In this document: piece by piece, positions 1 through 11,496 of the stretch
How the letters are laid out: the number at the start of each line of letters is the position of its first letter
How positions within the stretch are numbered: the stretch's first letter is position 1
From: a virus
Lineage: Duplodnaviria; Heunggongvirae; Uroviricota; Caudoviricetes
Virus record (IMG/VR): IMGVR_UViG_2541047847_000003
Location: 1-11,496 of that record
Length of the DNA stretch: 11,496 nt
Direction: 5' to 3' (one strand)
Notes under the pieces: generated by a model
Seen by the model: only the letters and a program-made list of their open reading frames with translations
What the model was told of the DNA's origin: nothing
Database searches by the model: none
Made by a program: the position numbers and the translations under genes

Positions 1-95
1 AGTTTGCTCCTGCCATAACGTGAAGAAGCAATGACCTGGTGGTCCGTGACTTCCCTACGCTGGCATTATCCAGATCAGGTGATACGGGTATTTCT
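1..95 (-). promoter_or_regulatory. thiM: 3' part of the thiM TPP riboswitch (aptamer 3' half plus expression platform); thiM start codon lies just beyond the left edge
   Basis: Reverse complement of 1..95 reads AGAAAUACCCGUAUCACCUGAUCUGGAUAAUGCCAGCGUAGGGAAGUCACGGACCACCAGGUCAUUGCUUCUUCACGUUAUGGCAGGAGCAAACU, which matches the well-studied E. coli thiM thi-box leader as I recall it. Confidence 0.85.
82..95. other. attL core: 14-bp ATACGGGTATTTCT, identical to the copy at 11083..11096
   Basis: Exact 14-bp direct repeat at both island ends; flanking bases differ on both sides (81 g vs 11082 a; 96 t vs 11097 c). The repeat lies inside the riboswitch sequence. Confidence 0.75.
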
Positions 96-160
96 TACTA
101 ATTACTTTTACCAGTTGATAATAAATAAGTTTTTAAGAACGCATAAATTAAAAACCTCAG

Positions 161-235
161 AACTGACCACACAACTGACCACACATTTTGTTGAAGCTCT
201 ACGAACAACGACGAACAATAACAAACAAAAGGGAA
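161..235. repeat. attL-proximal arm block: tandem AACTGACCACAC x2 followed by ACGAACAA-type repeats; homologous to 10929..10995
   Basis: AACTGACCACAC at 161..172 and 173..184. The roughly 75-bp block is about 80% identical (by eye) to the block beside int at the other end, in the same orientation. Confidence 0.6.
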
Positions 236-1134
236 ATTTGCTGGTGGTTTTGCTTAACCGTTATCATTTTTCGGCTATCCGTCATGAAGCTGGTGGATGA
301 TCACGGATAACCAGGCATCCACAGCGCCTTAAAAAGCTGAACCCGACAAACATTTCTGCTTATCGGGTCCGATCGCTCTTTCTGCTCGTGGCAGATGAGT
401 TTATTGGGAGAGGCGGAAACATTGTATCAGGCTATCCCCTTTCTGTGCTGATTTGCATAGTTGTATATAGCTGTGCGTCCACCAGACACGCAGGAATGGA
501 GTTTGTGAGGAACTATAAATCCTGCGCAAATTTTCCCGGCCCACTCAAATTGAGTTTTCCGAAAATATCAACGGCTTAGGCCAAAGCCCGAAAAAGGGCT
601 TTGTAAAAAATTAACCTAATACGGTCGCTTTAACCTACGGTAATCGTTCTGCTTCGGTGTGTGTCCCCTCTGCGGCCATCATGACCATGCCATAACAAAA
701 ACCCCATATTCGTGGTTTTTCTGTGTCGGGGCTATTCTGCTGTTGCCGTGCTGGTGGATATTCTCCGGTATGCGACTCCCCATATCGGCATCAGGCCCAC
801 CAGCGTGAAGCGTTTTTCATTTTTCGCGGGTATAAAAAATTGATGGGGCTGGCAGTCCGGAAGACGTCAGGGTACAGAGATTTGACCCGCCCCTCCCTGT
901 GCATAAGCACAATAAGTAACAGAAGGCGGAATTCCGCCCTCGGTACTCACATATGAGAAACGATATTTCTTCCACCGATACCCTTTATTTGGGTATCGCG
1001 AGTAAGCCCCAAAATCTGGGTGTTACTCTTACTACCCAAACTACGGGTGGTTTCCGTAGTTTCATGGTCGAGTTGCAGATCTGCAACTCACCCACCAGCC
1101 AACGCAATTTTGCGTTATCGGGAATATCAGGAAT

Positions 1135-1419
1135 CTACCGCCGCAACCGTTCCGGCTTCCTCCACTGGTAAGTATTTTTCGCGCTCTCCCTCCGTTGTTG
1201 AGAACGGCGACGGTATGCCAGCAACTCAAGGACTCTGATCCGTATGTCGCGCATATCCACGCCGTTAAGCTCGATACCGTCACGGCGCATCATCTCAGCC
1301 ACCACACGCGCGTAATTTTCGGCTATCACGCTGTCCGGCTGCGTGGCCTCCTGTTTGCTTGATGGTTGTTTGATTCCGGTAACGCGGCGGATTAATCCCA
1401 GCAATTCAGATTCTGTCAT
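1135..1419 (-). CDS. Small protein immediately downstream of terS; possible lambda gpFI-like packaging accessory protein
   Basis: ORF of 94 aa. N-terminus MTESELLGLIRRVTG resembles lambda FI MTKDELIARLRSLG, and VVAEMMRRDG resembles the FI C-terminal VAAEMTERG, both from memory. The C-terminal 40 aa are basic and low-complexity. Confidence 0.45.
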   Translation of the reverse strand: MTESELLGLIRRVTGIKQPSSKQEATQPDSVIAENYARVVAEMMRRDGIELNGVDMRDIRIRVLELLAYRRRSQQRRESAKNTYQWRKPERLRR

Positions 1420-1430
1420 AGTGCGCTACG

Positions 1431-1958
1431 TTACTTGTCTTTATTCGGCTGCAACTTATCCGGCACATTTCCGGTAGTTTCCATCAGGTAATCAGCCAGT
1501 ATCTGCGGGAGGTTGTCGTCAACTCCGGCACTGGCATTACAGGCTTTAGCCACTTCCTTTTTAAGTCCATCCAGCATAGCCGGAGTCATCTGTGGGAAGC
1601 GCCTTTGCATGGTAAGCGGCAGACTGTCCATGATAGATGAAATCTGACTCGCCAGTTTGGAAAGAACATACATACAAAACTCTGTATCAATAACGTCGCC
1701 GCGTTCGCGCTCGTTTTTAAGCTCCTGCGCCTCTGCCTGTGCTGTCAGTAATCTGATCCTGACGCGTAAAAGTTCATCGTCATCAATATCGCCCGTTTCG
1801 TTTGTAATCTGACTAATTGCATTGTTAACCCGATTATCTATTACACTGGCAACATCATAGAATGCCTCACGGCCCTTACGCTCGACGGGAATCACTCCCC
1901 ACTTATCAAACGCAGTGGCGCTTACACGGCAACTTTTTGCCATGTTTTTTTTGTTCAT
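1431..1958 (-). CDS. Terminase small subunit, lambda Nu1 family
   Basis: Translation aligns with lambda Nu1: RLLTAQAEAQELKNERERGDVIDTEFCMYVLSKLASQISSIMDSLPLTMQRRFP versus RLTRAQADAQELKNARDSAEVVETAFCTFVLSRIAGEIASILDGLPLSVQRRFP. N-terminal DNA-binding region is more diverged. Start chosen at the ATG giving MNKKN; the ORF track extends to 1982. Confidence 0.85.
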   Translation of the reverse strand: MNKKNMAKSCRVSATAFDKWGVIPVERKGREAFYDVASVIDNRVNNAISQITNETGDIDDDELLRVRIRLLTAQAEAQELKNERERGDVIDTEFCMYVLSKLASQISSIMDSLPLTMQRRFPQMTPAMLDGLKKEVAKACNASAGVDDNLPQILADYLMETTGNVPDKLQPNKDK

Positions 1959-2083
1959 CAGGTGCAATTTCATTGATACCACAACTTAATTACTGTTTCA
2001 GGTTGGTGTATTGATTGTATTTTTCTCTTCTTATTCATAGAGATAGAGCGAACAACAAAACCACCACCAGCCCCCTGAAAATG

Positions 2084-2148
2084 CTCATAAATAGCGAAAA
2101 CCCGCGAGGTCGCCGCCCCGTAGCCTGCCGGATCGCCGGAAAGGACCC
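2084..2148 (-). other. Lambda-type cos site (cosQ-like and cosN; 12-nt cohesive-end sequence at 2107..2118)
   Basis: Reverse complement of 2084..2120 is ACGGGGCGGCGACCTCGCGGGTTTTCGCTATTTATGA, identical to the lambda cosN junction and left end. 2119..2148 matches the lambda right-end cosQ region at about 27 of 30 positions. Lies about 130-150 bp upstream of terS, as in lambda. Confidence 0.85.
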
Positions 2149-2174
2149 GCCAGCCAGAACGGGCCCTAATTTCA

Positions 2175-2558
2175 TCAACCAATCAACTTATAGCGACCAT
2201 CCCGTGCATTGCGACGTACACGCTCAATCTTGAGGCATAGCGCCGCATCTGGCTTTTTGGGGACAGGTACGCGGCAATATTCAGAAGCTCGAGGAATATT
2301 GTTTATCCAGTCGATCACTTCACTTAAATACCAGGCCTTACGCCCTTCCGTAACCTGTACGCGTTCGGGGAACTCTCCACGAGCCTCAAGGTTTAGCAAT
2401 GTGCGACGGCTAAGGGTAGTAAGTTCCATCACCTGATTCATATCAACAAGGCGTTCACTTAAACGCATTTTGTCAGCAATAGCCTTTAATTCCTCTACTG
2501 CTGGATCCGGATACATCATTTCGGCAATTGGCTTAAGGTCATTGTAATGATTCTGCAT
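2175..2558 (-). CDS. AlpA/Vis-family HTH protein (second copy), 127 aa
   Basis: Central segment LTTLSRRTLLNLEARGEFPERVQVTEGRKAWYLSEVIDWI matches the AlpA-type HTH pattern. GGGGGA Shine-Dalgarno 4 nt upstream of the ATG; sits between the decoration gene and cos. Confidence 0.65.
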   Translation of the reverse strand: MQNHYNDLKPIAEMMYPDPAVEELKAIADKMRLSERLVDMNQVMELTTLSRRTLLNLEARGEFPERVQVTEGRKAWYLSEVIDWINNIPRASEYCRVPVPKKPDAALCLKIERVRRNARDGRYKLIG

Positions 2559-2569
2559 TGTATCCCCCT

Positions 2570-2911
2570 TTACACACGAGCCAGCGGCTGAACAGAAATA
2601 CCTGAGCCAACAAACGCGGCAACCTTTGCCGACAGTTCTCTTACAGACTCAGGCCAGTTCAGAGCATCAACATTTAAAACACCTGTCTTATAAACCTGTG
2701 CCTGTGTTTTTTTCGCTGTGTCGATTTGTACAGCGGAAACATAAACCGCTTTGCCTGCGCTCGTTCCATCCCATACCACTAGCGCACCAGTTGCATCTTC
2801 CTGCATCAGTGGCGTAAACGCAGGTATTACCCCTTTATTGGCTGAAAATATCCCCAGCGTAGTAACCAGTGCTTCAGTGCCAGACATGAGTTCAGTGTAA
2901 TGAGTAGCCAT
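2570..2911 (-). CDS. Head decoration protein, lambda gpD-like
   Basis: 113 aa. FTPLMQEDATGALVVWDGTSAGKAV parallels lambda gpD [25 protein letters not shown]; similar length. GGGGGAG Shine-Dalgarno 9 bp after the MCP stop. Confidence 0.8.
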   Translation of the reverse strand: MATHYTELMSGTEALVTTLGIFSANKGVIPAFTPLMQEDATGALVVWDGTSAGKAVYVSAVQIDTAKKTQAQVYKTGVLNVDALNWPESVRELSAKVAAFVGSGISVQPLARV

Positions 2912-2920
2912 TGCTCCCCC

Positions 2921-3967
2921 TTAGCCAATGCGAACGGTAACAAAACGATTGATGCGGGCCGGTATTGGCTGTGGTGCTGAATGTGTCTGCACATATTCAA
3001 TAGCCGGATCACCAGGCACAATATAGTTTTTCGGTGCAAGTTCGGCTTTAGTCAGCCCCATCCGAATTAGCTCCGGATCCTGAATACCGCCATAAGCGAC
3101 AATCCCCTGAAGAGCCGTATTGCCAAGCACCATCAAATCAGGATCAAGGAAATATTTTTCAGTTCCGTCCTCGTCGGTATAACGCCCGCTGTAAACAACA
3201 ATCGCAACATCGCCCATATACCCTTTAAAACTCACCGAATCACCAAGGTCTTTAAGGGCCGTTTCCAGTTCGGAATTAGAACCTCGACGGGTATCCAGAG
3301 CCTCTTTTACAGCTCTGAATGAGCGGTATTTTTTCCATACATTGCCGCCCATAATAATGATATTAGTGACTCCCTCACTAAATTCTGCGTAGCTCTCAAT
3401 ATCATCATTTGGATCAAAAGATCCTTTATCCTTACCTGACCACTCAGCACCGCCAGACTGAGTGATGATATTTTGTGGTTTAATATTCCAGTCCAGTTCA
3501 TAACGTTCAATACCATCGCCCTCAATGATATTTTTCCCCGTTGTGATTGCCTGAACAGCAAGCCATTCAATACGTGCACGTATAGCTTTAGCCTGATTTA
3601 CAATCGCCTGTTTAACTTTAATATTACGCGCCCCAAAAGCATTGTATTGTTCAGGTGATACACCAGCAGGGCGCACAGCTAACTTATTTGGATCAATGCT
3701 GCTTTTCGGTTTCATATAGCCAGGGCGAATTGTTTTTGATTCGTATCCCTCATCTCGTGAAACTTTACTGCCCACCATAGGAGAGCAAAACGCCGCGATC
3801 GGGATATTTGGATCGTCGATCGTATCAAGAATAATGTCTCTCGATTCAAACATTACCGAGCGAGTGAAAAACAAACTGGTAAACAACGCATTTAATTTTT
3901 TTTGCACATCTTCAGCATTAGCCACCTGCACAAGCTGTGTAGGCGAATATAAATCAACCATACTCAT
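2921..3967 (-). CDS. Major capsid protein, lambda gpE family
   Basis: Long collinear similarity to lambda gpE, for example NIITQSGGAEWSGKDKGSFDPNDDIESYA and AVKEALDTRRGSNSELETALKDLG and GDVAIVVYSG. Start set at MSMVDLY (lambda begins MSMYTT) with AAGAGG just upstream; the ORF track start at 4048 is probably an upstream extension. Confidence 0.9.
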   Translation of the reverse strand: MSMVDLYSPTQLVQVANAEDVQKKLNALFTSLFFTRSVMFESRDIILDTIDDPNIPIAAFCSPMVGSKVSRDEGYESKTIRPGYMKPKSSIDPNKLAVRPAGVSPEQYNAFGARNIKVKQAIVNQAKAIRARIEWLAVQAITTGKNIIEGDGIERYELDWNIKPQNIITQSGGAEWSGKDKGSFDPNDDIESYAEFSEGVTNIIIMGGNVWKKYRSFRAVKEALDTRRGSNSELETALKDLGDSVSFKGYMGDVAIVVYSGRYTDEDGTEKYFLDPDLMVLGNTALQGIVAYGGIQDPELIRMGLTKAELAPKNYIVPGDPAIEYVQTHSAPQPIPARINRFVTVRIG

Positions 3968-4132
3968 CCTCTTTACATTCATTACAAATAATTGTGAATA
4001 TATTCTATTACCGATGTCTGCTATGCGAATACATGCAACCAAGTGCAATGTTGTATAAAATCTGCCGTGACAACTTCAGTGCTGATAATTCGTGTTAATG
4101 TATTTACTTCCTTTGGTCGGGATTTATGTAGC

Positions 4133-4171
4133 ATGCCGGAAAATCTATTTTCTTCCGGCATTTTTTTATTT
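4133..4171 (+). terminator. Intrinsic-terminator-like hairpin with T-run on the plus strand
   Basis: ATGCCGGAA (4133..4141), 11-nt loop, TTCCGGCAT (4153..4161), then TTTTTTTATTT. On the minus strand the hairpin has no U-run after it. Confidence 0.45.
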
Positions 4172-4178
4172 GCAGAAT

Positions 4179-4601
4179 TTAAAACGGTATATTATCGCCG
4201 TACGGATCATCATTCCCCGACTGTTGTTTTGCCCTGTTCAGTGCGTCAGTAGCCTGGCCCTGTTGACCTTTTTTGCCGCCCGGTCGCGCCGTTCTGGCAC
4301 TGATTACACTGTCTGCGATAACCTGCCAGCCCTGCCGCGTTTCGCCGTTCTGGCCTGTCCACTGGCTTACCTGCATGTTACCCGCCACGCTCACCAGTTC
4401 GCCTTTGTGGTGTTTTGCCAGTGCGTCGGCCTGTCTGCCAAACGCCAGGACGGATAACCACATCGTCGCCGTTCCGTCATCTGCCTGGCTGCACGGAAGT
4501 GGGACCGCCATACTCGCCATCGTCATTTGTGTACCCTTGCTGGTGGTCTTTAACTGCGGGTCAGCCACCAGCCGCCCGTAAGCCGCTATCTGTGCTGTCA
4601 T
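4179..4601 (-). CDS. Single-stranded DNA-binding protein (SSB-like)
   Basis: 140 aa with an OB-fold-like pattern (WLSVLAFGRQADALAKHHKGELVSVAGNMQVSQWTGQNGETRQ), a Gly/Gln-rich linker and a C-terminal DDPYGDNIPF resembling the SSB DDDIPF tail. Confidence 0.7.
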   Translation of the reverse strand: MTAQIAAYGRLVADPQLKTTSKGTQMTMASMAVPLPCSQADDGTATMWLSVLAFGRQADALAKHHKGELVSVAGNMQVSQWTGQNGETRQGWQVIADSVISARTARPGGKKGQQGQATDALNRAKQQSGNDDPYGDNIPF

Positions 4602-4843
4602 GCTGTCTGCTCTCCGGTTTTAACGTTGATGGTTGTCACCTGTTCCGCTTCGGCAATCTCCCGTTCTGTCAGCGTGGCAAAGTTTGCAGCTGCCGTTGTC
4701 ATGAATGAGCTAATCAGTTCGGGATGTGCTTTCGCATATCCTTCCCCGGCGTTGCGGTCGATGATTTTTATCGACACCCTTAACCAGTGTTCCGTCAAAT
4801 CAAGGGCGTGCGATTGTGATTTTTTTGTGTGCTTCGCTGTCAT
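4598..4843 (-). CDS. Hypothetical protein, 81 aa, translationally coupled to ssb
   Basis: ORF whose stop overlaps the ssb start by 4 bp (ATGA); no recognisable motifs. Confidence 0.45.
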   Translation of the reverse strand: MTAKHTKKSQSHALDLTEHWLRVSIKIIDRNAGEGYAKAHPELISSFMTTAAANFATLTEREIAEAEQVTTINVKTGEQTA

Positions 4844-4895
4844 AGGCTTTATCTCACAGCAGTAAATTAAAATTTTTGCGTTTTAACCCTTCACC

Positions 4896-5116
4896 TGTTC
4901 ACCTTTTGATATTTTATCTTTTAATTCATAATGTTAAGGGGTGAACAGTTTCACAAAAACTATTCACCAACTGTTCACCACTGTTCACCCTTGAAGCTCA
5001 ATAAACAATCAAAAAGGTGAACAGTGAATAGTTTGGTGAACAGTTCATAAATAACTGTTCACCCTATAACATACTGATACAAAAGATATTTATGACAGGG
5101 TGAACAGTGGTGAACA
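4896..5116. repeat. Origin-like iteron cluster: about 10 copies of TGTTCACC/GGTGAACA in both orientations with AT-rich spacers (P4 ori/crr type)
   Basis: TGTTCACC at 4896, 4972, 4982, 5056; GGTGAACA at 4940, 5016, 5035, 5099, 5109; variants at 4961 and 5024. Immediately downstream of the alpha-like gene. Confidence 0.85.
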
Positions 5117-5130
5117 GTTATTCCATAAGT

Positions 5131-6948
5131 TTAATTTTTGCTATCGTCATTAGTGACCGATACACATGATGGCATCCAGTCTTCTGATTCCTCCGTCAGT
5201 GTCACGTTTGAACGCAAACCGTGCTTCGTTTTCCGTTTCATATACTCCCTGCCATATTCCGCCATTGCCCCCGGCATATCTTTACCGAAGCGCGTCAGTG
5301 TTACAGGTTTACCAAACCCATGTGCCCTCATATAAGCCAGATAGGCATGATAGAGATACCTGCGTGGGCTGAATGGCACAATTTCAGCATTACCCACTAA
5401 CAGGCCATCACACATTACCGACGCCATGAGATAGCCGCAGAAGTCCACCAGCGAATCCCCCTCTCGCTTTATCGCCAGTGCTTCTTCAGATTTCTGCTGC
5501 TCATATAACAGGCGTCTGGCTTCGTCCTGGTCAGCAAACCGTGTAAGCAGATGGCGAATCACTACCGCCAACTCACCTTCTATTTTTTCCGCCAGCATTG
5601 GATCGCGTTCGTTCTCCGGTACAACTTCCGAAAAATTGAATATCACCCGACGACGTGAGATCCCCCCGCTGCGGTCACTGAATGACATGGCGTTATTGTT
5701 AACCGCCAGCACTACTGCCGGAATACGCGTTGAGTAGGGGGCTTTGTGTTTCGGGTCAATTGCCACCTTGTCACCGCCTGTAATGGCCTTAATTCCTGCC
5801 CCATCACCAGCGTAGCGGGTCATATCCGGCATGATAATCAGCGAAAAGCCAACCACTAACGCGCGTTCCCTTGCATCTTCCAGCGCCTTCATGCTTGCCG
5901 ATACTGTGTTGGCCTTACCCGCCAGCATGGTGCAAATCTCCGCCATCACGCTTTTACCACTTCCCCCTGGACCTGTTACCTCAATGAATAACTGCCAGTC
6001 GTACCGGTTCGCCAGCACCATGAATAATGCAGCCAGTACGCGATCCGCCTTGCGGTCATTCTCAGCCACCGAACGGCGTAACCACTTCCAGAAATTCGGC
6101 GCATGTGTTGCCAGCGTTTCCCCCTCTGCTGGTGGGCTGAAAGGTAATTCACTGGCAATTAACAACCAGTCGTTTTTGTTATGCTCCCGAAAATTACCTG
6201 TTCTGGTATCAAATACCCCGTTACTGAATCCAATCAGGTTACGGGCTGTATTCCCCATTACAGGCAAACTTAACTTCATGGTATCGACCGCCGATTTAAT
6301 GGCGTTCTGCGAATAGCTGATCTCTGCATCAATGAAAATCTGCGCCATAGCTCGCTGTAATTCTTTATCCTGTACTGGCTCCCATACAACGCCGTTGTAA
6401 TGGTGAACAGTGTCAGAGTCAGCATGAATCGCCAGTTCACCGCCATAATGTGCCAGGAGAACTTCGCCGCGTTGACTTGCTCCCATCTGGTTAAGCGCCA
6501 GTGATGAAGCGTTATCGTCTTTTACCCGCTCTTTTTTCTTTACAGGCAGTTCAACTACCTTTTTCTTTTCCGCCAGCTCTGCCCGTTCACGTTCCAGATA
6601 TTCGCGCCAGTTCTCCCGTTTCTGGCTGTGCATTCCTTCAGGGTAATAATCAGCATCCCTGACACCTGCCGCTGCCAGTTTCTGCCCGATGGTATTAACA
6701 AGCCCCGGACGCAATAACCCCGCCTGATAGAGACGCACGCGATAGCGTCCGTCCGGTACGATTTGCAGGTTGTCCAGTTCGGCAAGTTGTTGCTCTCCAA
6801 GCCAGACAGGAGGCACGTTATCGCCAGCCAGTCGCCCGTCCTGTTCCTGCCACTGCTTCGCATGTGCCCACGCATCACTACCCGCAAAAATGATGACTTC
6901 CGTCATTTTGTCACGCGGCTGGTGTTTTAAATTTGGCGCTTTTTTCAT
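5131..6948 (-). CDS. P4 alpha-like replication protein (primase/helicase family, D5-type P-loop NTPase)
   Basis: Walker A GPGGSGKS and a Walker B-like hydrophobic stretch; adjacent TGTTCACC iterons. Start set at the ATG giving MKKAPNL (GGAGAGAG upstream); the ORF track start at 6963 is a GTG. No primase catalytic motif was identified by eye. Confidence 0.8.
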   Translation of the reverse strand: MKKAPNLKHQPRDKMTEVIIFAGSDAWAHAKQWQEQDGRLAGDNVPPVWLGEQQLAELDNLQIVPDGRYRVRLYQAGLLRPGLVNTIGQKLAAAGVRDADYYPEGMHSQKRENWREYLERERAELAEKKKVVELPVKKKERVKDDNASSLALNQMGASQRGEVLLAHYGGELAIHADSDTVHHYNGVVWEPVQDKELQRAMAQIFIDAEISYSQNAIKSAVDTMKLSLPVMGNTARNLIGFSNGVFDTRTGNFREHNKNDWLLIASELPFSPPAEGETLATHAPNFWKWLRRSVAENDRKADRVLAALFMVLANRYDWQLFIEVTGPGGSGKSVMAEICTMLAGKANTVSASMKALEDARERALVVGFSLIIMPDMTRYAGDGAGIKAITGGDKVAIDPKHKAPYSTRIPAVVLAVNNNAMSFSDRSGGISRRRVIFNFSEVVPENERDPMLAEKIEGELAVVIRHLLTRFADQDEARRLLYEQQKSEEALAIKREGDSLVDFCGYLMASVMCDGLLVGNAEIVPFSPRRYLYHAYLAYMRAHGFGKPVTLTRFGKDMPGAMAEYGREYMKRKTKHGLRSNVTLTEESEDWMPSCVSVTNDDSKN

Positions 6949-7244
6949 TTCTGCTCTCTCCACGCGGCAATCATGTTTTTCAGTTCCTGTAGTTTTTTAT
7001 CCACATCCACACGTGACACATGGTTATTTCTGGAAGTCGGGATTTCCCGCCGGAATCTGCAAATAAAGATCTCCACGTTCAGCGAACTAAGAAATGAATA
7101 GCCATCACGAATAAAATACACACGGTCAAACATCAGTTCTTTTACCGTTACTCTGTTACCGTTCTTATCCAGATAAATAGCGCCGGGGATAATTTTGGGG
7201 TGTGCATAACCGCTGGCAGTCAAGCCAGATAAATATGTTCTCAT
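6945..7244 (-). CDS. Hypothetical protein, 99 aa, translationally coupled to the alpha-like gene
   Basis: Stop overlaps the alpha start (ATGA); no recognisable motifs. Confidence 0.55.
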   Translation of the reverse strand: MRTYLSGLTASGYAHPKIIPGAIYLDKNGNRVTVKELMFDRVYFIRDGYSFLSSLNVEIFICRFRREIPTSRNNHVSRVDVDKKLQELKNMIAAWREQK

Positions 7245-7250
7245 GATTAT

Positions 7251-7571
7251 TTATCCCCGATTTGAATCAGTATTCGCTTTCTTTATGGCATTTAATGCAT
7301 CTGTGGCATTTTCAATGGTGCACCGTAACGAAATATCAAACTGCCCAAGCATTGCCAGTAACAAACCGATATTACCCATATCAATGCGCATAGCCTTTTC
7401 GTCATAGTCCTCATTTTCTGACGCATGCCACATCAGACTACCAATTGACGCAACAGCCATTGATATATTGTCAGTAGCCCCATCCGCAGCGGAATAAACC
7501 TTTTTAGCAATATCATGCTCACAGTTAAAATGCGGATTAATCAGGTACTGGTAATTTGACATATCAGGCAT
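7251..7571 (-). CDS. Hypothetical protein, 106 aa
   Basis: ORF in the same operon; its start overlaps the stop of the upstream 67-aa ORF (ATGCCTGA). Confidence 0.55.
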   Translation of the reverse strand: MPDMSNYQYLINPHFNCEHDIAKKVYSAADGATDNISMAVASIGSLMWHASENEDYDEKAMRIDMGNIGLLLAMLGQFDISLRCTIENATDALNAIKKANTDSNRG

Positions 7572-7767
7572 GGCACACCCCCTGACGAATACGGGCGGCG
7601 AATACCATCACGCAGCCAGCCGGGGATTGCTGGCGTGCTTCCTGTTCGCTGGTGGCCACGATGTGAATCACGCGCGGTTGTGCGGTGCTCAGGGCGATAA
7701 AACGCCAGATGTATTTATTCAGGTCGTGCGAGTCCCGCCCTTGCGGGTGTGTGGTATGATTTCTCAT
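7564..7767 (-). CDS. Hypothetical small protein, 67 aa, first gene of the replication operon
   Basis: Internal ATG of the 320-aa track ORF, preceded by GAGG; the sequence upstream in that frame looks non-coding. Stop is coupled to the next gene. Confidence 0.45.
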   Translation of the reverse strand: MRNHTTHPQGRDSHDLNKYIWRFIALSTAQPRVIHIVATSEQEARQQSPAGCVMVFAARIRQGVCHA

Positions 7768-7863
7768 AGCTACCTCGATACGCTTTCTATCGTTGGTGGT
7801 TAGAAGCCCGGTTAGTGTTAGCGCACTGCCGGGTTTCGTCGTTTCTGCACCTTGCATCAACAA

Positions 7864-7917
7864 GGTGTTGAACACCAATTTAAGCCTAGGTGTTAAACAC
7901 GTCAAGTGTTGAACACT
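7864..7917. promoter_or_regulatory. Three operator-like inverted repeats (GGTGTTGAACACC, GGTGTTAAACAC, AGTGTTGAACACT) in a divergent promoter region
   Basis: Repeats at 7864..7876, 7889..7900 and 7905..7917. The third overlaps a candidate -35 (TTGAAC) placed 17 bp from CATACT for the plus-strand gene. Confidence 0.6.
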
Positions 7918-7966
7918 TATTTTTTTTCCTGCATACTGCATTTGTTTTTTGTAAGGGGTACACAAC

Positions 7967-8146
7967 ATGGCGACAAAAGCAGTAAACGCAAAATCACAAA
8001 CAGTTGCGGCAAGGGTTCCGCATGAAGTTATGAACAATGTTGAGGCGGTAAAAATGCCTGGTGAAAGTACAGGGCAGTTTGTAACAGCAGCATTAAAGCG
8101 AGAAGTTGAATACCGCCAGCGTCGCAAGGCCAAAGAGCAGGAGTAA
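7967..8146 (+). CDS. Small ribbon-helix-helix-like protein, 59 aa; candidate repressor
   Basis: Below the ORF-track length cutoff. AGGGG Shine-Dalgarno 8 nt upstream. Pattern QTVAARVPHEVMNNVEAV...GESTGQFVTAALKRE fits a beta-strand/helix/helix RHH layout. Confidence 0.5.
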   Translation: MATKAVNAKSQTVAARVPHEVMNNVEAVKMPGESTGQFVTAALKREVEYRQRRKAKEQE

Positions 8147-8203
8147 CCATCACCAGCGCCGTGGTGCGGTGAACTGTGGCGCACAGGGTTACAGGTATCT
8201 ACG

Positions 8204-8383
8204 ATGACTGACAAATCATTAAAGAAATTATCCTCATCCAAGAAAAAACAACGCAAAAATGCGGTAAACGAACATGAACCGGAGAGATTCGCACCATGTG
8301 CGTTTGTCCTTGAGAAGTACCTTAAAGAGTATTCTAGGAAAATACGCTCATTGCAGGCATGGCAGCGAATCGAGCCAGACTGA
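8204..8383 (+). CDS. Hypothetical small basic protein, 59 aa
   Basis: ORF found by hand downstream of the RHH-like gene and before the plus-strand terminator; weak Shine-Dalgarno. Confidence 0.3.
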   Translation: MTDKSLKKLSSSKKKQRKNAVNEHEPERFAPCAFVLEKYLKEYSRKIRSLQAWQRIEPD

Positions 8384-8447
8384 TAGCATTGCCCACCAGC
8401 CAACAACCTGGTATTCTGGATATGCTCAAGTTTAGTGTTATGCCACT

Positions 8448-8477
8448 GGCGACCGCCCTTGGTCGCCTTTGTTTTAT
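8448..8477 (+). terminator. Rho-independent terminator (plus strand)
   Basis: GGCGACC, loop GCCCTT, GGTCGCC, followed by TTTGTTTTAT. Confidence 0.6.
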
Positions 8478-8494
8478 GTGTCATAGCTCCCCCC

Positions 8495-8719
8495 CTACGC
8501 TGCCTTACCTGAATTAACGCGGTCACGGCTTTGCACCCAGTCCATAACTTCGGAAAGCAACCAGCCTACAGAACGCCCCCCAAGATTACGGCGAGACGGA
8601 AAGCCCCCTTTCTTCTCCAGTTCGTAGCGTGTAGTACGGCTGACGCCTGTTAACTTACGACATTCATCTTCACGAATTACGCGATCTGTTAGTGATTGAA
8701 ATTGTGTATTTTGATTCAT
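8495..8719 (-). CDS. alpA: AlpA-family transcriptional regulator / excisionase-like HTH protein
   Basis: 74 aa; RKLTGVSRTTRYELEKKGGFPSRRNLGGRSVGWLLSEVMDWV matches the AlpA/Vis-type HTH pattern; GAGGG Shine-Dalgarno. Confidence 0.8.
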   Translation of the reverse strand: MNQNTQFQSLTDRVIREDECRKLTGVSRTTRYELEKKGGFPSRRNLGGRSVGWLLSEVMDWVQSRDRVNSGKAA

Positions 8720-8822
8720 AAAAACACCCTCGAACGTAACCGAACAAGGGCATCTTATTTACCATAGCAGTTGGTGCAATATTGGAAAAATAAACTTTAT
8801 TCTAATTTATCGTTCTCCATGA

Positions 8823-9677
8823 TTAATTTTCATTAGATAACATTTTTCTTATTTTTTCTAAAGAATCGCTGCGCATTATTTTTTCTAAGAAGGGTTTTAC
8901 AGTCTGAGCAATAGCAAAGGTGTCCTTTTCACCATCAGGATACAAAGATACGGCAAGCACCCCTAATGAAATTTTTCTATCTGTAGACAACTCCCAAGAT
9001 AATAAGTCAATTAATGGGATTATCTTATAATCAATAATTTTACGTCGTATGCTCTCCCAACTTCCTGCAATTGGTTTGTCTGGCTCAACAATTGAAAGTT
9101 CACTACGCCATTTTGGTAATAGTTTTGTAAACGCTTCAATCAACTCATCATCTCTGTTATGTAGTAAGTCAACAGAAACAAGCATATTATCTAATGTATC
9201 AGAAAGGAGATTCACTGGTTCACGCATCACAGCCCAAAACATCCCATTATCTTCTGATATTAAACTTCCAACCATCTCATTATCTATGATGATTGGTTTA
9301 TCCTTCCAATATCCTCTTTCCGCAGTCAGTTTATTAATCATTGATATATCAAACCTTGTTACAGGTTTAATTCCATCATCATAACTTAGCTCAATTAACT
9401 TCGGCTGCACTTTATGGTCATATTCTTTTTGTTTATCACAAAACCAATCGTCTTCTTTCAGCTCTCCAAATGGATCCCCATAATTATTATGCAACGGGTA
9501 TTCAGCACCAAACATAAAACCATATTCAGGCATCTCAGAATGTTTCATTGTTAAATCATCTTGTCGCCAATATAATTGGCGAAATAGATCTTTATCCGAC
9601 AAGTTTTCTAGGCAATCATATTTGCCTAAATCAAATGACTTTGGTAAATCTTTTTTACTATTTACTTTTTTCGTCAT
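8823..9677 (-). CDS. Hypothetical 284-aa protein, AT-rich cargo gene immediately downstream of int
   Basis: Long ORF whose start overlaps the int stop by 4 bp. Visibly more AT-rich than the neighbouring genes (not computed). No motif I recognise. Confidence 0.7.
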   Translation of the reverse strand: MTKKVNSKKDLPKSFDLGKYDCLENLSDKDLFRQLYWRQDDLTMKHSEMPEYGFMFGAEYPLHNNYGDPFGELKEDDWFCDKQKEYDHKVQPKLIELSYDDGIKPVTRFDISMINKLTAERGYWKDKPIIIDNEMVGSLISEDNGMFWAVMREPVNLLSDTLDNMLVSVDLLHNRDDELIEAFTKLLPKWRSELSIVEPDKPIAGSWESIRRKIIDYKIIPLIDLLSWELSTDRKISLGVLAVSLYPDGEKDTFAIAQTVKPFLEKIMRSDSLEKIRKMLSNEN

Positions 9678-10894
9678 TGTATCCCTCTCAATATCACAAT
9701 ATTTTCATTATATCCTGCAATCATATCAAGACGCTCAACCCATAGATGCAGTGCGTCCCGTTTCGCCTGCAAATAGCGTGAATGGTTATAGGTTTTTTGC
9801 TGACCTGGCATCTGATGCGCTGTGATGTGCTCCACGATATGCGGATCGACACCTAAATCATTCAGCATAGTTGTAAACGTGTGTCGGAAATCATGCAGCG
9901 TCCAGTGTTCCTGCTTAAGCCGCTTATGCGCATTTCGTCCATATTGCGCCACCGTGGTATCTTTTTTCAGTTCGCCGAGTAATAACCCAGTGTGTGCGTT
10001 TTGCTCCACCAGCTTCTGAATGAACGGCAAAATACCATCAGGAATAGGTCGGAATATTGTTACCTTCGTTTTGCTGTGCTCTTTTGGCACTGTCCACAAC
10101 ATTTCTTTCAGATCCCATTCTTTGATCTCTGAAAGTCTGATCTCTGCCGTTCTGCACCCGAACACAATTAACAAGCGCATTAACGCACTGTAATAGGGAG
10201 CGAACACATCACCATCAATAGCGCGTAGAATTTCTTTTAGTTCGCTGTTGCTGTGCACTCTCTCGCGGATTTCTGCTCTCTTACCCACATCAGTAACGAT
10301 CAAATCGTCCAGGGCGTTGCTAAACGCGTAGCGCCGCCTGCGGCAAAACTTTAGCGCCTGTTTGCATGTCTGCATGACATGGCCCGCTGCTACTGGTGCT
10401 TTTTTTCGTACGCGGTCAAAACATGCGATCCACTGCCTTGTATCACACTTATCAAGGGGAATTGCCCCGATATGGCAAATGATGTGCTTATCCATACGCT
10501 GCACCAGCTTTATGTAATCTTTGCGGTTATCCTTCGCGTATTCCTCCAGCCAGTAGTTAATCGCTTCCTTCACCGTAACGGGTTTTAGTGCTTCCTGTAC
10601 TGTGGCGCACAACTCATACCGAGGGTTTTTACCCTCAGCCAGCCATGCCCGGCACTGTGTTCGCTTTTCCCTTGCAGATTTCAGCGACAATTCCGGGTAA
10701 GCCCCCAGCTTTAACCGCTCTGCGGCAACCTCACGGCCTCCCGTTCGGTACCGGAAATACCAGGTTAATTTACCTCCCTTTGAGTGTTTAATCTCCAGCC
10801 CGCCCCCGTCGGAGTAAAAACGTTCTTTTTCTGCCTGGACAGCCACCAATTTTTTTAACGTTGAATCGCTCAGTTTGTTTAGTGCTTTTCCCAC
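9674..10894 (-). CDS. int: Tyrosine recombinase, P4-type integrase family
   Basis: 406 aa. N-terminal arm-binding-type region (GGKLTWYFRYRTGGREV...LGAYPELSLKSAREK); C-terminal catalytic motifs HDFRHTF and YNHSRY; GTG start. Confidence 0.9.
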   Translation of the reverse strand: MGKALNKLSDSTLKKLVAVQAEKERFYSDGGGLEIKHSKGGKLTWYFRYRTGGREVAAERLKLGAYPELSLKSAREKRTQCRAWLAEGKNPRYELCATVQEALKPVTVKEAINYWLEEYAKDNRKDYIKLVQRMDKHIICHIGAIPLDKCDTRQWIACFDRVRKKAPVAAGHVMQTCKQALKFCRRRRYAFSNALDDLIVTDVGKRAEIRERVHSNSELKEILRAIDGDVFAPYYSALMRLLIVFGCRTAEIRLSEIKEWDLKEMLWTVPKEHSKTKVTIFRPIPDGILPFIQKLVEQNAHTGLLLGELKKDTTVAQYGRNAHKRLKQEHWTLHDFRHTFTTMLNDLGVDPHIVEHITAHQMPGQQKTYNHSRYLQAKRDALHLWVERLDMIAGYNENIVILRGIQ

Positions 10895-10928
10895 TATCAG
10901 ATCCTCTTTTCAGTCCTCCAGCCTCAAA

Positions 10929-10995
10929 AAACTGACCACACAACTGACCACACATTTCGCTGAAACTCGGCAAACAACAACGAACAGCAACAAAC
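10929..10995. repeat. int-proximal arm block: tandem AACTGACCACAC x2 plus CAACAACGAACA-type repeats; homologous to 161..235
   Basis: AACTGACCACAC at 10929..10940 and 10941..10952, about 30 bp upstream of the int start. Confidence 0.6.
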
Positions 10996-11082
10996 GAGAA
11001 AGCCAATTAAATCATTGTATATCAAACATATACACAAACAATCACGAACATCCCAGAACTACAAAAAACACTAAATGAGAAA

Positions 11083-11096
11083 ATACGGGTATTTCT
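11083..11096. other. attR core: ATACGGGTATTTCT
   Basis: Identical to 82..95; continuous on its right with chromosomal thiM leader sequence. Confidence 0.75.
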
Positions 11097-11127
11097 CAGC
11101 CTTCACAAAGAAGGGCACCCCGAGTCG
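11083..11127 (-). promoter_or_regulatory. thiM: 5' part of the thiM TPP riboswitch aptamer, separated from its 3' half by the island
   Basis: Reverse complement reads CGACUCGGGGUGCCCUUCUUUGUGAAGGCUGAGAAAUACCCGUAU, the 5' half of the thiM aptamer including the conserved CUGAGA element. Confidence 0.8.
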
Positions 11128-11223
11128 TTTGGTTGCGATAATAAATCGCAGAGGAGGATGGTAATGTCCAGCGCACGCGTTGTAAACGGGGAAAAACGGC
11201 GGTATTACAATAACGTTGTGAAA

Positions 11224-11496
11224 TTATTTGATATAAGAATCCAGCACCTTCAGAACGACATCCAGATCTTCTTCTCGTTTTAGCTCATCCCCCTGGTGAA
11301 CGATGTGTTCCGTCAGATGGCCTTTAATCACTTCCCGCATCAGACCGTTTACCGCGCCACGGATAGCAGCAATCTGTTGTAAAACTGCAGCGCATTCATG
11401 CGGTTCGTCGAGCATTTTCTTGAGCGCCACGACCTGGCCCTGAATCTTACTGGCACGCGCTTTCAGTTTCTGTTTATCACGGATTGTATGAGACAT
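11224..11496 (-). CDS. rcnR: Ni/Co-responsive transcriptional repressor RcnR (CsoR/RcnR family)
   Basis: 90-aa translation [61 protein letters not shown]... matches E. coli RcnR as I recall it; complete CDS ending at the window edge. Confidence 0.85.

Follow-up and report, generated by a model that had tools for sequence, protein, structure and literature searches.

A probable classical cos-type PICI of Escherichia coli carrying a lambda-type cos, a Nu1-type small terminase and capsid protein homologues

EcCICFT073, the prototype Gram-negative cos PICI, requires int, alpA and pri, and is mobilised via its cos by lambda and phi80, with packaged DNA of phage size. It combines a lambda-type cosQ/cosN with a non-lambda cosB, carries MCP (c1499) and decoration protein (c1500) homologues and has no TerL, portal or tail genes. 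Its RppA protein (144 aa) binds the helper small terminase (TerS), hence the requirement for a helper terS. Transfer and interference were both unaffected when c1499 or c1500 was deleted (transfer of 3.8 × 10³ and 8.7 × 10³ versus 8 × 10³), and replacement of c1499 by cat gave 1 × 10⁵. EcCIIHE3034, the reference Gram-negative PICI, displays the order SSB, major capsid protein (MCP), decoration protein, one further gene, cos, Nu1-type TerS and a 93-aa gene; among TerS-type islands, it alone was tested with a marker in 2018, and its transfer out of the native strain was poor (<1 to 40 per ml). The late module of a third island, EcCI224 (E. coli Ecol_224; Fillol-Salom et al. 2018, Table S1), consists of a ClpP-protease/MCP fusion and a DUF1441 protein.

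The DNA analysed here, a stretch of 11,496 nucleotides referred to as the window, contains an island of 11,001 bp between exact 14-bp att direct repeats. The att core ATACGGGTATTTCT occupies positions 82-95 at the left junction and 11083-11096 at the right junction as exact copies, where zero chance matches are expected; genes and the cos lie on the minus strand unless stated otherwise. The ends given in the preliminary description, 82 and 11096, coincide exactly with the outer limits of these repeats, and the flanks, in which portal, protease or terL genes of the same element might have been found, are chromosomal, the left flank holding the thiM leader and the right flank rcnR. EcCI224 has an identical 14-bp att core and is likewise inserted at the rcnR ('frmR')-thiM site, and EcCIIHE3034 differs in occupying a cspD-clpS site. 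The left att core lies inside the thiM TPP riboswitch, which it splits.

In a SatelliteFinder-style classification, as the preliminary description had proposed, the island matches the "Type A" PICI, with all five core components and no forbidden component. Its layout is canonical for classical E. coli PICIs (Fillol-Salom 2018, PMC6092414; de Sousa 2023, PMC10085698). We therefore consider it highly probable that the island is a classical, not a capsid-forming, cos-type E. coli PICI, recombinant within the published EcCI family. The int-to-primase arm is that of EcCI224, with 95-100% protein identity, and the late module belongs to the EcCICFT073/EcCIIHE3034 type: unlike EcCI224, the island has genes for an SSB, gpE-like, gpD-like and AlpA-like proteins and a Nu1-type TerS. 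With EcCICFT073 the synteny is gene for gene.

The tyrosine integrase (9674-10894), with an N-terminal Arm-DNA-bind_3 and a Phage_integrase Pfam domain, is 99% identical to that of EcCI224, 66% to those of EcCICFT073 and EcCIIHE3034, and 22% to P4 Int. A 66-nt direct repeat built on the tandem motif AACTGACCACAC is found near the left end (161-226) and again, at 86% identity, near the right end (10930-10995); these copies are possibly arm-type sites of the integrase. The AlpA regulator/excision factor (8495-8719; Pfam Phage_AlpA, E = 4.8e-16) shares 100% of its residues with EcCI224 AlpA, 66% with EcCICFT073 AlpA and 45% with P4 ORF88/Vis.

The replication module is genuinely related to P4 alpha. 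The primase/helicase Pri-Rep (5131-6948) contains D5_N, DUF5906 and Pox_D5 domains and the TIGR01613 P4-family primase C-terminal domain. Its homology to P4 alpha covers the C-terminal two-thirds of that protein, with 50.7% identity to residues 320-771, and it is 99.7, 49 and 48% identical to the proteins of EcCI224, EcCICFT073 and EcCIIHE3034, respectively. The window has 10 copies of the octamer TGTTCACC, which is also the type-1 repeat of the P4 ori, versus 0.52 expected. Nine of these copies, in both orientations, form the replication origin (4896-5116) directly 3′ of pri, an arrangement found in other PICIs too; the nine iterons are also present in EcCI224, while the EcCIIHE3034 origin lacks TGTTCACC. 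Downstream are a conserved 81-aa PICI protein (4598-4843; PHROG 1231), 86% identical to its EcCICFT073/IHE3034 homologue, and the SSB (4179-4601; Pfam SSB, 4e-16), 90% identical to that of EcCIIHE3034 and 71% to that of EcCICFT073.

In addition to these alpha-type helicase and DNA-binding domains and the iteron octamer, P4 and the island share AlpA/Vis and a similar length of about 11 kb. The identical iteron, the Pri-Rep similarity and the AlpA/Vis and P4-type Int homologues could indicate a P4-like satellite of P2-type helpers whose capsid-remodelling operon was exchanged for lambda genes. We give this origin almost no credence. Of the 7 P4 core components the island has only 3, the N-terminal primase domain of P4 alpha is replaced in Pri-Rep, and int, alpA and primase are common to the P4-like and PICI families (de Sousa et al., PMC10085698). 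P4 remodels P2 capsids with Sid, whereas tblastn against all six frames of the window gave nothing significant for Sid, Psu, Delta or Epsilon. No P2/P4 cos was detected in the window within 3 mismatches; the cos is that of lambda.

The cosN (2107-2118) is an exact match to the 12-nt lambda cohesive-end sequence GGGCGGCGACCT. Together with a cosQ-like segment (2119-2149), it falls within a 76-bp block (2074-2149) in which 70 of 76 bases are identical to the cosQ-cosN (right end/left end) junction of lambda. The window contains a single cos versus two in EcCICFT073. The alignment with lambda ends about 30 bp past cosN and that with EcCIIHE3034 continues to the start of terS, so that the cosB-equivalent region (1974-2106) is unlike lambda cosB and is co-inherited with TerS. 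The full-length Nu1-type TerS itself (1431-1973; Pfam Phage_Nu1, E = 1e-24; PHROG 57, E = 6e-54 over residues 3-179) is 35% identical to lambda Nu1 over residues 3-180, nearly the full length, 48% to N15 gp1 and 90% to EcCIIHE3034 TerS, and terS shows a dN/dS of 0.10-0.18. It occupies the slot that holds Rpp in EcCICFT073, and BLAST detected no similarity between TerS and RppA. The alignment with lambda Nu1 and N15 gp1 extends through the C-terminal region, which in lambda binds gpA, and suggests that TerS would recruit TerL directly; a 12-residue C-terminal extension is absent from the phage Nu1 proteins. Judged from sequence, it is plausible that the island derives its packaging specificity from its own TerS and its own cosB. 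The logic is shared with the pac-type SaPI1 and SaPIbov1, whose own TerS redirects the helper TerL to satellite DNA, although the SaPI proteins are unrelated, packaging is headful from pac and a Ppi partner is involved. A satellite-encoded MCP homologue is a further shared trait; that of SaPIbov5, Ccm, demonstrably makes small capsids, whereas the E. coli PICI homologue is not known to confer a phenotype. The last gene of the island encodes a conserved 94-aa PICI protein (1135-1419; PHROG 1561) with 68-81% identity to the last gene of EcCICFT073 (68%), EcCIIHE3034 and EcCI224 (81%), where the homologue stays last whatever packaging gene precedes it.

On the other side of cos, a gpD-like head decoration protein homologue (2570-2911; Pfam HDPD, E = 4.6e-15) is 40% identical to lambda D and 54% to EcCICFT073 c1500. 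The gpE-like MCP homologue (2921-3967; Pfam Phage_cap_E, E = 5.9e-41) is 42% identical to lambda E from end to end (residues 1-341) and 54% to c1499; identity to the EcCIIHE3034 MCP/gpD alleles reaches only 54-55%. None of the late genes is disrupted and all evolve under purifying selection (dN/dS 0.03-0.18), with values of 0.03-0.14 for the MCP gene and 0.05-0.15 for the gpD-like gene. The preliminary description had thus correctly recognised the lambda-type cos, TerS, gpE-like and gpD-like genes, as well as the P4 hallmarks treated above. Protein searches of the kind it had proposed bear out the satellite, P4-alpha and cos/Nu1/E/D assignments but not the FI-like protein: neither the ORF at 2175-2558 nor that of the 94-aa protein shows similarity to lambda FI or to an FI family. 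The former, located between gpD and cos, encodes a second AlpA-family HTH protein of 127 aa (Pfam Phage_AlpA, 1.4e-8; PHROG 2790, 2e-48; PDB 8c3t, 1.6e-10), and the FI-like label was rejected. Unrelated to it is the 137-aa gene that fills this slot in EcCICFT073; a 137-aa gene also replaces it in EcCIIHE3034.

It had also been proposed that the island supplies its own shell, which would make it a new partial capsid-forming satellite, with a gpE-/gpD-like shell, possibly small and sized for 11 kb, assembled on the portal, scaffold and protease of the helper. Both proteins are homologous to their lambda counterparts, E and D, over the full length, and strong purifying selection (dN/dS about 0.06) implies that they do something that the PICI model leaves unexplained; since they also reach at most 42% identity to any phage in the collection, they appear to be long-term satellite residents. 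PmCI172, another carrier of a capsid homologue, makes small capsids, and EcCICFT073 was tested with few helpers only. Nevertheless, this proposal is unlikely and finds no support in EcCICFT073, in which the c1499 and c1500 deletions were without effect and all packaged DNA was phage-sized, and the MCP, with no more than 42% identity to lambda E, would need to fit a foreign scaffold, portal and protease. The gpE- and gpD-like genes are conserved family components and, by analogy to EcCICFT073, are probably not needed to build the transducing particle. Nor does the architecture stand apart from known satellites, as had been suggested: the att core and site of EcCI224 and the E-D-cos-Nu1 module of EcCIIHE3034 are published, and the island is an ordinary representative of a family already known, the gene layout of which had been catalogued in 2018.

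Searches with lambda A, W, B, C, Nu3, FI and FII (tblastn, all six frames of the window) returned nothing significant. As the preliminary description had stated, there is no TerL, portal, protease, scaffold or tail gene, and the island must therefore depend on a lambdoid helper. Such absences could reflect decay of a capsid-forming PICI (cf-PICI) or of a lambdoid prophage, the head genes being relics left after loss of portal, protease and TerL; the int-alpA-pri backbone is common to cf-PICIs and classical PICIs, and PICIs are known to capture helper late genes. We regard this history as highly improbable. Every ORF is intact, the att repeats are exact, and the dN/dS range given above is that of genes under constraint. 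Several att sites harbour the same minimal gene set, and among 5426 complete E. coli genomes, 264 contain at least 80% of the late module. The gene order, E then D, is the reverse of the D then E of lambda. cf-PICIs such as EcCIEDL933, although likewise helper-dependent, carry a complete HK97-type head/packaging module (TerL, HNH, portal, protease, connectors) rather than lambda E/D, and none of this module is found in the island.

A helper-embedded PICI of the 11capE type in strain ET490 (Williams lab, PMC10111431), which sits in the E gene of a lambdoid prophage, is 93.5% identical in nucleotide sequence to the window from cosN to pri (2074-6554), including the same MCP, gpD and AlpA-like alleles. 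It differs by the lack of TerS, by DUF262/HEPN cargo after cos and by other int and alpA genes.

As a classical PICI, the island would follow the life cycle of its family. A lambdoid helper would switch on alpA, Int and AlpA would excise an 11.0-kb circle from the thiM-leader site, and the P4-alpha-like Pri-Rep would fire the TGTTCACC-iteron origin to yield concatemers. The island TerS would then bind the island cosB, and its Nu1-like C-terminus would recruit the helper large terminase (gpA type), which would cut the cosN/cosQ kept nearly identical to that of lambda, with cosN itself identical. Packaging would proceed into helper-made proheads, most likely with about four units (44.0 kb); four units amount to 44,004 bp, or 0.91 of the length of the lambda genome. 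Tails and lysis functions of the helper would complete the transfer.

The int-alpA cargo slot contains a DUF6387 accessory gene (8823-9677; Pfam DUF6387, 4.6e-31) of low GC content (about 0.35) that is 99% identical to its EcCI224 homologue and gave no match in a PADLOC search. Two small genes are divergently transcribed on the plus strand, one encoding a YlcI/YnfO-family protein, as annotated in relatives (7967-8146; 61% identical to the EcCICFT073 homologue), and the other a conserved 59-aa protein (8204-8383; PHROG 21027; 63%). Between alpA and pri follow, on the minus strand, a 67-aa Icd-like protein (7564-7767; PHROG 6196, 1e-43), the homologue of which is annotated in relatives as an Icd-like cell-division inhibitor, a 106-aa protein (7251-7571; PHROG 15327) and a DUF4222 protein (6945-7244; Pfam, 6e-17), the last two being 98 and 95% identical, respectively, to their EcCI224 homologues.

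The 11,001-bp island is an ordinary classical phage-inducible chromosomal island (PICI) of E. coli, belonging to a subtype that carries a Nu1-type small terminase (TerS). The PICI core consists of an integrase, an alpA-type regulator, a primase-replicase, a capsid morphogenesis gene and a small terminase (de Sousa et al. 2023, PMC10085698). The same definition forbids tail, holin, portal and connector genes, and 97% of the "Type A" PICIs, which have all five components, occur in E. coli (PMC10085698). The window holds all five components and no forbidden gene, as judged from Pfam, PHROG and BLAST matches. A tyrosine integrase with an Arm-DNA-bind_3 domain (Int, 9674-10894, minus strand) lies at one end of the island beside a specific att site, and the island's size falls within the expected range of about 8-15 kb. 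The AlpA gene (8495-8719, minus strand; Phage_AlpA, E = 4.8e-16) follows int on its downstream side and has the same orientation. The D5-type primase/helicase gene (Pri, 5131-6948, minus strand) is followed immediately on its 3' side by an origin of nine TGTTCACC iterons (4896-5116), a motif that occurs 10 times in the window against 0.52 expected. The capsid morphogenesis component is a gpE-type major capsid homologue (MCP, 2921-3967, minus strand; Phage_cap_E, E = 5.9e-41), which shares 42% identity with lambda E over the full length and 54% identity with c1499 of the prototype PICI EcCICFT073. The small terminase homologue (1431-1973, minus strand) matches Phage_Nu1 (E = 1e-24) and PHROG 57 (E = 6e-54), and is 35% identical to residues 3-180 of lambda Nu1 and 48% identical to N15 gp1. 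All substantial island genes are on the minus strand between the two att copies.

The preliminary description had presented a mosaic satellite whose architecture was possibly undescribed. Novelty does not hold: the layout is that of a classical Gram-negative PICI, 21 of the 29 reference Gram-negative PICIs carry a major capsid gene (Williams and colleagues, PMC10111431), and the insertion site has been catalogued for the published E. coli island EcCI224. The whole element (at least 80% of it) occurs in four complete genomes with 97.5% identity, and the late module (at least 80%) in 264 of 5426 complete genomes. As a discovery, a standard five-component E. coli PICI at a catalogued site, with near-identical copies in annotated public genomes, adds little.

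The element ends, in contrast, are those described previously. Exact 14-bp copies of the att core, ATACGGGTATTTCT, occupy 82-95 and 11083-11096, with none expected by chance, and lie 11,001 bp apart. The att core of EcCI224, AGAAATACCCGTAT, is the reverse complement of this repeat, and its site is listed as "frmR-thiM" (Table S1 of Fillol-Salom et al. 2018, PMC6092414), the sole name that the published table gives to the att site. The left flank is the thiM leader and the right flank is rcnR (11224-11496); in strain C21, a near-identical island adjoins thiM-thiD and rcnR-rcnA. Because the flanks are chromosomal and have the same neighbors in C21, no head or terminase genes are hidden past the island ends, and the view that the element has no portal, protease or terL of its own just outside its boundaries is upheld.

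The reported gaps in gene content also stand. Six-frame tblastn against the window gave no match to lambda A, W, B, C, Nu3, FI or FII, nor to P4 Sid, Psu, Delta or Epsilon. Pfam and six-frame tblastn searches of the window gave no match to tail, holin, portal, head-tail connector or TerL genes. None of the genes that distinguish a capsid-forming PICI (cf-PICI), namely TerL, portal, protease, head-tail adaptor and connector, was detected in the window, and complete lambdoid head, tail, lysis and immunity modules are not present, the window holding homologues of Nu1, D and E only. Readings of the island as a prophage remnant or as a degraded cf-PICI were rejected in view of gene integrity, recurrence and selection.

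Kinship with P4 is partial. Of the P4 hallmarks noted earlier, the alpha-like Pri, the iterons and AlpA hold, but Int is just 22% identical to its P4 counterpart and the P4 N-terminal primase domain is replaced. Residues 150-600 of Pri are 50.7% identical to residues 320-771 of P4 alpha, a segment that comprises the domains for helicase activity and origin binding. The type-1 repeat of the P4 origin is the same octamer as the iteron, and AlpA is 45% identical to P4 ORF88. Membership of the P4-like family requires at least five of seven core components (int, psu, delta, sid, alpA, epsilon and alpha; de Sousa & Rocha 2021), and the window has three, int, alpA and a homologue of the C-terminal two-thirds of alpha. 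The family is also characterized by a P2-type cos, whereas the cos of the window is lambda-type; no P2/P4-type cos was found in the window within 3 mismatches of the P2 cohesive-end sequence used as query. That int, alpA and the primase are common to PICIs and P4 has already been noted in the literature (PMC10085698).

Three published E. coli PICIs place the island within its family. EcCI224 shares its early half, with protein identities of 99% for Int, 99% for the DUF6387 protein (8823-9677, minus strand), 100% for AlpA, 98% for the 106-aa protein (7251-7571, minus strand), 95% for the DUF4222 protein (6945-7244, minus strand) and 99.7% for Pri, and its origin likewise has nine TGTTCACC repeats. 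The late module of EcCI224, with a protease-MCP fusion and DUF1441, is unlike that of the window. EcCIIHE3034 shows the same late gene order as the window: SSB, MCP, decoration protein, one gene, cos, Nu1-type TerS and a 93-aa gene, with TerS and SSB each 90% identical. In the window, this order is represented by SSB (4179-4601), which follows an 81-aa ORF (4598-4843), then MCP, a gpD-type decoration homologue (2570-2911; HDPD, E = 5e-15; 40% identical to lambda D), a second AlpA-family protein (2175-2558), cos (about 1974-2149), TerS and a conserved 94-aa ORF (1135-1419; PHROG 1561), all on the minus strand. EcCICFT073 is syntenic with the window gene for gene (int 66%, alpA 66%, pri 49%, ssb 71%, MCP 54%, gpD 54% and last gene 68% identity), and has the packaging protein RppA in the slot where the window has the Nu1-type TerS.

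Judged by sequence comparison, the island consists of three blocks, each with a closest relative of its own. Its int-to-ori backbone is similar to that of EcCI224. A second block spans pri, SSB, MCP, gpD, the AlpA-like gene and cosN; at the nucleotide level, it is 93.5% identical to a helper-embedded PICI of E. coli strain ET490 (NZ_CP100947.1, 3242951-3262925), which sits in a lambdoid prophage, inside gene E. This homology stops at the cosN/cosB boundary. The cosB-TerS cassette diverges sharply between otherwise close islands, with dS of 0.5-0.8 for TerS versus 0.07-0.12 for MCP. At the phoQ and clpS sites, islands have a TerS as in the window replacing Rpp, and therefore Rpp and Nu1-type TerS seem to be alternatives for a single cassette slot. 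The island thus illustrates cleanly how modules are exchanged among PICIs. In a DNA comparison with phages, the late module reached about 75% identity over no more than 135 bp, within E, so it was not recently captured from a sequenced phage; at the protein level, the closest MCP match in the phage collection is 42% identical. The ET490 PICI and the window share their alleles of MCP, gpD and the AlpA-like gene, but the ET490 PICI lacks TerS and has a DUF262 and HEPN gene pair after cos. In a pairwise comparison with another island (L010), TerS (1431-1973 versus 9356-9898) has a dS of 0.77 and about 83% nucleotide identity, while the flanks are 96-98% identical. The divergence hotspot at TerS between otherwise close islands suggests cassette exchange or a diversifying turnover of packaging specificity.

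The cos region combines a lambda-like half and an island-specific half. The lambda 12-nt cohesive-end sequence is present as an exact copy at 2107-2118 on the minus strand, within a 76-bp block (2074-2149) that is identical at 70 of 76 positions to the lambda right-end/left-end junction and corresponds to cosQ and cosN. Similarity to lambda ends about 30 bp past cosN, and the region at the position of lambda cosB is unrelated to lambda and is conserved with EcCIIHE3034 up to the start of terS. A helper-type cosN/cosQ joined to an island-specific cosB is a trait of the Rpp subtype, the Rpp protein of which was not found in the window. A second cos site such as that of EcCICFT073 was likewise not found, the cosN match being single and 96-1135 containing none within 3 mismatches. 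The 180-aa TerS aligns with Nu1 along its full length and has no BLAST similarity to RppA. A phmmer search of TerS against PDB sequences (E ≤ 10) returned no match, and lambda Nu1 residues 1-68 and RppC were missed in the same search; the TerS-Nu1 relationship is therefore argued from BLAST, Pfam, PHROG and multiple alignment.

The TerS of the island would read the island's own cosB and, since it aligns with Nu1 through the C-terminal gpA-binding segment of lambda, would directly recruit the large terminase of the helper, which would then cut at the lambda-identical cosN. Four 11,001-bp units amount to 44.0 kb, equal to 0.91 of the lambda genome length, and would plausibly fill a head, compared with 0.68 for three units. 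The proposed mode differs from that of Rpp proteins (144-153 aa, with a wHTH and a dimerization helix), which have no domain for binding TerL and depend on a heterocomplex with the helper TerS; transfer of EcCICFT073 from a phi80 helper with a terS deletion was <1. The Nu1-type TerS could possibly make this subtype independent of the helper TerS, a packaging mode distinct from that of Rpp, which raises the question of whether Nu1-TerS islands, unlike Rpp islands, bypass the helper small terminase. Helper induction, high-frequency transfer and helper interference have been shown for EcCICFT073 only. That island requires int, alpA and pri, its alpA is switched on by the helper, and its cos serves for packaging by lambda, by phi80 or by a resident lambdoid phage, the packaged DNA being phage-sized.

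The capsid and decoration homologues had been taken as evidence that the element supplies its own shell. On our analysis, this mechanism runs counter to published experiments on EcCICFT073, the closest characterized relative. Deletion of c1499 or c1500, the capsid and decoration homologues, left both lambda interference and transfer unchanged (3.8e3 and 8.7e3 transductants per ml, respectively, versus 8e3), and Dokland's review concurs. Transfer of a c1499::cat replacement was 1e5, and no small-capsid DNA was seen for EcCICFT073. The genes are nevertheless strongly conserved (dN/dS of about 0.06) and not decaying, since dN/dS is 0.03-0.14 for MCP and 0.05-0.15 for gpD. The gpE-like and gpD-like proteins might co-assemble with, or replace, the E and D proteins of the helper to give satellite-specific or small shells, or they might stand in for a helper E gene interrupted by a related island. 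If a shell role or E substitution were true, islands with these genes would stand midway between classical PICIs and cf-PICIs. We consider it improbable that these proteins serve a genuine structural function when certain natural helpers are involved, or that the Nu1-type TerS frees the subtype from the helper TerS. The role of the conserved capsid and decoration homologues is a real question for the field, and the sole part of the earlier proposal that keeps some interest.

The gene content described previously was borne out in the window except for an FI-like protein, which has no Pfam, PHROG or BLAST support; the ORF that follows gpD encodes an AlpA-family HTH protein. An FI identity for the 94-aa ORF was dropped, as this protein does not resemble FI. 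The 94-aa protein is encoded by the last PICI gene, with 68-81% identity, and follows Rpp, Nu1-type TerS or DUF1441; it is a core gene of the PICI family that always adjoins the packaging-specificity gene. Comparison of this protein with the PDB gave a chance-level match only. The DUF6387 gene has a low GC content (about 0.35) and occupies the int-alpA cargo slot, as does its 99% identical counterpart in EcCI224. A literature search on DUF6387 found nothing relevant, PADLOC gave no credible defense-system match for the accessory ORFs including this gene, and NCBIfam added a P4-family primase domain and nothing further.

Two small divergent genes, one YlcI/YnfO-like (7967-8146) and one encoding a 59-aa protein (8204-8383), are on the plus strand. 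Between the YlcI/YnfO-like gene and the operon of an Icd-like ORF (7564-7767, minus strand) is a divergent control region with three near-identical palindromes, GTGTT(G/A)AACAC (7865-7915), which look like putative operators. At the start of the Icd-like ORF, 7768-7850 folds into a two-hairpin RNA structure (MFE -35.1 kcal/mol, z = -4.3); this block is 90% conserved with EcCICFT073, has a symR-like Rfam match below threshold (32.8 bits versus 61), and may act on the icd-like operon as a small RNA, either regulatory or antisense.

The 14-bp att core falls within the aptamer of the thiM TPP riboswitch (RF00059), which is intact in MG1655 (71.2 bits; 837-933 of the comparison locus L013). In the window, the aptamer is split into 35-95 and 11083-11127, both on the minus strand, with its 5' half 11 kb away beside rcnR, and scores 34.4, below the gathering threshold of 54.3. 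An Rfam search of the window at gathering thresholds had no match, and a permissive run recovered the split TPP aptamer and the weak symR-like match. The thiMD genes are cut off from their own promoter by 11 kb, and splitting of the riboswitch by the att site could matter for host thiamine metabolism. A simple scan of 1-2300 found no sigma-70-like promoter able to drive thiMD, which is weak evidence either way. The region of about 1 kb between the last island gene and att (96-1135) has no convincing ORFs; within it, a strong terminator-like hairpin (370-339, minus strand) lies between the island genes and thiM, facing thiM, and 303-671 is absent from the closest relatives (C21 and TCM3e1). Just inside both island ends, an imperfect 66-nt direct repeat (161-226 and 10930-10995, 86% identical) contains a tandem AACTGACCACAC motif, and its two copies are candidate arm-type binding sites for the integrase.

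Follow-up and report, generated by a model that had tools for sequence, protein, structure and literature searches.

A PICI-type phage satellite integrated within the aptamer of the thiM TPP riboswitch and the predicted loss of TPP control over thiMD

Elements integrated in tRNA and tmRNA genes, such as the P4-type CP4-57 in ssrA, bring along a duplicate of the gene end that they displace, and thereby rebuild a working RNA gene. The island described here resembles these elements in its arm-binding P4-type tyrosine integrase, its AlpA regulator, and a conserved structured-RNA target that is shared across genera. However, it duplicates only 14 bp, supplies no 5′ half of its target, and leaves the RNA element broken. 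Other elements interrupt protein-coding loci; SpyCIM1 reportedly interrupts the mutS-mutL operon of S. pyogenes, and phi10403S is said to sit in comK of Listeria. The likeness of the present island to these two lies only in the logic of the sequence, by which host genes are parted from their expression signals and precise excision restores the connection, whereas the interrupted target is a cis-regulatory RNA instead of a coding sequence. The concept of regulated gene integrity has been described (PMC7192596), and the present locus conforms to it at the sequence level, in that insertion breaks the target and precise excision restores it. An attachment site within a conserved non-coding RNA that is neither tRNA nor tmRNA is also used by phiEf11, which attaches in ffs, the 4.5S RNA gene (PMC12540744); the RNA class, host, and recombinase are different from those described here, and ffs is a stand-alone RNA gene, whereas the thiM target is an mRNA leader.

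The closest described element is EcCI224 (CP018948.1, 10.6 kb), which was listed in Table S1 of Fillol-Salom et al. (2018, ISME J; PMC6092414) with the att core AGAAATACCCGTAT and the location 'frmR-thiM'. The word riboswitch is absent from the text and supplement of that study, and a search of open-access full text yielded no literature in which a riboswitch is connected with this att site or with an integrative element of any kind. The att site and the element family have been known since 2018, and the location of the site in a riboswitch is a modest but real new point.

The window analyzed in the present study is a stretch of 11,496 nucleotides. Its position 1 is the nucleotide preceding the start codon of thiM, a minus-strand gene, and its other end reaches the start of rcnR; its features are listed in Table 1. 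The 14-bp core occurs exactly twice in the window as a direct repeat flanking an island of 10,987 bp (96-11082), and reads AGAAAUACCCGUAU on the thiM-sense (minus) strand. The original prediction placed this island inside the thiM TPP riboswitch, and proposed that the flanks would be contiguous in island-free E. coli, with one copy of the core and a continuous riboswitch. This was borne out: 1-95 and 11097-11496, joined by the deletion of 96-11096, form 495 nt that are contiguous at 100% identity in LF82, NRG857C, and others, and the PGAP features at this site in island-free genomes are a TPP riboswitch and rcnR. The contrary case, an island-free isolate with non-contiguous flanks, was examined and does not apply. 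In island-free genomes, the match to window 1-260 breaks off exactly at base 95. A single core in the empty site and identical cores at both island junctions constitute the attL/attR arrangement of a tyrosine-recombinase element, and precise excision would, from the sequences of the two flanks, restore a perfect riboswitch.

Table 1. Features of the window, with positions on the strand as given
Feature	Position	Strand	Remarks
thiM-proximal junction	1..95	-	Core copy, pyrophosphate-sensor arm (P4/P5), P1 3′ strand, anti-SD/SD expression platform, SD
Core copy 1	82..95		ATACGGGTATTTCT; equals EcCI224 core in PMC6092414 Table S1
Island arm by thiM (P′ arm)	96..254		Tandem AACTGACCACACA repeats 161-185; IHF-like TATCAACTGGTAA 108-120, minus strand
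Strongest terminator-like hairpin in the window	339..370	-	14-bp stem, then AGCUUUUUAA; z = -3.2
Second terminator-like hairpin, thiM-sense	922..941	-	Conserved in C21, EcCI224, and the ST131 island
Conserved satellite protein, function not assigned	1135..1419	-	phrog_1561
Small terminase subunit, lambda Nu1-like	1431..1982	-	
Second AlpA-family helix-turn-helix regulator	2175..2558	-	
Head decoration protein, lambda gpD-like	2570..2911	-	
Major capsid protein, lambda gpE-like	2921..4048	-	Start codon uncertain
Single-stranded DNA-binding protein (SSB)	4179..4601	-	
Dense GGTGAACAG iterons and long inverted repeats	4895..5130		Just downstream of primase gene
Primase/helicase, D5-type	5131..6963	-	D5_N, DUF5906, Pox_D5
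DUF4222 protein	6945..7244		Named from relatives
Icd-like small protein, 67 aa	7564..7767	-	Annotation of relatives mapped onto ORF
AlpA-type excisionase/regulator	8495..8719	-	
DUF6387 protein	8823..9677	-	
Tyrosine integrase	9674..10894	-	Arm-DNA-bind_3 + Phage_integrase
Integrase-side arm	10895..11082		Tandem AACTGACCACACA repeats 10930-10954
Core copy 2	11083..11096		Integrase-side junction
5′ aptamer half	11097..11132	-	P1 5′ strand, P2 5′ strand, P3 hairpin, CUG of CUGAGA; co-oriented with int
thiM promoter region, position inferred	11138..11186	-	Candidates TTTACA-17-TACCAT and TATTAT -10 element
rcnR, chromosomal flank	11224..11496	-	

The reconstructed empty site scored 71.2 bits against the Rfam TPP model RF00059, for which a full aptamer must reach the gathering score of 54.3 bits, whereas the scores of the two halves, both below this threshold, were 34.4 bits on the thiM side (window 35-122, minus strand) and 20.7 bits on the integrase side (window 11033-11132, minus strand). 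These scores uphold the earlier proposals that the island lies inside the aptamer with its core duplicated at the junctions, and that neither junction has a complete aptamer. The pyrimidine-sensor and pyrophosphate-sensor arms, at 11097-11132 and 1-81, are separated by the 11-kb island and are not joined by P1 in one transcript. According to the structure line of the model, the core comprises the AGA of J3/2 (CUGAGA), the P2 3′ strand, and J2/4 up to its third base; it had been described as a part of the thi-box aptamer, and while it is within the aptamer, it sits just 5′ of the classical thi-box. The promoter-side junction retains the P1 5′ strand, P2, P3, and CUGAGA, the P2 3′ strand being present there because the core is duplicated, and the thiM-side junction retains P4/P5, the P1 3′ strand, and the SD/anti-SD platform. 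The replacement of CUGAGA by GUAAGA at the thiM-side junction may be read directly from the sequence, as had been noted. Regarding the thiM start, which was also thought to be kept at this junction, the AUG lies just outside base 1; the Shine-Dalgarno sequence, the expression platform, and the aptamer 3′ half are retained as described.

In the island-bearing loci L001-L003, no match to RF00059 at the gathering score was found and no riboswitch feature was annotated. An island-borne substitute for the lost 5′ half of the aptamer was sought by a global alignment of the island end with the chromosomal upstream sequence, which revealed no extended homology. Weak P1/P2-like pairings in the cmscan alignment were considered as a replacement and rejected because they are not conserved in EcCI224. 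Since the binding of TPP requires both sensor arms within one RNA and the aptamer is split, we infer that neither half RNA can bind TPP and that the TPP control of thiMD would be lost as long as the island is integrated.

The best account is that a PICI-type satellite of the EcCI224 integrase/att family integrated through tyrosine-recombinase site-specific recombination at the 14-bp core. The integrase gene is located beside one junction, each arm carries two tandem copies of AACTGACCACACA (chance expectation, 0.26 matches), and the reconstructed attP core, together with the island-side TTTCT, is a perfect 18-bp palindrome, AGAAATAC-CC-GTATTTCT. The palindromic core, which provides inverted core-type sites, and the repeats, as putative arm-type sites in both arms, are by their sequence the expected appearance of a tyrosine-recombinase att site. 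A lone 14-mer repeat in 11.5 kb is not overwhelming on its own, and it may be argued that, instead of a recombinase core, it represents a target-site duplication of transposition or a repeat that arose by chance. We assign a negligible probability to this explanation and regard it as refuted: a second copy of ATACGGGTATTTCT appeared in 0 of 200 shuffles of the window, the same junction positions are found in independent islands with different cargo, including those of Salmonella, an arm-binding tyrosine integrase adjoins the core, and the att core has already been published. The IHF-like reading of TATCAACTGGTAA in the thiM-side arm is based on WATCAANNNNTTR, which we take to be the IHF consensus. 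The 10-mer ATTTATTATC, which is shared by the island arm and the thiM promoter region, was also considered as a -10 element carried by the island and rejected; its counterpart in both EcCI224 and the ST131 island is ATTAATTATC, its -35 element is poor, and it fits the IHF-like TATCAA motif better.

Nearly all of the island genes are on the minus strand, in the same direction as thiM. When the criteria for Gram-negative PICIs were taken from Fillol-Salom et al. (PMC6092414), the island was found to conform in having int, alpA, and primase/replication genes accompanied by a probable origin, in being transcribed in one direction, and in falling within the size range of ~10-15 kb. A dedicated attC site is also present, with the core and site being as for EcCI224, and all of the occupants examined are satellites. 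With regard to phage structural and lytic genes, the absence of which is another of these criteria, the island has homologues of those for the capsid (gpE-like), decoration (gpD-like), and small terminase, and genes for a tail, lysis, a portal, or a large terminase were not found in it. With its head genes limited to these three, the island falls outside the capsid-forming PICIs (cf-PICIs), the complete head module of which comprises the capsid, protease, portal, head-tail connectors, small and large terminase, and HNH. Judged from its gene content, the island is a PICI-type phage satellite and a mosaic new member of the EcCI224 integrase/att family. The iterons and inverted repeats next to the primase gene are probably the satellite replication origin. 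A weak match to SymR, with 32.8 bits where the gathering score is 61, was detected at 7768-7840 on the plus strand, where it adjoins the start of the Icd-like gene, upstream and antisense, and another of 23.8 bits was present in a Salmonella island (L007, 4909-4980, minus strand); this element could be an antisense RNA governing the icd-primase operon.

In a comparison with the EcCI224 locus (CP018948.1), the integrases were identical at 403 of 407 residues and both junctions were alike. The two islands also have in common the int-DUF6387-alpA-icd-DUF4222-primase backbone, a single transcription direction, and a length of ~11 kb; however, EcCI224 carries a ClpP-capsid fusion and a DUF1441 protein, whereas the window has lambda-like gpE, gpD, and Nu1 homologues and SSB. 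The EcCI224 and ST131 islands lack window ~296-640, an extra ~330-420 bp near the thiM end, a part of which is present in C21. This segment separates the integrase-specific arm from the conserved end region of the island, and carries the terminator-like hairpins 370 to 339 and 588 to 573.

The closest relative of the window is strain C21 (97.5% identity over 93% of the window), and the same int/att module is accompanied by varied cargo at the thiM site: the lambda-like module in the window and C21, the ClpP-capsid fusion in EcCI224, ST131, and ST80, and, in UMNF18 (L022, 1366-16015), a cf-PICI-like island with the same integrase type and genes for an HK97 capsid, protease, portal, connector, HNH, and small and large terminase, some of which are frameshifted. 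The region 254-8687 also occurs at 95-97% identity in PICIs at other chromosomal sites, such as those in FDAARGOS_1258 and GB089, whereas 96-254, which these PICIs do not share, is specific to the EcCI224-type integrase module. The presence of 254-8687 at other sites indicates that satellites exchange the integrase/att module, and that the island is a mosaic, the site-specific module of which consists of 96-254 and ~8687-11082.

Among 5,426 complete E. coli genomes, the contiguous 150-nt leader was found in 5,338, the thiM-side island junction in 76, and the integrase-side junction in 72; the island family thus occupies the thiM site in ~1.4% of these genomes, including that of an O25b:H4-ST131 blood isolate. 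Genomes of O157:H7 and some others match the leader only to base 134 of 150, with bases 135-150 corresponding to window ~11116-11146, and the rcnR-side flank is without a match in ~400 genomes; these partial matches show that the promoter-bearing sequence upstream of the aptamer varies among lineages. Salmonella enterica encodes, beside rcnB, integrases that share 66-74% identity with that of the window and are preceded by the aptamer 5′ half and an identical 14-bp core, the site having been read at the integrase-side junction because the island there exceeds the 10-kb flank. Relatives of the integrase at other sites show 66-67% identity beside abgR or cspD and 57% in Cronobacter, and, set against the identical core in Salmonella, this indicates that the targeting of the riboswitch is a trait of one integrase subclade in two genera. 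In representative genomes (one per species), neither a relative in an integrase scan nor a match to a degenerate thiM-side junction pattern was found, and the representatives of E. coli and Salmonella apparently carry empty sites. Two of the Salmonella islands at the thiM riboswitch (L016 and L017, 10001-21233) are longer than 11 kb and contain a second integrase-like gene and two genes with ProQ/FinO domains.

Regarding the consequences for the host, thiM and thiD constitute one operon, all of which is governed by the thiM riboswitch through translation and Rho-dependent termination (PMC5499598), and thiD does come after thiM, as had been noted for K-12. The RNAfold prediction for a chimeric leader with a short island-derived 5′ end was the anti-sequestering fold, in which the anti-SD is paired to AGGGAAG, and the probability of the SD being unpaired was ~0.62, versus 0.48 in the intact leader; with longer 5′ ends, long-range pairing with island sequence hid the SD. 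In this model, the thiMD leader would adopt the anti-sequestering (ON) fold because it lacks the P1 5′ strand, and any transcript would therefore be translated irrespective of TPP.

Whether such transcripts are abundant depends on the sequences that now precede thiM, for which promoters and terminators were called by consensus scans. The terminator-like hairpins that close the island on the thiM-sense strand would keep the transcription of thiMD low. The takeover of thiMD by island transcription, which had been put forward together with the loss of TPP control, is doubtful because the best terminator-like hairpin (370 to 339) is located between the island genes and thiM. The nearest promoter-like site, TTTATG-18-TATTAT, is 28 nt upstream of the core and matches at 8 of 12 positions, no site with at least 9 of 12 was found in 1-1500, and the last 245 nt of the island on the thiM side contain only a weak, non-conserved promoter-like match. 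From these sequence features, thiMD transcription is probably low, and low, TPP-independent expression of thiMD is favored, although the 8 of 12 site counts against this and AT-rich DNA can fire weakly.

An outward promoter in the thiM-side arm, or read-through, may instead provide useful constitutive, TPP-blind expression of thiMD, in which case the carriers would remain thiamine prototrophs. The co-orientation of the island genes with thiM, the weak site upstream of the core, and the predicted open SD of the chimeric leader are in line with this, as is the long use of the site in E. coli and Salmonella, during which integrases diverged to 66-74% identity and which suggests a low cost. The 8 of 12 site is altered in the EcCI224 and ST131 variants, nothing better was found in 1-1500, and the thiM-sense strand carries two to three terminator-like hairpins upstream; we consider constitutive expression to be a tentative possibility. 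Another explanation, to which we give somewhat less than an even chance, is that the insertion is polar and silences thiMD, with the carriers being thiamine/HMP auxotrophs or slow growers that are tolerated through gut thiamine. The promoter is 11 kb from the operon, terminator-like hairpins are present with no convincing promoter having been found, and thiD is co-transcribed with thiM (PMC5499598). The state of the genes speaks against silencing: both thiM and thiD were annotated as intact, with no pseudogenization, in all four island-bearing genomes in which the stretch covered both genes (that of UMNF18 took in only part of thiM), even beside one island that is decaying. Intact thiMD beside the islands is compatible with the continued use of the operon, and also speaks for constitutive expression.

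At the integrase-side junction, int and the thiM promoter region have the same orientation, the promoter region now faces int, and no terminator-like site was found between the two. The thiM promoter, which is left at this junction together with the pyrimidine-sensor arm, may drive int, and the host-driven transcription of int is plausible from this arrangement. We consider it highly probable that a PICI-type satellite split the thiM aptamer at its core, leaving thiMD TPP-blind behind a leader in the ON fold and with transcription that is probably low, and with int possibly driven by the thiM promoter. A further proposal is a two-way coupling: as long as the island is integrated, int would be driven by the thiM promoter, with thiMD being TPP-blind or silent, and spontaneous or helper-triggered excision would restore regulation by thiamine, such that the island acts as a reversible switch of thiamine synthesis and salvage and riboswitch aptamers represent, beside tRNA and tmRNA genes, a class of conserved RNA att sites; we regard this proposal as improbable.

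The locus represents a natural case of a mobile element destroying a well-studied riboswitch in E. coli (~1.4% of complete genomes) and Salmonella. Since a catalogued PICI attachment site proves to be the aptamer of a textbook riboswitch, testable predictions on thiamine regulation may be made for the carriers of these islands, namely, that thiMD would escape feedback by thiamine in these strains and that they may depend on thiamine. The value of the riboswitch to the cell may be measured in strains that form natural pairs, one carrying the island and the other lacking it. The conserved target of one subclade of P4-type integrases is a riboswitch aptamer and, in contrast to elements in tRNA genes, the target is not repaired. 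In addition, the riboswitch is silently dropped by annotation pipelines in island-bearing genomes.

Two minor observations concern the thiM-side junction and leader. An 89-aa ORF at window 31-300 (plus strand) spans the junction antisense to the riboswitch remnant and is annotated as a hypothetical protein in island carriers (L021, 6367-6636; L022, 206-475); it is probably spurious. In another genome (L004, NZ_CM172609.1), the thiM leader at 4001-4067 matches window 1-67 only, the remainder (55-150 of the leader query) is ~5 kb away, and IS3 copies and a DUF6453 gene are located between the two leader parts, which looks like a second, IS-linked way of disrupting the thiM riboswitch.

Follow-up and report, generated by a model that had tools for sequence, protein, structure and literature searches.

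Two matching blocks of sequence lie just inside the two ends of an integrated phage satellite, and most likely they are the docking sites that would let its integrase, Int, and probably also its AlpA protein, move the island into and out of the chromosome. At positions 161-226 and 10930-10995 they form the strongest direct repeat in the window (the whole 11,496-nt stretch of DNA analysed here), ungapped over 66 nt, co-oriented and 86% identical, with an E value of 4e-12 by BLAST within the island. Each block opens with AACTGACCACAC twice, a tandem dimer with a period of 12, and its second part consists of three CGAACAA-like repeats at 10-bp spacing; the island also carries alpA, a gene of the family of recombination directionality factors (RDFs). 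The repeat is conserved, keeps a fixed geometry and occurs across a whole integrase family, in which dimer type and AlpA type assort independently. We propose that the blocks serve as protein-binding modules, one on each arm of the satellite attP, and that integration would have separated them.

A phage satellite in the thiM riboswitch

The window holds an island of about 11 kb, flanked by two copies of ATACGGGTATTTCT at 82-95 and 11083-11096, and this island is a phage satellite of the PICI type. Its genes all lie on the minus strand. The N-domain of Int matches the Pfam family PF13356, 'Arm DNA-binding domain', over residues 8-94 (E 1.1e-17) and is homologous to the solved N-domains of CP4-like integrases, PDB 3JTZ (E 4e-8) and 3JU0, and the product of alpA is a probable RDF. 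The features to which the text refers are as follows.

82..95 (+): att core at the thiM-side junction, ATACGGGTATTTCT; exact 14-bp direct repeat with 11083-11096; within the thiM TPP riboswitch
161..184 (+): int-distal arm dimer, AACTGACCACAC twice (GTGTGGTCAGTT twice on the int strand); candidate arm-type Int sites
185..200 (+): spacer from the dimer to the 10-bp array, ATTTTGTTGAAGCTCT, 16 nt; partly conserved between arms and among islands
201..230 (+): int-distal 10-bp-spaced array, ACGAACAACG / ACGAACAATA / ACAAACAAAA; reverse complement TTGTTCG-like; candidate AlpA (RDF) array
254..300 (+): 47-nt element inside the distal arm, GCTTAACCGTTATCATTTTTCGGCTATCCGTCATGAAGCTGGTGGATG; contains a Chi sequence; conserved in 11 of 11 thiM islands
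5131-6963 (-): D5-type primase/helicase gene, preceded by GGTGAACAGT iterons
8495..8719 (-): alpA, AlpA-family wHTH regulator; Pfam PF05930, E 4.8e-16; PHROG 'excisionase and transcriptional regulator'
9674..10894 (-): int, tyrosine integrase; PF00589 (Phage_integrase) with N-terminal PF13356 (Arm-DNA-bind_3)
10930..10953 (+): int-proximal arm dimer, AACTGACCACAC twice; ending 36 nt upstream of the int start codon
10970..10999 (+): int-proximal 10-bp-spaced array, GCAAACAACA / ACGAACAGCA / ACAAACGAGA
11035..11056 (+): additional CGAACA-like units near the core on the int-proximal arm, ACAAACAATCACGAACATCC
11083..11096 (+): att core at the rcnR-side junction; exact 14-bp repeat of 82-95
minus strand: genes for a gpE-like capsid protein and a gpD-like decoration protein
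minus strand: second AlpA-like gene (AlpA2) and Nu1-like small terminase gene
minus strand: other island genes, namely a DUF6387 gene, a DUF4222 gene and an SSB gene

The insertion point is the aptamer of the thiM TPP riboswitch, which the island has split. Its 3' half, at 35-95 on the minus strand, remains with thiM, and its 5' half, beyond 11083, has been left together with the thiM promoter on the rcnR side, at 11083-11140 on the minus strand. The Rfam TPP match at 35-122 (minus strand) reaches only 34 bits against a gathering score of 54, its P2/P3 part having been replaced by the end of the island. As a consequence of the split, thiM-thiD lose both their promoter and their riboswitch. The right end of the window contains rcnR, and E. 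coli records have the identical context of thiD-thiM, island and rcnR. A thiM-site island with both arms is present in 76 of 5426 complete E. coli genomes; our literature search found no description of the thiM riboswitch as the target of a satellite.

Several other features of the island deserve mention. Islands (L001-L010, L093, L107, L169) combine int/att and cargo modules in different ways: the thiM integrase is found with at least four cargo types, the cargo of the window (AlpA2 99% identical) is also paired with the integrase of helper-embedded PICIs (HE-PICIs), and its AlpA (92% identical) with a cspD-clpS integrase. A lambda-type cos site lies at 2107-2118 on the minus strand, with surroundings to about 2060, where cosN GGGCGGCGACCT is followed by CGCGGGTTTTCGCTATTTATGA upstream of the Nu1-like small terminase gene; a Chi sequence (GCTGGTGG) adjoins it. 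Packaging of this satellite is apparently of the lambda-like cos kind, with gpE- and gpD-like capsid proteins that the island itself encodes. Upstream of the D5-type primase/helicase gene, 4895-5130 contains about eight GGTGAACAGT iterons, some in each orientation, and is a likely replication origin. On the plus strand, three Chi sequences (241-248, 289-296 and 750-757) fall within 700 nt of the left end, and the one at 289-296 is conserved in 10 of 11 islands. A 320-aa open reading frame at 7564-8526 (minus strand) looks spurious, RefSeq records giving small Icd-like and YlcI/YnfO genes in its place; inside it, at 7768-7840 on the plus strand, there is a weak SymR-like Rfam match (33 bits, gathering score 61).

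Geometry and conservation of the two arms

The first-pass annotation of this DNA had described a block of about 75 bp and about 80% identity just inside each core, and the description is borne out: when extended to 75 nt, around the 66-nt stretch at 86%, the copies agree at 60 of 75 positions (80%). The start given for the left copy, 161, is correct, and the right copy begins at 10930 instead of 10929. That each block starts with a tandem dimer and that the two are co-oriented is likewise confirmed, the exact 12-mer AACTGACCACAC occurring only four times in the window, at 161, 173, 10930 and 10942, always on the plus strand; at up to two mismatches there are five matches against 0.78 expected. 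The longest perfect run common to both blocks is 28 nt (161-188 = 10930-10957). The left core is 65 nt from the left dimer, the right dimer 129 nt and the end of the right block 87 nt from the right core, and int lies on the opposite strand, 36 nt from the proximal dimer. The dimers are thus found on both arms, within about 150 bp of the crossover, and are unrelated in sequence to the 14-bp core. Read along the plus strand, the excised circle would have the order dimer, 16 nt, three 10-nt units, 83 nt, core, 65 nt, dimer, 16 nt, three 10-nt units.

This arrangement is kept among islands at the same site. Our comparison set comprised 11 thiM-site islands, the window and L001-L010, and covers the cargo type of the window, capsid-forming PICIs (HK97 capsid, large terminase), ClpP-capsid fusion types and others. 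All 11 have the same proximal dimer, and the distal dimer varies by a single A/C change, in its first copy. On the distal arm the dimer is 65 nt from the core in 11 of 11 islands, which represent at least four types of cargo; on the proximal arm this distance is 129 nt in 10 of 11 and 119 nt in L005. In the proximal arm of L005 (17060-17179) 10 nt of the spacer between dimer and core are deleted, about one helical turn, and the rotational phase is therefore roughly kept. The distal array is nearly invariant, and in the proximal array a central ACGAACA is invariant and the flanking units occur as two alleles. Identity is 0.968 for left blocks against left blocks and 0.923 for right against right. 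Outside the set, a Salmonella thiM island (L092) has an identical proximal dimer and an otherwise diverged arm; its Int is 86% identical to that of the window in the N-domain and 70% in the catalytic part. A comparison with the arm sites of related islands, proposed earlier as a check on the blocks, thus finds the dimers at fixed core distances in 11 of 11 thiM islands.

The dimer extends well beyond thiM. Among Int relatives fetched from other species, the far end of the island could be reached in eight: L011, L021, L029, L034, L043, L044 and L049, whose Int is 40-55% identical to that of the window, and L093 (66% overall), which sits at cspD-clpS. All eight have a tandem 12-bp dimer of their own just upstream of int and, 65-69 nt inside the distal core, a second copy of it in the same orientation. 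Between the arms of the seven distant relatives (L093 apart) similarity does not extend beyond the dimer of about 24 nt. At a threshold of at least 9 of 11 matches, a period-12 tandem was detected 26-71 nt upstream of int in 31 of 35 relatives, compared with 4.5% of random 110-nt windows, and in 16 of 35 the tandem is perfect, compared with 0.4% of random windows. The motifs, among them GTGTGGTCAG, GTGTAGTCAG, GTGTAGTTAA, GTGTATCACT, GTGTATTGCA, GGGTACATAT and TGTATAAACA, have in common a GT[A/G] core followed by four to five lineage-specific bases. Among Int relatives the sequence of the dimer changes and its position stays. A similar core, (A/T)TTCATGCC(G/A)TA, was met in L011, L034, L043, L044, L046 and L048, from Vibrio, Photobacterium, Shewanella and Tenebrionibacter, at a distance of about 170-200 nt from int on its upstream side, and further away in L048; its presence in such distant relatives suggests a common conserved target.

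The 47-nt element at 254-300 has a different distribution from the rest of the distal arm. In some 490 additional E. coli genomes the arm query finds a match to this part alone, and in the two of them that we examined, with islands at clpS and dinD, it lies at the distal island end. It is shared by satellites with other integrases and so is not part of the Int-specific arm; one idea is that it acts as an outward-facing promoter that drives int in the excised circle.

Could the blocks have some other function, or none? The int-proximal block had been thought to overlap the int promoter, and this gained no support: a scan with a sigma-70-like consensus found no site overlapping or next to it (nor did a promoter consensus scan of 1-1200 find any). 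Within 10800-11250 the scan picked up a single promoter-like site, the thiM promoter of the host (TTTACA-17-TACCAT at 11186-11158 on the minus strand); since the insertion it faces the island and reads across core and proximal arm in the direction of int. By eye a weak TTGTTT-16-TACAAT can be placed on the minus strand upstream of the block (-35 at 11040-11035, -10 at 11019-14), so the block more likely lies in the int leader. As the proximal module stands between the core and the int start codon, apparently within that leader, we infer that bound Int could damp int transcription by acting as a roadblock, as reported for IntS (PMC11963761). One might go further and regard the proximal block solely as an int promoter or operator, with the distal copy incidental; the block does end 35 nt upstream of the int start codon, and autoregulation by Int at attP is known for ICEMlSymR7A (PMC11963761). 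We give this account very little credence, since no promoter-like site overlaps the block and the distal copy is as well or better conserved (0.968 against 0.923) and keeps a constant distance to the core in every lineage that we examined.

Equally improbable is that the likeness of the blocks records a recent duplication, or gene conversion or recombination between the arms, and has no sequence-specific function. In L001, L006 and L010 the blocks are indeed 95-100% identical over the 66 nt, as such an event would leave them, but identity between left and right within an island (0.919) is not above that between islands (0.926), and we detect no signal of concerted evolution; moreover, dimer and distances are invariant where the surrounding spacers vary, and distant lineages have a dimer on both arms in a different sequence. 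That the two copies might recombine with each other had also been raised. With 28 nt of perfect identity, a RecA-dependent deletion is conceivable and the suggestion stands in principle, but no hybrid single block was found among the 76 E. coli genomes with these arms, all of which keep both copies, and the arms show no sign of homogenisation. We consider it least credible of all that the blocks encode similar peptides (frames 31-300 and 10875-11078, plus strand) or form a structured RNA. Both frames are open in the window, and PGAP calls the left one a 'hypothetical protein' in 4 of 10 fetched genomes; that frame, however, starts in host DNA, antisense to the riboswitch, is interrupted by stop codons in 5 of 11 islands, and has variable sites spread evenly over the codon positions (12/11/16). 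Fold z-scores for both blocks on both strands run from +0.19 to -1.35, and the sole nearby Rfam match is the split TPP riboswitch.

Candidate binders of the dimer and the array

Which protein reads the dimer? The pairing of proteins with parts of the block is something we infer. The N-terminal domain of Int is the probable reader, the tandem 12-mers being its candidate arm sites. Two 12-bp sites arranged head to tail, each reading GTGTGGTCAGTT on the int strand, would be bound by the arm domain of this CP4/P4-like tyrosine integrase, the two dimers would supply four half-sites for the four subunits of an Int tetramer, and the tetramer, spanning arms and core, would assemble the complexes for integration and excision. 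The earlier proposal of arm-type sites at these blocks gains from the position and make-up of the putative att arms, from the predicted arm domain of Int, from the fixed dimer in 11 islands and from the lineage-specific dimers on both arms of relatives. Across 42 lineages, motif classes are congruent with signatures in predicted beta-strands of the Int N-domain, although no simple residue-to-base rule was found between domain and dimer in these lineages. In the Salmonella island L092, dimer and N-domain are preserved together where the catalytic part of Int and the remaining arm have diverged, a pattern that also speaks for Int.

To discriminate between Int and AlpA we rely on islands in which AlpA type and dimer type are discordant. 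The window and L093 have AlpA proteins that are 92% identical and different dimers, GTGTGGTCAGTT and GTGTAGTYAATG, and L215, L216 and L217 share one other AlpA type (70-75% identical) and are split between the two dimer types, the GG-type of the window and the AG-type GTGTAGTTAATG. All four combinations of AlpA type and dimer type are thus found, so AlpA is unlikely to read the positions at which the dimers differ, and this independent assortment favours Int as the binder. In a Mantel test over 11 lineages, however, dimer distance correlated with AlpA identity (rho -0.54, p 0.0008) and not significantly with identity of the Int N-domain (rho -0.18). We attribute the stronger correlation with AlpA to shared descent, though the result does not favour Int, and because the dimer lies next to int in the excised circle, its co-inheritance with Int could reflect linkage alone. 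Together with the lack of a residue-to-base rule, these points keep our preference for Int from being firm.

The main competing account is that AlpA, as excisionase or activator, or another island protein binds the 12-mers, the arm sites of Int lying elsewhere, for example in the CGAACAA repeats; we regard it as rather unlikely. The authors who described a doubled motif in HE-PICIs named AlpA or an unknown protein as alternatives to Int (PMC10111431), dimer distance tracks AlpA identity better than Int N-domain identity overall, and tandem direct repeats are typical of winged-helix RDFs (PMC11963761, PMC7498355). Yet one and the same AlpA type (92% identical) is found beside different dimers, and one and the same dimer beside different AlpA types, and a period of 12 bp departs from the spacing of one helical turn that has been reported for RDF sites. 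AlpA of EcCICFT073 activates its own promoter, but no 12-mer-like site lies upstream of alpA; in the same island AlpA has no effect on Pint (PMC6092414). As for another island protein, DUF6387 is absent from many dimer-bearing islands. Binding of the dimer by Int also accords with the finding that int and attP suffice for integration of EcCICFT073, where Pint is unaffected by AlpA (PMC6092414).

For the 10-bp-spaced array, AlpA is the obvious candidate, because what is known of RDFs fits it: their sites are direct repeats one helical turn apart (PMC7498355), RdfS binds at about one molecule per 10 bp beside an arm site (PMC11963761), and EcCICFT073 AlpA, besides activating its own promoter, triggers excision (PMC6092414). 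We therefore assign the CGAACAA-like repeats, less confidently than the dimer to Int, to the winged helix of AlpA acting as RDF. The earlier mention of possible AlpA sites in the blocks would then apply to this array, for which AlpA is a reasonable second binder, and not to the dimer. A TTGTTCG-like array adjoins the dimer on both arms in thiM islands and in cspD-clpS islands (L093, L219), and is present on the int-proximal arm of L091, L215, L216 and L217, with the lineage variants TCGTCT and TTGTCCG; GTTCG clusters adjoin the core in L093, L215, L217 and the HE-PICI L112. Arrays of the CGAAC type also lie 85-140 nt upstream of alpA in L093, L215, L216 and L217, those of L216 and L217 matching the variants of their own arms, and in the window a TTGTTCG/CGTTCG pair, 10 nt apart, occupies 8731-8747, directly upstream of the alpA ATG. 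Sharing of k-mers between arm arrays and the region upstream of alpA is significant in only 2 of 6 lineages, and TTGTTCG is not significantly enriched in the window (4 found, 2.1 expected). One of these four matches falls in the cos region and may be there by chance. AlpA binding to the array is thus plausible, and the presence of an RDF array on both arms, which would be unusual, counts against it.

A more speculative extension, which we consider less likely than not, is that each arm carries a two-part landing pad, an Int dimer with an AlpA array, that AlpA coats both arms and uses the same array upstream of alpA, and that the 12-bp dimer, with its GT[A/G] core and four to five variable bases, is a readable and reprogrammable arm-site code that diversifies with the Int N-domain. 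In lambda, by comparison, the excision factor coats one arm. If the two-part pad were true, helper-phage induction of alpA would be linked directly to excision.

Whichever protein binds each part, the analysis gives a precise and testable attP map for satellites that are widespread in E. coli and Salmonella, with four 12-bp half-sites, two 30-bp arrays and fixed core distances. Such a map can be used for delimiting satellites and att sites in genomes, for choosing minimal attP fragments for integration vectors, and for designing experiments on how arm-site specificity is encoded; the general understanding of site-specific recombination is left unchanged by it.

Comparison with known attP systems

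The arm sites of heterobivalent integrases, such as lambda P1, P2 and P'1-3 and the repeats of P2 Int, are short, differ from the core, lie on both arms within about 150 bp and are bound by a separate N-domain. Lambda P1 and P'1-3 are co-oriented, and phage P2 has two direct repeats per arm. The window differs in having two plus two putative sites that are strictly tandem at 12-bp spacing, together with a predicted N-domain of the CP4/P4-like kind (PF13356).

ICEMlSymR7A has an attP of 283 bp with five IntS arm-type motifs, TGKTGGTATC; its winged-helix RDF, RdfS, binds a stretch of about 40 bp beside an arm site, just upstream of intS, and IntS bound at attP represses intS (PMC11963761). Its five arm sites are dispersed, unlike the two dimers of the window, and its RDF footprint is confined to one arm and yielded no consensus motif, whereas the candidate array described here is a clear repeat on both arms. 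In ICEKp1, the integrated form transcribes int from an adjacent host promoter and the excised form from a promoter at the far end (PMC13023037). The window resembles it in that the host thiM promoter points toward int and a conserved, outward-facing element (254-300) lies at the far end, although the promoter-like features of the window are weak.

The closest counterpart is the HE-PICI attP, which carries a doubled tgTGTATTGCan motif (tgTGTATTGCantgTGTATTGCa) at two places, in the same orientation and at 81 and 132 bp from its centre (PMC10111431, 2023). As possible binders the authors named the arm domains of Int, AlpA and some unknown protein, and they reported the motif to be absent from other PICIs (PMC10111431). 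The window has the same tandem 12-bp dimer in two co-oriented copies at asymmetric, fixed distances (about 72-84 and 136-148 bp from the core centre); the HE-PICI Int is homologous to that of the window (44-47% identical in the N-domain, 39% in the rest), the HE-PICI motif lies about 45 nt upstream of int, and some HE-PICIs share cargo with the window island (AlpA2 99% identical). The sequences differ, GTGTATTGCA in HE-PICIs against GTGTGGTCAGTT in the window, and the HE-PICI core motif TGTATTGC is absent here, only the GTGT start being common; the targets differ as well, late genes of prophages in the one and the thiM riboswitch in the other, and in the E. coli group to which the window belongs the dimer is joined to a 10-bp-spaced array. 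Since the doubled motif had already been described with a homologous Int, the dimer of the window is a new sequence version of a known feature. What our comparison adds is that the dimer is general to the integrase family, that it is joined here to a 10-bp array on both arms, and that the assortment of AlpA and dimer types favours Int as its reader. The 'doubled motif' of one satellite clade thus becomes a general property of an integrase family, in which each lineage has its own sequence version.

Follow-up and report, generated by a model that had tools for sequence, protein, structure and literature searches.

The DNA analysed here, which we call the window, is a stretch of 11,496 nucleotides from a virus. 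A preliminary description of it reported four perfect or near-perfect hairpins or palindromes at positions 975-1116, downstream of an apparent terS-FI operon, and offered three explanations: a structured 3' UTR, a small RNA, or palindromes to which proteins bind. The question raised by this locus is which explanation is most plausible and, in particular, whether the hairpins act as RNA or as DNA.

The satellite and its non-coding end

The window is a PICI-like phage satellite of E. coli with a cos site, judged from its gene set and from a segment at 2085-2118 that matches the outermost 34 nt of the left end of lambda without mismatch. A gene for SSB lies on the minus strand, as do the following features:

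9674-10894, minus strand: integrase gene
5131-6963, minus strand: P4-type primase gene
2921-4048, minus strand: major capsid protein gene, lambda E-like
2570-2911, minus strand: decoration protein gene, D-like
2175-2558, minus strand: AlpA-type regulator gene
2085-2118, minus strand: lambda-type cos (cosN), matching the lambda left end at 34/34 nt
1431-1982, minus strand: small terminase subunit gene (terS, Nu1 family; Pfam PF07471, E = 1e-24), in agreement with the annotation of the H1 record
1135-1419, minus strand: gene of 94 aa in PHROG 1561 (phrog_1561), whose label gives no function; last gene of the packaging operon

The island is bordered by a 14-nt direct repeat, ATACGGGTATTTCT, at 82-95 and 11083-11096, and is inserted in the TPP riboswitch of thiM, whose 3' half is at 35-122 on the minus strand, beside thiM (34.4 bits with the Rfam TPP model, which is below the gathering score). 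From the sequence, we take the right end (11097-11135, minus strand) to be the 5' half, next to rcnR. This 5' half, presumably along with the promoter, has been displaced by 11 kb to a position beside rcnR. Any read-through from the packaging operon would head towards thiM. Related islands are found beside thiM in two further E. coli strains (loci L002 and L005).

A 66-nt direct repeat (161-226 and 10930-10995, 86% identical) that contains AACTGACCACAC twice is present ~65-90 bp inward of each att core; these repeats are candidates for integrase arm-type sites on both arms. Iterons of the form GGTGAACAG are repeated at 4940-5128, adjoining the primase gene. They are presumably of the P4 ori/crr type, with TGTTCACC iterons, and the segment is a probable origin of the island. 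Rfam gave a weak match to the SymR antitoxin RNA at 7768-7840 on the plus strand (32.8 bits versus a gathering score of 61, E = 0.004), and ARAGORN found no tRNA or tmRNA genes in the window.

The hairpin cluster sits in an ORF-poor island end of ~1 kb, directly downstream of the packaging operon. The preliminary description therefore placed the cluster correctly, but its identification of the last gene as FI is only faintly backed: the 94-aa protein resembles lambda FI at E = 0.06, with an N-terminal MTxxEL and QPDxVI. No similarity of this protein to lambda W was detected. A phage collection contained no DNA match to 900-1420 and a single weak protein match to the 94-aa gene, and scanning a contig collection with the 94-aa protein gave zero matches. 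The gene is the usual last gene in several satellite types. In the window, its stop codon is 18 nt from hairpin 4, the last of the features listed here:

922-941, minus strand: terminator-like hairpin GAGGGCGGAATTCCGCCTTC, then a U-rich tail TGTTACTTAT (from terminator scans)
976-983/991-998, strand not set: hairpin 1, CGATACCC/GGGTATCG, 8 bp, perfect, with a 7-nt loop
1000-1028: hairpin 5, GAGTAA..CCCA/TGGG..TTACTC, imperfect, with a 2x2 internal loop (from minimum-free-energy folds)
1029-1044: invariant 16-mer TTACTACCCAAACTAC, a partly unpaired linker between hairpins 5 and 2
1038-1046/1054-1062: hairpin 2, AAACTACGG/CCGTAGTTT, 9 bp, perfect
1070-1077/1082-1089: hairpin 3, GAGTTGCA/TGCAACTC around GATC, holding a 16-bp palindrome
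1092-1099, minus strand: exact Chi octamer GCTGGTGG, between hairpins 3 and 4
1101-1116: hairpin 4, AACGCAATTTTGCGTT, with 7-nt arms AACGCAA/TTGCGTT and a 2-nt centre

All four hairpins reported previously are found where they had been placed, and are perfect or near-perfect. However, two are longer than described: the second, given as ACTACGG/CCGTAGT at 1040-1060, is really a 9-bp stem at 1038-1062, and the perfect 16-bp palindrome GTTGCAGATCTGCAAC at 1072-1087 extends outward to 1070-1089. The 16-mer at 1101-1116 is not a perfect palindrome, since its arms flank a 2-nt centre. Hairpin 2 could alternatively pair as ACTACCC/GGGTAGT. Hairpin 5, the minus-strand Chi at 1092-1099 and the terminator-like hairpin at 941..922 had been missed.

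Within 142 nt there are three perfect stems of at least 7 bp, as compared to 0.035 in shuffled sequences, and three such stems were reached in 0 of 2000 shuffles. The density of perfect stems is 21 per kb in the cluster, whereas the part of the window with genes has 0.71 per kb. Folding gave z-scores of -7.9 for RNA of the plus strand (965-1125), -6.3 for RNA of the minus strand (915-1134) and -7.5 for DNA.

Several simple explanations of the cluster were rejected. That the four reported hairpins have no clear U-run is correct; none passes a terminator scan on either strand, and they are not canonical intrinsic (Rho-independent) terminators; the sole hairpin that passes is the separate one at 941..922 on the minus strand. 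A cos site is ruled out by the location of cosN at 2085-2118, and Int arm sites by the fact that the conserved core described below accompanies at least six different integration sites and that its distance to the end of the island varies. As to a MITE, no terminal inverted repeats were seen by eye, and no empty site could be matched. A resemblance of hairpin 4 to a PurR or LacI-family operator was considered and dropped, because the spacing of the half-sites is 2 bp too short and the stems vary among copies. An Rfam search of 900-1200 gave no match even at E-values up to 1.

Conservation and spread of the hairpin core

Alignments of copies define a core of ~130 nt, at ~972-1100 of the window, that comprises hairpins 1, 5, 2 and 3. 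Hairpin 4 is outside the core, and is a member of a repeated family of hairpins with variable stems, which we call unit hairpins. Positions 900-1180 of the window are matched in 1367 of 5426 complete E. coli genomes (in 428 over at least 80% of their length), with a median of one place per genome. The record NZ_CM135151, from a strain that carries this island, agrees with the window at 100% of these positions. With pattern scans of viral and metagenome contigs, core copies in E. coli, viral and metagenome DNA total 182. These copies occur in E. coli/Shigella-type sequences only, and form two clades, at >=90% and ~78% identity. We sought additional divergent copies using a second viral pattern and a metagenome scan, and found only copies at these same levels of identity. 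A scan of 596 Gb of contigs with the 16-mer TTACTACCCAAACTAC alone produced matches in unrelated phyla, but these are chance matches because the pattern is too short for that amount of sequence. The 16-mer occurs once in the window, and a covariance model built from the core (R1) detected no second core copy there. Applied to related loci that lack the core, R1 gave weak matches only, anchored on generic unit hairpins.

The context of the core is also conserved. Of 178 copies for which this could be tested, 168 are in the same orientation beside the 94-aa gene, i.e., within 700 nt of it and with the gene convergent to the core's plus strand. The ten loci that we fetched have the same arrangement, yet they represent at least six integration sites, which are next to or within thiM, clpS/cspD, tRNA-Ile/mug, phoQ, ydgV/tqsA and a prophage terminase gene. 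In addition, the gene upstream of the 94-aa gene varies among loci (TerS, TerL, capsid or DUF1441). At one locus (L007, NZ_CP027454, positions 1-570), the related satellite directly adjoins a truncated prophage terminase gpA gene, and this layout fits the 'helper-embedded' satellite configuration described in a published study (PMC10111431).

The core is frequent, but not obligatory, because 31 of 47 related loci with sequence downstream of the 94-aa gene are without it. It is joined to three mutually unrelated left flanks and to several right flanks, with CCACC borders on both sides, and the left flank with the hairpin at 941..922 accompanies 115 of the 182 copies. This comparison of copies shows the core to travel between satellites as one unit. 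The sequence next to it is less stable: in relatives, the place of hairpin 4 is taken by GTGCA/TGCAC, GGCG/CGCC, ACCCA/TGGGT or GCGCA/TGCGC, and the Chi at 1092-1099 is changed to CCATTAAC, CTACCAGC or CCACCAGT, being lost in many copies. Other satellites carry arrays of unit hairpins. Two core copies in the same orientation, ~434 bp apart, were observed in L144 (978-1451), and also in L135, L161 and L181. These paired copies flank an AT-rich segment with GCGGGTTAT iterons, which looks like a replication origin, and the same segment is found downstream of the 94-aa gene, without the core, in L228, L232 and L285.

Median DNA identity is 96% for the core and 85% for the 94-aa gene, and the core has the higher value in 142 of 145 loci. 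The preliminary description had raised the prospect that the stems are not conserved in related elements; instead, the region that contains them is more conserved than the neighbouring gene. The 16-mer is unchanged in 30 of 30 distinct aligned copies, including those of the ~78% clade.

It might seem that such a region encodes a protein. The plus-strand ORF at 953-1171 (72 aa) is free of stop codons across the core in 50 of 50 copies, a natural deletion of 9 nt is in frame, and 7 of the 16 codons that differ from the divergent clade are changed synonymously. However, changes within the main clade consist of 0 synonymous and 9 non-synonymous ones, variable sites are distributed 16/8/15 over codon positions 1/2/3, the start codon is missing in flank type c and the C-terminus is wholly different between copies. 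Moreover, no Shine-Dalgarno sequence is visible, the ORF has no Pfam or PHROG match, RefSeq annotations of related loci do not call it and, although more than 1000 genomes carry the region, a set of 5.8 billion proteins includes just 17 rare calls of this ORF, each with an identity of 73% or more. We therefore regard it as very unlikely that this ORF encodes a small protein and that the hairpins are incidental to it. Coding was also rejected for the plus-strand ORF at 1020-1238 and for the minus-strand frames.

We next consider which aspects of the hairpins are conserved. The loop of hairpin 1 varies freely (TTTATTT, CAAATTT, AAAATAT, TAATATT), and its stem is kept across copies, with double changes at two pairs: C-G to T-A, and A-T to C-G, the latter in two contexts. 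Hairpin 5 is mostly invariant and has no compensatory change. In hairpin 2, the natural 9-nt deletion keeps the AAACTAC/GTAGTTT arms (as AAACTAC-NN-GTAGTTT) and reduces their spacing from 11 to 2 nt. The stem of hairpin 3 is invariant except for one G-U pair in the divergent clade, and its centre varies (GATC, AATC, AATT). Overall, double changes affect 5 of 41 pairs, mainly in hairpins 1 and 4, and 22 are invariant. No shuffle and no slid control reaches the observed covariation score, but RNAalifold assigns a covariation term of only -0.22 kcal/mol; covariation is thin because divergence is low. In summary of the structural checks suggested in the preliminary description, the excess of folding is strong on both strands, whereas covariation is sparse.

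These data also bear on whether the core has any function of its own. It could be a recently spread relic that hitch-hikes at satellite ends, with palindromes that persist because template-switching during replication restores imperfect ones. We consider this rather improbable. The narrow and shallow spread (two clades, E. coli/Shigella-type only), the 31 of 47 related loci without the core and a mismatch spectrum that resembles plain mutational decay would all be compatible with a relic. On the other hand, a relic does not account for a core that is more conserved than the adjacent coding gene in nearly all loci, for an orientation and position that are constant over at least six integration sites and several packaging-module types, or for the selective retention of stems in the face of a variable loop in hairpin 1.

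RNA-level and DNA-level readings

Scans of both strands detected no sigma-70-like promoter in the window or in three relatives, and therefore read-through from the 94-aa gene is the simplest source of a transcript. A scan found no terminator between the stop codon of the 94-aa gene and position 941. Beyond the core, the minus-strand terminator-like hairpin with its U-rich tail is present in the window and in the commonest flank type (flank a). The most divergent clade, the L003 type, is without the U-rich tail, and the scan shows no terminator there; for flank type b, the scan hits only the plus strand in the vicinity of the core. U-tracts after hairpins are rare on both strands (9/182 and 7/182).

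Because the scans found no terminator between the stop codon and 941, and no promoter-like site on either strand, RNA polymerase that has transcribed the minus-strand genes terS and 94-aa would be expected to continue through 1134 to ~920. The resulting transcript would bear five stable stem-loops, and its end would be set by the terminator-like hairpin (941..922). The stacked stem-loops would most likely shield the 3' end of the operon from 3'-to-5' exonucleases and mark the end of the transcription unit; REP/BIME elements at the ends of E. coli operons have both of these roles. The high conservation and the invariant, partly unpaired 16-mer may additionally leave room for a regulatory RNA derived from the 3' UTR.

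Our tentative interpretation, which we would not rate as high as an even chance, is thus that the hairpins form a structured non-coding 3' UTR that ends the packaging operon of the satellite. The excess of structure, conservation at the level of hairpins, the lack of promoter-like sites, the terminator-like hairpin that follows on the minus strand, the more stable folding of minus-strand RNA described below and the exclusion of coding all argue for it. The position and orientation of the core, constant despite a varying upstream gene and at least six integration sites, also point in this direction. A mere stabilizer of mRNA is a less comfortable fit, in that 96% identity in the unpaired parts would not be needed. 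Against a 3' UTR in general are the thin covariation, the lack of a strand bias, symmetry that continues into the loop centres, the missing tail in the L003 type and the plus-strand scan hit of flank type b.

The question of strand deserves particular attention. Among the hairpins of 97 related end regions, G-T and A-C mismatches number 21 and 24, respectively, and they are equal in the core too, so wobble pairs favour neither RNA strand. RNA of the minus strand folds more stably than that of the plus strand in 37 of 39 variants, but a G+U-rich composition may alone explain this difference. Dyad symmetry often reaches the centre of the loop, which is beyond what an RNA hairpin uses, although this statistic is inflated by loops of A and T only. 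On covariation and wobble data, action at the RNA level and at the DNA level are inseparable.

If the plus strand were the active one, the core could be an independent small RNA of ~150 nt, convergent with the 94-aa gene, that starts just upstream of hairpin 1 and ends at hairpin 4; its seed would be the C/U-rich linker CUCUUACUACCCAAAC, which is invariant. At the place of hairpin 4, several relatives have a hairpin with a T-run behind it on the plus strand (GCGCAATTTTGCGC TTTGCTTT; AGCTCAATTTTGAGCT TTGCTTTAAG), one of which is flagged by the scan, but in the window hairpin 4 is followed by TATCGGG, with no U-run. Similarly, hairpins 5 and 3 contain G-U pairs that suit the plus strand, but equally many mismatches favour the minus strand, and the plus strand folds less stably. 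The three left-flank types are mutually unrelated and have no promoter-like site upstream of the core. Rfam gave no match, and neither the island nor lambda yielded a complementary target: the 17-nt linker has no near-match elsewhere in the island on either strand, and in lambda there is no complementary site of at least 12 nt, and one 11-mer versus 2.6 expected by chance. Regulatory RNAs are nevertheless known from satellites, the CI RNA of P4 being an example. A small RNA encoded by PLE is reported in a preprint (bioRxiv 10.1101/2022.04.08.487710). On balance, we find a separate plus-strand small RNA quite improbable.

The alternative at the DNA level is of a different nature. Here, the palindromes would function as DNA, either duplex or extruded, in an array of palindromes, Chi sites and IHF sites that is specific to satellites and comparable to BIME/RIP. 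Such an array could shape or protect the island end and serve as a scaffold for homologous recombination that swaps end modules and cargo, and the core would be uniform because it is a frequent crossover segment. We regard this alternative as a serious rival, though somewhat less probable than the 3' UTR.

Much of the evidence for it comes from 97 distinct end regions of related satellites. Perfect hairpins occur there at 5.4 per kb, as compared to 0.33 in shuffles (16 times the expected number), and there are 125 Chi octamers (2.2 per kb) versus 1.1 expected. This Chi density is ~10 times that of the E. coli chromosome. The Chi sites are oriented: those within 100 nt of the gene lie on the sense strand (33 to 0), those further out on the antisense strand. 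Matches to the IHF consensus number 56 on one strand and 2 on the other, versus 2.7 expected in total (~20-fold). A typical unit in related satellites, in the sense of the gene, consists of the stop codon, the IHF-like site TAACNNGTTGATA, a hairpin and the Chi GGNNGCTGGTGG; in the window, hairpin 4 and the Chi at 1092-1099 are one such unit. The IHF consensus usually adjoins the hairpin and Chi of the unit in the end regions of loci L210-L289, and tandem units of ~58 bp are visible, e.g., in L213. The absence of a wobble bias, the symmetry that runs to the loop centres, the two core copies that bracket an iteron-rich, origin-like insert in some relatives and a pattern suggestive of mosaic exchange (three left flanks, several right flanks, CCACC on both sides and a core more conserved than the gene) likewise favour this alternative.

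The hairpin cluster itself, however, fits this picture less well. The region 975-1116 holds one Chi only, which is lost in many copies, and no exact IHF consensus. The IHF consensus WATCAANNNNTTR has no match within 975-1140, and its sole match in the window is at 566-578 on the plus strand; relatives have TATCAACCAGTTA at the equivalent place. Furthermore, the symmetry within loops is subject to the inflation noted above, and a constant orientation relative to the operon is not required by a DNA-level model. As for classical duplex operators, the replacement of the hairpin 4 stem disfavours them, as does the 9-nt deletion in hairpin 2: arms that are kept despite a change in spacing from 11 to 2 nt are evidence against a duplex operator with fixed geometry. 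Among the three explanations offered in the preliminary description, the structured 3' UTR thus fits best, the small RNA is weaker, and protein-binding palindromes of the classical kind are disfavoured.

The Chi excess is not confined to the island end. The whole window has 13 Chi octamers in 11.5 kb versus 0.4 in shuffles, where the chromosomal average would predict ~2.5. Their positions are:

240, 289, 750, 4539, 6128 and 7648, plus strand: Chi
797, 1092, 2064, 4565, 5445, 8393 and 10006, minus strand: Chi

One Chi is located between cosN and terS, at a distance of 14 nt from where the cos segment identical to lambda ends. Literature searches on Chi, palindromes and IHF gave no report of Chi richness in satellites.

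A more speculative idea, which we believe to be unlikely, is that the end region, including the hairpin module, is a purpose-built element of an undescribed kind. It could take the form of a conserved regulatory RNA derived from the 3' UTR, which would be produced only when the packaging operon fires. It could also be an ordered IHF-palindrome-Chi array, which would control how RecBCD treats satellite DNA and drive the exchange of end modules and cargo between satellites.

Comparison with known systems

The hairpins are real, conserved and satellite-specific, and we found no description of the non-coding ends of E. coli phage satellites in the papers searched. Such satellites are abundant, and work on the roles of their proteins is under way. 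With 130 nt of non-coding sequence that exceeds the neighbouring gene in conservation, the module is a candidate for a cis- or trans-acting part of the satellite life cycle. If it acts as RNA, it would to our knowledge be the first regulatory RNA in this class of satellite. As a DNA element, it would connect RecBCD/Chi biology with the survival and mosaic evolution of satellites. If it is merely the hairpin-rich tail of an operon, it would be ordinary.

Satellite-encoded structured non-coding RNAs are an established kind of molecule, as exemplified by the P4 CI RNA and the PLE small RNA. The hairpin module has no sequence or Rfam relation to either, is located at the end of a late operon, and its RNA product is putative. 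Small RNAs derived from 3' UTRs, such as CpxQ and SroC in enterobacteria, are a further parallel: they are conserved structured segments from stop codon to terminator, have a conserved unpaired stretch and lack a promoter of their own. The layout of a stop codon followed by a U-tailed hairpin on the same strand is present in the window and in flank-a copies, and is absent in the L003 type. The satellite module differs from the CpxQ/SroC type in that it is much more hairpin-dense, its tail is not kept in the divergent clade and no target was found.

In terms of Chi, the best comparison is with the Chi-rich lambdoid phages of the LLS type (Genome Res 2025, PMC12315714), which have 23 Chi, 20 of 23 in one direction, with a cluster at the right end. 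Both are mobile elements with a lambda-type cos and a large excess of Chi, which is presumably tied to RecBCD. In contrast to LLS, Chi sites in the satellite are split 7 to 6 between the strands, and are concentrated at the non-coding end in both orientations, with 5 of the 13 within the first 1100 bases. The words 'hairpin' and 'palindrom' have 0 occurrences each in the text of PMC12315714.

By analogy, the hairpin module would work most like REP/BIME elements, without being one of them. REP/BIME elements (including IHF-binding RIP/RIB) are short palindromic units, frequently arrayed, that lie in the 3' untranslated part of operons and accompany IHF sites, and they both stabilize the upstream mRNA and bind DNA proteins. 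The satellite elements share the palindromic units, the location at the 3' end of an operon and the same ambiguity between RNA and DNA. REP sequences, however, have a shared consensus and hundreds of intergenic copies in every E. coli chromosome, and on this basis we rejected the possibility that the module is a REP element: it is set apart by its unit stems and by its distribution, with a median of one place in each of the 1367 of 5426 complete E. coli genomes that carry it. The two kinds of sequence appear unrelated, and the satellite stems differ from unit to unit, with no single consensus. The satellite elements are also confined to phage satellites and tightly associated with Chi, and the 130-nt core consists of four different hairpins in a fixed order, as opposed to one repeated unit.

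Follow-up and report, generated by a model that had tools for sequence, protein, structure and literature searches.

Two routes are known by which cos satellites are packaged: copying of the helper cos, as in P4 and SaPIbov5, or the use of Rpp, as in EcCICFT073. P4 and SaPIbov5 copy the whole helper cos and encode no TerS. Rpp proteins are 135-154 residues long and consist of a DNA-binding domain plus an oligomerization domain of their own, with no TerL-binding C-terminus (Murialdo & Feiss 2022, PMC9026076). TerS is their presumed ancestor (Fillol-Salom et al. 2019, PMC6739421). In the pac SaPIs, such as SaPI1 and SaPIbov1, a satellite TerS is proposed to pair with the helper TerL and to recognize a satellite-specific site (summarized in PMC6739421). 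The type of terS gene described here has already been noted in published islands: EcCIIHE3034 and EcCI18098 were noted only to encode TerS, were not mobilized by the resident prophages and are unstudied as to mechanism (Fillol-Salom et al. 2018, PMC6092414).

The genetics of phage N15 provide a second point of reference. DNA carrying N15 cos is not packaged by the lambda and 21 terminases (Feiss et al. 2015, PMC4669245). The hybrid lambda-N15hy4, in which N15 cosB and the 5' part of N15 terS are joined to the 3' half of Nu1, is viable and works with the lambda TerL, and an N15-specific terminase is able to package lambda DNA (PMC4669245).

An island with an orphan terS gene

The window, that is, the whole stretch of 11,496 nucleotides analyzed here, holds a Gram-negative cos PICI of ~10.8 kb, a phage satellite of E. 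coli. It has the int, alpA and pri genes, iteron origin, unidirectional genes, size (~10-15 kb) and flanking att repeats by which such islands are recognized, together with genes for SSB, a gpE-like capsid protein and a gpD-like decoration protein (the last two common to EcCICFT073), a cos site and terS. The backbone elements and the two genes downstream of cos are as follows.

161-226 and 10930-10995: att repeats
1135..1419, minus strand: 94-aa gene of unknown function, beginning 11 nt past the terS stop
1431..1973, minus strand: terS, Nu1-family small terminase of 180 aa (Pfam, PHROG 57), stop codon at 1431-1433
5034-5128: iterons (ori)
5131-6963, minus strand: D5-type primase
8495-8719, minus strand: AlpA
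9674-10894, minus strand: integrase

No terL gene was found in the window, nor beside terS in any of the 80 related loci; the terS gene is thus an orphan borne by a satellite and is followed by the 94-aa ORF, not by terL. Together with the PICI architecture this bears out the satellite nature that the first-pass annotation had proposed for this DNA. The product of the 94-aa gene matches PHROG 1561 (function unknown) and is 68% identical to the 93-aa protein encoded downstream of rppA in EcCICFT073, the gene being kept downstream of both kinds of cassette, terS and rppA. Around cos and terS no sigma-70 promoter or convincing terminator was found, and Rfam gave no matches.

The Nu1-like ORF annotated at 1431-1958 on the minus strand proved real, since its product matches Pfam PF07471 Phage_Nu1 (87.4 bits, E=1.1e-24; cut-off 30), PHROG 57 (terminase small subunit, E=5.7e-54) and, by BLASTP, lambda Nu1 (35% identity over 178 aa, E=1e-35). 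Three starts are available: GTG 1982, which gives the longest ORF, ATG 1958 (175 aa), which was the earlier choice, and ATG 1973. RefSeq homologues begin at the last of these, 15 nt upstream of ATG 1958, giving a 180-residue protein with the N-terminus MKLHLMNKK, and ATG 1973 is probably the start codon.

The TerS of EcCIIHE3034 is 88% identical (158/180) to that of the window. EcCIIHE3034 and EcCI18098 also share with the window the same cosB, an ATG at bp 146 and the gene order MCP, decoration, cos, terS and 93/94-aa gene. The window island differs from both in its backbone, in its MCP DNA (~65% identity), in having an AlpA-like gene in place of a 137-aa gene, in its location beside rcnR and in the absence of a second, inverted cos; no such cos, of the kind found in CFT073 and IHE3034, was present in the window even when variant cohesive ends were included in the search. 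On either side of the cassette, as far as cosN+42 and from the second cos onward, EcCICFT073 and EcCIIHE3034 share ~95% identity, and the cassette alone is exchanged.

The terS-cosB cassette thus occupies the exact rppA slot of EcCICFT073, where Rpp likewise lies downstream of a lambda-type cosQ/cosN and a non-phage cosB. Both proteins have an N-terminal winged HTH and share one presumed purpose, the retargeting of helper packaging to the island (PMC6739421, PMC9026076). The identical slot prompted us to consider membership of the Rpp family, which was ruled out by sequence, length and domain content. The window TerS has 180 residues and carries Nu1-type central and C-terminal regions. A blastp comparison with RppA gave E=6.2 over 17 aa and hhalign aligned only aa 4-48 with a probability of 15%, indicating no homology beyond a weak winged-HTH match. 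The cosB motif also differs: (ACC)n in Rpp islands versus (GGT)n in the window, on the same strand.

As in P4 and SaPIbov5, cos is part of the satellite and a helper cos-type terminase would be used, but the window has its own TerS, and its cosB differs from the cosB sequences of E. coli lambdoid prophages. As in the SaPIs, a TerS homologue is encoded without terL; the SaPI TerS differs in serving pac/headful packaging, in belonging to another fold family and in being accompanied by a separate protein, Ppi, that blocks the helper TerS, whereas the window system is cos-based and Nu1-type, with no Ppi-like partner identified.

DNA-binding domain and cos site

The N-terminal region of TerS had been described as a diverged version of the lambda DNA-binding region. 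Identity to lambda is indeed low (18/65 over residues 1-65, with two indels required), but this is not drift from lambda. The predicted domain is as follows.

1824..1973, minus strand: winged-HTH DNA-binding domain (predicted), N15 type, aa 1-50 (homology, AF2 and Foldseek)

Identity is 24/40 (60%) to N15 gp1 versus 17/40, with indels, to lambda, and the putative recognition helix TAFDKWGV matches that of N15 (QAFDKWGV) at 7/8 positions. The Monarch group is described as having the same recognition helix as N15 (PMC4669245). The AF2 model of the domain has the pattern beta-alpha-alpha-beta-beta-alpha (pLDDT 65-77), for which the top Foldseek match was a phage TerS DNA-binding domain (7lwr, TMt 0.73, a weak E=0.08), with no better match from Foldseek. 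The model of the whole protein was poor (mean pLDDT 56) and was used only for this N-terminal secondary-structure pattern. Neither the Pfam profile nor a sequence search of the PDB reaches the domain; the PDB search of TerS gave nothing relevant, and the lambda Nu1 DNA-binding domain and RppC were not matched at E<=1. When the N-terminal 87 aa were searched against a protein database, all matches were E. coli fragments, which did not widen the view of the lineage. By these comparisons the domain is assigned to the known N15 specificity lineage and is not a drifted lambda domain.

The cos site lies upstream of terS. In the numbering used here, the window coordinate of lambda bp n is 2119-n.

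2142..2148, minus strand: cosQ core GGGTCCT, at -30..-24 from the cohesive end, an exact match to the conserved block GGGTCCTTTCCGG
2107..2118, minus strand: cosN cohesive-end sequence GGGCGGCGACCT, identical to that of lambda, the sole match in the window
2051..2080, minus strand: candidate cosB site A, R3 equivalent, bp 39-68, TTTCAGGGGGCTGGTGGTGGTTTTGTTGTT, with the near-invariant core TGGTGGTGGTTTTGTTGTT (bp 50-68)
1996..2012, minus strand: candidate cosB site B, inverted, R2-like, bp 107-123, AATACACCAACCTGAAA (reverse complement TTTCAGGTTGGTGTATT)
1975..1988, minus strand: candidate cosB site C, direct, R1-like, bp 131-144, TAAGTTGTGGTATC, abutting ATG 1973

The first-pass view that cosQ and cosN are lambda-like and cosB is not was confirmed. 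Identity to lambda is 28/31 at -31..-1 (the cosQ side) and 40/42 at +1..+42, but falls to 39/103 (ungapped) over +43..+145, where shuffled sequences gave 27.2 +/- 4.4 and no significant local alignment to lambda was obtained. The cosB span of 1975-2080 found here agrees with the earlier estimate of about 1983-2083.

The core of site A, which includes the stretch TGGTGGTGG at 2061-2069, is kept across 50 distinct cos1 sequences, and the site matches N15 R3 (bp 48-60) at 8/13 positions in the same register versus 4/13 for lambda. Site B, which includes ACACCAACCTGAA at 1997-2009, is the most conserved non-coding block of the 50 cos1 variants (majority frequency 0.97) and matches N15 R3 at 9/12 positions. 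In the related islands L006, L015 and L007, sites A and B form an inverted repeat of 12-13 nt. In the window site C is degenerate, and among relatives it varies, with a majority frequency of 0.86; in L006 and L015 it reads GTTGGTGTATT, which repeats site B perfectly, in inverted orientation, over 11 nt, whereas a repeat search of the window detected no inverted repeat at this site. No IHF consensus was found between sites A and B at one mismatch or fewer.

Compared with N15 R3, GAGGTTGTTGTT (bp 48-59), site B and bp 57-68 of the window each score 9/12, a value reached by 10% of shuffles, and at the critical bp 54-59 the window has GGTGGT where N15 has GTTGTT. Taken from the window alone, a claim of N15-like R sites was therefore rejected as statistically weak; the designation is made mainly because the DNA-binding domains are homologous and the sites are conserved across relatives. 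The window resembles N15 in its domain, in the G/T-triplet-rich candidate R-like sites and in the R3 register of candidate site A, and the three-site layout of cosB resembles that of the Monarch subgroup. The N15 and Monarch elements, unlike the window island, are described as phages or prophages that encode terL themselves. The window further differs from N15 in having the cosN of lambda, a TerS C half that is 45% identical and R sequences built on GGT rather than GTT. An N15-type cosB and DNA-binding domain with a lambda-family C half mirror the functional chimeric TerS-hy4.

Central and C-terminal regions of TerS

Downstream of the DNA-binding domain, three segments were delimited by sequence comparison and, for the tail, by a conserved motif.

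1584..1763, minus strand: central region, equivalent of the Nu1 self-association domain, aa 71-130
1470..1583, minus strand: C-terminal region, equivalent of the lambda Nu1 TerL-binding domain, aa 131-168
1434..1469, minus strand: PICI-specific C-terminal tail, aa 169-180, motif TTGNVP[DE]KL

The first-pass annotation held that the C half is close to lambda Nu1 and forms a conserved TerL-interaction half. When residues 1-65 and 66-163 were compared separately with lambda, a contrast between the halves did exist, but it was modest and the closeness had been overstated: the C half is 45% identical to lambda, whereas the lambda and N15 proteins share 78% identity over the same segments. Nor is the similarity evenly spread. 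The central region is the part best kept relative to phage TerS proteins (48-62%), with 55% identity to lambda, 53% to N15 and 62% to the L008 prophage TerS. The last ~38 aa of the C half, the TerL-binding equivalent, are the least lambda-like, with 30% identity to lambda, 32% to N15 and 47% to L008, and retain the family motif [LIV]P..L..[DE]Y[LI]. Alignments to phage proteins end ahead of the tail, whose motif is kept among PICI TerS proteins and missing from phage TerS proteins; T167, G168, V170, P171 and K173 are invariant in our alignment of PICI TerS sequences. On this sequence evidence the TerL-binding-equivalent end is a PICI-specific variant.

A phage source for this end did not emerge. 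The best identity among INPHARED phages was 53% over the last 85 aa, the closest prophage TerS had 47% at the TerL-binding-equivalent end, and the C half as a whole is at most 56% identical to every phage TerS found. No phage or prophage TerS encoded beside terL had a PICI-type C half, and the 193/194-aa proteins that do have one are themselves encoded in PICIs. On the TerL side, the N-termini (the TerS-binding part) of lambda, N15, phage 4 and the L008 prophage are only 38-50% identical, and the phage 4 and L008 proteins are 95% identical outside that part. The canonical TerS-TerL interface thus looks partner-specific. The helper TerL N-termini are hypervariable (38-46% identity when lambda, phage 4 and the L008 prophage are compared), and neither the TerL that is bound nor binding itself can be read from sequence.

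These comparisons bear on the main rival to a direct recruitment of the helper TerL. The PICI TerS could act in the manner of Rpp, co-assembling with the helper TerS through the central domain such that the PICI DNA-binding domains read cosB, the helper C-termini bind TerL and the mixing poisons recognition of the helper cosB. Conservation with helper TerS proteins peaks in the central oligomerization region rather than at the TerL-binding end, and no one PICI C-terminus could fit every helper TerL N-terminus, given how diverse these are. Such a mode would also suit a gene that sits in the exact rppA slot, in a cassette that alone was exchanged between EcCICFT073 and EcCIIHE3034, and the view that Rpp proteins are TerS-derived (PMC6739421). 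However, apart from the weak winged-HTH match there is no relationship to RppA, Rpp contacts the DNA-binding domain and helix alpha-3 of TerS and not the central domain, and Rpp lacks the C-terminal domain (PMC9026076) that the island TerS retains, together with a conserved tail, under purifying selection. We consider this mode rather unlikely.

Co-inheritance of TerS and cosB and proposed packaging of the island

Of 5,426 complete E. coli genomes, 763 (14%) have an intact terS gene, among them O157:H7 strains (in an island beside phoQ, the EcCICFT073 integration site) and ExPEC strains, and the gene never adjoins terL. It encodes 33 distinct protein variants. A cosN match could be placed in 62 related loci, and with a single exception these have the same reading frame, length and ATG position (bp 146). 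Comparison with relatives gave dN/dS values of 0.10-0.17 overall, 0.03-0.16 in the DNA-binding domain and 0.17-0.33 in the C-terminal 50 aa, and purifying selection acts on the gene. No segment evolves faster within the PICI lineage than the TerL-binding-equivalent end, but its values still argue for a use of the C-terminus, a part absent from Rpp proteins. PICIs do acquire late genes from their helpers (PMC10111431), and EcCICFT073 can be transferred without its capsid and decoration homologues (PMC6092414); terS might accordingly be a functionless remnant of such a capture, with cos alone of consequence. The intact ORF, its selective constraint, the fixed start and length, and a lineage distinct from every phage TerS found make this disfavored reading highly improbable.

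The adjoining cosB is 80-95% conserved, as against a synonymous divergence of 0.56-0.88 in terS, which points to constraint on cosB. In all 80 IMG/VR loci and in L006, L007 and L015, an N15-type DNA-binding domain is always paired with a cosB carrying (GGT)n/ACACCAACCTGAA and the TGGTGGTGGTTTTGTTGTT core. In the PICIs P0080, P0099 and P0105, by contrast, the N half of TerS is of the phage 4 or L008 type and is accompanied by the CATGTCGG R3/R2/R1 sites of those phages. The islands therefore include natural chimeras in which an N15-type or a helper-type domain is set on one PICI C half, with the junction at AQELKN at the N-terminal edge of the central region. That domain type and cosB type swap together across islands supports cognate recognition, and the sequences support the view that TerS and its adjoining cosB act as a single specificity module.

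A second, inverted cos with a phage-type cosB is common among relatives (27 of the 80 loci plus CFT073, L006, L015 and L012). This arrangement would fit a TerS that mainly interferes, titrating the helper TerL or binding the helper cos, while the island is packaged by the helper TerS at the phage-type cos. Satellites often couple packaging with interference, and the packaging of lambda DNA by an N15-specific terminase (PMC4669245) means that an N15-type domain may also bind a helper cos. However, with a single cos and a private cosB, packaging of the window island cannot depend on a phage-type cosB, and pure interference has no need of the strict co-inheritance and conservation of domain and cosB; we regard this explanation as improbable.

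We favor a scheme in which the packaging module would be a self-contained specificity cassette composed of a lambda-type cosQ and cosN, a private cosB and a full-length Nu1-family TerS. The lambda-type cosQ and cosN would serve as substrates for the nuclease of a lambdoid helper TerL and for termination, and the private cosB would be read by the N15-type winged HTH of the island TerS. During lytic growth of the helper, the island TerS would bind two places in its own cosB, site A (bp ~50-68) and the inverted site B (bp ~107-123), self-associate through its central domain and, by its C-terminal domain, bring the helper TerL to the adjoining cosN. PICI concatemers would then be cut and packaged into helper capsids, the helper lambda-type TerS being unable to read the island cosB.

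Redirection of the helper TerL to island DNA by the island TerS and its private cosB is plausible on the sequence evidence, and we judge it somewhat likelier to be right than wrong; DNA binding by the island TerS, recruitment of TerL and the identity of the helper are what we infer, whereas the anatomy, the homologies, the joint inheritance of domain type and cosB type, the lack of terL and the purifying selection are what the analysis shows. The model is supported because N15-cos DNA goes unpackaged by lambda terminase and a chimera of the N15 DNA-binding domain with lambda works with the lambda TerL. The signature of redirection that had been read from this locus stands insofar as the satellite has no terL, TerS and cosB behave as one module and N15 genetics are in accord; its wording finds no support where it calls the TerL-interaction half conserved, the TerL-binding-equivalent end being the least lambda-like, and the DNA-binding domain "diverged".

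Several observations weigh against redirection. Over the TerL-binding-equivalent region, the TerS proteins of the phages and prophages examined share only 30-47% identity with the island protein. The TerS-binding N-termini of lambdoid TerL proteins are themselves diverse, as for a partner-specific interface, and the analysis identified no helper TerL to match. The TerS-encoding islands EcCIIHE3034 and EcCI18098 were not mobilized by resident prophages (PMC6092414). The R-site match to N15 is weak, site C is degenerate, an IHF consensus is absent and the AF2 model is poor.

More tentatively, E. coli PICIs may carry an exchangeable packaging-specificity cassette, either cosB plus the 5' half of terS or cosB plus rpp, bounded by cosQ-cosN and often by a second, inverted cos. 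The window version would then combine a private N15-like specificity that a resident lambda-type TerS cannot read with a PICI-specific C half and tail that capture a lambdoid TerL. This would be a third cos-satellite route and possibly an ancestor-like state of Rpp, a broader reading that we hold to be possible although doubtful.

If redirection is correct, the SaPI TerS strategy would have its cos counterpart in a full-length satellite TerS of the cos type that comes with its own cosB. The natural chimeras provide material on how DNA specificity and TerL specificity are partitioned within TerS, and such knowledge would help in the design of cosmid or PICI delivery particles whose packaging signals are orthogonal. 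[quoted passage not shown]

Organization of the island

The window element is a Gram-negative phage-inducible chromosomal island (PICI) with nearly all credible genes on the minus strand. Its features are as follows.

10930-10995 and 161-226, imperfect 66-nt direct repeats (86% identical; first ~28 nt identical)
9674-10894, minus strand, tyrosine integrase
between the integrase and AlpA genes, DUF6387 gene
8495-8719, minus strand, AlpA
between the AlpA and primase genes, DUF4222 gene
5131-6963, minus strand, D5/DUF5906 primase
5034-5128, iterons (TGGTGAACAGTT...), just downstream of the primase gene
between primase/iterons and the capsid gene, SSB gene
2921-4048, minus strand, lambda gpE-like major capsid protein (375-residue ORF; homologues have 351 residues)
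2570-2911, minus strand, gpD-like decoration protein
2175-2558, minus strand, AlpA-like 127-residue protein (PF05930, PHROG 2790), directly upstream of cos
1431-1973, minus strand, terS
1135-1419, minus strand, 94-residue protein (PHROG 1561, no Pfam match), starting 11 nt downstream of terS

The 66-nt repeats are likely attL and attR and bound an element of ~10.8 kb; the gene flanking its right end (11224-11496, minus strand) is chromosomal and presumably rcnR. The iterons lie where a PICI replication origin would be expected. The nearest complete E. coli genomes carry the same island at 97.5% identity. EcCICFT073, which encodes the redirecting phage packaging (Rpp) protein RppA, has the same layout, with 54% identity to the window island in both capsid and decoration proteins and 68% between the 94-residue protein and its 93-residue counterpart downstream of rppA. 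The EcCICFT073 capsid and decoration homologues were reported to be dispensable for transfer and interference (PMC6092414). The 94-residue gene was found in all related islands examined and thus accompanies the packaging cassette consistently.

The 127-residue protein is the second AlpA-family protein of the window island; the same slot in EcCICFT073, EcCIIHE3034 and an O157 island encodes an unrelated 137-residue protein. In the ~1 kb that separates alpA from the DUF4222 gene, two 59-residue plus-strand ORFs (7967-8146 and 8204-8383) lacking Pfam matches overlap a 320-residue minus-strand ORF without family match (7564-8526).

The small terminase and its cos site

Profile and BLASTP matches indicate that terS encodes a genuine Nu1-family small terminase (87 bits to Pfam Phage_Nu1; E=5.7e-54 to PHROG 57; 35% identity to lambda Nu1, E=1e-35). 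RefSeq-annotated homologues start at the ATG at 1973, giving 180 residues, rather than at 1958. The first-pass annotation had described a C-terminal half close to lambda Nu1 and a diverged N-terminal half. The contrast is real but modest: residues 1-65 share 18 identities with lambda and require two indels, whereas the C-terminal half is 45% identical. "Close" was an overstatement, as lambda and N15 are 78% identical over that half. Its best conserved part is the central self-association region (55% to lambda), and the last ~38 residues, equivalent to the lambda TerL-binding domain, are only 30% identical. Nor is the N-terminal half a drifted lambda domain: it matches the DNA-binding domain of N15 gp1 at 24 of 40 residues (60%), shares the short N15 architecture, and has the recognition helix TAFDKWGV (QAFDKWGV in N15). 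Within the phage database, too, the best match is N15 (47.8% overall). Although the AlphaFold model has low confidence as a whole (pLDDT 56), it shows a winged-HTH pattern in residues 1-58; its top Foldseek match, a phage TerS DNA-binding domain, was non-significant.

The dN/dS ratio against relatives is 0.10-0.17 overall, and thus terS is functional. Values are 0.03-0.16 for the DNA-binding domain and 0.17-0.33 for the last 50 residues, so that constraint within this lineage is strongest on the former and weakest at the C-terminus. Note that on one E. coli contig a 194-residue fusion (P0034) joins decoration-protein residues 1-82 in frame to TerS from LRVRIRLL on, a deletion of the AlpA-like gene, cos and the DNA-binding domain.

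The cos features are given below, where bp n is window coordinate 2119-n.

2107-2118, minus strand, cohesive-end sequence GGGCGGCGACCT
bp 50-68, cosB site A core, TGGTGGTGGTTTTGTTGTT
bp 110-122, cosB site B block, ACACCAACCTGAA

The earlier description of lambda-like cosQ and cosN beside a non-lambda cosB was fully borne out. Identity to lambda is 28/31 over positions -31 to -1, including the cosQ core GGGTCCT, and 40/42 over +1 to +42; from +43 to the start codon it falls to 39/103 ungapped (27 +/- 4 in shuffles), with no significant local alignment. Conservation was assessed in 80 IMG/VR loci encoding window-type TerS (83-100% identity; 50 distinct cos sequences). Site A is among the best-conserved non-coding blocks, site B is conserved at 0.97, above cosN itself, and the TerS start codon is at the same position (bp 146 in the direct numbering of the window) in 61 of the 62 loci with a locatable cosN match. 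Moreover, cosB is 80-95% conserved between islands despite synonymous divergence of 0.56-0.88 in the adjacent terS, and is therefore constrained.

Close relatives have two inverted repeats here, one of 12-13 nt between site A (upstream) and site B (inverted) and a perfect one of 11 nt between site B and a third site, C, immediately ahead of the ATG; the arrangement mirrors the direct/inverted/direct layout of lambda R3/R2/R1. The window copy of site C is degenerate, and no repeat was reported there by the repeat finder. Aligned in the same register, site A and N15 R3 (bp 48-60) agree at 8/13 positions; site B matches R3 at 9/12, weak in the window alone because 10% of shuffles reach this value. 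No IHF consensus was found in cosB.

In many related PICIs, including 27 of the 80 IMG/VR loci, terS or rppA is separated from the 93/94-residue gene by a second, inverted cos, whose cosB is of phage type (R sites CAGATCC... or CATGTCGG...). Examples are:

L005 (EcCICFT073), 8100-8310, minus strand
L006 (related PICI), 9700-9883, minus strand
L015 (EcCIIHE3034), 10200-10378, minus strand
L012 (related PICI), 8600-8790, minus strand

The window lacks this second cos, its 94-residue gene following terS by only 11 nt. That the island has only its private cos, together with the purifying selection on terS, makes it less likely that the gene serves pure interference or is a dead remnant.

Across the IMG/VR loci (L017-L096) one cosB-terS cassette is joined to at least three cosQ-side flanks and to varied cohesive ends (bp 1-12: GGGCGGCGACCT, GGGCGTCAGGCG, GGGCGGAAGGCG, GGGCGGCAGACG, GGGCGGCTGACG, GGGCGGAGACCT, GGGCGTCGACCT), which suggests repeated recombination with the cos sites of different helpers.

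Exchange of DNA-binding domains together with cosB

A search with the C-terminal half returned two protein classes. The 180-residue class has the N15-type DNA-binding domain. In the 193/194-residue class the N-terminal half is near-identical to TerS of CFT073 phage 4 (P0080) or of the lambdoid prophage L008 (P0099), and particular 180-residue PICI proteins (P0014, P0050) have an identical C-terminal half, tail TTGNVP[DE]KL included; the junction lies near AQELKN. The chimeric genes likewise reside in PICIs without terL, and their cosB carries the CATGTCGG-type R3/R2/R1 of phages of the phage 4 and L008 types. Domain type and cosB type have thus been exchanged together at least twice independently, which is the strongest comparative evidence that TerS would read the adjacent cosB. 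By the same token, lambdoid phages of the phage 4 and L008/PhiR5_1 types emerge as partners in recombination and as candidate helpers. As there is no phage homology downstream of terS, the distal crossover must fall inside the gene, and so retention of the PICI C-terminal half requires no selection.

EcCICFT073 and EcCIIHE3034 share two blocks of ~95% identity, one running from the capsid gene to cosN+42 and the other beginning at the second inverted cos; between these blocks lie cosB and rppA in the former, cosB and terS in the latter. EcCIIHE3034 TerS is 88% identical to that of the window, with the same cosB and start-codon offset from cosN. An O157:H7 island beside phoQ, the EcCICFT073 site, has the same cassette. 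TerS is not itself an Rpp protein: BLASTP found nothing, the hhalign alignment is confined to the winged HTH (probability 15%), and the Nu1 C-terminal part is absent from Rpp proteins, which have 135-154 residues (PMC9026076). In TerS-type PICIs a (GGT)3-4 repeat occupies bp ~47-59, counted from the cohesive end (window 2061-2069), and EcCICFT073 carries the reverse complement CACCACCACCAC on the same strand at bp 54-65 (L005:7611-7622), the proposed Rpp site. The two DNA-binding domains are of different lineages.

The large terminase partner and packaging

Of 5,426 complete E. coli genomes, 763 contain the cos-terS segment (at least 80% coverage). Among the matches listed, no terminase gene other than that of a small subunit is annotated under the match, and no lambda-A-like terL lies within 2.5 kb in any of the 80 IMG/VR loci. 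In several IMG/VR loci (L019, L020, L025, L039, L057, L073-L075) the cassette lies ~31-35 kb into viral contigs of phage size (47-60 kb), which may be PICIs adjoining or inside prophages (compare the helper-embedded PICIs of PMC10111431). Such contigs could identify helpers.

TerS retains the family motif [LIV]P..L..[DE]Y[LI]. No INPHARED phage exceeded 53% identity to its last 85 residues, the alignments ending before the PICI tail; among prophages the closest match is L008, with 47% identity over the segment equivalent to the TerL-binding domain. The first 48 residues of TerL show 38-50% identity when lambda, N15, phage 4 and L008 are compared, and phage 4 and L008, with TerL 95% identical outside the N-terminus, have TerS C-termini only 39% identical. 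TerS and TerL therefore seem to diverge as matched pairs at their canonical interface, and sequence does not single out a partner for the island.

Neither lambda terminase nor 21 terminase packages N15-cos DNA, and a chimeric TerS, with N15 cosB and the N15 5' part of terS joined to a lambda 3' half, works with lambda TerL; these published genetics make redirection of a helper TerL, as first proposed, workable (PMC4669245). The co-exchange of domain and cosB adds to this, but the TerL-binding-equivalent end is only 30% identical to lambda; the first-pass observation was largely right and its interpretation partly so. Since the satellite mirrors in nature the architecture of the published lambda-N15 hybrid terminase (PMC4669245), we lean modestly toward a model in which PICI TerS delivers a lambdoid helper TerL to island DNA. 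PICI TerS would bind the private cosB, oligomerize, and bring the helper TerL to the lambda-type cosN, with termination served by cosQ. A mixed oligomer of PICI TerS with helper TerS, in the manner of Rpp, is the main alternative; the slot shared with rppA and the better conserved central domain are in its favor, but selection on a full-length C-terminus argues against it and we regard it as less probable.

The IHE3034 and 18098 islands were reported to "encode TerS" and were not mobilized by resident prophages (PMC6092414); no later study of them was found in the literature searched. The window element belongs to this known group of TerS-encoding PICIs. A cos-type satellite TerS paired with an N15-like private cosB and exchangeable with rpp is uncharacterized in that literature.

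Follow-up and report, generated by a model that had tools for sequence, protein, structure and literature searches.

How a satellite that carries the lambda cohesive-end site is packaged, and which phage provides the machinery, is the question raised by this locus. The window (that is, the whole stretch of viral DNA analysed here, 11,496 nucleotides of an IMG/VR record assigned to Caudoviricetes) had been read from its sequence alone as a satellite with an embedded lambda cosN at 2084-2148, and cohesive-end packaging by a helper with a lambda-type terminase had been predicted. The occurrence of lambda cosQ and cosN in an E. coli phage-inducible chromosomal island (PICI), together with a cosB unlike that of the helper, is established, having been published, and explained for PICIs of the Rpp type, since 2018-2019. 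The cos core of the window is another instance of this arrangement; the new part is that a full-length, N15-like island terminase small subunit (TerS) and a conserved private cosB replace Rpp. On the basis of the comparisons below, we consider it likely that 2148..1997 (minus strand) is the cos of a PICI whose own TerS reads the private cosB and recruits the TerL of a helper to cut a lambda-type cosN.

The island and its gene content

The element is an 11,001-bp Gram-negative PICI that belongs to the EcCICFT073 family and is inserted between thiM and rcnR. A TPP riboswitch is split there, which may affect the expression of thiM and its response to thiamine. Its left end was located by alignment with the empty site of K-12, which changes from left to right flank at the 14-mer ATACGGGTATTTCT (attL core, 82..95); an exact copy of this core is present at 11083..11096 (attR), and the insertion is clean in the alignment. 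Two 66-nt direct repeats with 86% identity (161-226 and 10930-10995), which would give a unit of 10,769 bp, were rejected as att sites on the basis of the empty K-12 site and the published core of EcCI224; they lie inside the island and flank attP.

Every substantial ORF of the window is on the minus strand. The integration and regulation end (8495..10894) comprises a tyrosine integrase (9674-10894), a DUF6387 protein (8823-9677) and a canonical alpA (8495-8719; Pfam match of AlpA, 4.8e-16), all assigned by Pfam. The replication module (4940..6963) contains a D5-type primase/helicase (5131-6963; Pfam D5_N, DUF5906 and Pox_D5) and, downstream of it, iterons (GGTGAACAGT, 4940-5128; repeat families D5, D6 and D9) that are the probable ori; the published PICI layout also places ori downstream of pri. 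In gene order, an SSB gene lies between this module and the capsid genes, which encode a lambda gpE-like major capsid protein (2921-4048; Pfam Phage_cap_E, 5.9e-41) and a gpD-like decoration protein (2570-2911; Pfam HDPD, 4.6e-15). Directly upstream of cos is a second AlpA-family winged-helix protein of 127 aa (2175..2558; Pfam Phage_AlpA, 1.4e-08), which also matches PDB 8C3T (1.6e-10) and phrog_2790. This protein was considered as a candidate Rpp and rejected because it belongs to the AlpA family; the EcCICFT073 protein at the same position (137 aa) is unrelated. The cos site is followed by the gene for TerS and, after it, by that for a conserved 94-aa protein of unassigned function (1135..1419; phrog_1561, 8.8e-49), at whose position sibling islands have an annotated hypothetical gene (about 93 aa).

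The satellite nature proposed for this DNA is therefore well supported: it is an 11-kb island with integrase, alpA, primase and ori, and att repeats, in which no TerL could be detected by tblastn and no ORF was assigned to portal, tail or lysis functions by Pfam or PHROG. The end-located integrase, att repeats, size, alpA and primase with downstream iterons are those of a PICI, and all five components of the published PICI model are there, namely int, a regulator, pri-rep, a capsid homologue and a small terminase. It is not a cf-PICI, which would have its own TerL, portal, head-tail adaptor, connector and HNH; only the major capsid protein, decoration protein and TerS are present. A PADLOC search for defence systems on the DUF6387 protein, a 320-aa ORF and the small ORFs yielded nothing significant.

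In the closest complete genomes among the matches listed (97.5% identity, 93% coverage), the element also lies between thiM and rcnR. The same insertion site and att core (AGAAATACCCGTAT) are found in EcCI224, a PICI given for the frmR/rcnR-thiM site in Table S1 of PMC6092414, and its integrase (WP_000513574.1) and alpA (WP_001075377.1) are the same as those of strain C21, the closest relative of the window among the matches listed. In contrast with the window, in which no DUF1441 homologue could be found, the late module of EcCI224 consists of a ClpP-protease/capsid fusion and a DUF1441-type TerS.

The lambda-type cosQ-cosN core and its counterpart in EcCICFT073

As the lambda reference we used the lambda-derived phage DE3 (EU078592.1), whose cos annotation is placed on the 12 bases GGGCGGCGACCT. 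Direct alignment revealed identity to the lambda cos junction at 37 of 37 positions, window 2121..2085 (minus strand, ACGGGGCGGCGACCTCGCGGGTTTTCGCTATTTATGA), and one more identical base, the T at 2122, precedes this run. The lambda sequence used in the sequence-only reading was correct and so was the 37-bp identity that it claimed, the coordinates of which (2084..2120) are to be shifted by one base to 2085..2121. Alignment to the annotated DE3 cos also confirmed the 12-nt cohesive-end sequence at 2107..2118 (minus strand), where that reading had placed it, and its estimate of about three differences in 30 positions of the adjacent segment agrees with the three mismatches to lambda observed across 2151..2122. 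For an exact match of 37 bp, chance is excluded, and the site is confirmed as the lambda-type cosQ-cosN of a satellite.

The individual elements of the core are conserved as well. The cohesive end GGGCGGCGACCT (2118..2107, minus strand), a predicted 12-nt 5' overhang, matches the annotated DE3/lambda cos exactly and is present as a single copy in the window; the CG dinucleotides that flank the nicks and the left half of the site are kept, so that the 12-mer is bordered by ACG and CGC as in lambda. The packaging-termination element cosQ (GGGTCCT, 2148..2142, minus strand) has the 7 bp of lambda cosQ and lies upstream of cosN at a fixed distance from the nick, which is 23 bp both here and in the lambda record. 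The right arm of cosN (CGCGGGTTTTCGCTATTTATGA, 2085..2106, minus strand; bp 13-34, counted from the start of the cohesive end) is identical to those of lambda and EcCICFT073 cos1. The homology to both stops at the end of this arm, after ...TTTATGA (window 2085), about 35 bp into the left end.

A core of about 77 bp is common to 74 of the 99 matching phage records at 90-95% identity, nearly all of them lambda-like Escherichia phages, and of a 1.5-kb query that had some match in 4,338 E. coli genomes, it was in most cases the sole part to match. With cos cores of defective lambdoid prophages scattered across most E. coli genomes, the site might be regarded as the inert remnant of a lambdoid prophage that has decayed, in a region that is no longer mobilised. 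We consider this highly improbable. Those island ORFs that have a family assignment are all intact and share one orientation, the att cores match exactly, and comparison with K-12 shows a clean insertion. Moreover, the TerS/cos module is present at no fewer than two att sites and in 265 complete E. coli genomes, and conservation is clear for cosQ, for the nick-site flanks and for the cosB blocks described below.

EcCICFT073 allows a direct comparison with an island that has been studied experimentally. A 39-bp core (TTACGGGGCGGCGACCTCGCGGGTTTTCGCTATTTATGA) is identical between its cos1 and the window, lambda-type cosB is absent from both, and both have the order capsid, decoration, small ORF, cos, specificity gene and 93/94-aa ORF; judging by sequence and gene order, the window site is the positional homologue of EcCICFT073 cos1. 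The latter is required for island transfer and is a functional cos for lambda, phi80 and the resident 21-like prophage, and cloned cos sites made a plasmid transferable by lambda and phi80 (Fillol-Salom et al. 2018, PMC6092414; 2019, PMC6739421). It is also known that induction, replication and high-frequency transfer of EcCICFT073 are helper-dependent, that its DNA is packaged at phage size, that its cosB is unlike that of the helper, and that deletion of its capsid/decoration pair (c1499/c1500) affects neither transfer nor interference (PMC6092414, PMC6739421). The predicted cohesive-end packaging is thus in agreement with a functional homologue, although the prediction had missed that specificity would lie in a non-lambda, island-encoded cosB and TerS. 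The two islands differ in several respects: EcCICFT073 encodes RppA (144 aa), which is proposed to lack a TerL-binding tail and hijacks helper TerS, whereas the window encodes a full-length Nu1-family TerS; its cosB element, ACCACCACC, occupies bp 55-63, whereas that of the window, GGTGGTGGT, occupies bp 51-59 on the other strand; and its att is next to phoQ rather than between thiM and rcnR. It also has a second, inverted cos2, and the O145 island considered below likewise has a second site, in contrast with the window, in which no second cosN or cos could be found.

To examine conservation, we combined 80 IMG/VR loci having a TerS 83-99% identical to that of the window with two E. coli islands, which gave 53 unique cos sequences out of 81 island copies. 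Among these, cosQ was almost invariant, and the variable parts were the cosQ-cosN spacer, the interior of the cohesive end and the remainder of cosB outside two blocks. Within the cohesive end of the sibling islands, polymorphism was confined to bp 6-12, with bp 1-5 invariant. Other 12-mers (GGGCGTCAGGCG, GGGCGGAAGGCG, GGGCGGCAGACG and others) occurred at 23 of the 80 sibling loci together with the same flanks, cosB and TerS; siblings with interiors such as GGGCGTCAGGCG and GGGCGGAAGGCG have a TerS that is 98-99% identical, and at one of the 23 loci TerS was 99% identical to that of the window. The same alternative ends also occur in IMG/VR contigs and phages with lambda-type R3. Hence, the lambda cosN allele appears from these sequences to be one of several that are swapped between phages and PICIs around a conserved cos core. 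Lambda TerL was shown to make no difference in cutting between cosN variants at bp 7-12, a stretch in which natural variants are frequent (Feiss et al. 2015, PMC4669245). Given this indifference of TerL and the siblings with other 12-mers, cosN defines the helper only broadly. The helper class proposed by the sequence-only reading therefore stands at the level of lambda-like phages that have 12-nt 5' ends and encode a TerL of the gpA type, and cosN identity resolves it no more finely than that.

The predicted private cosB and the island-encoded TerS

Both alignment to lambda and comparison of R elements revealed that lambda cosB (R3-I1-R2-R1) is absent from the window. At the positions of R3 and R2 there are instead two conserved blocks, at bp 51-68 and, inverted, at bp 110-122, the start of terS lying at about bp 137-146. 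The first belongs to an R3-like element (TGGTGGTGGTTTTGTTGTT, bp 50-68; 2051..2069, minus strand) with the core GGTGGTGGT at bp 51-59 (2068..2060). R3 occupies the corresponding place in lambda (bp 50-65), in a Monarch-like prophage and in N15 (GGTTGTTGT, bp 50-58), and bp 51-61 of the island (GGTGGTGGTTT) were invariant in all 53 unique island sequences, with varying flanks. Based on its position and conservation, we propose that this element may be the primary binding site of the island TerS. The second is an inverted R2-like element (ACACCAACCTGAA, bp 110-122; 1997..2009, minus strand), all 13 positions of which were invariant in the same set; its reverse complement contains GGTTGGTGT, and ACACCAACC (2009..2001, minus strand) is a stretch of it. 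Both position and orientation are those of R2 in the Monarch-like lambdoid prophage L009 (GGTTGTTGT, bp 109-117, minus). A third R-like element (AAGTTGTGGTAT, bp 132-143; 1976..1987, minus strand) is tentative, since it has two mismatches to the phage R consensus and is poorly kept among islands; it overlaps the TerS start region.

The window thus has GGTGGTGGT at bp 51-59 (+), GGTTGGTGT at bp 110-118 (-) and a weak third element at bp 132-143 (+). For comparison, L009 has AGTTGTTGT at bp 50-58 (+) and GGTTGTTGT at bp 109-117 (-) and bp 187-195 (+), and N15 has GGTTGTTGT at bp 50-58 (+), none at the R2 position and a published rR2, GGTTGTAGT, at bp 250-258 (-). Relative to the Monarch-like R, the island elements show T-to-G changes (GGTGGTGGT and GGTTGGTGT versus GGTTGTTGT). 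The IHF consensus WATCAANNNNTTR, sought between the R3-like and R2-like elements, was absent at up to one mismatch in 1983-2106. No sigma-70-like promoter was found near cos, and terminator-like sites there were only weak; expression of TerS must therefore rely on read-through or on an unrecognised promoter.

The protein encoded next to this cosB is a Nu1-family TerS (1431..1982, minus strand; Pfam Phage_Nu1, 1.1e-24; phrog_57, 5.7e-54). The ORF has 183 aa, and its RefSeq relatives begin at an ATG three codons in, which gives 180 aa. It could be aligned with lambda Nu1 over its full length (35% identity, residues 3-180), and was 48% identical to N15 gp1 and 49% identical to the TerS of L009; no phage TerS more than 50% identical was present in the phage collection searched. 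By alignment, its DNA-binding domain is of the short N15/Monarch type, and where Nu1 has its recognition helix, the aligned residues are TAFDKWGV instead of the QAFDKWGV of N15 and Monarch. The similarity to the N15/Monarch type (Feiss et al. 2015, PMC4669245; PMC9026076) extends to cosB, which shares a G/T-rich R3 at bp ~50-59 and, with L009, an inverted R2 at bp ~110. On the other hand, the island differs from this type in its changed R elements and in the helix-aligned stretch that opens with T rather than Q; no TerL gene follows TerS in the window, and N15 has its own cosN (GGGCGGCGTCCG), whereas the window has the lambda allele. Across at least 80 IMG/VR loci, TerS is 83-99% identical and lies always about 139 bp from cosN, beside the invariant R-like blocks. 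The locus therefore has a full-length small-terminase homologue next to its own predicted recognition site, as expected of a satellite TerS.

The C-terminal region of the island TerS is complete where it aligns with the published TerL-binding region of Nu1, and a 12-aa C-terminal tail is common to the TerS of all island copies. The C-terminus is only 31-45% identical to those of phage TerS, so that, with no phage TerS above 50% overall, binding of a helper TerL by the island TerS stays a prediction. [quoted passage not shown] The Rpp of EcCICFT073 binds helper TerS and retargets it (PMC6092414, PMC6739421), and an R3-PICI at bp 55-63 has been proposed in a review (Murialdo & Feiss 2022, PMC9026076); Rpp itself was proposed by its authors to derive from TerS (PMC6739421).

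The possibility that the island TerS is an Rpp was examined and rejected. Instead of a 139-154-aa Rpp, the protein beside cos is 180-183 aa long and Nu1-like over its full length. Similarity to RppA or RppC was not detectable: BLASTP against RppA returned nothing meaningful (E = 6.3), a PDB sequence search recovered neither RppC (6HLK) nor Nu1 N-terminal domains, and in a profile comparison the helix-turn-helix alone matched, and weakly (probability 2.7%). Elsewhere in the window no RppA homologue could be identified either, the best tblastn hit (E = 0.011) being inside the primase gene.

A functional resemblance to Rpp would be a separate matter. In such a case, the island TerS would heterodimerise with helper TerS, block its use of phage cosB and retarget it, and helper TerS would be essential. 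That the island gene sits exactly at the rppA locus of sibling islands, that RppA residues 7-47 match the same PHROG as the island TerS, with an Rpp DNA-binding domain derived from TerS, and that DNA-binding domains of the TerS family are dimeric (PMC9026076) are consistent with this scheme. However, it is the short Rpp, proposed to lack the TerL-binding domain, that would need helper TerS for that reason; the island TerS keeps the full C-terminal region and the 12-aa tail, and resembles RppA in nothing beyond the helix-turn-helix. We therefore regard Rpp-like redirection as quite improbable.

Proposed packaging with a lambda-like helper and cassette exchange at the cos locus

Comparison of sibling islands provided further information on the relationship between cosB and the specificity gene. 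The O145 island (phoQ site) is near-identical to EcCICFT073 on either side of a cassette, one boundary of which falls exactly after cosN bp ~35 and the other at the cosN of the inverted cos2. In EcCICFT073 this cassette contains cosB(ACCACCACC) and rppA, and in O145 it contains cosB(GGTGGTGGT) and a window-type TerS, which is 88% identical to that of the window. At the sequence level, this shows that cosB is co-inherited with the TerS or Rpp gene.

Such co-inheritance is relevant to a further alternative, namely pure cos mimicry, in which helper TerS and TerL would package the island as with SaPIbov5 and P4, and the island TerS would be dispensable, either a passenger or a helper-interference gene. 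Here too a satellite carries a helper-type cleavage site, but SaPIbov5 and P4 have the whole helper cos and use helper TerS, whereas the window resembles a helper only in cosQ and cosN and has a cosB and a TerS of its own. Several observations would fit mimicry: cosQ and cosN are identical to those of phages, cos clones of EcCICFT073 were moved by lambda and phi80 without Rpp at reduced efficiency (PMC6092414, PMC6739421), and the R elements of a Monarch-like E. coli prophage (GGTTGTTGT) are only one to three bases away from the island elements at the same positions. In addition, N15-type TerS is promiscuous, tolerating a foreign R3 and packaging lambda DNA (PMC4669245, PMC9026076), so a helper TerS of this type might read the window cosB directly. 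Nevertheless, mimicry appears unlikely, although somewhat less so than Rpp-like redirection. The full-length TerS is conserved (83-99% in 80 loci) beside R-like blocks that are unlike every phage R3 examined, cosB and the specificity gene swap together, and N15 DNA, which has a closer R3, is not packaged by lambda (PMC4669245, PMC9026076).

Packaging by an island TerS that recruits helper TerL, the reading that we prefer, would proceed as follows. A lambda-like helper would induce the island, which would excise and replicate from its own primase and ori into concatemers. The island TerS would bind the private cosB through the R3-like block (GGTGGTGGTTTTGTTGTT, bp 51-68) and the inverted R2-like block (bp 110-122), and its C-terminal domain would recruit the gpA-type TerL of the helper. 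TerL would then nick cosN at 2107-2118 to leave 12-nt 5' cohesive ends, and the DNA would be translocated into helper proheads until packaging stops at a downstream cosQ/cosN with the head nearly full, probably after four units. Four units (44.0 kb) correspond to 91% of the lambda genome (48,502 bp), compared with 68% for three and 113% for five. Lambda packages DNA within limits of about 75-105% of its genome length, so tetramers would be the form expected in the head. We infer in the same way, rather than observe, that it is the island TerS and not that of the helper that reads cosB and binds helper TerL.

By analogy, this mechanism would be to cos systems what the TerS strategy is to SaPIs. 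As with the TerS-S of SaPI1 and SaPIbov1, the satellite would give the recognition subunit and its site, and would borrow TerL, capsid and tail from the helper. In contrast with the SaPIs, which package by the headful (pac) route and block phage TerS with a separate protein, Ppi, the island has a cos with shared cosN and cosQ, and no Ppi analogue could be identified in it. No experimental characterization of a TerS-type cos PICI in E. coli, or of the window island, was found in the literature.

Only a lambda-like phage whose TerL is compatible could act as the helper. Since cosB and TerS are both non-lambda and island-encoded, the small subunit of the helper may be unneeded. The N-terminus of TerL is not the same in lambda, N15, 21-like and Monarch-like phages, and the tail of the island TerS is somewhat nearer to the Monarch-like type (19 of 42 positions identical) than to lambda (13 of 42; both counted by hand on the alignment). 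The likeness of TerS C-termini and TerL N-termini did not narrow the helper subtype, since overall identity to the island TerS exceeded 50% for none of the phage TerS in the collection searched.

If the island TerS suffices, the islands in 265 complete E. coli genomes would be independent of the helper small subunit. Monarch-type phages, TerS-type PICIs and Rpp-type PICIs would also form a natural series for cosB reading by lambda-like terminases, a question raised recently (Murialdo & Feiss 2022, PMC9026076). From a practical point of view, 2148..1997 and terS are predicted to be the sequences needed for packaging a plasmid or an engineered island by a lambda-like helper.

The exchange between EcCICFT073 and O145 also suggests a broader picture, which we advance tentatively and with slightly less than even confidence: interchangeable packaging-specificity cassettes, bounded by the cosN core, may occupy one E. 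coli PICI locus. That of the window would be the cos analogue of the SaPI TerS strategy, in which an N15-like TerS with a Q-to-T recognition helix reads a private R3/R2 (GGTGGTGGT and GGTTGGTGT) and needs only helper TerL, and the Rpp cassette, for which the site proposed to be bound is the same 9-mer inverted (ACCACCACC, bp 55-63), would be a truncated derivative of such a TerS cassette. A third cassette, with a ClpP/capsid fusion and a DUF1441 protein (another TerS family in PHROGs), is found on the window-type integrase backbone; the MLI114 island (L003), which shares this module with EcCI224, has a different cos, GGGCGGGAGCGG.

Possible exchange of cosN alleles and packaging specificity

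Comparison of the cos regions of related islands revealed that the interior of the cohesive end, that is, the variable part of the 12-mer, was polymorphic among the sibling islands (L010-L089), in which cos lies ∼139 bp upstream of TerS. Siblings that differed in this interior had identical flanks, cosB and TerS. The variants included GGGCGTCAGGCG, GGGCGGAAGGCG, GGGCGGCAGACG and GGGCGGCTGACG, together with the lambda cohesive-end allele altered at single bases, and two of them, GGGCGTCAGGCG and GGGCGGAAGGCG, were also found in contigs having a lambda-type R3 (among L090-L209). Based on these sequence comparisons, both the polymorphic interiors and the occurrence of two variants beside a lambda-type R3 suggest that phages and PICIs may exchange cosN alleles.

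Variation was also observed at the level of a whole cassette. The published PICI EcCICFT073 (L004 7559-8310) and an O145 island (L007 6033-6912) were near-identical apart from one cassette, which contains cosB1, rppA or terS, and cosB2, and whose limits are two inverted cosN cores, cos1 and cos2. The cos cores appear to be the recombination boundaries in the exchange of packaging specificity.

The binding site proposed for Rpp in the literature, bp 55-63 of EcCICFT073 cos1 (ACCACCACC; L004 7613-7621; PMC9026076), matches the reverse complement of the R3-like core of the window (GGTGGTGGT; 2060-2068) at every base; it lies on the opposite strand and 4 bp farther from cosN. This match could be due either to chance within a triplet repeat or to a vestige of shared ancestry.

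Attachment site and terminal repeats

The att core of the island, AGAAAUACCCGUAU (82-95 and 11083-11096), falls within the aptamer of the thiM TPP riboswitch. The empty K-12 site matched RF00059 with a score of 71.2 bits (L210 3337-3433), whereas no match to this TPP family was found in the window at the gathering threshold, which indicates that integration divides the riboswitch. After insertion of the island, thiM retains just the 3' half of it. The gene and those of the island share the same orientation.

Two 66-nt direct repeats, 86% identical, sit just within both ends of the island (161-226 and 10930-10995), and each contains ACTGACCACAC twice. They were rejected as att sites on alignment with the empty K-12 site and on comparison with the published EcCI224 core. 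Given their position, they would flank the attP core once the island circularises. The island integrase has an Arm-DNA-bind_3 domain, and the repeats are probably its arm-type binding sites.

Other island genes and a third late module

Besides the canonical alpA adjoining int, the island encodes another AlpA-family protein, which is longer (127 aa; 2175-2558, minus strand) and lies directly upstream of cos. EcCICFT073 has at this position an unrelated 137-aa protein with a weak match to a head-maturation protease PHROG.

E. coli PICIs often have accessory or anti-phage genes between int and alpA. In the window, this interval holds a 284-aa DUF6387 protein (8823-9677, minus strand), for which PADLOC gave no match. 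A 320-aa ORF (7564-8526, minus strand) had no Pfam match, and its match to the phage transcriptional-repressor family phrog_6196 was confined to the C-terminal 90 residues. Between the Icd-like gene and alpA, the annotation of strain C21, the closest relative, instead shows a truncated pseudogene and, on the opposite strand, a small YlcI/YnfO gene. C21 partly lacks the thiM-proximal island end (∼1 kb; 96-1134), in which the window has short ORFs only, none with a family assignment.

Islands, among them the published EcCI224, that share the integrase, alpA and att site with close relatives of the window's island have a third late module (L211 9871-10356), in which a ClpP-protease/capsid fusion is found together with a DUF1441 protein. 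PHROGs assigns the latter to phrog_141, a family of terminase small subunits. A different cos-like site is present in two co-oriented copies in the MLI114 island (ACG GGGCGGGAGCGG/T CGCGGAAAAAGGC; L003 ∼3138-3149 and 5674-5685).

Follow-up and report, generated by a model that had tools for sequence, protein, structure and literature searches.

In Gram-negative phage-inducible chromosomal islands (PICIs), the only known master switch is the AlpA protein encoded next to the integrase, and typical E. coli PICIs carry only one AlpA (PMC11773190). The stretch of DNA analyzed here (the window, 11,496 nt) encodes two AlpA-family proteins, and the gene for the second one, AlpA2, lies directly behind the capsid genes and ahead of cos. 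This arrangement raises the question of what a second AlpA-type protein does so far from the integration module. The original prediction favored a late-gene regulator or a cos-proximal DNA-binding factor over an excisionase. To answer this question, we examined the gene, its protein, its neighbors, and a repeat array upstream of the capsid operon across related islands.

Island Layout and Gene Order

The window holds an E. coli PICI that is related to EcCICFT073 and represents a separate late-module lineage. EcCICFT073 is of the Gram-negative PICI kind that has capsid and decoration genes together with cos (PMC6092414). A 28-bp direct repeat (att, 161-188 and 10930-10957) forms the island ends, and E. 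coli strain C21 carries the same island between thiM and rcnR. The minus strand carries every island gene, in the order integrase (9674-10894), DUF6387, AlpA1 (8495-8719), small genes, DUF4222, D5-type primase/helicase (5131-6963), ori iterons (CTGTTCACC, about 4850-5130), orf81, and SSB (4179-4601). These are followed by capE, decD, AlpA2, a lambda-type cos, a Nu1-like small terminase gene, and orf94. AlpA1 is a canonical 74-aa AlpA (Pfam 4.8e-16), 66% identical to the AlpA of EcCICFT073. Its gene is at the conserved alpA position of PICIs, which is downstream of the integrase within the integration zone; here, the DUF6387 gene lies between the two.

The late zone begins with capE (2921-3961), which encodes a gpE-like major capsid protein of 346 aa (Pfam Phage_cap_E 5.9e-41). 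Its start is backed by the RefSeq start in strain C21 and by the starts of homologs; a 375-aa ORF opening at a TTG codon was rejected as an over-extension, and 346 aa were kept. The second operon gene, decD (2570-2911), encodes a gpD-like head decoration protein (Pfam HDPD 4.6e-15; PHROG 49). An Rfam search returned no family at the gathering score within the window.

AlpA2 Gene and Protein

AlpA2 (2175-2558, minus strand) is a 127-aa AlpA-family winged-HTH protein, as assessed from its ORF and from Pfam, PHROG, PDB, AF2, and Foldseek comparisons. The gene has an ATG start and a GGGGGA Shine-Dalgarno sequence, begins 11 nt past the decD stop, and is followed after 57 nt by an exact lambda cosN. 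Its predicted site between the capsid genes and cos was therefore correct. The domain search that the original prediction had proposed assigned residues 36-85 to PF05930 (Phage_AlpA), with 34.9 bits against a gathering score of 21. The match spans profile positions 2-51 of 51, which places AlpA2 in the AlpA family, and Pfam gave no family besides AlpA. PHROG 2790, labeled "excisionase and transcriptional regulator", matched residues 11-109 (E=1.8e-48). AlpA2 and AlpA1 are 35% identical over 60 aa.

Beyond the core, AlpA2 extends by ~35 aa at the N-terminus and ~42 aa at the C-terminus. These extensions, which had been predicted along with the AlpA assignment, are conserved in an alignment of 21 homologs with 50-95% identity. 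The invariant positions of this alignment include WINNIP (84-89), P100, P103, L107, K110, R113, and R115. Judged from this conservation, the AlpA2 gene is real and under selection. Its current annotation reads only "AlpA family / HTH transcriptional regulator".

The winged-HTH core (residues 36-85, encoded at 2304-2453 on the minus strand) was delimited by the Pfam envelope, by the invariant alignment columns, and by an AF2 model. A model built on a shallow alignment of 21 sequences reached a pLDDT of 54.7 and was set aside, and the model used, from 46 sequences, reached 76.5, with the core above 90. It places helices at 40-47 and 51-60, strands at 67-77, and a further helix at 78-86 in the core. 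A near-invariant recognition helix, LSRRTLLNLEARG, and the wing GRKAWYLSEV characterize this region. Outside the core, the model predicts an N-terminal helix (19-33) and a disordered linker leading to a basic C-terminal helix (105-119).

The best Foldseek match of AlpA2 was 8c3t, with an rmsd of 0.9 Å over 52 columns and 44% identity, and phmmer found the same PDB entry at E=1.6e-10, consistent with a winged-HTH fold of the excisionase/MerR-like type. Neighbors of the core were the GIsul2 excisionase (8c3t), the RdfS excisionase (8dgl), BldC (6ama), and Pukovnik Xis (4j2n), together with MerR-type DNA-binding domains. Matches to TerS/Rpp DNA-binding domains were weak (7lw0 and 6hn7, E about 0.15).

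These neighbors bring up one alternative, namely that AlpA2 is a recombination directionality factor (excisionase), with AlpA1 serving as the transcriptional master regulator. The nearest solved structures, those of GIsul2 (8c3t) and RdfS, are excisionases, and the label of the best PHROG families names an excisionase as well as a regulator. EcCIMP1 also offers a parallel, as its second AlpA has been described as an excisionase, one dispensable for excision, with alpA as the regulator (PMC11773190). Against this alternative stands the position of AlpA2, which lies within the capsid operon, at a distance of 7 kb from int and of 2 kb from the far att site. In addition, EcCICFT073, which has no AlpA2, excises by int and alpA alone (PMC6092414).

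Distribution of AlpA2

Full-length homologs of 50-95% identity were found across Enterobacterales, Enterobacteriaceae, Serratia, and Buttiauxella included. Matches to the whole protein defined a narrow group within this order, including Escherichia, Enterobacter, Citrobacter, Klebsiella aerogenes, Salmonella, Pluralibacter, and Trabulsiella, and also Kosakonia, Kluyvera, Superficieibacter, Cedecea, Scandinavium, Buttiauxella, and Serratia. AlpA2 was present in 398 of 5426 complete E. coli genomes, and a scan of genome contigs for AlpA2 loci gave 4 loci. In a set of 1.84 billion representative proteins, the C-terminal extension was covered by only about four clusters at 50% identity, and the remaining 943 matches were confined to the generic AlpA core. 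A tblastn search with AlpA2 found nothing in 50,697 phage records. This result indicates that AlpA2 is satellite-specific. NCBIfam has no family for AlpA2, AlpA1, TerS, orf94, or c1501, and a description of the AlpA2 gene was not found in the literature searched.

Synteny Separates Two Late-Module Lineages

The order capE-decD-AlpA2 was fixed in all loci examined, covering about 10 enterobacterial genera and 78 informative IMG/VR contigs. Intergenic gaps ranged from about 6 to 37 nt and mostly measured 9-14 nt. The loci compared came from Escherichia, Buttiauxella, Scandinavium, Pluralibacter, Kosakonia, Kluyvera, Superficieibacter, Cedecea, Serratia, and metagenomic contigs. Across these AlpA2-type loci, the integrase, att site, replicase, AlpA1, and packaging solution after cos were variable. 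Integrases shared 41-66% identity, and replicases were of the D5 or the DUF927 type. The att sites lay at the thiM/rcnR locus, at fis, and in many islands at codon ~80 of the prophage major capsid gene E; islands at this last site are the "helper-embedded" PICIs (PMC10111431). Downstream of cos, three forms occurred: a Nu1-like TerS accompanied by its own cosB, no TerS and a lambda-like cosB, or Rpp-like genes.

This variation bears directly on the excisionase alternative. An excisionase would be expected to co-evolve with its integrase and att site, and the same AlpA2 HTH was instead found with integrases of 41-66% identity and with different att sites. Taken with the position of the gene, this result makes a role as excisionase quite unlikely.

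Two lineages emerged from 160 IMG/VR loci. In the window-type capE lineage, AlpA2 was present in 78 of 79 loci and the repeat array described below in all 79; the single locus without AlpA2 had a truncated decD. In the EcCICFT073-type lineage, neither AlpA2 (0/70) nor the array (0/70) was found. Loci of this second lineage carry c1501 in the third slot and orf68, often with a PerC-like gene, upstream of capE. EcCICFT073 and EcCIIHE3034, both experimentally studied, belong to this sister lineage; compared with the window, identity is only about 55% for both capE and decD. We considered c1501 as an AlpA2 ortholog and rejected it, as c1501 is an unrelated 137-aa protein. For this reason, the published EcCICFT073 data, including c1501::tetA, are uninformative on AlpA2. 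Of the two types, only the EcCICFT073/IHE3034 one was represented among the experimentally characterized islands that we checked. The combination of capE-decD-alpA2 with a TTGCAY array can serve as a marker that separates the two late-module lineages.

A Phased Repeat Array at the Putative capE Promoter

All AlpA2-type loci carried 3-5 direct repeats at 10-bp phasing upstream of capE, with the units TATAC/TTGCAC/TTGCAC/TTGCAY in most lineages. A tandem TTGCAY scan located the candidate operator of the window at 4023-4057 (minus strand), the same position as in all AlpA2-type loci. Its units are TATAC (4057-4053), TTGCAC (4048-4043), TTGCAT (4038-4033), and a degenerate TTCGCAT (4029-4023), and just two of them are perfect TTGCAY. 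Such a tandem TTGCAY pair occurred once in the window, against 0.01 expected by chance.

A promoter scan identified a putative capE promoter with the -10-like hexamer TAGAAT (4002-4007, minus strand), 25 nt downstream of TTGCAT; transcription is predicted to start near 3995. In AlpA2-type loci, the distance from the final upstream repeat to the -10-like hexamer TAnnAT was fixed at 24-25 nt. An extended -10 (TGnTAnnAT) was present in 8 of 12 loci compared, and the -10 of the window has no TG extension. No -35 was present at the capE promoter in a search across loci. Between lineages, the capE leader was conserved only at the repeats, the -10, and the Shine-Dalgarno sequence. The array thus has properties expected of an operator, being conserved at a putative promoter and co-inherited with a candidate regulator gene (78/79 loci, versus absence from 70/70 sister-lineage loci).

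The array was unique within each locus and was not found in the alpA1/int region, at the att ends, or in the cos region. No TTGCAY-type array lay near 161-188 or 10930-10957, which, with TTGCAY as the putative binding motif, may also speak against AlpA2 as an excisionase. The repeats were also considered as ori iterons, a reading rejected on the grounds that the iterons are a different sequence located at 4850-5130. In IMG/VR, a scan with TTGCAYN4TTGCAYN4TTGCAY matched at least 120 loci, and among the matches listed, 5 were PICIs; away from capE, the motif on its own is therefore not diagnostic.

A hairpin with a 9-bp stem (4133-4161) lies between ssb and the capE promoter, and other loci have equivalent hairpins. 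It marks the early/late boundary. Its T-run is on the antisense side, and sense transcripts therefore probably read through it.

AlpA2 as the Candidate Binder of the Array

AlpA2 was the sole DNA-binding protein co-inherited with the array. Its helix and wing, LSRRTLLNLEARGEFP.RVQVT.GRKAWYLSEV, were near-invariant wherever the repeats were TTGCAY. The recognition helix of AlpA1 differed among loci that share TTGCAY (SRTTRYELEKKG versus ANSTRWKLEKEG). AlpA1 was accordingly disfavored as the array binder, given this variable helix at array-sharing loci and its own promoter, which has no array.

Changes in AlpA2 were accompanied by changes in the repeats. In Cedecea, AlpA2 carries R52G and A59K, and the repeats read TTGTAC. 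A Serratia type with an altered AlpA2 has the repeats TTAGAC/TTGTGC/TTGTAC. Buttiauxella and Scandinavium have a common AlpA2 and the common repeat cores TATAC/TGTGC/TGTAA, with different spacers. Repeats that diverge with the recognition helix and wing are the pattern expected of a regulator and its operator, a correlation that is qualitative in nature. This co-divergence could instead mirror general divergence. Moreover, AlpA2, the array, and the capE lineage are inherited as one block, and this confounding means that their association is no proof of binding. The array could instead be bound by AlpA1 or by a factor from the host or the helper phage.

The same evidence also fits a different sign of regulation. 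AlpA2 on the array could act as a repressor or negative autoregulator, or its main targets could lie in the helper phage, causing interference. In the repressor case, expression of the capsid operon would be limited, or silenced while the island is integrated. Array and synteny serve this alternative and an activator model equally as evidence, and a promoter with an extended -10 can fire with no activator. P4 Vis, moreover, reportedly represses as well as activates late promoters. Against repression, the repeats occupy about -38 to -75, upstream of the core promoter, and do not cover the -10 or the start. Targets in a helper phage are disfavored by the search of lambda and of the CFT073 lambdoid prophage, which yielded no comparable array and only a two-unit chance match inside ral. 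We regard repression or helper interference as unlikely, and activation by AlpA2 as the most likely mode.

The cos Region

The close proximity of AlpA2 to cos supports another alternative, in which the protein is a cos-associated packaging accessory that binds near cosQ/cosN or contacts the terminase. By analogy, AlpA2 would be likened to HNH or IHF in their accessory roles, or to the winged HTH of Nu1/Rpp. The sequence GGGTCCT (2142-2148, minus strand) lies 27 nt after the AlpA2 stop; we take it to be cosQ, in line with an alignment to the lambda cos junction. It is followed by the cosN cohesive-end sequence GGGCGGCGACCT (2107-2118, minus strand), identical to that of lambda. Over ~75 bp, cosQ-cosN has about 95% identity with lambda, and cosB then diverges. 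The alignment breaks down after about +35, leaving an island-specific cosB-like region (1983-2106, minus strand) unlike lambda cosB.

Apart from the 27-nt distance, the packaging alternative is favored by the adjacency of gene, cosQ, and cosN in Escherichia, Buttiauxella, Serratia, and metagenomic lineages, and by the MerR-like winged-HTH class that AlpA2 has in common with TerS/Rpp DNA-binding domains, the Foldseek similarity being weak (E about 0.15). Several observations oppose it. The stretch from the gene to cos is merely a lambda-like cosQ/cosN and contains neither the array nor an island-specific motif. AlpA2 is nearly invariant across the three cosB/TerS/Rpp solutions and several cosN variants. 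Islands of the Pluralibacter type have an Rpp-like gene directly after AlpA2 and no evident cos, and EcCICFT073-type islands are packaged efficiently without AlpA2. The part of the original prediction that offered a cos-proximal DNA-binding factor is consequently disfavored, and we rate a packaging role as very unlikely. The conserved gene-cosQ adjacency keeps it alive at low probability; in the regulator model, this adjacency is explained solely as a module boundary.

Two genes follow cos on the same strand, so AlpA2 is not at the island end. The first (1431-1973) encodes a Nu1-like small terminase (TerS) of 180 aa, identified by Pfam (Phage_Nu1, 1.1e-24), PHROG 57 (5.7e-54), and the RefSeq annotation. 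A PDB sequence search with this TerS returned nothing, and TerS is not a detectable Rpp homolog. The second, orf94 (1135-1419), matches PHROG 1561 and is 68% identical to the last EcCICFT073 gene, which we provisionally label c1504. No terminator was detected between AlpA2 and terS, and terS is probably in the same transcription unit as AlpA2. The mosaic region downstream of cos is suggestive of recombination at the conserved cosN, and the adjacency of AlpA2 to cos would be more simply read as a module boundary.

Proposed Role of AlpA2

Based on these comparisons, we give an even chance to AlpA2 being dedicated to the regulation of the capsid/late promoter, probably through activation or autoregulation. 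The preference for a late-gene regulator over an excisionase thus gained comparative support, from the capsid-operon linkage and from the co-occurring candidate repeat operator with its putative activator-type promoter. In this regulator model, several AlpA2 monomers would bind head-to-tail on the 3-5 phased repeats, roughly at -38 to -75. The N-terminal helix (19-33) and the basic C-terminal helix (105-119) may provide cooperativity and/or contact RNA polymerase. AlpA2 on the array would then control a promoter with an (extended) -10 and no -35. Transcription from this promoter would cover capE-decD-alpA2 and, via read-through across cos, terS-orf94.

The first AlpA2 would come from early transcripts started by AlpA1, and its action on the array would amplify late expression through positive feedback. 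Because alpA2 is itself part of the operon and the hairpin ahead of capE does not act as a terminator on the sense strand, AlpA1-dependent early transcripts would be able to seed AlpA2 in this way. In this scheme, we infer the identity of the bound protein, the sign of regulation, and the feedback loop. An extended form of the model, in which AlpA2 is a late activator with positive feedback and also acts at cosQ/cosN or on the terminase through its extensions, is highly unlikely in our estimate; if true, it would couple late transcription to island packaging, a dual winged-HTH role undescribed for PICIs. As a point against the regulator model, deletion of capE or decD in EcCICFT073 had no effect on transfer or interference (PMC6092414).

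If the regulator model is true, a dedicated second AlpA-type regulator and its operator would mean that late regulation is a separate step in a widespread lineage of PICIs. About 7% of complete E. coli genomes contain the AlpA2 lineage, which also occurs in many other Enterobacterales and among helper-embedded PICIs. The timing of capsid and packaging gene expression in Gram-negative PICIs was not described in the literature that we searched. Our findings also suggest that "AlpA family" annotations conceal functionally distinct subfamilies. AlpA2 and the capE promoter form a directly testable promoter-regulator pair.

Comparison with Known Systems

The original prediction likened AlpA2 to the late activator that P4 would carry at this location. 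P4 delta is the activator of the sid-delta-psu operon and is encoded inside this capsid-related operon. The likeness to AlpA2 is architectural only: BLASTP between AlpA2 and P4 delta gave E=24 and no alignment, and AlpA2 is not a member of the delta/Ogr family. Delta and Ogr are zinc-finger proteins that recognize a dyad at about -55, not winged-HTH proteins on direct repeats. The architectural side of the P4 analogy therefore stands, and the P4 homolog of AlpA2 is Vis. This satellite-encoded protein of the AlpA family has a homologous winged HTH, with 38% identity to AlpA2 over 72 aa (E=4e-12), and regulation of the late promoters of P4 has been reported for it (Polo et al. 1996, cited in PMC2603039). 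Unlike AlpA2, Vis (ORF88) has 88 aa and no C-terminal extension, and it is encoded at the head of a leftward late operon by the immunity region, whereas AlpA2 is encoded inside the capsid operon. Vis is also an excisionase at attP, and its closer homolog in the island is AlpA1 (45% identity), not AlpA2.

At the level of fold, AlpA2 resembles BldC/Xis-type proteins, and a common binding mode on 10-bp-phased direct repeats is predicted. BldC and lambda Xis bind head-to-tail on direct repeats. Both are without the N- and C-terminal helices of AlpA2, and a sequence relationship with structures of this type was detectable only for 8c3t. The DNA-binding domains of RppA/RppC and lambda Nu1 belong to the same broad winged-HTH class and to the PICI packaging region. 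AlpA2 showed no Rpp homology, as the RppA tblastn matches were other genes and the PDB sequence search with AlpA2 gave 8c3t only; its Foldseek match to 6hn7_B had E=0.15. RppA itself (L012:27660-28094) is a different gene from AlpA2, and AlpA2 occurs with TerS, with Rpp-like genes, or with neither.

Within PICIs, EcCIMP1 alpA_1 offers a precedent, as this island carries two AlpA paralogs that have diverged in function (PMC11773190). In contrast to AlpA2, alpA_1 is located at the island end on the opposite strand and is called an excisionase by its authors, and EcCIMP1 has no capsid or terminase genes (PMC11773190). The canonical PICI AlpA (EcCICFT073 alpA, AlpA1) has the same PF05930 domain as AlpA2, and both are PICI-encoded regulators, AlpA2 by prediction. 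Canonical AlpA is helper-induced and required for excision and induction (PMC6092414). It has about 70 aa and adjoins int, whereas AlpA2 has 127 aa, is encoded in the late zone, and is 35% identical in its core. Unlike canonical AlpA, AlpA2 co-varies with the capsid module and not with the integration module.

Possible Module Exchange at cos

Across the compared loci, a single constant block, capE-decD-alpA2-cosQ/cosN, abuts packaging regions of three kinds: one has a Nu1-like TerS and a cosB of its own, another has a lambda-like cosB and lacks TerS, and the third has Rpp-like genes. The junction was compared at 1983-2148 in the window, at 7345-7700 in locus L004, and after AlpA2, the 127-aa AlpA-family protein, in loci L007-L009. 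The cosN sequence also varies among these loci (GGGCGGCGACCT, GGGCGTCAGGCG, and GGGCGGAAGGCG). The meeting of the same block with three packaging solutions and differing cosN variants suggests that recombination at cos shuffles the modules.

In Pluralibacter-type islands, AlpA2 is followed after 4 nt by the start of a 131-aa Rpp-like ORF. Rpp-like ORFs were located at 7389-7784 in L008 and at 1848-2243 and 2392-2811 in L009. Because the match of the 131-aa ORF to RppA is confined to residues 49-126, its predicted product appears to be missing the N-terminal wHTH. A full RppA homolog (70% identity) comes after this ORF in L009.

The sister late-module lineage, exemplified by L012 24960-27497 (EcCICFT073) and L302 (EcCIIHE3034), carries c1501, an acidic protein of 137 aa, in place of AlpA2. 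Upstream of capE, orf68 was found in all 80 sister-lineage loci and a PerC-family regulator in 50 of the 80. Late regulation in this lineage may follow a different scheme.

Regulatory Signals, Candidate Origin, and Island Ends

The capE promoter is separated from ssb by a conserved hairpin (4133-4161) that has equivalents in other loci. Since its A-run is upstream on the gene strand, the hairpin is a canonical intrinsic terminator for antisense transcription only. The region upstream of alpA1 (8740-8790) contains a sigma-70-like promoter, TTGCAC - 16 nt - TAAGAT. Its single TTGCAC was not conserved in the other islands checked and is therefore probably just a -35 element. A 320-aa minus-strand ORF at 7564-8526 is probably spurious; the annotation of strain C21 places several small genes there, among them a gene for an Icd-like division inhibitor, a YlcI/YnfO gene on the opposite strand, and a pseudogene. 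Dense CTGTTCACC/GGTGAACAG iterons in both orientations flank AT-rich DNA (4850-5130) immediately following the primase gene, and this region is likely the island ori.

Both island ends carry a 28-bp direct repeat, AACTGACCACACAACTGACCACACATTT (161-188 and 10930-10957), which contains a tandem AACTGACCACAC unit and represents a putative att core. No convincing gene was found in the approximately 950 bp between this repeat and orf94 in the window. The flanking chromosomal gene at 11224-11496 is rcnR (Ni/Co repressor), in agreement with the C21 context. In strain 51489, the best E. coli match, an IS1B element interrupts the module.

Many AlpA2-type islands are inserted in a prophage major capsid gene. 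Their 3' flank is a capE fragment beginning at residue ~77-83, by which L002, L003-L006, L013, L016, L036, L131, and L303 were assigned to this group, and their own capE is intact. These capsid-gene-embedded islands are the helper-embedded PICIs described previously (PMC10111431).

What the first reader, a model, noticed from the sequence alone, without database searches (positions are those of the whole stretch)
2570..3967. Satellite-encoded gpE-like capsid protein and gpD-like decoration protein without portal, protease or scaffold
The gene order is E then D (the reverse of lambda), both coupled by strong Shine-Dalgarno sequences, and there is no head-module partner. The capsid protein probably co-assembles on helper portal and scaffold; its differences from lambda gpE could set a smaller shell suited to 11 kb. 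Providing a replacement coat protein rather than a scaffold would be a distinct size-redirection strategy.
Basis: partly seen in the sequence, partly recalled or inferred. Interest (0 to 1): 0.8.

Follow-up and report, generated by a model that had tools for sequence, protein, structure and literature searches.

The report
Known satellite capsid-and-decoration gene pair
An E. coli phage satellite (a classical Gram-negative PICI) carries its own lambda-type coat protein and cement protein but no other head genes; this gene pair was published in 2018, and no laboratory phenotype has been found for it.

Summary
Window 2921-3967(-) encodes a lambda gpE-family major capsid protein (E'). Window 2570-2911(-) encodes a gpD/SHP-family decoration protein (D'). 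Their order is E then D, they are tightly coupled, and the 10.8-kb island has no portal, protease or scaffold gene.

The pair is not new. The island is a classical Gram-negative PICI. The model element EcCICFT073 has the same pair (c1499/c1500; c1499 is PDB 3BQW), and capsid genes are reported in 21 of 29 reference PICIs. Near-identical modules sit in "helper-embedded" PICIs inserted in lambda-like prophage genes E or B.

Its packaged DNA is phage-sized, and deleting either gene leaves transfer and interference unchanged.

What I add:
- E' and D' form an old satellite-only lineage, about 42% identical to any phage gpE.
- Both are under strong purifying selection (dN/dS about 0.06-0.15) and intact in 78 of 80 relatives.
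- The island carries lambda cosN and a full-length Nu1-like TerS.
- Island sizes cluster near a quarter of the lambda genome.

Best reading: functional coat and cement proteins that assemble on helper portal and scaffold into lambda-sized heads. Their function remains unproven.

The parts
2921..3967 (-). E': lambda gpE-family HK97-fold major capsid protein (346-348 aa; probable start ATG at 3961, upstream ATG at 3967)
   Evidence: Pfam Phage_cap_E 4.5e-41. 42% identical to lambda gpE. 55% identical to EcCICFT073 c1499. PDB 3BQW 9.7e-121 and lambda gpE 7VI9 2.9e-76. dN/dS 0.06-0.12.
2570..2911 (-). D': gpD/SHP-family head decoration (cement) protein, 113 aa
   Evidence: Pfam HDPD 4.6e-15. 40% identical to lambda gpD. 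54% identical to EcCICFT073 c1500. Phage 21 SHP 1TD0 3.3e-16. dN/dS 0.06-0.15.
2912..2920 (-). 9-nt E'-D' junction containing the Shine-Dalgarno GGGGGAG
   Evidence: Read directly from the sequence.
3968..4178 (-). SSB-E' intergenic region. Contains a hairpin just after the SSB stop, a conserved TTGCA-N6-TGCAT element (4033-4048), a promoter-like TTCGCA-16-TAGAAT (4029-4002) and the SD AAAGAGG.
   Evidence: Promoter scan. Alignment with relatives, including the divergent L005. The motif is not significantly enriched in the window, so a regulatory role is only a suggestion.
2175..2558 (-). AlpA-like HTH protein (127 aa), coupled to D' by an 11-nt gap with SD AGGGGGA. Always linked to E'-D' in relatives.
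   Evidence: Pfam Phage_AlpA 1.4e-8. PHROG 2790 1.8e-48. Present next to D' in 77 of the 78 loci that hold complete E' and D'. Not homologous to the EcCICFT073 gene in the same position.
2075..2150 (-). cos site: exact lambda cosN 12-mer at 2107-2118, with 34 nt identical to the lambda left end, followed by a different cosB-like region
1431..1982 (-). Full-length Nu1-like small terminase subunit (180-183 aa)
   Evidence: Pfam Phage_Nu1 1.1e-24. 35% identical to lambda Nu1 across residues 3-180, including the C-terminal part. No BLASTP similarity to RppA of EcCICFT073.
1135..1419 (-). Conserved 94-aa PICI protein of unknown function, the last gene of the late zone
   Evidence: PHROG 1561 8.8e-49. 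68% identical to the last gene of EcCICFT073.
4179..4601 (-). SSB, the upstream neighbour of E' in all relatives
   Evidence: Pfam SSB 4.3e-16..
4940..5123 (.). Iterons (GGTGAACAGT) downstream of the primase gene; probable PICI ori
   Evidence: the repeat finder families D2, D8, D9 and D16. The position matches the published PICI ori location (PMC6092414).
5131..6963 (-). Primase/helicase (D5_N, DUF5906, Pox_D5)
8495..8719 (-). AlpA-type regulator downstream of int (ORF at 8495-8719)
   Evidence: ORF list. Annotated as a helix-turn-helix regulator at the same position in L007.
9674..10894 (-). Tyrosine integrase
   Evidence: ORF list. Annotation of L007.
161..226 (.). Left copy of a 66-nt imperfect direct repeat (86% identical); the right copy is at 10930-10995. 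These are the probable att sites, bounding a 10,769-bp element.
10930..10995 (.). Right copy of the att direct repeat

Best explanation
The segment is the conserved capsid module of the 'late zone' of a classical Gram-negative PICI of the EcCICFT073 / 11capE kind.

Shown:
- E' is a gpE-family HK97-fold coat protein and D' is a gpD/SHP-type cement protein.
- They are read as one tightly coupled unit, E'-D'-HTH.
- They belong to a satellite-specific lineage that is kept intact by purifying selection.
- The island also carries lambda cosN, a private cosB and a Nu1-like TerS. It therefore depends on a lambda-like helper for TerL, portal, protease/scaffold, connectors and tail.

Inferred:
- After helper induction, E' assembles on the helper's portal, protease and scaffold into lambda-sized (T=7) shells, or into contiguous shell areas.
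- D', which has co-diverged with E', cements those areas because helper gpD fits them poorly.
- The island is packaged as a roughly 4-unit concatemer (4 x 10.8 kb = 43 kb, about 89% of lambda).
- The pair gives the satellite a coat supply that does not depend on helper E and D. This should matter most when the satellite sits inside the helper's own E or B gene. It is redundant when the helper expresses its own coat, which would explain the lack of a laboratory phenotype.
For: Identity.

Same pair and same order in EcCICFT073. A third subclade, in a 10.3-kb element, also has E' followed immediately by D'.

Functional constraint:
- dN/dS is 0.06-0.12 for E' and 0.06-0.15 for D'.
- 78 of 80 IMG/VR relatives have full-length E' and D'. 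Among 42 E' alleles there are 91 synonymous and 32 non-synonymous variants.
- The module is present in 397 of 5426 complete E. coli genomes, and 395 of those hold at least 80% of the 1398-nt E'-D' span.

Old satellite lineage rather than recent capture:
- No phage among 50,697 records exceeds 44% identity.
- The E and D trees each give a satellite clade, and the two trees agree.
- D' relatives come from Citrobacter, Klebsiella, Cedecea, Serratia, Enterobacter and Salmonella.

Private E'-D' interface:
- The D' N-terminal 30 residues and the E' N-terminal half are the parts least like lambda (21-37% identity).
- E' residues 57-86, 264-292 and 323-348 are 73-77% conserved between satellite subclades.
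- In lambda, the gpD N-terminus pairs with the gpE E-loop and N-arm (PMC5701804).

Lambda-type helper:
- cosN is exact.
- 60 of 80 relatives are inserted in lambda-like helper gene E (45) or portal gene B (15).

Size: inserts are 10.36-11.60 kb, median 10.92 kb.

Full-size heads in the model relative: PMC6092414.
Against: - No direct evidence exists that E' or D' is ever incorporated into a particle.
- In EcCICFT073, deleting either gene had no effect on transfer or on interference. The published view is 'not required'.
- E' is only about 42% identical to helper gpE, so compatibility with helper Nu3, C and B is uncertain.
- The same E' (99% identical) is found in helpers whose head proteins are 97-100% lambda-like and in helpers only about 60% lambda-like (L033 and L091). 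That argues against fine-tuned co-assembly with helper gpE.
- The window's own subclade has never been tested experimentally.
Confidence: 0.5

Rival explanations
1. Size redirection: E', with D', builds or nucleates a smaller shell (T=3 or T=4) that fits one or two island genomes and excludes the helper genome.
For: - Precedents exist. SaPIbov5 Ccm is a capsid homologue that redirects capsid size. PmCI172 encodes a capsid homologue and makes small heads (PMC6893505 and PMC6092414).
- Island size is tightly constrained at 10.4-11.6 kb. By my own scaling estimate, that range would also fit one copy in a T=3 shell or two copies in a T=4 shell.
- The window's subclade is only 55% identical to the tested EcCICFT073 protein.
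- Much later EcCICFT073 work used the c1499::cat island, which lacks the capsid gene.
Against: - In EcCICFT073 all packaged DNA was phage-sized, and deleting c1499 or c1500 did not relieve interference or reduce transfer.
- E' has the same length and architecture as gpE, with no indel larger than 4 residues.
- Four island units (43-44 kb) fit the lambda head, which explains the size constraint equally well.
Confidence: 0.12
2. Backup copy only: E'-D' exist to replace the helper coat gene that helper-embedded PICIs interrupt. In chromosomal islands such as this one they are a carried-over passenger.
For: - 45 of 80 relatives are inserted in helper gene E (also L006, L008 and L009).
- The HE-PICI authors proposed a backup role (PMC10111431).
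Against: - Islands inserted in the portal gene (15 of 80, plus L010) and at chromosomal sites (window, L001, L005, L007, EcCICFT073) keep E'-D' equally intact. None of them carries a portal copy.
- D' is not interrupted by any of these insertions, yet it is always kept.
- The lineage is far older than any one insertion site.
Confidence: 0.15
3. Interference or decoy: E' and/or D' act against the helper or against competing phages. They could poison helper shell assembly, titrate helper scaffold, FI or chaperonin, compete for gpD sites, or act as a decoy or sensor for capsid-triggered immunity.
For: - PICIs generally interfere with their helpers.
- Related islands carry defence-like cargo (TIR, Abi, DUF2971) in other positions.
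- The pair is strongly conserved without any transfer phenotype.
Against: - Deleting c1499 or c1500 did not restore lambda plaques. When late-region genes were expressed individually, only c1503 (RppA) blocked lambda.
- No PADLOC match for the neighbouring genes.
- Both proteins retain full-length structural-protein architecture.
Confidence: 0.1
4. Inactive remnants of a captured helper head module that are slowly decaying.
For: - No phenotype on deletion in the model island.
- PICI late zones do capture helper late genes (PMC10111431).
Against: - dN/dS is 0.06-0.15.
- 78 of 80 relatives are intact, and neither exception carries a stop codon or frameshift in the part that aligns: L090 is cut by the contig end, and in L024 similarity to the module ends within D'.
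- The pair is only 42% identical to any phage copy and forms its own clade across genera.
- SD-coupled translation signals are conserved.
Confidence: 0.03

Closest known systems
EcCICFT073 c1499 (capsid protein, PDB 3BQW) and c1500 (head decoration protein), in the model Gram-negative PICI of E. coli CFT073
   Same: - Same gene pair, same E-then-D order and same position after SSB in the late zone.
- Same island architecture: int, alpA, DUF4222, primase, ori, SSB and a conserved last gene.
- Lambda-type cosN and lambda-like helpers (PMC6092414).
   Different: - Only 55% (E') and 54% (D') identical, so a different subclade.
- The gene after D' is unrelated.
- This island has a full-length Nu1-like TerS instead of RppA.
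- It has one detected cosN rather than two.
- Its integration site is thiM/rcnR.
Helper-embedded PICIs (11capE type; Phage_cap_E_80 and Phage_portal sites), PMC10111431
   Same: The E'-D'-HTH module is 95-99% identical at nucleotide or protein level. Size is the same (10.4-11.6 kb), as is the four-zone organisation.
   Different: The window's island is chromosomal (thiM/rcnR) and has a different integrase, 40-43% identical to the integrases of the embedded islands. It has no cis relationship with a helper late operon.
Lambda gpE / gpD (and phage 21 SHP)
   Same: Same protein families, lengths and predicted fold. The motifs PGYxKPK, LDTRRGSNSELETA and GDVAIVVYSG are conserved.
   Different: - 42% (E') and 31-40% (D') identity.
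- Gene order is inverted.
- The pair is not embedded in a portal-protease-scaffold operon.
- There are 20 clade-diagnostic substitutions in E'.
- D' has a shorter N-terminus and an SVQPL C-terminal tail.
SaPIbov5 Ccm (capsid-homologue size redirector)
   Same: A satellite-encoded homologue of the helper's major capsid protein, present without a portal or protease gene (PMC6893505).
   Different: - Ccm demonstrably shrinks capsids, and the helper coat protein is still required.
- In the E. coli model relative no size change was found.
- Ccm has no partner decoration protein.
- Sequence relatedness to Ccm was not tested here.
Capsid-forming PICIs (EcCIEDL933)
   Same: PICI backbone (int, alpA, rep) plus satellite-encoded coat protein.
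   Different: cf-PICIs encode the whole head and packaging set: portal, protease, connectors, TerS, TerL and HNH. They make their own small capsids. This island has only E', D' and TerS.

Membership tests
Phage_cap_E (lambda gpE family of HK97-fold major capsid proteins) | Significant full-length match to the family profile and to lambda gpE | tested here: met
   Pfam PF03864 at 141 bits against a cut-off of 22.9, covering profile positions 4-327 of 329. 42% identity to gpE over 345 aa.
Phage_cap_E (lambda gpE family of HK97-fold major capsid proteins) | HK97 fold supported by solved structures of close relatives | tested here: met
   Sequence match to 3BQW (9.7e-121) and to lambda capsid gpE chains 7VI9 and others (2.9e-76). 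No structure was predicted here.
Phage_cap_E (lambda gpE family of HK97-fold major capsid proteins) | Assembles into an icosahedral shell in virions | not testable with these tools
   Needs particle proteomics or cryo-EM.
HDPD (lambda gpD / phage 21 SHP decoration proteins) | Significant match to the family profile and to solved gpD/SHP structures | tested here: met
   PF02924 at 56 bits against a cut-off of 29.1. 1TD0 3.3e-16 and 1C5E 2.2e-12.
HDPD (lambda gpD / phage 21 SHP decoration proteins) | Trimer binding at three-fold sites of an expanded gpE lattice | not testable with these tools
   Inferred only, from homology and from co-inheritance with E'.
Classical Gram-negative PICI | Unidirectional int - alpA - primase/rep backbone | tested here: met
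   All of these genes are on the minus strand in that order.
Classical Gram-negative PICI | Iteron-type ori immediately 3' of the primase gene | tested here: met
   GGTGAACAGT iterons at 4940-5123. Function not tested.
Classical Gram-negative PICI | Flanking att direct repeats, size about 10-20 kb, site-specific chromosomal insertion | tested here: met
   A 66-nt repeat with copies 10,769 bp apart. Sister islands occupy the same thiM/rcnR site.
Classical Gram-negative PICI | Uses helper packaging through a helper-type cos or pac site, or its own TerS/Rpp | tested here: met
   Exact lambda cosN with 34 nt of the lambda left end, plus a Nu1-like TerS.
Classical Gram-negative PICI | Induction and high-frequency transfer by a helper phage | not testable with these tools
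   Shown experimentally only for relatives such as EcCICFT073 (PMC6092414).
Capsid-forming PICI (cf-PICI) | Complete head and packaging gene set (portal, protease, connectors, TerL, HNH) | tested here: not met
   No such family was matched by any ORF. There is no room for them in a 10.8-kb island.
Capsid size-redirecting capsid homologue (Ccm-like function) | Presence of the gene produces small capsids and satellite-sized packaged DNA | not testable with these tools
   Tested by others in the 55%-identical EcCICFT073 system, where DNA was phage-sized and deletion had no effect.
Helper-embedded PICI | [quoted passage not shown] | tested here: not met
   The window is flanked by rcnR and the thiM side. 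However, 60 of 80 carriers of the same module are embedded.

The most novel reading that the evidence does not exclude
With natural lambda-like helpers, E' and D' could build satellite-only shells, made of E' alone and cemented by D', on stolen helper portal, protease and scaffold. That would be a coat-replacement step half-way between classical PICIs and capsid-forming PICIs. In this untested subclade such shells might be smaller than the helper's.
Probability: 0.1. Interest if true: 0.7.

Novelty: already known. Interest (0 to 1): 0.3.

Why it matters
Most Gram-negative PICIs keep a capsid gene (21 of 29 reference elements), yet the only experiments done found no phenotype. My analysis shows that the E'/D' pair is an old, satellite-specific lineage under strong selection, and that it is the most stable block in otherwise mosaic islands. 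It therefore must do something. Learning what it does would clarify how classical PICIs relate to capsid-forming PICIs and how satellites that interrupt helper head genes still obtain heads. As a finding from this window, however, it re-identifies a published feature.

Tried and rejected
- The search for homologous proteins with E' failed twice, so the wide survey used D' only.
Genomic context in other genera is therefore unverified, apart from one IMG/VR element (L095).
- A viral-contig scan with the Salmonella D' homologue found nothing.
- Recent recombination with lambda, as an explanation for the lambda-like central part of E' (residues 175-263, 60-76% identical), was rejected. Nucleotide identity there is only 74% over 136 nt.
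- The TTGCA-N6-TGCAT element upstream of E' is conserved in relatives but is not enriched in the window: 3 matches against 1.9 expected. I make no regulatory claim for it.
- Rfam found no immunity-RNA or other family.
- PADLOC found no defence family in the accessory ORFs.
- Structure prediction was not run. A crystal structure of a 55%-identical homologue already exists (3BQW), and the tool would have accepted only a shallow alignment.
- Literature searches for newer work on the function of PICI capsid genes found nothing beyond the 2018, 2019 and 2023 papers.
Full report
**What is in the window**

All substantial genes lie on the minus strand. Reading in the direction of transcription they are:

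| Coordinates | Feature |
|---|---|
| 9674-10894 | tyrosine integrase |
| 8823-9677 | DUF6387 accessory gene |
| 8495-8719 | AlpA-type regulator |
| 6945-7244 | DUF4222 protein |
| 5131-6963 | D5-type primase/helicase |
| 4940-5123 | GGTGAACAGT iterons |
| 4598-4843 | 81-aa protein |
| 4179-4601 | SSB |
| 2921-3967 | E' |
| 2570-2911 | D' |
| 2175-2558 | AlpA-like HTH protein |
| about 2075-2150 | cos site |
| 1431-1982 | Nu1-like small terminase |
| 1135-1419 | conserved 94-aa protein |

These assignments rest. A 66-nt imperfect direct repeat (161-226 and 10930-10995) bounds a 10,769-bp element. The right flank is rcnR, and the same thiM/rcnR site is occupied by a 97.5%-identical island in E. 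coli C21. This is the standard architecture of a classical Gram-negative PICI.

**Check of the observation**

- E' matches Pfam Phage_cap_E (4.5e-41) and D' matches HDPD (4.6e-15).
- E' aligns with lambda gpE end to end at 42% identity with only 10 gap positions. D' is 40% identical to gpD over 78 residues.
- The sequence shows TAA-GGGGGAGCA-ATG between E' and D', and TAA-AGGGGGATACA-ATG between D' and the HTH gene. The three genes therefore form a translationally coupled unit.
- In lambda, ev017, vB_EcoM-720R5 and Vibrio phage ST2-1pr the order is portal-protease-D-E. The E-then-D order is therefore a real inversion.
- No ORF matches a portal, protease or scaffold family.
- The island is not without packaging functions. 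It has the exact lambda cosN 12-mer inside a 34-nt stretch identical to the lambda left end, followed by unrelated sequence where cosB would be. Next comes a protein 35% identical to lambda Nu1 across residues 3-180.

**It is already known**

Fillol-Salom et al. [quoted passage not shown]

- I located that island in CFT073 (L004). It has the same SSB ... E-D order. Its proteins are 55% (E') and 54% (D') identical to those of the window. c1499 is the crystal structure 3BQW.
- The authors deleted each gene. Lambda interference was unchanged, and transfer by the resident prophages was unchanged (3.8e3 and 8.7e3 against 8e3). All packaged DNA was phage-sized.
[quoted passage not shown] That island transfers at 1e5-1e6.
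- The interference factor was later shown to be RppA (c1503), which retargets helper TerS (PMC6739421).
- The helper-embedded PICI paper (PMC10111431) states that a major capsid gene is present in 21 of 29 reference Gram-negative PICIs and is 'not required' for transfer. It proposes capture from helpers and a possible backup role.
- Capsid-homologue-based size redirection is also a known idea, from SaPIbov5 Ccm and PmCI172 (PMC6893505).
- I found no newer paper that resolves the function.

**What the comparative data add**

1. Prevalence.
   - The E'-D' module occurs in 397 of 5426 complete E. coli genomes.
   - 395 of them hold at least 80% of the 1398-nt span, at 84-100% nucleotide identity.
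2. Selection.
   - Pairwise dN/dS is 0.06-0.12 for E' and 0.06-0.15 for D'. These values are similar to those of the neighbouring SSB and HTH genes.
   - In 80 IMG/VR relatives, 78 have complete 348-aa and 113-aa reading frames. Of the other two, L090 is cut by the contig end, and in L024 similarity to the module ends within D' for a reason I did not resolve.
   - The 42 E' alleles differ by 91 synonymous and 32 non-synonymous codon variants. The genes are therefore not remnants.
3. Lineage.
   - No phage among 50,697 records has an E homologue above 44% identity; lambda itself is the top hit.
   - Neighbour-joining trees of E and of D each place the window, L005 and EcCICFT073 proteins in one clade. 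That clade is sister to the enteric phage proteins, and the two trees agree.
   - A third subclade, in a 10.3-kb IMG/VR element, again has primase, then E', then D' 2 nt later.
   - D' relatives with the same signatures (short N-terminus, SVQPL tail) come from Citrobacter, Klebsiella, Cedecea, Buttiauxella, Scandinavium, Serratia, Enterobacter, Lelliottia, Pluralibacter and Salmonella. I could not retrieve their genomic context.
   - This points to an old, co-inherited satellite lineage, not to recent capture from present-day helpers.
4. Modularity.
   - Across the 80 relatives, SSB-E'-D'-HTH is essentially invariant. The integrase varies from 22% to 67% identity and the primase from 37% to 100%. 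The TerS is sometimes absent or replaced.
   - Sister islands at the very same thiM/rcnR site replace the whole block from SSB to TerS. In its place they carry a ClpP-like protease/capsid fusion protein, tail-protein genes and a DUF1441 protein.
5. Helpers.
   - 45 of 80 relatives are inserted in a lambda-like helper's gene E near codon 82, and 15 are inserted in portal gene B near codon 275.
   - Complete-genome examples are L006, L008 and L009 (gene E) and L010 (gene B).
   - Most of those helpers have head proteins 97-100% identical to lambda's. The same E' (99% identical) also sits in helpers only about 60% identical to lambda (L033, L091).
6. Size.
   - Embedded inserts measure 10.36-11.60 kb, with a median of 10.92 kb. 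The window's element is 10.77 kb.
   - Four units make 43-44 kb, about 90% of the lambda genome. From general knowledge of lambda, this lies within its packaging limits and above the length at which gpD becomes necessary.
7. Where E' differs from gpE.
   - Identity to lambda is 21-37% over residues 1-174 and 31% over the last 26 residues, but 60-76% over residues 175-263.
   - Between satellite subclades, the best-conserved stretches are 57-86, 264-292 and 323-348.
   - The first 30 residues of D' have no detectable similarity to gpD.
   - In lambda, the gpD N-terminus forms a beta-sheet with the E-loop and N-arm of gpE (PMC5701804).
   - The pattern fits a private, co-evolved E'-D' interface. 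This is an inference, because I did not map domain boundaries on a structure.

**Most likely mechanism**

Shown:
- The proteins are full-length, selected members of the gpE and gpD families.
- They are co-transcribed and coupled.
- The island depends on a lambda-type helper (cosN, insertion sites).
- In the model relative the heads are full-sized and the genes are dispensable.

Inferred:
- E' assembles on helper portal, protease and scaffold into T=7 shells or contiguous shell areas.
- D' is retained because helper gpD does not fit the E' lattice.
- The pair gives the satellite a coat supply independent of helper E and D. This is redundant in standard laboratory transfers. It may matter when the satellite interrupts helper head genes, when helper late expression is limiting, or across diverse helpers.

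I put about 0.5 on this reading. The rivals are:

| Rival | Weight | Main point |
|---|---|---|
| Size redirection | 0.12 | Contradicted in EcCICFT073, untested in this subclade |
| Pure backup for helper-embedded islands | 0.15 | Does not explain retention in portal-embedded and chromosomal islands, nor retention of D' |
| Interference or decoy role | 0.10 | Deletions did not relieve interference, though RppA would mask a weak effect |
| Decaying remnants | 0.03 | Refuted by the selection data |

One caveat applies to the published evidence. The text does not say which marked version of EcCICFT073 was used for the DNA-size experiment, and much later work used the capsid-deleted island. Those data therefore prove dispensability better than they define what E' does when present.

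**Verdict**

The feature is already known and interest is modest. The remaining value is the open question of why this module is so strongly conserved.

Noticed in passing
window 2075-2150 (cosN at 2107-2118, minus strand) and 1431-1982: Exact lambda cosN, with 34 nt identical to the lambda left end, followed by unrelated cosB-like sequence and a full-length Nu1 homologue (35% identical, including the C-terminal part). This island therefore seems to use its own TerS with helper TerL. EcCICFT073 instead uses RppA, to which this protein shows no BLAST similarity.
   Followed up: partly
L011 (E. coli ST131 strain 751), locus 3185-6909; same thiM/rcnR site as the window: Sister islands with near-identical int, DUF6387, alpA and primase replace the whole block from SSB to TerS. 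In its place they carry a 637-aa ClpP-like prohead protease/major capsid fusion protein, tail-protein genes and a DUF1441 protein. The capsid-gene type and the packaging-factor type thus appear to swap together.
   Followed up: partly
L012-L091 (IMG/VR) and L006, L008, L009, L010: Of 80 carriers of the same E'-D' module, 45 are inserted in a lambda-like helper's gene E near codon 82 and 15 in portal gene B near codon 275. Insert sizes are 10.36-11.60 kb, about a quarter of the lambda genome.
   Followed up: yes
window 4033-4048 and 4002-4029 (minus strand): TTGCA-N6-TGCAT lies upstream of a weak promoter-like TTCGCA-16-TAGAAT before E'. The dyad-like element and the TAnAAT box are conserved even in the divergent L005 intergenic region. 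This could be an activator-dependent late promoter, but the motif is not enriched in the window.
   Followed up: partly
window 4120-4170 (minus strand), just after the SSB stop: A 9-bp GC-rich hairpin (ATGCCGGAA...TTCCGGCAT) is preceded by an A-run on the coding strand. It therefore looks like a terminator for the opposite strand, or a weak bidirectional one, sitting between the replication genes and the capsid genes.
   Followed up: no
window 8823-9677 (minus strand): A DUF6387 protein (284 aa, low GC of about 35-40%) lies between int and alpA. In relatives this slot holds TIR-domain or DUF2971 proteins, and similar cargo (Abi-family, TIR-domain or DUF2971 proteins) also sits at the distal end of the late zone. 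Both look like variable cargo or defence slots. There was no PADLOC hit.
   Followed up: partly
protein P0026 (E. coli, 194 aa): A database protein named 'terminase small subunit' carries both Phage_Nu1 and HDPD domains and is 100% identical to D' over 73% of its length. It is apparently a deletion variant that fuses D' to the TerS gene.
   Followed up: no
window 7564-8526 (minus strand): A 320-aa ORF spans the region where relatives are annotated with small Icd-like and YlcI/YnfO genes and a truncated hypothetical gene. It is probably not a real gene. GC skew changes sign here, and no Rfam family (for example P4-type immunity RNA) was detected.
   Followed up: partly
L005 compared with the window (E' 84% but D' 96% identical at the protein level): Divergence is unequal inside the module. 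For E', dS is 1.3; for D', dS is 0.27. This indicates a recombination breakpoint between or within the two genes.
   Followed up: no

Follow-up and report, generated by a model that had tools for sequence, protein, structure and literature searches.

The DNA analysed here (11,496 bp, called the window below) contains an island with both of its ends. It is inserted between thiM and rcnR, bordered by two copies of the 14-bp att direct repeat AGAAATACCCGTAT, and all of its genes lie on the minus strand. The gene order begins with an integrase carrying a P4-type arm-binding domain, followed by a DUF6387 gene, an AlpA-type regulator, an Icd-like region, a 106-aa ORF and a DUF4222 gene. The 605-aa helicase gene rep, the iteron array, an 81-aa ORF and the SSB gene come next. 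The last part comprises a lambda-gpE-like major capsid, a head decoration protein, an HTH protein and a small terminase. Coordinates are collected in Table 1.

The att sequence and the insertion site are those of the PICI EcCI224, given as ‘frmR-thiM’ with att AGAAATACCCGTAT in the supplement table of Fillol-Salom et al. 2018 (ISME J, PMC6092414). A 97.5%-identical copy of the island is found between thiM and rcnR in E. coli C21. The element falls in the ~10-15 kb class, has att repeats, transcribes int, alpA and rep in one direction and has no tail or lysis genes. Homologues of the P4 genes sid, delta, psu, epsilon and cI are absent from the window. The lack of these P4 genes, together with the PICI gene content and synteny, makes the element a PICI of the EcCI224/EcCICFT073 type rather than a P4-like satellite; the classifications as a P4-like satellite and as a cfPICI were both rejected on gene content. 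The description ‘P4-type’, given to the origin in the original prediction, is right for the octamer and for the layout of the ori1 module and does not extend to the element, which has none of sid, delta, psu, epsilon and cI. The kind of feature described below is already known, and an island is already catalogued for this insertion site.

The region 1431-4048 (minus strand) encodes the lambda-gpE-like capsid, the gpD-like decoration protein and the small terminase, with portal and protease absent. Sister islands (H16/H19) share this rep-ori and have, in place of these genes, a ClpP-protease/capsid fusion and a DUF1441 gene. These differing capsid genes indicate that the packaging module is swapped independently of the replicon. 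At 7564-8526 (minus strand) there is a 320-aa open frame, the last ~90 residues of which match an Icd-like/‘repressor’ family. Near-identical genomes have several small genes at this place (Icd-like, hypothetical and, on the opposite strand, YlcI/YnfO), and the same stretch is the region of difference between the window and the C21 copy. The frame was rejected as a separate primase, since it gives no primase signal and small genes are annotated there in near-identical genomes.

Table 1. Positions of the origin, rep and island-end features in the window.
Feature	Position	Strand	Remarks
att direct repeat AGAAATACCCGTAT, thiM-side island end	82..95	-	14 bp
Island SSB	4179..4601	-	two genes downstream of the origin; PF00436, E 4e-16
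Whole intergenic origin region	4844..5130	.	rep stop to next minus-strand gene start; 287 bp, GC 0.33
Distal (left) six-iteron module	4888..4989	+	mirror of right module; sites CCTTCACC 4888, TGTTCACC 4896, 36-bp AT-rich spacer, GGTGAACA 4940, TATTCACC 4961, TGTTCACC 4972 and 4982
Spacer within left module	4904..4939	.	GC 0.17; includes the 20-mers richest in AT within the region; putative unwinding element
AT-rich dyad centre separating the modules	4990..5015	.	26 bp, GC 0.27
rep-proximal (right) six-iteron module	5016..5116	-	order, orientation and spacing as P4 ori1 (X51522 9310-9413); sites GGTGAACA 5016, AGTGAATA 5023, GGTGAACA 5035, TGTTCACC 5056, 35-bp AT-rich spacer, GGTGAACA 5099 and 5109
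Spacer within right module	5064..5098	.	GC 0.26
Exact TGTTCACC, plus strand	4896, 4972, 4982, 5056	+	
Exact TGTTCACC, minus strand	4940, 5016, 5035, 5099, 5109	-	
rep, initiator-helicase	5131..6948	-	605 aa from ATG 6948; open frame extends to GTG 6963 (610 aa)
Rep origin-binding domain, predicted by homology	5170..5460	-	residues 502-598 of the 610-aa frame; PDB 1KA8 match, E 1.8e-24
Binding-domain segment whose class switches with the octamer	5194..5253	-	about residues 571-590, ‘EYMKRKTKHGLRSNVTL’; recombination breakpoint relative to locus L007
Rep N-terminal TOPRIM-like domain	6514..6948	-	145 aa, replacing the primase of alpha
att direct repeat AGAAATACCCGTAT, integrase/rcnR-side island end	11083..11096	-	14 bp

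The iteron array next to rep

The octamer TGTTCACC occurs exactly nine times between 4896 and 5116 and ten times in the whole 11,496-bp window. In dinucleotide-preserving shuffles of the whole window the mean is 0.52 and the maximum 3. The one-mismatch search adds a degenerate iteron, TATTCACC, at 4961. Two further degenerate iterons, CCTTCACC (4888-4895) and AGTGAATA (5023-5030), stand at places where relatives have good copies. With nine exact and three degenerate copies the array therefore has twelve sites and extends over 4888-5116, starting 14 nt past the rep stop codon. About ten octamers in both orientations with AT-rich spacers had been predicted at 4896-5116; the nine exact copies together with TATTCACC, and a spacer GC of 0.17-0.27, agree with this, and the cluster does lie at that place, its extent being slightly larger. 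For comparison, the GC of the window is 0.46.

We describe the layout in the direction of rep, where ‘>’ stands for TGTTCACC on the rep-coding (window minus) strand and ‘<’ for the opposite orientation. The array then reads >> 43 < 21 >>> (34 bp from start to start over the centre) <<< 21 > 44 <<. Thus, the cluster consists of two mirror-image six-site modules with the AT-rich centre near 5003. A repeat search gives the same symmetry, with inverted arms of 56 nt and 36 nt. The majority of the sites are whole helical turns away from the first site. Folded as single-stranded DNA, the window segment 4880-5125 forms one 246-nt hairpin (-50.7 kcal/mol, z -8.5). The segment might extrude as a cruciform or form a hairpin once its strand is unwound; the hairpin may also be simply a consequence of the mirrored iterons.

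No second iteron cluster was found within the window by exact and one-mismatch searches, and as both island ends are in the window these searches cover the whole island. This is in accordance with the prediction of a single cluster where P4 has two; what had been counted as one cluster is, however, a pair of inverted ori1-like modules. Inside rep there are a lone exact TGTTCACC (6402-6409) and a one-mismatch copy in the opposite orientation (6434-6441), which is the chance level for the window. The exact copy at 6402 was rejected as a counterpart of the P4 internal ori2, a single copy being at chance level. To our knowledge, P4 ori2 is without type 1 iterons. DnaA boxes, IHF consensus sites and GATC are all absent from 4800-5199, and there are no Rfam matches in the window.

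The same 287 bp are present, unannotated, in 594 of the 5426 complete E. coli genomes (11%). A full-text literature search for the octamer returned primer sequences only, and literature searches on P4 ori1, crr and iterons gave nothing relevant; P4 oriI and oriII are said to be the subject of a 1999 J Virol paper by Tocchetti et al. The facts on P4 used in this work rest on its GenBank annotation (X51522) and on general knowledge.

Rep and its covariation with the octamer

The likely start codon of rep is ATG 6948, which is so annotated in E. coli C21 and fits the alignment with relatives. Rep contains the Pfam domains D5_N, SF3 ATPase (DUF5906) and Pox_D5. In BLASTP it is 51% identical to P4 alpha over 452 residues (alpha 320-771), that is, over the helicase and the C-terminal domain, and this alpha-like part begins near residue 150 of Rep. 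The first 320 residues of alpha have no BLASTP match in Rep. Hence, the gene is alpha-like, as predicted, in its helicase and its 1KA8-type binding domain, but the N-terminal primase of alpha is replaced by a 145-aa domain. The identity to the Rep of EcCICFT073 is 49% over the full length (596 aligned residues), the N-terminal domain included, and that to the ‘DNA primase’ of vB_KppS-Ant is 75%.

The structure matched by the end of Rep, PDB 1KA8, is the solved C-terminal domain of P4 alpha, which we take to be a winged-helix origin-binding domain recognising type 1 iterons. From the winged-helix topology, the segment switching with the octamer (Table 1) is the putative wing; the single-sequence AlphaFold model of the binding domain reaches a pLDDT of only 37. 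At the other end of the protein, the 145-aa module is conserved among PICI initiators and is elsewhere fused to other helicase classes, e.g. AAA_25/RepA-like. Its AlphaFold model, built with 23 sequences, is confident (pLDDT 85). A zinc ribbon is missing from the domain, and its counterpart of the usual EGxxD motif (FAGSDAW) has another residue in the place of the glutamate; primase activity is uncertain. Some E. coli genomes encode a 233-aa protein (P0002 and P0003) in which a Rep N-terminal domain of 98-100% identity continues in frame into an SSB domain. Such fusions imply deletions running from the helicase and binding domain through the origin to the 81-aa ORF, after which the islands would be replication-dead.

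A scan with one genome per species returned 72 loci encoding Rep relatives. Wherever the Rep N-terminus is of PICI type, the array follows rep directly on its 3′ side, at the same spacing (more than 20 related loci, at least 10 genera). The mirrored architecture is kept or recognisable in loci mapped with their own octamer, and is less regular in, e.g., L007 and L014/L015. The octamer itself differs between groups. TGTTCACC is found in the window, vB_KppS-Ant, Kluyvera, Raoultella, Pluralibacter, Citrobacter, Klebsiella and Rahnella, and TGTCTACC in E. ruysiae, K. georgiana and E. hormaechei. Serratia has TGTCCG / TGTCCACC, Proteus TGTGCACC and Symbiopectobacterium CTCTACC.

We compared these octamers with 28 Rep C-termini, taken from 25 of the 72 loci and from the window, P4 and vB_KppS-Ant. 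The two agree without exception: sorting by octamer class and sorting by the sequence class of the final ~20 binding-domain residues give the same groups. The end KRKTKHG-IRSNVTL (KRHTKQG-IQTNLTL in P4) accompanies TGTTCACC, an end with a five-residue insertion (CTKGPDKGRVITNVLL) accompanies TGTCTACC, and the end ESKKKATRGRIQSN accompanies TGTCCG. A switch between classes is seen against the E. ruysiae locus L007, where the DNA identity is 89-96% in the rep body and 35% over the final 100 nt of the gene (window 5248-5149). Between L007 4700-5100 and window 5249-4850 the rep end and the origin are unrelated (35-50%), the L007 iterons are TGTCTACC, and the mosaic breakpoint is sharp. Relatives with the same octamer, in contrast, retain 64-73% identity there. 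Evidently, the end of rep that determines specificity has been swapped as a unit with the iterons. When eight origins with the same octamer, from several genera, are compared, the iteron columns are 0.91 identical, versus 0.67 for the others (Mann-Whitney p 1.4e-12). As the sequences are related and the independent switches few (~4-5 classes), the covariation is strong circumstantial evidence and not proof.

One of these relatives, LR881103, is deposited as an induced prophage of 16.5 kb, ‘Escherichia phage vB_KppS-Ant’, and has the same iteron origin next to its rep. It also carries capsid, portal, connector, terminase and tape-measure genes, and looks like a capsid-forming satellite, not a complete phage.

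Proposed function of the array

We suggest that 4888-5116 is very probably the vegetative replication origin of the PICI and the target of Rep, as judged from its sequence and its relatives. According to Fillol-Salom et al. (PMC6092414) the standard PICI origin is an AT-rich region flanked by two iteron sets. The array of the window lies directly 3′ of the initiator gene, has two iteron sets around an AT-rich centre and is accompanied by a homologue of a validated PICI Rep. The placement of the replication origin at this array by the original prediction is borne out by the comparative evidence, namely the EcCICFT073 ori, the conserved position and the conservation of the iterons. Two points speak against too firm a reading: the tested relative EcCICFT073 has another octamer, and deletion of its ori only reduced colony formation. 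Moreover, as P4 crr stands beside alpha and is auxiliary rather than the site of initiation, adjacency alone is no proof of initiation in the window.

The following sequence of events is proposed. After induction and excision of the island, the C-terminal winged-helix domain of Rep would bind the twelve TGTTCACC-type iterons, and origin firing would follow as expected from the homologues. The two mirror-image six-site modules, mostly in helical phase, would place Rep oligomers head to head. We infer that these oligomers would then melt one of the AT-rich stretches, either the 26-bp centre or one of the two ~35-bp spacers inside the modules. SF3 helicase rings would be loaded in opposite directions, resulting in bidirectional theta replication; SF3 initiators at palindromic origins load their rings in an analogous opposite manner. 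The unwound DNA would be coated by the island SSB, a probable accessory replication factor. Priming would presumably be performed by the host primase or, less likely, by the TOPRIM-like N-terminal domain of Rep itself.

Three other functions of the array have to be weighed against this one. The array could be the crr-like auxiliary (enhancer) half of a P4-style bipartite replicon, in which initiation occurs at a distant second iteron site. It is true that the P4 array directly 3′ of alpha is crr, and that the alpha-like gene of an Erwinia locus is flanked by TGTTCACC clusters ~2 kb on either side. We nevertheless hold such a bipartite organisation to be very unlikely, given that no second cluster is present between the att sites, both in the window, and that the modules have the layout of ori1, not the crr layout found 3′ of true alpha genes. 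The P4 type 2 repeats (CAYTTAAAG) are likewise absent from the window, and the rep of EcCICFT073 with its adjacent region is enough for replication (PMC6092414).

The position of the array between rep and the downstream genes of a unidirectional gene block would also suit a transcriptional operator, bound by Rep or by another island protein and controlling the SSB, capsid and terminase genes without being an origin, the more so as iteron-binding initiators are generally known to autoregulate often. Against an exclusive operator, which we regard as highly improbable, stand the architecture, equal to that of P4 ori1 and of the functionally tested EcCICFT073 ori, and the twelve phased sites with AT-rich spacers, which are typical of origins; a scan of 4500-5400 also found neither a sigma-70-like promoter nor an intrinsic terminator. 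A regulatory side-role alongside the origin function is possible. Finally, the folding of 4880-5125 into a single hairpin and the presence of a small terminase gene on the island could be taken as signs that the long imperfect palindrome has nothing to do with Rep and serves as a cos/pac-like site for packaging, recombination or cruciform formation. This appears extremely unlikely: the mirrored iteron modules account fully for the palindrome, the repeats covary with the binding domain of Rep and not with terminase, and the same rep-ori module is found with different packaging modules.

With the array assigned as origin, a 287-bp stretch that ~11% of complete E. coli genomes carry unannotated can be labelled as the origin of a common PICI replicon. 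The general understanding of such origins stays as it was. What we consider modestly new is the close relationship, in this replicon type, of Rep and its origin to P4 alpha and ori1, and that the specificity end of Rep and the iterons travel as a cassette. The covariation provides a small natural ‘code table’ relating the central bases of the octamer to ~20 residues of the binding domain, and it could guide specificity swaps or the design of orthogonal satellite replicons.

Given the common octamer and the homologous binding domains, we tentatively raise the idea, which for now is rather doubtful, that P4-like satellites and this type of PICI cross-talk in shared cells. If so, P4 alpha would fire or be titrated at the PICI origin and PICI Rep would bind P4 ori/crr, with cross-activation or incompatibility between the two satellite families. 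In a related reading, an inverted duplication of a P4-ori1-type module would have given rise to the PICI origin. In that case two sites which P4 keeps apart would have been fused beside the end of rep that determines specificity, so that this segment could be exchanged along with the iterons as one recombination cassette.

Comparison with P4 and other PICI origins

The ‘ori type 1 repeat’ of the P4 record X51522 is the same octamer as TGTTCACC of the window, exactly as the original prediction had it for the type I iterons. P4 ori (9310-9413), located between ORF88 and sid, has six sites in the order - - - [22] + [43] - -, with close spacings of 10 and 11. This equals the right module of the window and, inverted, the left one. 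In a seven-sequence alignment (both halves of the window, of vB_KppS-Ant and of EcCICFT073, and P4 ori1) the sequences are colinear over the six sites and part of the spacer. Both halves of the window are colinear with P4 9302-9421, with spacings of 10/11, 21-22, 43 and 10 and the ~35-bp AT-rich spacer included.

P4 crr (4291-4590) immediately follows the 3′ end of alpha. It is made up of two 120-bp units in direct repeat, and the five sites of each unit are arranged as < 14 > 18 > 43 < 9 <. Unlike these, the modules of the window are inverted, have six sites and are of ori1 type; the sub-motif ‘>> 43 <’ is common to both. Hence, by its position the array corresponds to crr, which is what follows alpha in P4, whereas its layout points to ori. 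The predicted match to the iterons of ori and crr holds for the octamer; the layout is that of ori1 and not that of crr. The crr layout is found again on the 3′ side of a true alpha-type gene in locus L033 and, with one spacing changed, in L029. The Erwinia rhapontici locus L017 has a full zinc-ribbon alpha gene, with TGTTCACC clusters ~2 kb upstream (52-137) and ~2.1 kb downstream (6508-6603); this is the split ori/crr arrangement of P4, as opposed to the fused arrangement of the PICIs.

P4 thus has one ori1 module, 2.3 kb from the start of alpha and 4.5 kb from crr, which is also needed, while the window has two ori1-like modules head to head right after rep, without a distant partner. The binding domain (1KA8) and the SF3 helicase are homologous between Rep and P4 alpha, but the zinc-ribbon/TOPRIM primase of alpha has the PICI-specific 145-aa TOPRIM-like domain in its place.

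EcCICFT073, the prototype E. coli PICI, is syntenic with the island (int, alpA/HTH, Icd-like, DUF4222, rep, ori, small ORF, SSB, capsid, decoration). Its rep is annotated as ‘DNA primase family protein’, a PerC gene lies between SSB and capsid, and the small terminase gene present in the island of the window is absent from it. In the 288-bp gap 3′ of its rep the layout is >> 43 < 21 >>> centre <<< 21 > 43 <<, the same 6+6 mirrored form as in the window. The octamers are TGTCTACC/TATCTACC/TCTCTACC versus TGTTCACC in the window, and, in line with this, the two Rep proteins differ over the final ~20 residues of the binding domain.

The EcCICFT073 replicon was tested by Fillol-Salom et al. (PMC6092414). 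Cloned rep and the adjacent ori sustain a temperature-sensitive plasmid at 44 °C, with the helper phage and the other island genes dispensable. Deletion of rep abolishes the replication of the plasmid, and deletion of ori significantly reduces it, as measured by colony formation, without abolishing it. That rep and the adjacent ori suffice speaks against a required second site at a distance. Such self-sufficiency also means that the priming is from Rep or from the host.

The helicase region of Rep is also distantly similar to the DNA primase chain 7OLA, which we take to be the SaPI primase-helicase. SaPI origins resemble that of the window in general logic and position; their iteron sequences are unrelated and there is no detectable DNA homology. 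In SaPIs the primase is encoded by a separate gene. The comparison with SaPI origins is also made in PMC6092414, where the homology of PICI Rep to alpha is called ‘distant’ and the origin layout is described as unique to PICIs. For the PICI replicon type of the window both statements are to be corrected: over 452 residues Rep and alpha share 51% identity, and each half of the origin is a P4 ori1 module.

What the first reader, a model, noticed from the sequence alone, without database searches (positions are those of the whole stretch)
6945..7767. Three coupled small genes ahead of alpha in the position where P4 carries its helper-derepression gene
The 67-, 106- and 99-aa ORFs are translationally coupled to each other and to alpha (overlapping ATGA and ATGCCTGA junctions), and none has motifs I recognise. 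By position they are candidates for helper-interaction functions such as antirepressor, helper sensing or interference.
Basis: inference. Interest (0 to 1): 0.4.

Follow-up and report, generated by a model that had tools for sequence, protein, structure and literature searches.

The report
Leader genes of a PICI replication operon
The three small genes are the front end of the replication operon of an E. coli phage-satellite island: a homologue of the P1 cell-division inhibitor Icd, an orphan acidic helical protein, and an RgdR-family (DUF4222) protein; the block is already widely annotated, but it seems to be gated by an unannotated antisense RNA.

Summary
Three minus-strand ORFs (67, 106 and 99 aa) run head-to-tail into a D5/P4-type primase: an 8-nt overlap (ATGCCTGA), a 6-nt spacer (not an overlap), then a 4-nt overlap (ATGA).

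Two of the three belong to known families:
- orf67 is an Icd-like protein. It aligns to the FtsZ-binding core of P1 Icd.
- orf99 is a DUF4222/RgdR-family protein.
- orf106 is a narrow orphan family, predicted to be an acidic helical hairpin.

The island is an EcCICFT073-type PICI. In 75 of 75 related loci the order is Icd-like, then 1-6 variable small ORFs, then DUF4222, then primase.

The P4 analogy is positionally correct. P4 also has an Icd-like ORF that overlaps epsilon by 8 nt. No window protein is homologous to epsilon, ORF151 or ORF106 of P4.

Two control elements lie next to the block:
- A predicted ~79-nt cis-antisense RNA (7768-7846, +) covers the Icd-like ribosome-binding site. It has strong covariation, a strand-specific terminator and a SymR-like layout.
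- Operator repeats co-vary with the divergent YlcI/YnfO-family gene.

The likeliest model is an antisense-gated leader cistron whose translational coupling passes control down to the primase. No helper-directed function was shown.

The parts
7564..7767 (-). orf67: Icd-like protein, first cistron of the operon
   Evidence: NCBIfam NF033153 scores 71.2 bits against a cut-off of 25. phrog_6196 E = 1e-43. BLASTP to P1 Icd gives 37% identity over 43 aa, E = 7e-7, with residues 18-60 aligned to Icd 11-50. GAGG lies 6 nt before the ATG. dN/dS is 0.37.
7251..7571 (-). orf106: orphan acidic (pI 4.6) protein predicted to be a two-helix hairpin; sits in the variable slot
   Evidence: phrog_15327 only; no Pfam, NCBIfam or PADLOC hit. 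Only 16 hits among 1.8 billion representative proteins, about 5 of them true distant homologues of roughly 100 aa. AF2 gives pLDDT 79 with helices 19-51 and 58-105. No significant fold match in PDB or BFVD. dN/dS is 0.34.
6945..7244 (-). orf99: DUF4222/RgdR-family basic protein (pI 9.9), coupled to the primase by ATGA
   Evidence: Pfam PF13973 scores 61.4 bits against a cut-off of 27. phrog_285. 34% identical to CFT073 C1493, the RgdR orthologue. It lies immediately 5' of the primase in 75 of 75 loci.
5131..6948 (-). D5_N/DUF5906/Pox_D5 primase-helicase (pri-rep), downstream end of the coupled chain
   Evidence: Pfam and PHROG hits. RefSeq calls it 'DNA primase family protein'.
7768..7846 (+). 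Predicted cis-antisense sRNA: two hairpins plus a U-rich tail, complementary to the Shine-Dalgarno site and 5' UTR of orf67
   Evidence: Folding gives dG -35.1 kcal/mol, z = -5.5. Across 39 distinct alleles 95.4% of cells are paired, against 34-51% when the structure is slid; hairpin 2 has 9 of 15 pairs with compensatory changes; 0 of 500 shuffles reach this. Pairing would be 80.1% on the opposite strand. The 10 nt after hairpin 2 hold on average 5.1 T on this strand and 1.0 on the other. Rfam SymR scores 32.8 bits, E = 0.0044, below the GA of 61. My own CM finds the annotated K-12 symR as its best hit.
7752..7760 (+). Extended -10 (TGGTATGAT) for the antisense RNA, inside codons 3-6 of orf67
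   Evidence: Read from the sequence. It aligns with the symR -10. The TG is invariant and the variants are TATAAT or TATTAT. Third-codon variability is about 0-0.02 in codons 1-24, against up to 0.11 (block values 0.00-0.11) later in the gene.
7877..7905 (-). Sigma-70-like promoter of the orf67 operon (TTGACG, 17 nt spacer, TAAATT)
   Evidence: Consensus scan only. The TTGAC motif is conserved next to the operators in other alleles.
7863..7916 (.). Three operator-like repeats (A/G)GTGTT(G/A)AACAC that overlap the promoter
   Evidence: Repeat finding. The repeat word differs between islands and co-varies with the allele of the YlcI/YnfO-family gene, but not with AlpA.
7967..8146 (+). Divergent 59-aa YlcI/YnfO-family gene, the candidate operator-binding regulator
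   Evidence: NCBIfam NF041551 scores 59.7 bits. Co-variation with the operator word.
8495..8719 (-). AlpA-family regulator upstream, in the same orientation
   Evidence: Pfam PF05930 scores 58.8 bits. AlpA is the helper-dependent activator of EcCICFT073 (PMC6092414).

Best explanation
The three genes are the promoter-proximal cistrons of the replication operon of an EcCICFT073-type phage-inducible chromosomal island (PICI).

SHOWN:
- orf67 is an Icd-family protein that keeps the segment of P1 Icd sufficient for FtsZ binding and division arrest.
- orf99 is an RgdR/DUF4222-family basic protein. It always lies directly before the primase and is coupled to it.
- orf106 is one of several unrelated small-protein cassettes that occupy a variable slot between these two conserved genes.
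- A structured element with covariation and a strand-specific terminator lies antisense to the orf67 ribosome-binding site.
- Operator repeats at the operon promoter co-vary with the divergent YlcI/YnfO-family gene.

INFERRED MECHANISM:
- In the quiescent island the promoter is held by the YlcI/YnfO-like protein.
- Stray transcripts are neutralised by a constitutive ~79-nt antisense RNA that pairs with the Shine-Dalgarno site and leader of orf67.
- Because orf67, orf106, orf99 and the primase are translationally coupled, blocking the first cistron also lowers expression of the rest, including the primase.
- When a helper phage switches the island on (AlpA-dependent in EcCICFT073), mRNA outruns the antisense RNA.
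- Icd-like protein then blocks FtsZ and stops host division. The DUF4222 protein is made in step with the primase, probably as a DNA-binding replication or nucleoid accessory. orf106 supplies an allele-specific accessory activity of unknown target.

This is the same logic as c4 RNA-icd-ant in P1 and Icd-like ORF/CI RNA-epsilon-alpha in P4.
For: Identity of the genes:
- Family hits for all three.
- Alignment of orf67 to the Icd core, read against the mapping of that core in PMC11897509.
- Alignment of orf99 to the RgdR orthologue of CFT073.

Island type:
- int, AlpA, primase, SSB, TerS, major head and decoration genes are present, with flanking direct repeats.
- The gene order is the same as in CFT073.

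Conserved order and coupling:
- 75 of 75 loci have this order, with -4, -8 and -11 overlaps.
- The satellite vB_KppS-Ant shows it too, as does P4.

Antisense RNA.

Operator and regulator co-variation.

P1 precedent: icd overlaps ant1 by 4 nt, C4 RNA target sites cover the icd ribosome-binding site, and the record notes that icd is 'apparently required for expression of ant'.

Toxicity of a related block, dependent on the Icd-like gene and its two downstream small genes.

AlpA as helper-dependent activator.
Against: - No expression data. The antisense RNA, its promoter and the operon promoter are predictions.
- Hairpin 1 never varies, so it carries no covariation signal.
- The Rfam SymR score is below threshold. 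Five other loci gave no SymR hit under default filters, and the CFT073 allele (L002) gave none even in a permissive 301-nt search.
- The orf106/orf99 junction is a 6-nt spacer, so coupling there is weaker.
- FtsZ binding by this Icd-like protein is untested. It is only 37% identical to P1 Icd over 43 aa.
- The AF2 model of orf99 was poor (pLDDT 51), so nothing structural supports a replication role.
- RgdR has a documented regulatory phenotype that does not need the primase.
- The function of orf106 is unknown.
Confidence: 0.55

Rival explanations
1. One reading: one of the three, most plausibly orf106 in the epsilon position, acts on the helper phage, for example by inactivating its repressor (antirepressor or epsilon-like), by sensing the helper, or by interfering with it.
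For: - orf106 occupies exactly the slot that epsilon holds in P4, downstream of an Icd-like ORF with an 8-nt overlap.
- In P1 the gene coupled to icd is the antirepressor ant.
- The slot is hypervariable between otherwise near-identical islands: families F2-F10, all of unknown function. That pattern is typical of genes in conflict with phages.
- orf106 is small, acidic and helical.
- Transposon insertions in the two small genes downstream of the Icd-like gene suppressed phage-protein-triggered arrest in ECOR61.
Against: - No homology to the epsilon family (PF25738) or to any antirepressor family.
- No fold match.
- Helpers of EcCICFT073-type islands are lambdoid phages that are SOS-induced, and the helper activates alpA rather than the reverse. 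The island therefore has no evident need to derepress its helper.
Confidence: 0.15
2. The block is mainly an abortive-infection or superinfection-exclusion module. Icd-like protein is the toxic effector, released when an incoming phage protein disturbs the island's regulation; the small partners modulate it, and replication is secondary.
For: - In ECOR61, the phage accessory gene orf24 triggers growth arrest.
- Suppressor insertions map to the Icd-like gene and the two overlapping small genes after it.
- Removing the Icd-like gene abolishes the effect.
- Six linked genes, including the primase, were needed to reconstitute it.
- A toxin controlled by an antisense RNA fits a type I toxin-antitoxin layout.
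Against: - No PADLOC model matches.
- The ECOR61 small genes (61 and 63 aa) belong to other cassette families than orf106.
- The block is universally fused to the primase and lies in the AlpA-controlled lytic operon of islands whose replication depends on it.
- This rival is compatible with the best explanation rather than exclusive of it.
Confidence: 0.25
3. The two conserved hairpins act in the sense-strand leader of the orf67 mRNA, as a cis-acting ribosome-binding-site trap or attenuator, and no antisense RNA is made.
For: The sense leader also folds (dG -34.2 kcal/mol, z = -2.8) with the Shine-Dalgarno site partly paired. About 80% of pair cells would still pair on that strand.
Against: - 16% of pair cells are G-U only on the plus strand.
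- The U-rich tail follows hairpin 2 only on the plus strand.
- An extended -10 sits 6-8 nt before hairpin 1 on the plus strand and is conserved against synonymous change.
- The plus strand folds much better: z = -5.5 against -2.8.
Confidence: 0.15
4. orf99 is above all a host-directed transcription regulator like RgdR (LEE or T3SS activation, motility repression), carried as a cargo virulence gene, and its position next to the primase is incidental.
For: RgdR phenotypes in EHEC, and for the CFT073 orthologue C1493 (PMC3378721). PICI authors list it as an accessory virulence gene.
Against: - It is present in all 75 loci directly before the primase with an ATGA junction, including strains without LEE.
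- The window allele has PGA instead of RGD at residues 20-22 and is only 34% identical to C1493.
- The ED1a variant, which lacks R20, was inactive on T3S and did not bind DNA.
- RgdR's DNA binding was non-specific.
Confidence: 0.15

Closest known systems
EcCICFT073 and O-island 51 (CP-933C), the E. coli Gram-negative PICIs (Fillol-Salom 2018, PMC6092414; Flockhart 2012, PMC3378721)
   Same: Same module order: int, alpA, a divergent YlcI/YnfO-family gene, Icd-like, small ORFs, DUF4222 (RgdR/C1493), primase, small ORF, SSB, capsid, decoration. The overlapping junctions are the same.
   Different: CFT073 has four small cassettes (76, 73, 73 and 77 aa) where the window has the single, unrelated orf106. 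The DUF4222 alleles are 34% identical and the window allele lacks the RGD motif. The integration site differs: here it lies between the thiM leader and rcnR.
Phage P1 immI operon: c4 antisense RNA, icd, ant1/ant2
   Same: An Icd-family protein is the first cistron. Its ribosome-binding site is the target of a small antisense RNA. It is translationally coupled (4-nt overlap) to the functional gene downstream.
   Different: C4 RNA is processed from the same transcript and acts through short complementary boxes. Here the predicted RNA is a true cis-antisense transcript from the opposite strand. Downstream genes are orf106, DUF4222 and the primase rather than an antirepressor. No C4 (Rfam) match was found in the window.
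Satellite phage P4 left operon: Icd-like ORF (old 'cI product', kil/eta region), CI RNA, epsilon, ORF151, ORF106, alpha
   Same: The Icd-like domain is at the head of the primase operon. There is an 8-nt start/stop overlap to the next gene, and small genes lead into the primase.
   Different: P4's Icd-like domain is fused to an Ash domain. Epsilon (PF25738), ORF151 and ORF106 (DUF5375) have no detectable similarity to orf106 or orf99. P4 has no DUF4222. Its immunity uses CI RNA.
SymE/SymR type I toxin-antitoxin of E. coli K-12 (Rfam RF01809)
   Same: An RNA of about 77-79 nt is transcribed from a promoter inside the first codons of a toxic gene, antisense to its 5' end, with two hairpins. The -10, the start point and the second hairpin loop align. 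The reciprocal CM hit lands on the annotated symR.
   Different: The Rfam score of 32.8 is below the GA of 61. The CFT073 allele of the element does not hit SymR even in a permissive search, and five other loci gave no hit under default filters. The target protein is Icd-like, not the AbrB-fold SymE. No LexA control is evident.

Membership tests
Icd-like cell-division inhibitor (NCBIfam NF033153; prototype P1 Icd) | Family HMM match above the curated cut-off | tested here: met
   71.2 bits against a cut-off of 25, residues 19-62.
Icd-like cell-division inhibitor (NCBIfam NF033153; prototype P1 Icd) | Conservation of the P1 Icd core (aa 12-51) that suffices for FtsZ binding and growth arrest | tested here: met
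   BLASTP aligns orf67 18-60 to Icd 11-50, 37% identity, E = 7e-7. The core is defined in PMC11897509.
Icd-like cell-division inhibitor (NCBIfam NF033153; prototype P1 Icd) | Binds FtsZ, blocks the Z-ring and causes filamentation | not testable with these tools
   Needs expression and microscopy, or a two-hybrid assay.
RgdR / DUF4222 (Pfam PF13973) | Pfam match above the gathering score | tested here: met
   61.4 bits against a cut-off of 27, residues 16-67.
RgdR / DUF4222 (Pfam PF13973) | A protein of about 99 aa encoded on a PICI or P4-like island directly before the primase | tested here: met
   75 of 75 loci. The CFT073 orthologue C1493 is in the same place.
RgdR / DUF4222 (Pfam PF13973) | RGD motif at residues 20-22, linked to T3S activation | tested here: not met
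   The window has P20-G21-A22; C1493 has RGD. For the motif's role.
RgdR / DUF4222 (Pfam PF13973) | Activates LEE1 and represses motility | not testable with these tools
   This is a phenotype.
P4 epsilon (Pfam PF25738, Derepression protein family) | Family HMM match | tested here: not met
   P4 epsilon scores 170 bits. None of the three window proteins hits the family at E <= 0.1. BLASTP to epsilon is not significant.
P4 epsilon (Pfam PF25738, Derepression protein family) | Position: directly after the Icd-like ORF with an 8-nt overlap, upstream of the primase | tested here: met
   orf106 junction is ATGCCTGA; P4 junction is GTGCGTAA.
P4 epsilon (Pfam PF25738, Derepression protein family) | Binds the helper repressor and derepresses the helper prophage | not testable with these tools
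   Needs an induction assay in lysogens.
SymR antisense RNA (Rfam RF01809) | Covariance-model score at or above the gathering score | tested here: not met
   32.8 bits against a GA of 61. No hit for the CFT073 allele even in a permissive 301-nt search, and none for five other loci under default filters.
SymR antisense RNA (Rfam RF01809) | Cis-antisense to the 5' end and ribosome-binding site of a toxic ORF, with the promoter in its first codons; two hairpins and a terminator | tested here: met
   Prediction only.
SymR antisense RNA (Rfam RF01809) | Reciprocal similarity | tested here: inconclusive
   The CM built from 39 island alleles finds the annotated symR (1336-1418) as best hit in the 2.5-kb K-12 locus. 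The score is only 18.5 bits, E = 4.7e-5, and needed the filters switched off.
Gram-negative PICI (Fillol-Salom 2018 definition) | int, alpA and pri-rep in conserved order; about 10-15 kb; flanking att repeats; packaging-redirecting genes but no lysis or tail genes | tested here: met
   Direct repeats lie at about 161-240 and 10930-11010. Same layout as EcCICFT073.
Gram-negative PICI (Fillol-Salom 2018 definition) | Induction, replication and transfer by a helper phage | not testable with these tools
   Experimental.

The most novel reading that the evidence does not exclude
EcCICFT073-type PICIs, present in more than a quarter of complete E. coli genomes, keep their replication operon silent with two undescribed elements. 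One is a cis-antisense RNA laid out like SymR that masks the ribosome-binding site of an Icd-like leader cistron, so that translational coupling extends the block to RgdR and the primase. The other is an allele-specific YlcI/YnfO-family repressor bound at the promoter. Together these would be the 'missing' repression system of Gram-negative PICIs. They would also make Icd plus antisense RNA a recurrent control cassette shared by P1, P4 and PICIs.
Probability: 0.35. Interest if true: 0.6.

Novelty: new member of a known kind. Interest (0 to 1): 0.4.

Why it matters
The block itself is ordinary. It is annotated in over a thousand E. coli genomes, and two of its three genes have characterised relatives.

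Its interest lies in what it suggests about Gram-negative PICIs. How these islands stay silent, and how a helper switches them on, was described as unclear in 2018 (PMC6092414). The layout found here gives a concrete, cheap-to-test model: an operator-bound small regulator, plus an antisense-gated toxic leader cistron coupled to the primase.

It also explains why RgdR, known as an EHEC virulence regulator, sits in every such island. And it marks the slot between Icd-like and RgdR as a hot spot of uncharacterised small proteins at the position where P4 keeps its helper-derepression gene.

Tried and rejected
1. By eye, orf106 looked related to the 72-87-aa cassettes (my families F4 and F7) that precede DUF4222 in other islands. 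hhalign gave 0.1% probability, whereas F4 against F7 gave 79.5%. Rejected.
2. orf106 hits on long proteins (P0178, P0179) are repeated matches to kinesin-light-chain-type TPR repeats of a eukaryote-like NB-ARC protein. This is a helix-turn-helix resemblance, not homology.
3. Fold searches with the orf106 model against PDB and BFVD found only generic helical hairpins, with E > 0.5.
4. AF2 on orf99 gave pLDDT 50.7, too poor for a fold search.
5. PDB sequence and profile searches for all three proteins and for the YlcI-like protein found nothing.
6. PADLOC has no defence-system model for any of them.
7. The genome-contig scan with the DUF4222 alignment confirmed only two loci, so it gave no information on taxonomic breadth. 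The viral-contig scan returned mostly the same island type.
8. No Rfam C4/CI RNA match in the window. The CFT073 allele of the antisense element gave no SymR hit even in a permissive search, and five other loci gave none under default filters, so homology to SymR is not claimed.
9. Literature searches linking SymR with Icd, or CP-933C with sRNAs, found nothing relevant. A paper that mentions 'icd' with EcCICFT073 refers to isocitrate dehydrogenase.
10. My guess that the YlcI/YnfO-like protein has a ribbon-helix-helix fold has no Pfam or PDB support, so I do not assert it.
Full report
**1. The observation**

The window carries three ORFs on the minus strand at the stated coordinates: orf67 (7767..7564), orf106 (7571..7251) and orf99 (7244..6945). 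They are followed by a 605-aa primase that starts at the ATG at 6948.
- The orf67/orf106 junction is ATGCCTGA, an 8-nt overlap.
- The orf99/primase junction is ATGA.
- The orf106/orf99 junction is not an overlap. It is a 6-nt spacer (TAA ATAATC ATG).

Each start has a Shine-Dalgarno-like motif. The genes are not chance ORFs. The 901-bp block is found in 1460 of 5426 complete E. coli genomes, 448 of them covering at least 80% of it. [quoted passage not shown] Among about 50 distinct alleles per gene, dN/dS is 0.37, 0.34 and 0.30. These pairs are not independent, so the figures are only indicative.

**2. What the island is**

The window holds the following genes:
- a tyrosine integrase;
- a DUF6387 protein;
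- AlpA;
- two small plus-strand genes, one of the YlcI/YnfO family;
- the three small genes and a D5_N/DUF5906/Pox_D5 primase;
- an 81-aa ORF and an SSB;
- a lambda-E-like major head protein and a decoration protein;
- a second AlpA-like protein and a small terminase subunit.

Imperfect direct repeats of about 75 bp, with a 28-bp perfect core, flank it at about 161-240 and 10930-11010. There is no tRNA. The neighbours are a thiM-type TPP riboswitch remnant and rcnR. The gene order matches EcCICFT073 of strain CFT073 gene for gene. It is therefore a Gram-negative PICI of the EcCICFT073/O-island-51 type (PMC6092414).

**3. orf67**

orf67 matches the NCBIfam Icd-like domain at 71.2 bits, against a cut-off of 25. 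I fetched P1 icd. BLASTP aligns orf67 residues 18-60 with Icd residues 11-50 at 37% identity, E = 7e-7. That segment coincides with residues 12-51 of Icd. A 2025 study showed that this segment suffices for FtsZ interaction, filamentation and killing (PMC11897509). Membership of the Icd family is therefore supported by sequence. FtsZ targeting is an inference.

**4. orf99**

orf99 matches Pfam DUF4222 at 61.4 bits, against a cut-off of 27. The characterised member is RgdR (ECs1581, 99 aa) of O-island 51.
- RgdR activates LEE1 and type III secretion and represses motility.
- It bound DNA without sequence specificity in EMSA.
- Its CFT073 orthologue is C1493 (PMC3378721).
- PICI workers state that RgdR 'is encoded by all the analysed E. 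coli PICIs'.

orf99 is 34% identical to C1493 and has PGA where RgdR has its RGD motif. It is basic, with pI 9.9. An AF2 model from the only alignment I was allowed to use was poor (pLDDT 51). It hints at four short strands followed by two helices. I draw no conclusion from it.

**5. orf106**

orf106 has only a PHROG of unknown function.
- An exhaustive HMMER scan of 1.8 billion representative proteins found 16 hits. About five are real distant homologues of roughly 100 aa. Some are spurious repeated matches to TPR repeats.
- AF2 (pLDDT 79, pTM 0.60) predicts two long antiparallel helices, 19-51 and 58-105.
- Foldseek against PDB and BFVD finds nothing significant.
- The protein is acidic, with pI 4.6.

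**6. Conserved architecture**

I walked downstream from the Icd-like gene in 75 IMG/VR, CFT073 and RefSeq loci that also hold a primase.
- The DUF4222 gene lies directly before the primase in all 75, normally with the ATGA overlap.
- Between Icd-like and DUF4222 there are one to six small ORFs. They belong to at least eight mutually unrelated families and are joined by -4, -8 or -11 overlaps.
- orf106 is one such cassette (40 of 75 loci) and is unrelated to the others by hhalign.
- The other cassettes also lack any Pfam family, and their PHROGs are of unknown function. One of them is a second Icd-like protein.

The sample is biased towards relatives of this window. The 16.5-kb satellite vB_KppS-Ant shows the same order: an Icd-like domain, an 8-nt overlap, two small ORFs, then the primase.

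**7. Comparison with P4**

- In P4 (X51522) the ORF once called 'cI gene product' (8584..8168) has an Ash domain and, at residues 85-132, an Icd-like domain (73.9 bits).
- It overlaps epsilon by 8 nt (GTGCGTAA). Epsilon overlaps ORF151 by 8 nt. ORF106 (DUF5375) and alpha follow.

The window's orf106 therefore sits at the position of epsilon. However, epsilon belongs to Pfam PF25738, which none of the window proteins matches. BLASTP between the window trio and epsilon, ORF151 and ORF106 is not significant. tblastn of orf106 and orf99 against 50,697 phage records finds nothing. The analogy is positional, not homologous.

**8. A phage-responsive phenotype in a related block**

In ECOR61, the phage accessory gene orf24 causes growth arrest. 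Suppressor insertions fall in an Icd-like gene and the two overlapping small genes after it. Removing the Icd-like gene abolishes the effect, and six linked genes including a primase were needed to rebuild it (bioRxiv 10.1101/2023.04.06.535777). The coordinates show the same overlapping layout. The ECOR61 cassettes (61 and 63 aa) are not orf106.

**9. A predicted antisense RNA**

An Rfam scan gave a sub-threshold, full-length match to SymR at 7768-7840 on the plus strand. That is directly antisense to the orf67 leader (32.8 bits, GA 61, E = 0.0044). The supporting evidence is as follows.
- This strand folds into two hairpins with dG -35.1 kcal/mol and z = -5.5. The sense leader gives z = -2.8.
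- In an alignment of 39 distinct alleles, 95.4% of pair cells are paired, against 34-51% when the structure is slid.
- Hairpin 2 has compensatory changes in 9 of 15 pairs, and 0 of 500 shuffles reach this. Hairpin 1 never varies.
- Sixteen per cent of pair cells are G-U, which would be A·C on the other strand. Pairing would fall to 80.1% there.
- The ten bases after hairpin 2 hold on average 5.1 T on the plus strand and 1.0 on the minus strand. This is the signature of an intrinsic terminator for a plus-strand transcript.
- An extended -10 (TGGTATGAT, 7752-7760) lies 6-8 nt before hairpin 1, inside codons 3-6 of orf67. Its TG is invariant, and its variants move towards TATAAT.
- Third-codon positions of the first 24 codons of orf67 are nearly invariant (about 0-0.02), while later blocks reach 0.11 (block values 0.00-0.11).

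Comparison with K-12 symR is suggestive but not conclusive. The -10, the start point and the second hairpin loop line up. A covariance model built from the island alleles finds the annotated symR as its best hit in the sym locus (1336-1418, 18.5 bits, E = 4.7e-5, filters off). Against this, the CFT073 allele (L002) does not hit Rfam SymR even in a permissive 301-nt search, and five other loci gave no hit under default filters. I therefore describe the element as SymR-like in layout and do not claim family membership. RefSeq annotates no RNA there, and I found no paper that describes it.

**10. Promoter and operators**

A sigma-70-like promoter (TTGACG, 17 nt, TAAATT; 7905..7877, minus strand) lies about 100 nt upstream of orf67. 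Three copies of GTGTT(G/A)AACAC overlap it. In other islands the repeat word is different, but the copies within one island match each other. The word tracks the allele of the divergent YlcI/YnfO-family gene. It does not track the AlpA allele or the second 59-aa ORF. This makes the YlcI/YnfO-like protein the likely operator-binding regulator. Its fold and its mode of action are not established.

**11. Model**

The identities of the genes, the conserved order, the coupling geometry, the structured antisense element and the operator/regulator co-variation are shown. The following steps are inferred.
- The promoter is repressed by the small divergent regulator.
- A constitutive antisense RNA masks the ribosome-binding site of the toxic Icd-like leader cistron.
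- Through translational coupling this also limits orf106, the RgdR-like protein and the primase.
- Helper-dependent activation overrides both controls. This is AlpA-dependent in EcCICFT073.
- Icd-like protein then arrests division, while the DUF4222 protein is produced in step with the primase.

The same logic is documented for P1, where C4 RNA covers the icd ribosome-binding site and icd is needed for ant expression (annotation). It is mirrored in P4 by the Icd-like ORF and CI RNA. Rivals are given separately. The abortive-infection reading is compatible with this model.

**12. Verdict**

The finding is real and the positional reasoning was sound. The block is nonetheless a widely annotated PICI module with two named families, and no evidence supports an epsilon-like function. 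A 2026 survey already notes that an Icd-like protein occurs in most Enterobacter satellites (PMC13612085). I rate the finding itself as a new member of a known kind. The interest comes from the unannotated antisense element, the allele-specific operators and the hypervariable slot, all of which are predictions that need wet-lab tests.

Noticed in passing
window 7863-7916 and 7967-8146 (+); loci L081-L160: Operator-like repeats at the orf67 promoter differ between islands. They co-vary perfectly with the allele of the divergent YlcI/YnfO-family 59-aa gene, but not with AlpA. This suggests an allele-specific ('immunity-type') repressor for Gram-negative PICIs.
   Followed up: partly
window 7564-8526 (-): The orf67 reading frame stays open for 253 codons upstream of its ATG, giving a 320-aa ORF from a GTG. 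This stretch runs antisense through two family-supported plus-strand genes. Many database entries call Icd-like proteins of 97-118 aa or longer from such upstream starts, and one (P0177) is a 324-aa Icd-like/orf106 fusion. The translated sequence looks non-protein-like, so it is probably a shadow ORF, but the lack of stop codons is unexplained.
   Followed up: partly
window 35-122 (-): A sub-threshold TPP riboswitch match (34.4 bits, GA 54.3) that lacks part of the P3 region. It lies just outside the left att repeat, presumably as the thiM leader next to the insertion site.
   Followed up: no
window ~161-240 and ~10930-11010: Direct repeats flank the island, with a 28-bp perfect core AACTGACCACACAACTGACCACACATTT extended imperfectly to about 75 bp. 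The island is therefore about 10.8 kb, inserted between the thiM leader and rcnR with no tRNA.
   Followed up: partly
L237 (phage P4, X51522) 8168-8584 (-): The P4 ORF annotated in 1990 as 'cI gene product' combines a Phage_ASH domain with an Icd-like domain and overlaps epsilon by 8 nt. P4, P1 and PICIs therefore all place an Icd-family ORF under RNA-based control at the head of an operon.
   Followed up: partly
loci L118, L160 (family F8, 154-155 aa): Some islands carry a second, longer Icd-like paralogue of the P4 type (phrog_29966) directly after the first Icd-like gene.
   Followed up: no
window 2175-2558 (-) and 8495-8719 (-): The island encodes two AlpA/phrog_2790-type proteins. One is in the regulatory region and one lies between the decoration gene and TerS.
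   Followed up: no
window 8448-8467 (+): A strong terminator-like hairpin (GGCGACCGCCCTTGGTCGCC followed by a T-run) closes the plus-strand YlcI-like/59-aa gene pair just before it would run into alpA.
   Followed up: no
L001 (NZ_CP098183.1) versus the window: A block of Icd-like, orf106, DUF4222 and primase that is 99.4% identical sits in an island with a different integrase, a different integration site (next to tRNA-Ile, between mug and nfeF) and a different capsid module (a ClpP-protease/capsid fusion). The regulatory-replication module is exchanged as a unit between satellite backbones.
   Followed up: no

Follow-up and report, generated by a model that had tools for sequence, protein, structure and literature searches.

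Whether Gram-negative PICIs are governed by a global repressor was described as unclear in the paper that first defined them (PMC6092414). The question is raised again by a locus in the DNA studied here, a stretch of 11,496 nucleotides (the window) which holds an integrated phage satellite of the EcCICFT073/P4-related kind. Three short inverted repeats lie in the window between a small plus-strand gene and a leftward operon with a P4-type primase gene, and the question is which protein reads them, what that protein controls and how the control is lifted. The best explanation, to which we give a probability of roughly 0.78, is that an RHH repressor of 59 amino acids (aa) would occupy the three palindromes, keep the leftward promoter (PL) shut and limit its own synthesis, with an antisense RNA as a further layer and AlpA as the means of bypass. 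Within this explanation we infer binding, repression, the expression state of the lysogen and the bypass route, the last from the analogy with P4 together with one published over-expression experiment.

The features of the window are collected in Table 1. The genes of the satellite were all found on the minus strand except for two small ones, the RHH gene and ORF2, of which ORF2 lies outside the core module. The order of genes in the leftward operon is icd-like, orf106, DUF4222 and primase.

Table 1. Features of the window, numbered from its first nucleotide
Feature	Position	Strand	Description
Major capsid, head-decoration and small terminase genes		-	
SSB gene		-	
P4-type primase gene	5131-6963	-	leftward operon
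DUF4222 gene		-	leftward operon
orf106		-	leftward operon
icd-like gene	7564-7767	-	first gene of leftward operon; NF033153, 71 bits; annotated by RefSeq; analogue of P4 kil
eta-like open frame	7564-8484	-	306 codons; ATG at 8484, 10 nt past the alpA stop
Candidate promoter of antisense RNA	7752-7760	+	extended -10 type, TGgTATGAT; predicted from the sequence
Candidate cis-antisense small RNA	7767-7850	+	two hairpins; left of O1
Operator O1	7864-7876		GGTGTTGAACACC; perfect 13-bp palindrome; directly downstream of PL -10, over the predicted start (~7870)
Leftward promoter PL (predicted)	7877-7905	-	-35 TTGACG (7905-7900), 17-nt spacer, -10 TAAATT (7882-7877)
Operator O2	7889-7901		GGTGTTAAACACG; within the -35/-10 spacer of PL
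Operator O3	7905-7917		AGTGTTGAACACT; perfect 13-bp palindrome; overlaps PR -35, abuts PL -35
Rightward promoter PR (predicted)	7909-7937	+	-35 TTGAAC (7909-7914), 17-nt spacer, -10 CATACT (7932-7937)
RHH repressor gene (predicted)	7967-8146	+	59 aa; YlcI/YnfO family
ORF2	8204-8383	+	59-aa basic protein; second gene of rightward transcript; phrog_21027, E 2e-30
Intrinsic terminator of rightward transcript	about 8448-8477	+	8-bp stem with 6 G-C pairs, then T run
alpA	8495-8719	-	PF05930, E 5e-16; known helper-responsive activator of this satellite class (PMC6092414)
DUF6387 gene		-	
Integrase gene	9674-10894	-	

Three exact palindromes GTGTTNAACAC (GTGTT-N-AACAC) were found at positions 7865-7875, 7890-7900 and 7906-7916, their centres spaced by 25 and 16 bp, and both their sequence and their location between the plus-strand gene and the leftward operon are as the original prediction had given them. 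No further site was found in the window with one mismatch allowed, a search for which 0.43 sites were expected and which gave three or more in just 1 of 200 shuffles; with two mismatches, the additional sites were not above chance. PL was the sole minus-strand promoter-like site with at least 9 of 12 matches between 7500 and 8800, and its -35 box was conserved across genera; by analogy, it may correspond to PLE of P4. The match of PR to the consensus is poor (8 of 12, under the threshold of the scanner), and its -10 box aligns with a TATACT that is conserved in at least 20 related loci. O3 covers the TTGAAC box of PR, which bears out the overlap of the third repeat with a candidate -35 box that had been proposed. 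Since the palindromes cover both PL and PR, repression and autoregulation are the natural reading, and the possibility of autoregulation raised earlier gains from the position of the repeats on the gene's own predicted promoter. Cooperative binding to O2 and O3 is not obvious because these sites, 16 bp apart, are on opposite faces of the helix.

The 59-aa ORF had been proposed as an RHH-like gene, and several lines of sequence evidence indicate that it is real. The protein matched the NCBIfam model YlcI_YnfO_N (NF041551) over residues 9-50 with 59.7 bits (E 2e-16), the curated cut-off being 30 bits, and the gene is annotated by RefSeq, as YlcI/YnfO family, in hundreds of E. coli genomes. It is preceded by the Shine-Dalgarno sequence AAGGGG (7953-7958), and both this element and the ATG were conserved among relatives. 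Across 74 sequence pairs, substitutions at codon positions 1, 2 and 3 of the RHH frame numbered 682, 372 and 1702, respectively; position 2 was more conserved than position 1 in this frame and not in the antisense frame. The ratio of synonymous to non-synonymous differing codons was 1172:879 in the RHH frame and 985:1037 in the antisense frame. At the DNA level, at least 671 of 5426 complete E. coli genomes carry the module, and the copies found in this species were all chromosomal. The protein belongs to phrog_949, a PHROG with no assigned function, and to a small family, for which an exhaustive profile search through 1.84 billion representatives gave 79 clusters. A tblastn search of 50,697 phage records with the RHH protein gave no match, P4 and the lambdoid phages being without a close relative.

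The assignment to the RHH class rests on topology and on conserved positions. The best matches of the structure model were RHH proteins, the top ones being RHH antitoxins, and the protein agrees with known RHH proteins in structural likeness and in the strand-helix-turn-helix topology, of which the strand is a prediction. In the monomer model, residues 1-18 were without a strand, at a pLDDT of 57-67; indirect support for an N-terminal strand that would pair in a dimer to read DNA comes from the operators, whose sequence tracks residues 11-15 (see below). Among 32 aligned relatives, M1-A2-T3, N7, K9-S10, R16, H19, G32-E33-S34, Q37-F38, E46 and R50 were kept; G32-E33-S34 was invariant and T35 nearly so, such that the G-x-S/T/N turn capping helix B of RHH proteins is present, while residues 11-15 were variable. 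Residues 11-16 (QTVAAR) are the predicted DNA-reading strand. Profile alignments to Arc and CopG were in register through the strand, helix A, the G-x-S/T turn and helix B, with hhalign E values of 0.008 and 0.012 and probabilities below 5%, which are not significant. The base-contacting Q9, N11 and R13 of Arc align with residues 12 and 14, which vary among the relatives, and with R16, which is invariant. Pfam searches with the protein and the 32 relatives found no RHH family, the only hits being the sub-threshold CB_ParB_C, PSK_trans_fac and DUF7557; a sequence/profile search of the PDB gave nothing meaningful, and Foldseek with the model found no match in the PDB.

The YlcI/YnfO curated family also occurs outside the satellite switch context. 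Two K-12 proteins, YlcI of DLP12 and YnfO of Qin, belong to it (NF041551) and are part of the y-ome, with function unassigned. The satellite protein of a Klebsiella locus with the same switch context (L029) was 41% identical to K-12 YlcI. The K-12 prophage copies differ in that they adjoin cos and nohD and are not in a switch, and no comparable repeated palindromes were found upstream of K-12 ylcI.

The relation between the protein and the repeats was examined in related loci, which comprised 31 from other genera found via the protein, 7 from exact protein look-ups and that of EcCICFT073. The 27 loci analysed span about 15 genera, including Escherichia, Edwardsiella, Pectobacterium, Kosakonia, Xenorhabdus, Proteus, Salmonella, Klebsiella and Serratia. 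In 25 of the 27, repeated sites were observed at about -101, -76 and -31 from the RHH ATG, and a cognate site at the O1 position (about -101) was likewise present in 25 of 27; the sites in L007 and L009 were degenerate. The O2 position (about -76) was conserved; next to it stands CGTCAA, likewise conserved, which is complementary to the leftward -35 box. The third site of most families is at about -31, just past the rightward -10 box, whereas L004 has a third site at both positions and some QTIAA relatives have it at -31 alone. In the lineage of the window the third site has moved from this ancestral place onto the -35 box.

The sequence of the sites differed among families and tracked residues 11-15 of the protein. 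The operator was GTGTTGAACAC for the residues QT[VLI]AA, GTGTCAGCCAC for [KR]KLEA, GTGTCGGACAC for KRFDV, GTGTCAGACAC for KKIDV, GTGTGGCCCAC for QSLKS or QALKA, GTGGACTCCAC for QKLQ[AT], CTGGCACCCAG for QKMSA, CTGGATTCCAG for QKIQA and GTGTAAGACAC for QSVTA, and at least 12 cognate residue/operator pairs were recognized in all. For two signatures, KKLEA in E. coli and KRFDV in Salmonella, the operators were foretold before the DNA was retrieved, and both were found. Conversely, a scan of viral contigs for the pattern of an operator pair returned 50 loci, 48 of which encode a QT[VIL]AAR protein about 102 nt downstream, the remaining 2 being unrelated contexts. Because the loci are phylogenetically related, counts of covarying families overstate their independence, and natural mosaics are the cleaner evidence. 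In two pairs of loci (L034 and L036; L039 and L040), the RHH proteins and operators were identical, while the AlpA proteins were 22-26% identical and the products of the first leftward gene 26-31% identical. The reverse was observed with L034 and EcCICFT073, where AlpA was 95% identical and the operators different, and with the window and EcCICFT073, where the Icd-like proteins were 90% identical and the operators again different. Between the window and L039, the C-terminal half of the RHH protein was 97% identical, the N-terminal half 53%, and the operators differed. The diverged block in the window extends from 7867 to about 8055 and comprises the operators, the promoters and codons 1-30. 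The operator type thus follows the N-terminal half of the RHH protein only; neither AlpA nor the Icd-like protein nor the C-terminal half of the RHH protein predicts it. This covariation and the mosaics speak strongly for the earlier proposal that the 59-aa protein reads the repeats; it is most likely the cognate binder of the three palindromes, and its binding at O1-O3 most likely silences the replication operon of the satellite.

The switch is crossed by a long open frame on the minus strand, here called eta-like. It starts next to alpA, behind a strong Shine-Dalgarno sequence (GGGGGGAG), runs antisense to ORF2 and the RHH gene, crosses both promoters and O1-O3, and is in frame with the icd-like gene, so that it ends as Icd-like. 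The frame was open in 22 of 25 loci and has 428 codons in EcCICFT073. Inside the RHH gene, not one of 24 sequences had a stop in the eta-like register, while the two remaining registers had 59 and 74 stops; along the 200-nt intergenic stretch, 16 of 19 loci were free of stops in this frame, and each of the two alternative frames totalled 95. A codon-for-codon explanation of the open antisense register was rejected, as the RHH gene freely uses TTA, TCA and CTA codons. Eta-like and RHH codons share their third positions. The eta-like frame appears to be kept stop-free by selection, and a repressor gene nested antisense within it would be an overlap of information of an unusual kind. The eta-like frame is annotated as a CDS in one deposited satellite record, and annotations of the region conflict because the repressor gene lies antisense within an open frame. 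Pfam found no domain in the eta-like frames of the window, EcCICFT073 and vB_KppS-Ant; a Bro-N identity, suspected by eye, thus received no support from Pfam.

An RNA-level element may lie between O1 and the icd-like gene. The plus strand of 7767-7850 is complementary to the ribosome-binding site, start codon and leader of the icd-like gene, and it folds at -36.5 kcal/mol (z -4.8), compared with -20.5 kcal/mol (z -1.0) for the minus strand. In an alignment of 21 sequences, 96.5% of cells were paired and 15 of 26 pairs had compensatory changes, values reached by 0 of 500 shuffles, and many of the G-U pairs would be A-C mismatches if read on the opposite strand. The TAnnnT box of its candidate promoter was found equally distant in other families, despite a different N-terminal peptide on the opposite strand. 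Like SymR, the candidate has two hairpins and is antisense to the region where translation of the facing gene starts, with its ribosome-binding site and start codon, and the loop of its second hairpin, GUGUUAGCGCAC, resembles GUGUUGGCGCAC of SymR; its score against the SymR model (Rfam RF01809) was 32.8 bits where the gathering score is 61, and by the Rfam rule it is not a member. The original prediction had mentioned neither the antisense RNA nor the overlapping frame.

How the repressed state might be lifted is suggested by published work on EcCICFT073 and P4. In EcCICFT073, AlpA activates ORF3 and its own gene, and over-expression of AlpA alone, in a non-lysogen without helper, led to excision and runaway replication (PMC6092414). 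EcCICFT073 carries the orthologous RHH gene (WP_000190587.1) and cognate operators. It would seem that a helper protein need not inactivate the repressor, because AlpA alone induces EcCICFT073, which has the module. A P. aeruginosa protein also named AlpA, and only possibly homologous to that of the satellites, acts as an antiterminator (PMC7969949). In P4, eta translation that originates at the late promoter keeps immunity-specific termination from occurring (PMC10111431, citing Forti 1999).

We therefore propose no inactivation step in the following model. The RHH protein would be made from PR, presumably as a dimer, and would bind each palindrome. Occupancy of O2, in the spacer, and of O1, at the start site, would shut PL, which if free would drive icd-like, orf106, DUF4222 and primase; occupancy of O3, on the -35 box of PR, would limit the repressor's own synthesis. 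The RHH protein would in this way serve as the immunity or maintenance repressor of EcCICFT073-type satellites, in the role that the CI RNA has in P4. A second layer is probably provided by the antisense RNA, made constitutively, which would mask the icd-like ribosome-binding site on transcripts from PL. Induction probably proceeds without inactivation of the repressor: helper-induced AlpA would turn on a promoter upstream of alpA, and because translation of the resulting transcript would run on without a break along the eta-like frame and over the switch, this transcript may evade the repressor at PL as well as the antisense RNA. Transcription converging on PR would at the same time lower the supply of repressor.

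Several other explanations of the locus were weighed. The 59-aa ORF might go untranslated and be a shadow cast by the long frame on the minus strand, with the palindromes as RNA or terminator elements, as would suit the one record that annotates the long frame alone; third-position bias cannot by itself separate two frames that share third codon positions. This reading is barely credible given that position 2 is the more conserved in the RHH frame only and the synonymous ratio favours the same frame, and given the curated-family match that is found also outside this context, the conserved ATG and Shine-Dalgarno sequence, the RHH motif and the covariation. Very improbable, too, is binding of the palindromes by AlpA, the Icd-like protein or the eta-like product, with the small ORF incidental. 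AlpA is a DNA-binding regulator and the Icd-like family is labelled "transcriptional repressor" in PHROGs, but operator type tracks neither protein, and the label derives from an old "cI gene product" ORF of the P4 record, whereas P4 immunity is an RNA (PMC10111431). The RHH protein could also be an antitoxin paired with ORF2, and the palindromes merely its autoregulatory operator, in keeping with the antitoxins among the structural matches, the small gene that comes next and the name "RelE" given to an ORF2 relative in one source. However, ORF2, which is present and annotated in EcCICFT073, has homologues in Escherichia only and is missing from most genera, and most RHH-bearing loci have no downstream plus-strand gene. 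ORF2 had no toxin-family match in family-profile and PHROG searches, and its structure model (two helices, pLDDT 71) was uninformative. The RHH protein is without a long C-terminal toxin-binding tail, and O1 and O2 are on the promoter that faces the opposite way; we consider an antitoxin role scarcely tenable.

A less remote alternative is a governor of copy number or timing, in which the RHH protein and antisense RNA would throttle the primase operon after induction or in a plasmid state and would not confer lysogenic immunity. The two-layer logic of a promoter repressor plus an antisense RNA at a ribosome-binding site is that of CopG/RNA II and CopB/CopA, the primase and its iteron origin come last in the target operon, and autoregulation gives a dose-dependent set point. 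At least 12 specificities moving as cassettes are, on the other hand, a signature of immunity and hetero-immunity, and the E. coli copies found were all chromosomal, which makes this explanation rather unlikely. The original idea of a master-repressor switch of the Stl type, in which the whole island would be silenced and a protein of the helper phage would have to inactivate the RHH protein, holds in one part and fails in another. Like that of Stl, the gene diverges from the replication operon, repressor and operators are cognate, and the repeats are indeed on the promoter facing that operon; the family is also present in lambdoid prophages, as the relation of YlcI to the L029 protein illustrates, such that cross-talk with relatives in helpers is conceivable. 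Against it, no operator-like sites were found elsewhere in the island, and therefore the protein would control PL and PR only, not int or alpA. The analogy is further weakened by the absence of similarity to Stl, from which the protein differs in size and fold, and by the induction of EcCICFT073, a carrier of the orthologous module, by AlpA over-expression alone (PMC6092414). The requirement for relief by a helper also sits poorly with a switch inside a conserved frame that begins 10 nt past alpA, since this is the eta/kil layout of P4, in which a promoter on the AlpA side bypasses immunity (PMC10111431). A Stl-type switch is in our view decidedly unlikely.

The RHH repressor on three operators, with AlpA as bypass, may be part of a wider pattern, which we advance tentatively and think rather more probably wrong than right as a whole. 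In a large clade of Enterobacterales satellites, a three-layer overlapped toggle may have replaced the CI-RNA immunity of P4. The repressor gene, the three operators and both promoters would lie inside an eta-like frame that is translated, adjacent to alpA and selected to be stop-free; in the lysogen, PL would be silenced jointly by the repressor and the cis-antisense RNA; and AlpA-driven, ribosome-covered read-through would ignore both layers and stop repressor synthesis by convergent transcription. If true, this would supply the "missing" global repressor of Gram-negative PICIs, including EcCICFT073, a first function for ylcI and ynfO, and a natural collection of at least 12 orthogonal pairs, each matching a 59-aa repressor to an 11-bp operator. 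Short of this, the locus offers a concrete candidate for the global repressor of Gram-negative PICIs, on which studies after PMC6092414 centred on AlpA, and a candidate function for the uncharacterised family YlcI/YnfO (phrog_949). The correspondence between residues 11-15 and operator would amount to a specificity code for a minimal repressor, of use in studies of RHH recognition and as a source of orthogonal genetic parts. A literature search found no functional study of the YlcI/YnfO family or phrog_949 and no paper describing the switch.

Among known systems, Stl of SaPIs and Rpr of PICIs resemble the predicted silencer in being divergent from a satellite replication module with intergenic operators. 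They are large helix-turn-helix proteins with no homology to the 59-aa protein of the RHH class; control here appears limited to PL and PR, and helper-mediated derepression is not indicated, since AlpA suffices in EcCICFT073 (PMC6092414). The likeness to P4 is one of layout: the switch is between the AlpA/Vis gene and the primase operon, the early promoter (PLE in P4) is within a long frame starting right after the AlpA homologue (vis), and a small first gene, icd-like here and kil in P4, is nested in that frame. In P4, translation from an upstream promoter has also been proposed to override immunity (PMC10111431). P4 differs in that its repression is not by a protein: here a protein repressor is predicted, encoded on the opposite strand, with three operators and a cis-antisense RNA, and P4 is without a relative of the RHH protein. 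The Rfam models C4 and isrK, for the P4 CI RNA and its seqA/seqC targets, gave no match in the window at E values up to 1 and none in 24 RHH-bearing loci, while P4 itself scored 74.9 and 60.8 bits.

Arc and Mnt of P22 immI are very small RHH repressors whose operators overlap close divergent promoters and which are subject to negative autoregulation. The predicted repressor shares with them its small size, its RHH class and the divergent promoters, and its predicted reading strand aligns with Q9, N11 and R13 of Arc, a similarity that is not significant in this single comparison. It differs in its target, which is a satellite replication operon and not an antirepressor, and in having three separate palindromes in contrast to one tetramer-bound operator. 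In the plasmid systems CopG and RNA II of pMV158 and CopB and CopA of R1, a repressor of the replication promoter acts alongside an antisense RNA by which the start of translation is blocked. The locus described here likewise pairs an antisense RNA with a small repressor, which in CopG is an RHH protein, on the promoter of a replication operon, but the repressor is divergent from its target and not co-transcribed with it, the element is an integrated satellite, and the specificity has diversified. RHH repressors on divergent promoters are already classical; what appears to be new is the predicted role of YlcI/YnfO proteins, their place in Gram-negative satellites, the cassette-like diversification of their specificity and the antisense nesting of their gene in a conserved frame.

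Comparison of the window with the related loci L039 and L040 revealed a mosaic block at 7867-8055. The flanks of this block were 90-100% identical to both loci, and the operators, the promoters and codons 1 to 30 of the RHH gene (the YlcI/YnfO-family candidate repressor gene) exhibited only 50-65% identity, a pattern in the alignments which suggests that repressor specificity is swapped as a cassette. Operator-type GTGTTGAACAC palindromes were also observed in tandem in two viral contigs, L058 (495-527) and L089 (3464-3496), one high-GC and the other AT-rich, with contexts unlike that of the satellite. Despite the tandem palindromes, no RHH gene of the YlcI/YnfO family was found in either contig.

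In the DLP12 prophage of E. coli K-12, ylcI (L033, 5252-5446) adjoins nohD and the cos site and is oriented away from both. Its relationship to the satellite repressor leads to the prediction that YlcI binds DNA as an RHH protein. The repressor transcript itself includes a second small gene, the product of which has homologues limited to Escherichia, EcCICFT073 (the model Gram-negative satellite) also having one. On the leftward side, the Icd-like family (7564-7767, minus strand) is tagged in PHROGs as "transcriptional repressor." This tag appears to trace to the P4 record, in which an ORF (L046, 8168-8584) bears the old name "cI gene product"; the Icd-like C-terminus aligned only weakly with this ORF (26% identity, E value of 0.077). 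The P4 immunity factor is in fact an RNA (PMC10111431).

The icd-like gene, which is the first of the leftward replication operon, has a candidate antisense RNA on the strand opposite its start codon and ribosome-binding site. The base-pair covariation in this RNA was strong and strand specific. It scored 32.8 bits with the SymR model, which is below threshold, and has a loop motif in common with SymR.

Features in and around the satellite switch region
Feature	Position	Strand	Remark
Second small gene of the repressor transcript, 59-aa basic product	8204-8383	+	phrog_21027
Candidate antisense RNA, two hairpins	7767-7850	+	Conserved structure with covariation
Possible extended -10 promoter of the antisense RNA	7752-7760	+	Just ahead of the antisense RNA
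Eta-like open frame, 306 codons	7564-8484	-	Start 10 nt past the alpA stop

The gap that follows the primase gene holds the iteron ACTGTTCACC about eleven times (4890-5125), in both orientations, and this array is probably the satellite replication origin. The rightmost ORF of the window (11224-11496, minus strand) resembles FrmR, a chromosomal regulator; should this identification hold, the satellite ends on this side somewhere between 10894 and 11224. The window contains no tRNA gene. At the left edge, a TPP riboswitch match (35-122, minus strand) was below threshold (34.4 versus 54.3 bits), the 5' half of the model aligning poorly. The Rfam int-alpA RNA was above threshold in several related satellites (L003, L005, L007 and L022), approximately 2.5-3 kb to the right of the RHH gene, and had no above-threshold match in the window.

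The eta-like frame is antisense to the RHH gene, with which it has third codon positions in common, spans the operators and is in frame with the icd-like gene. Most related loci have no stop codons in it. Public annotations conflict over which strand is coding here. The layout, an alpA-adjacent frame in which the icd-like gene is nested, is the same as that of P4 eta/kil.
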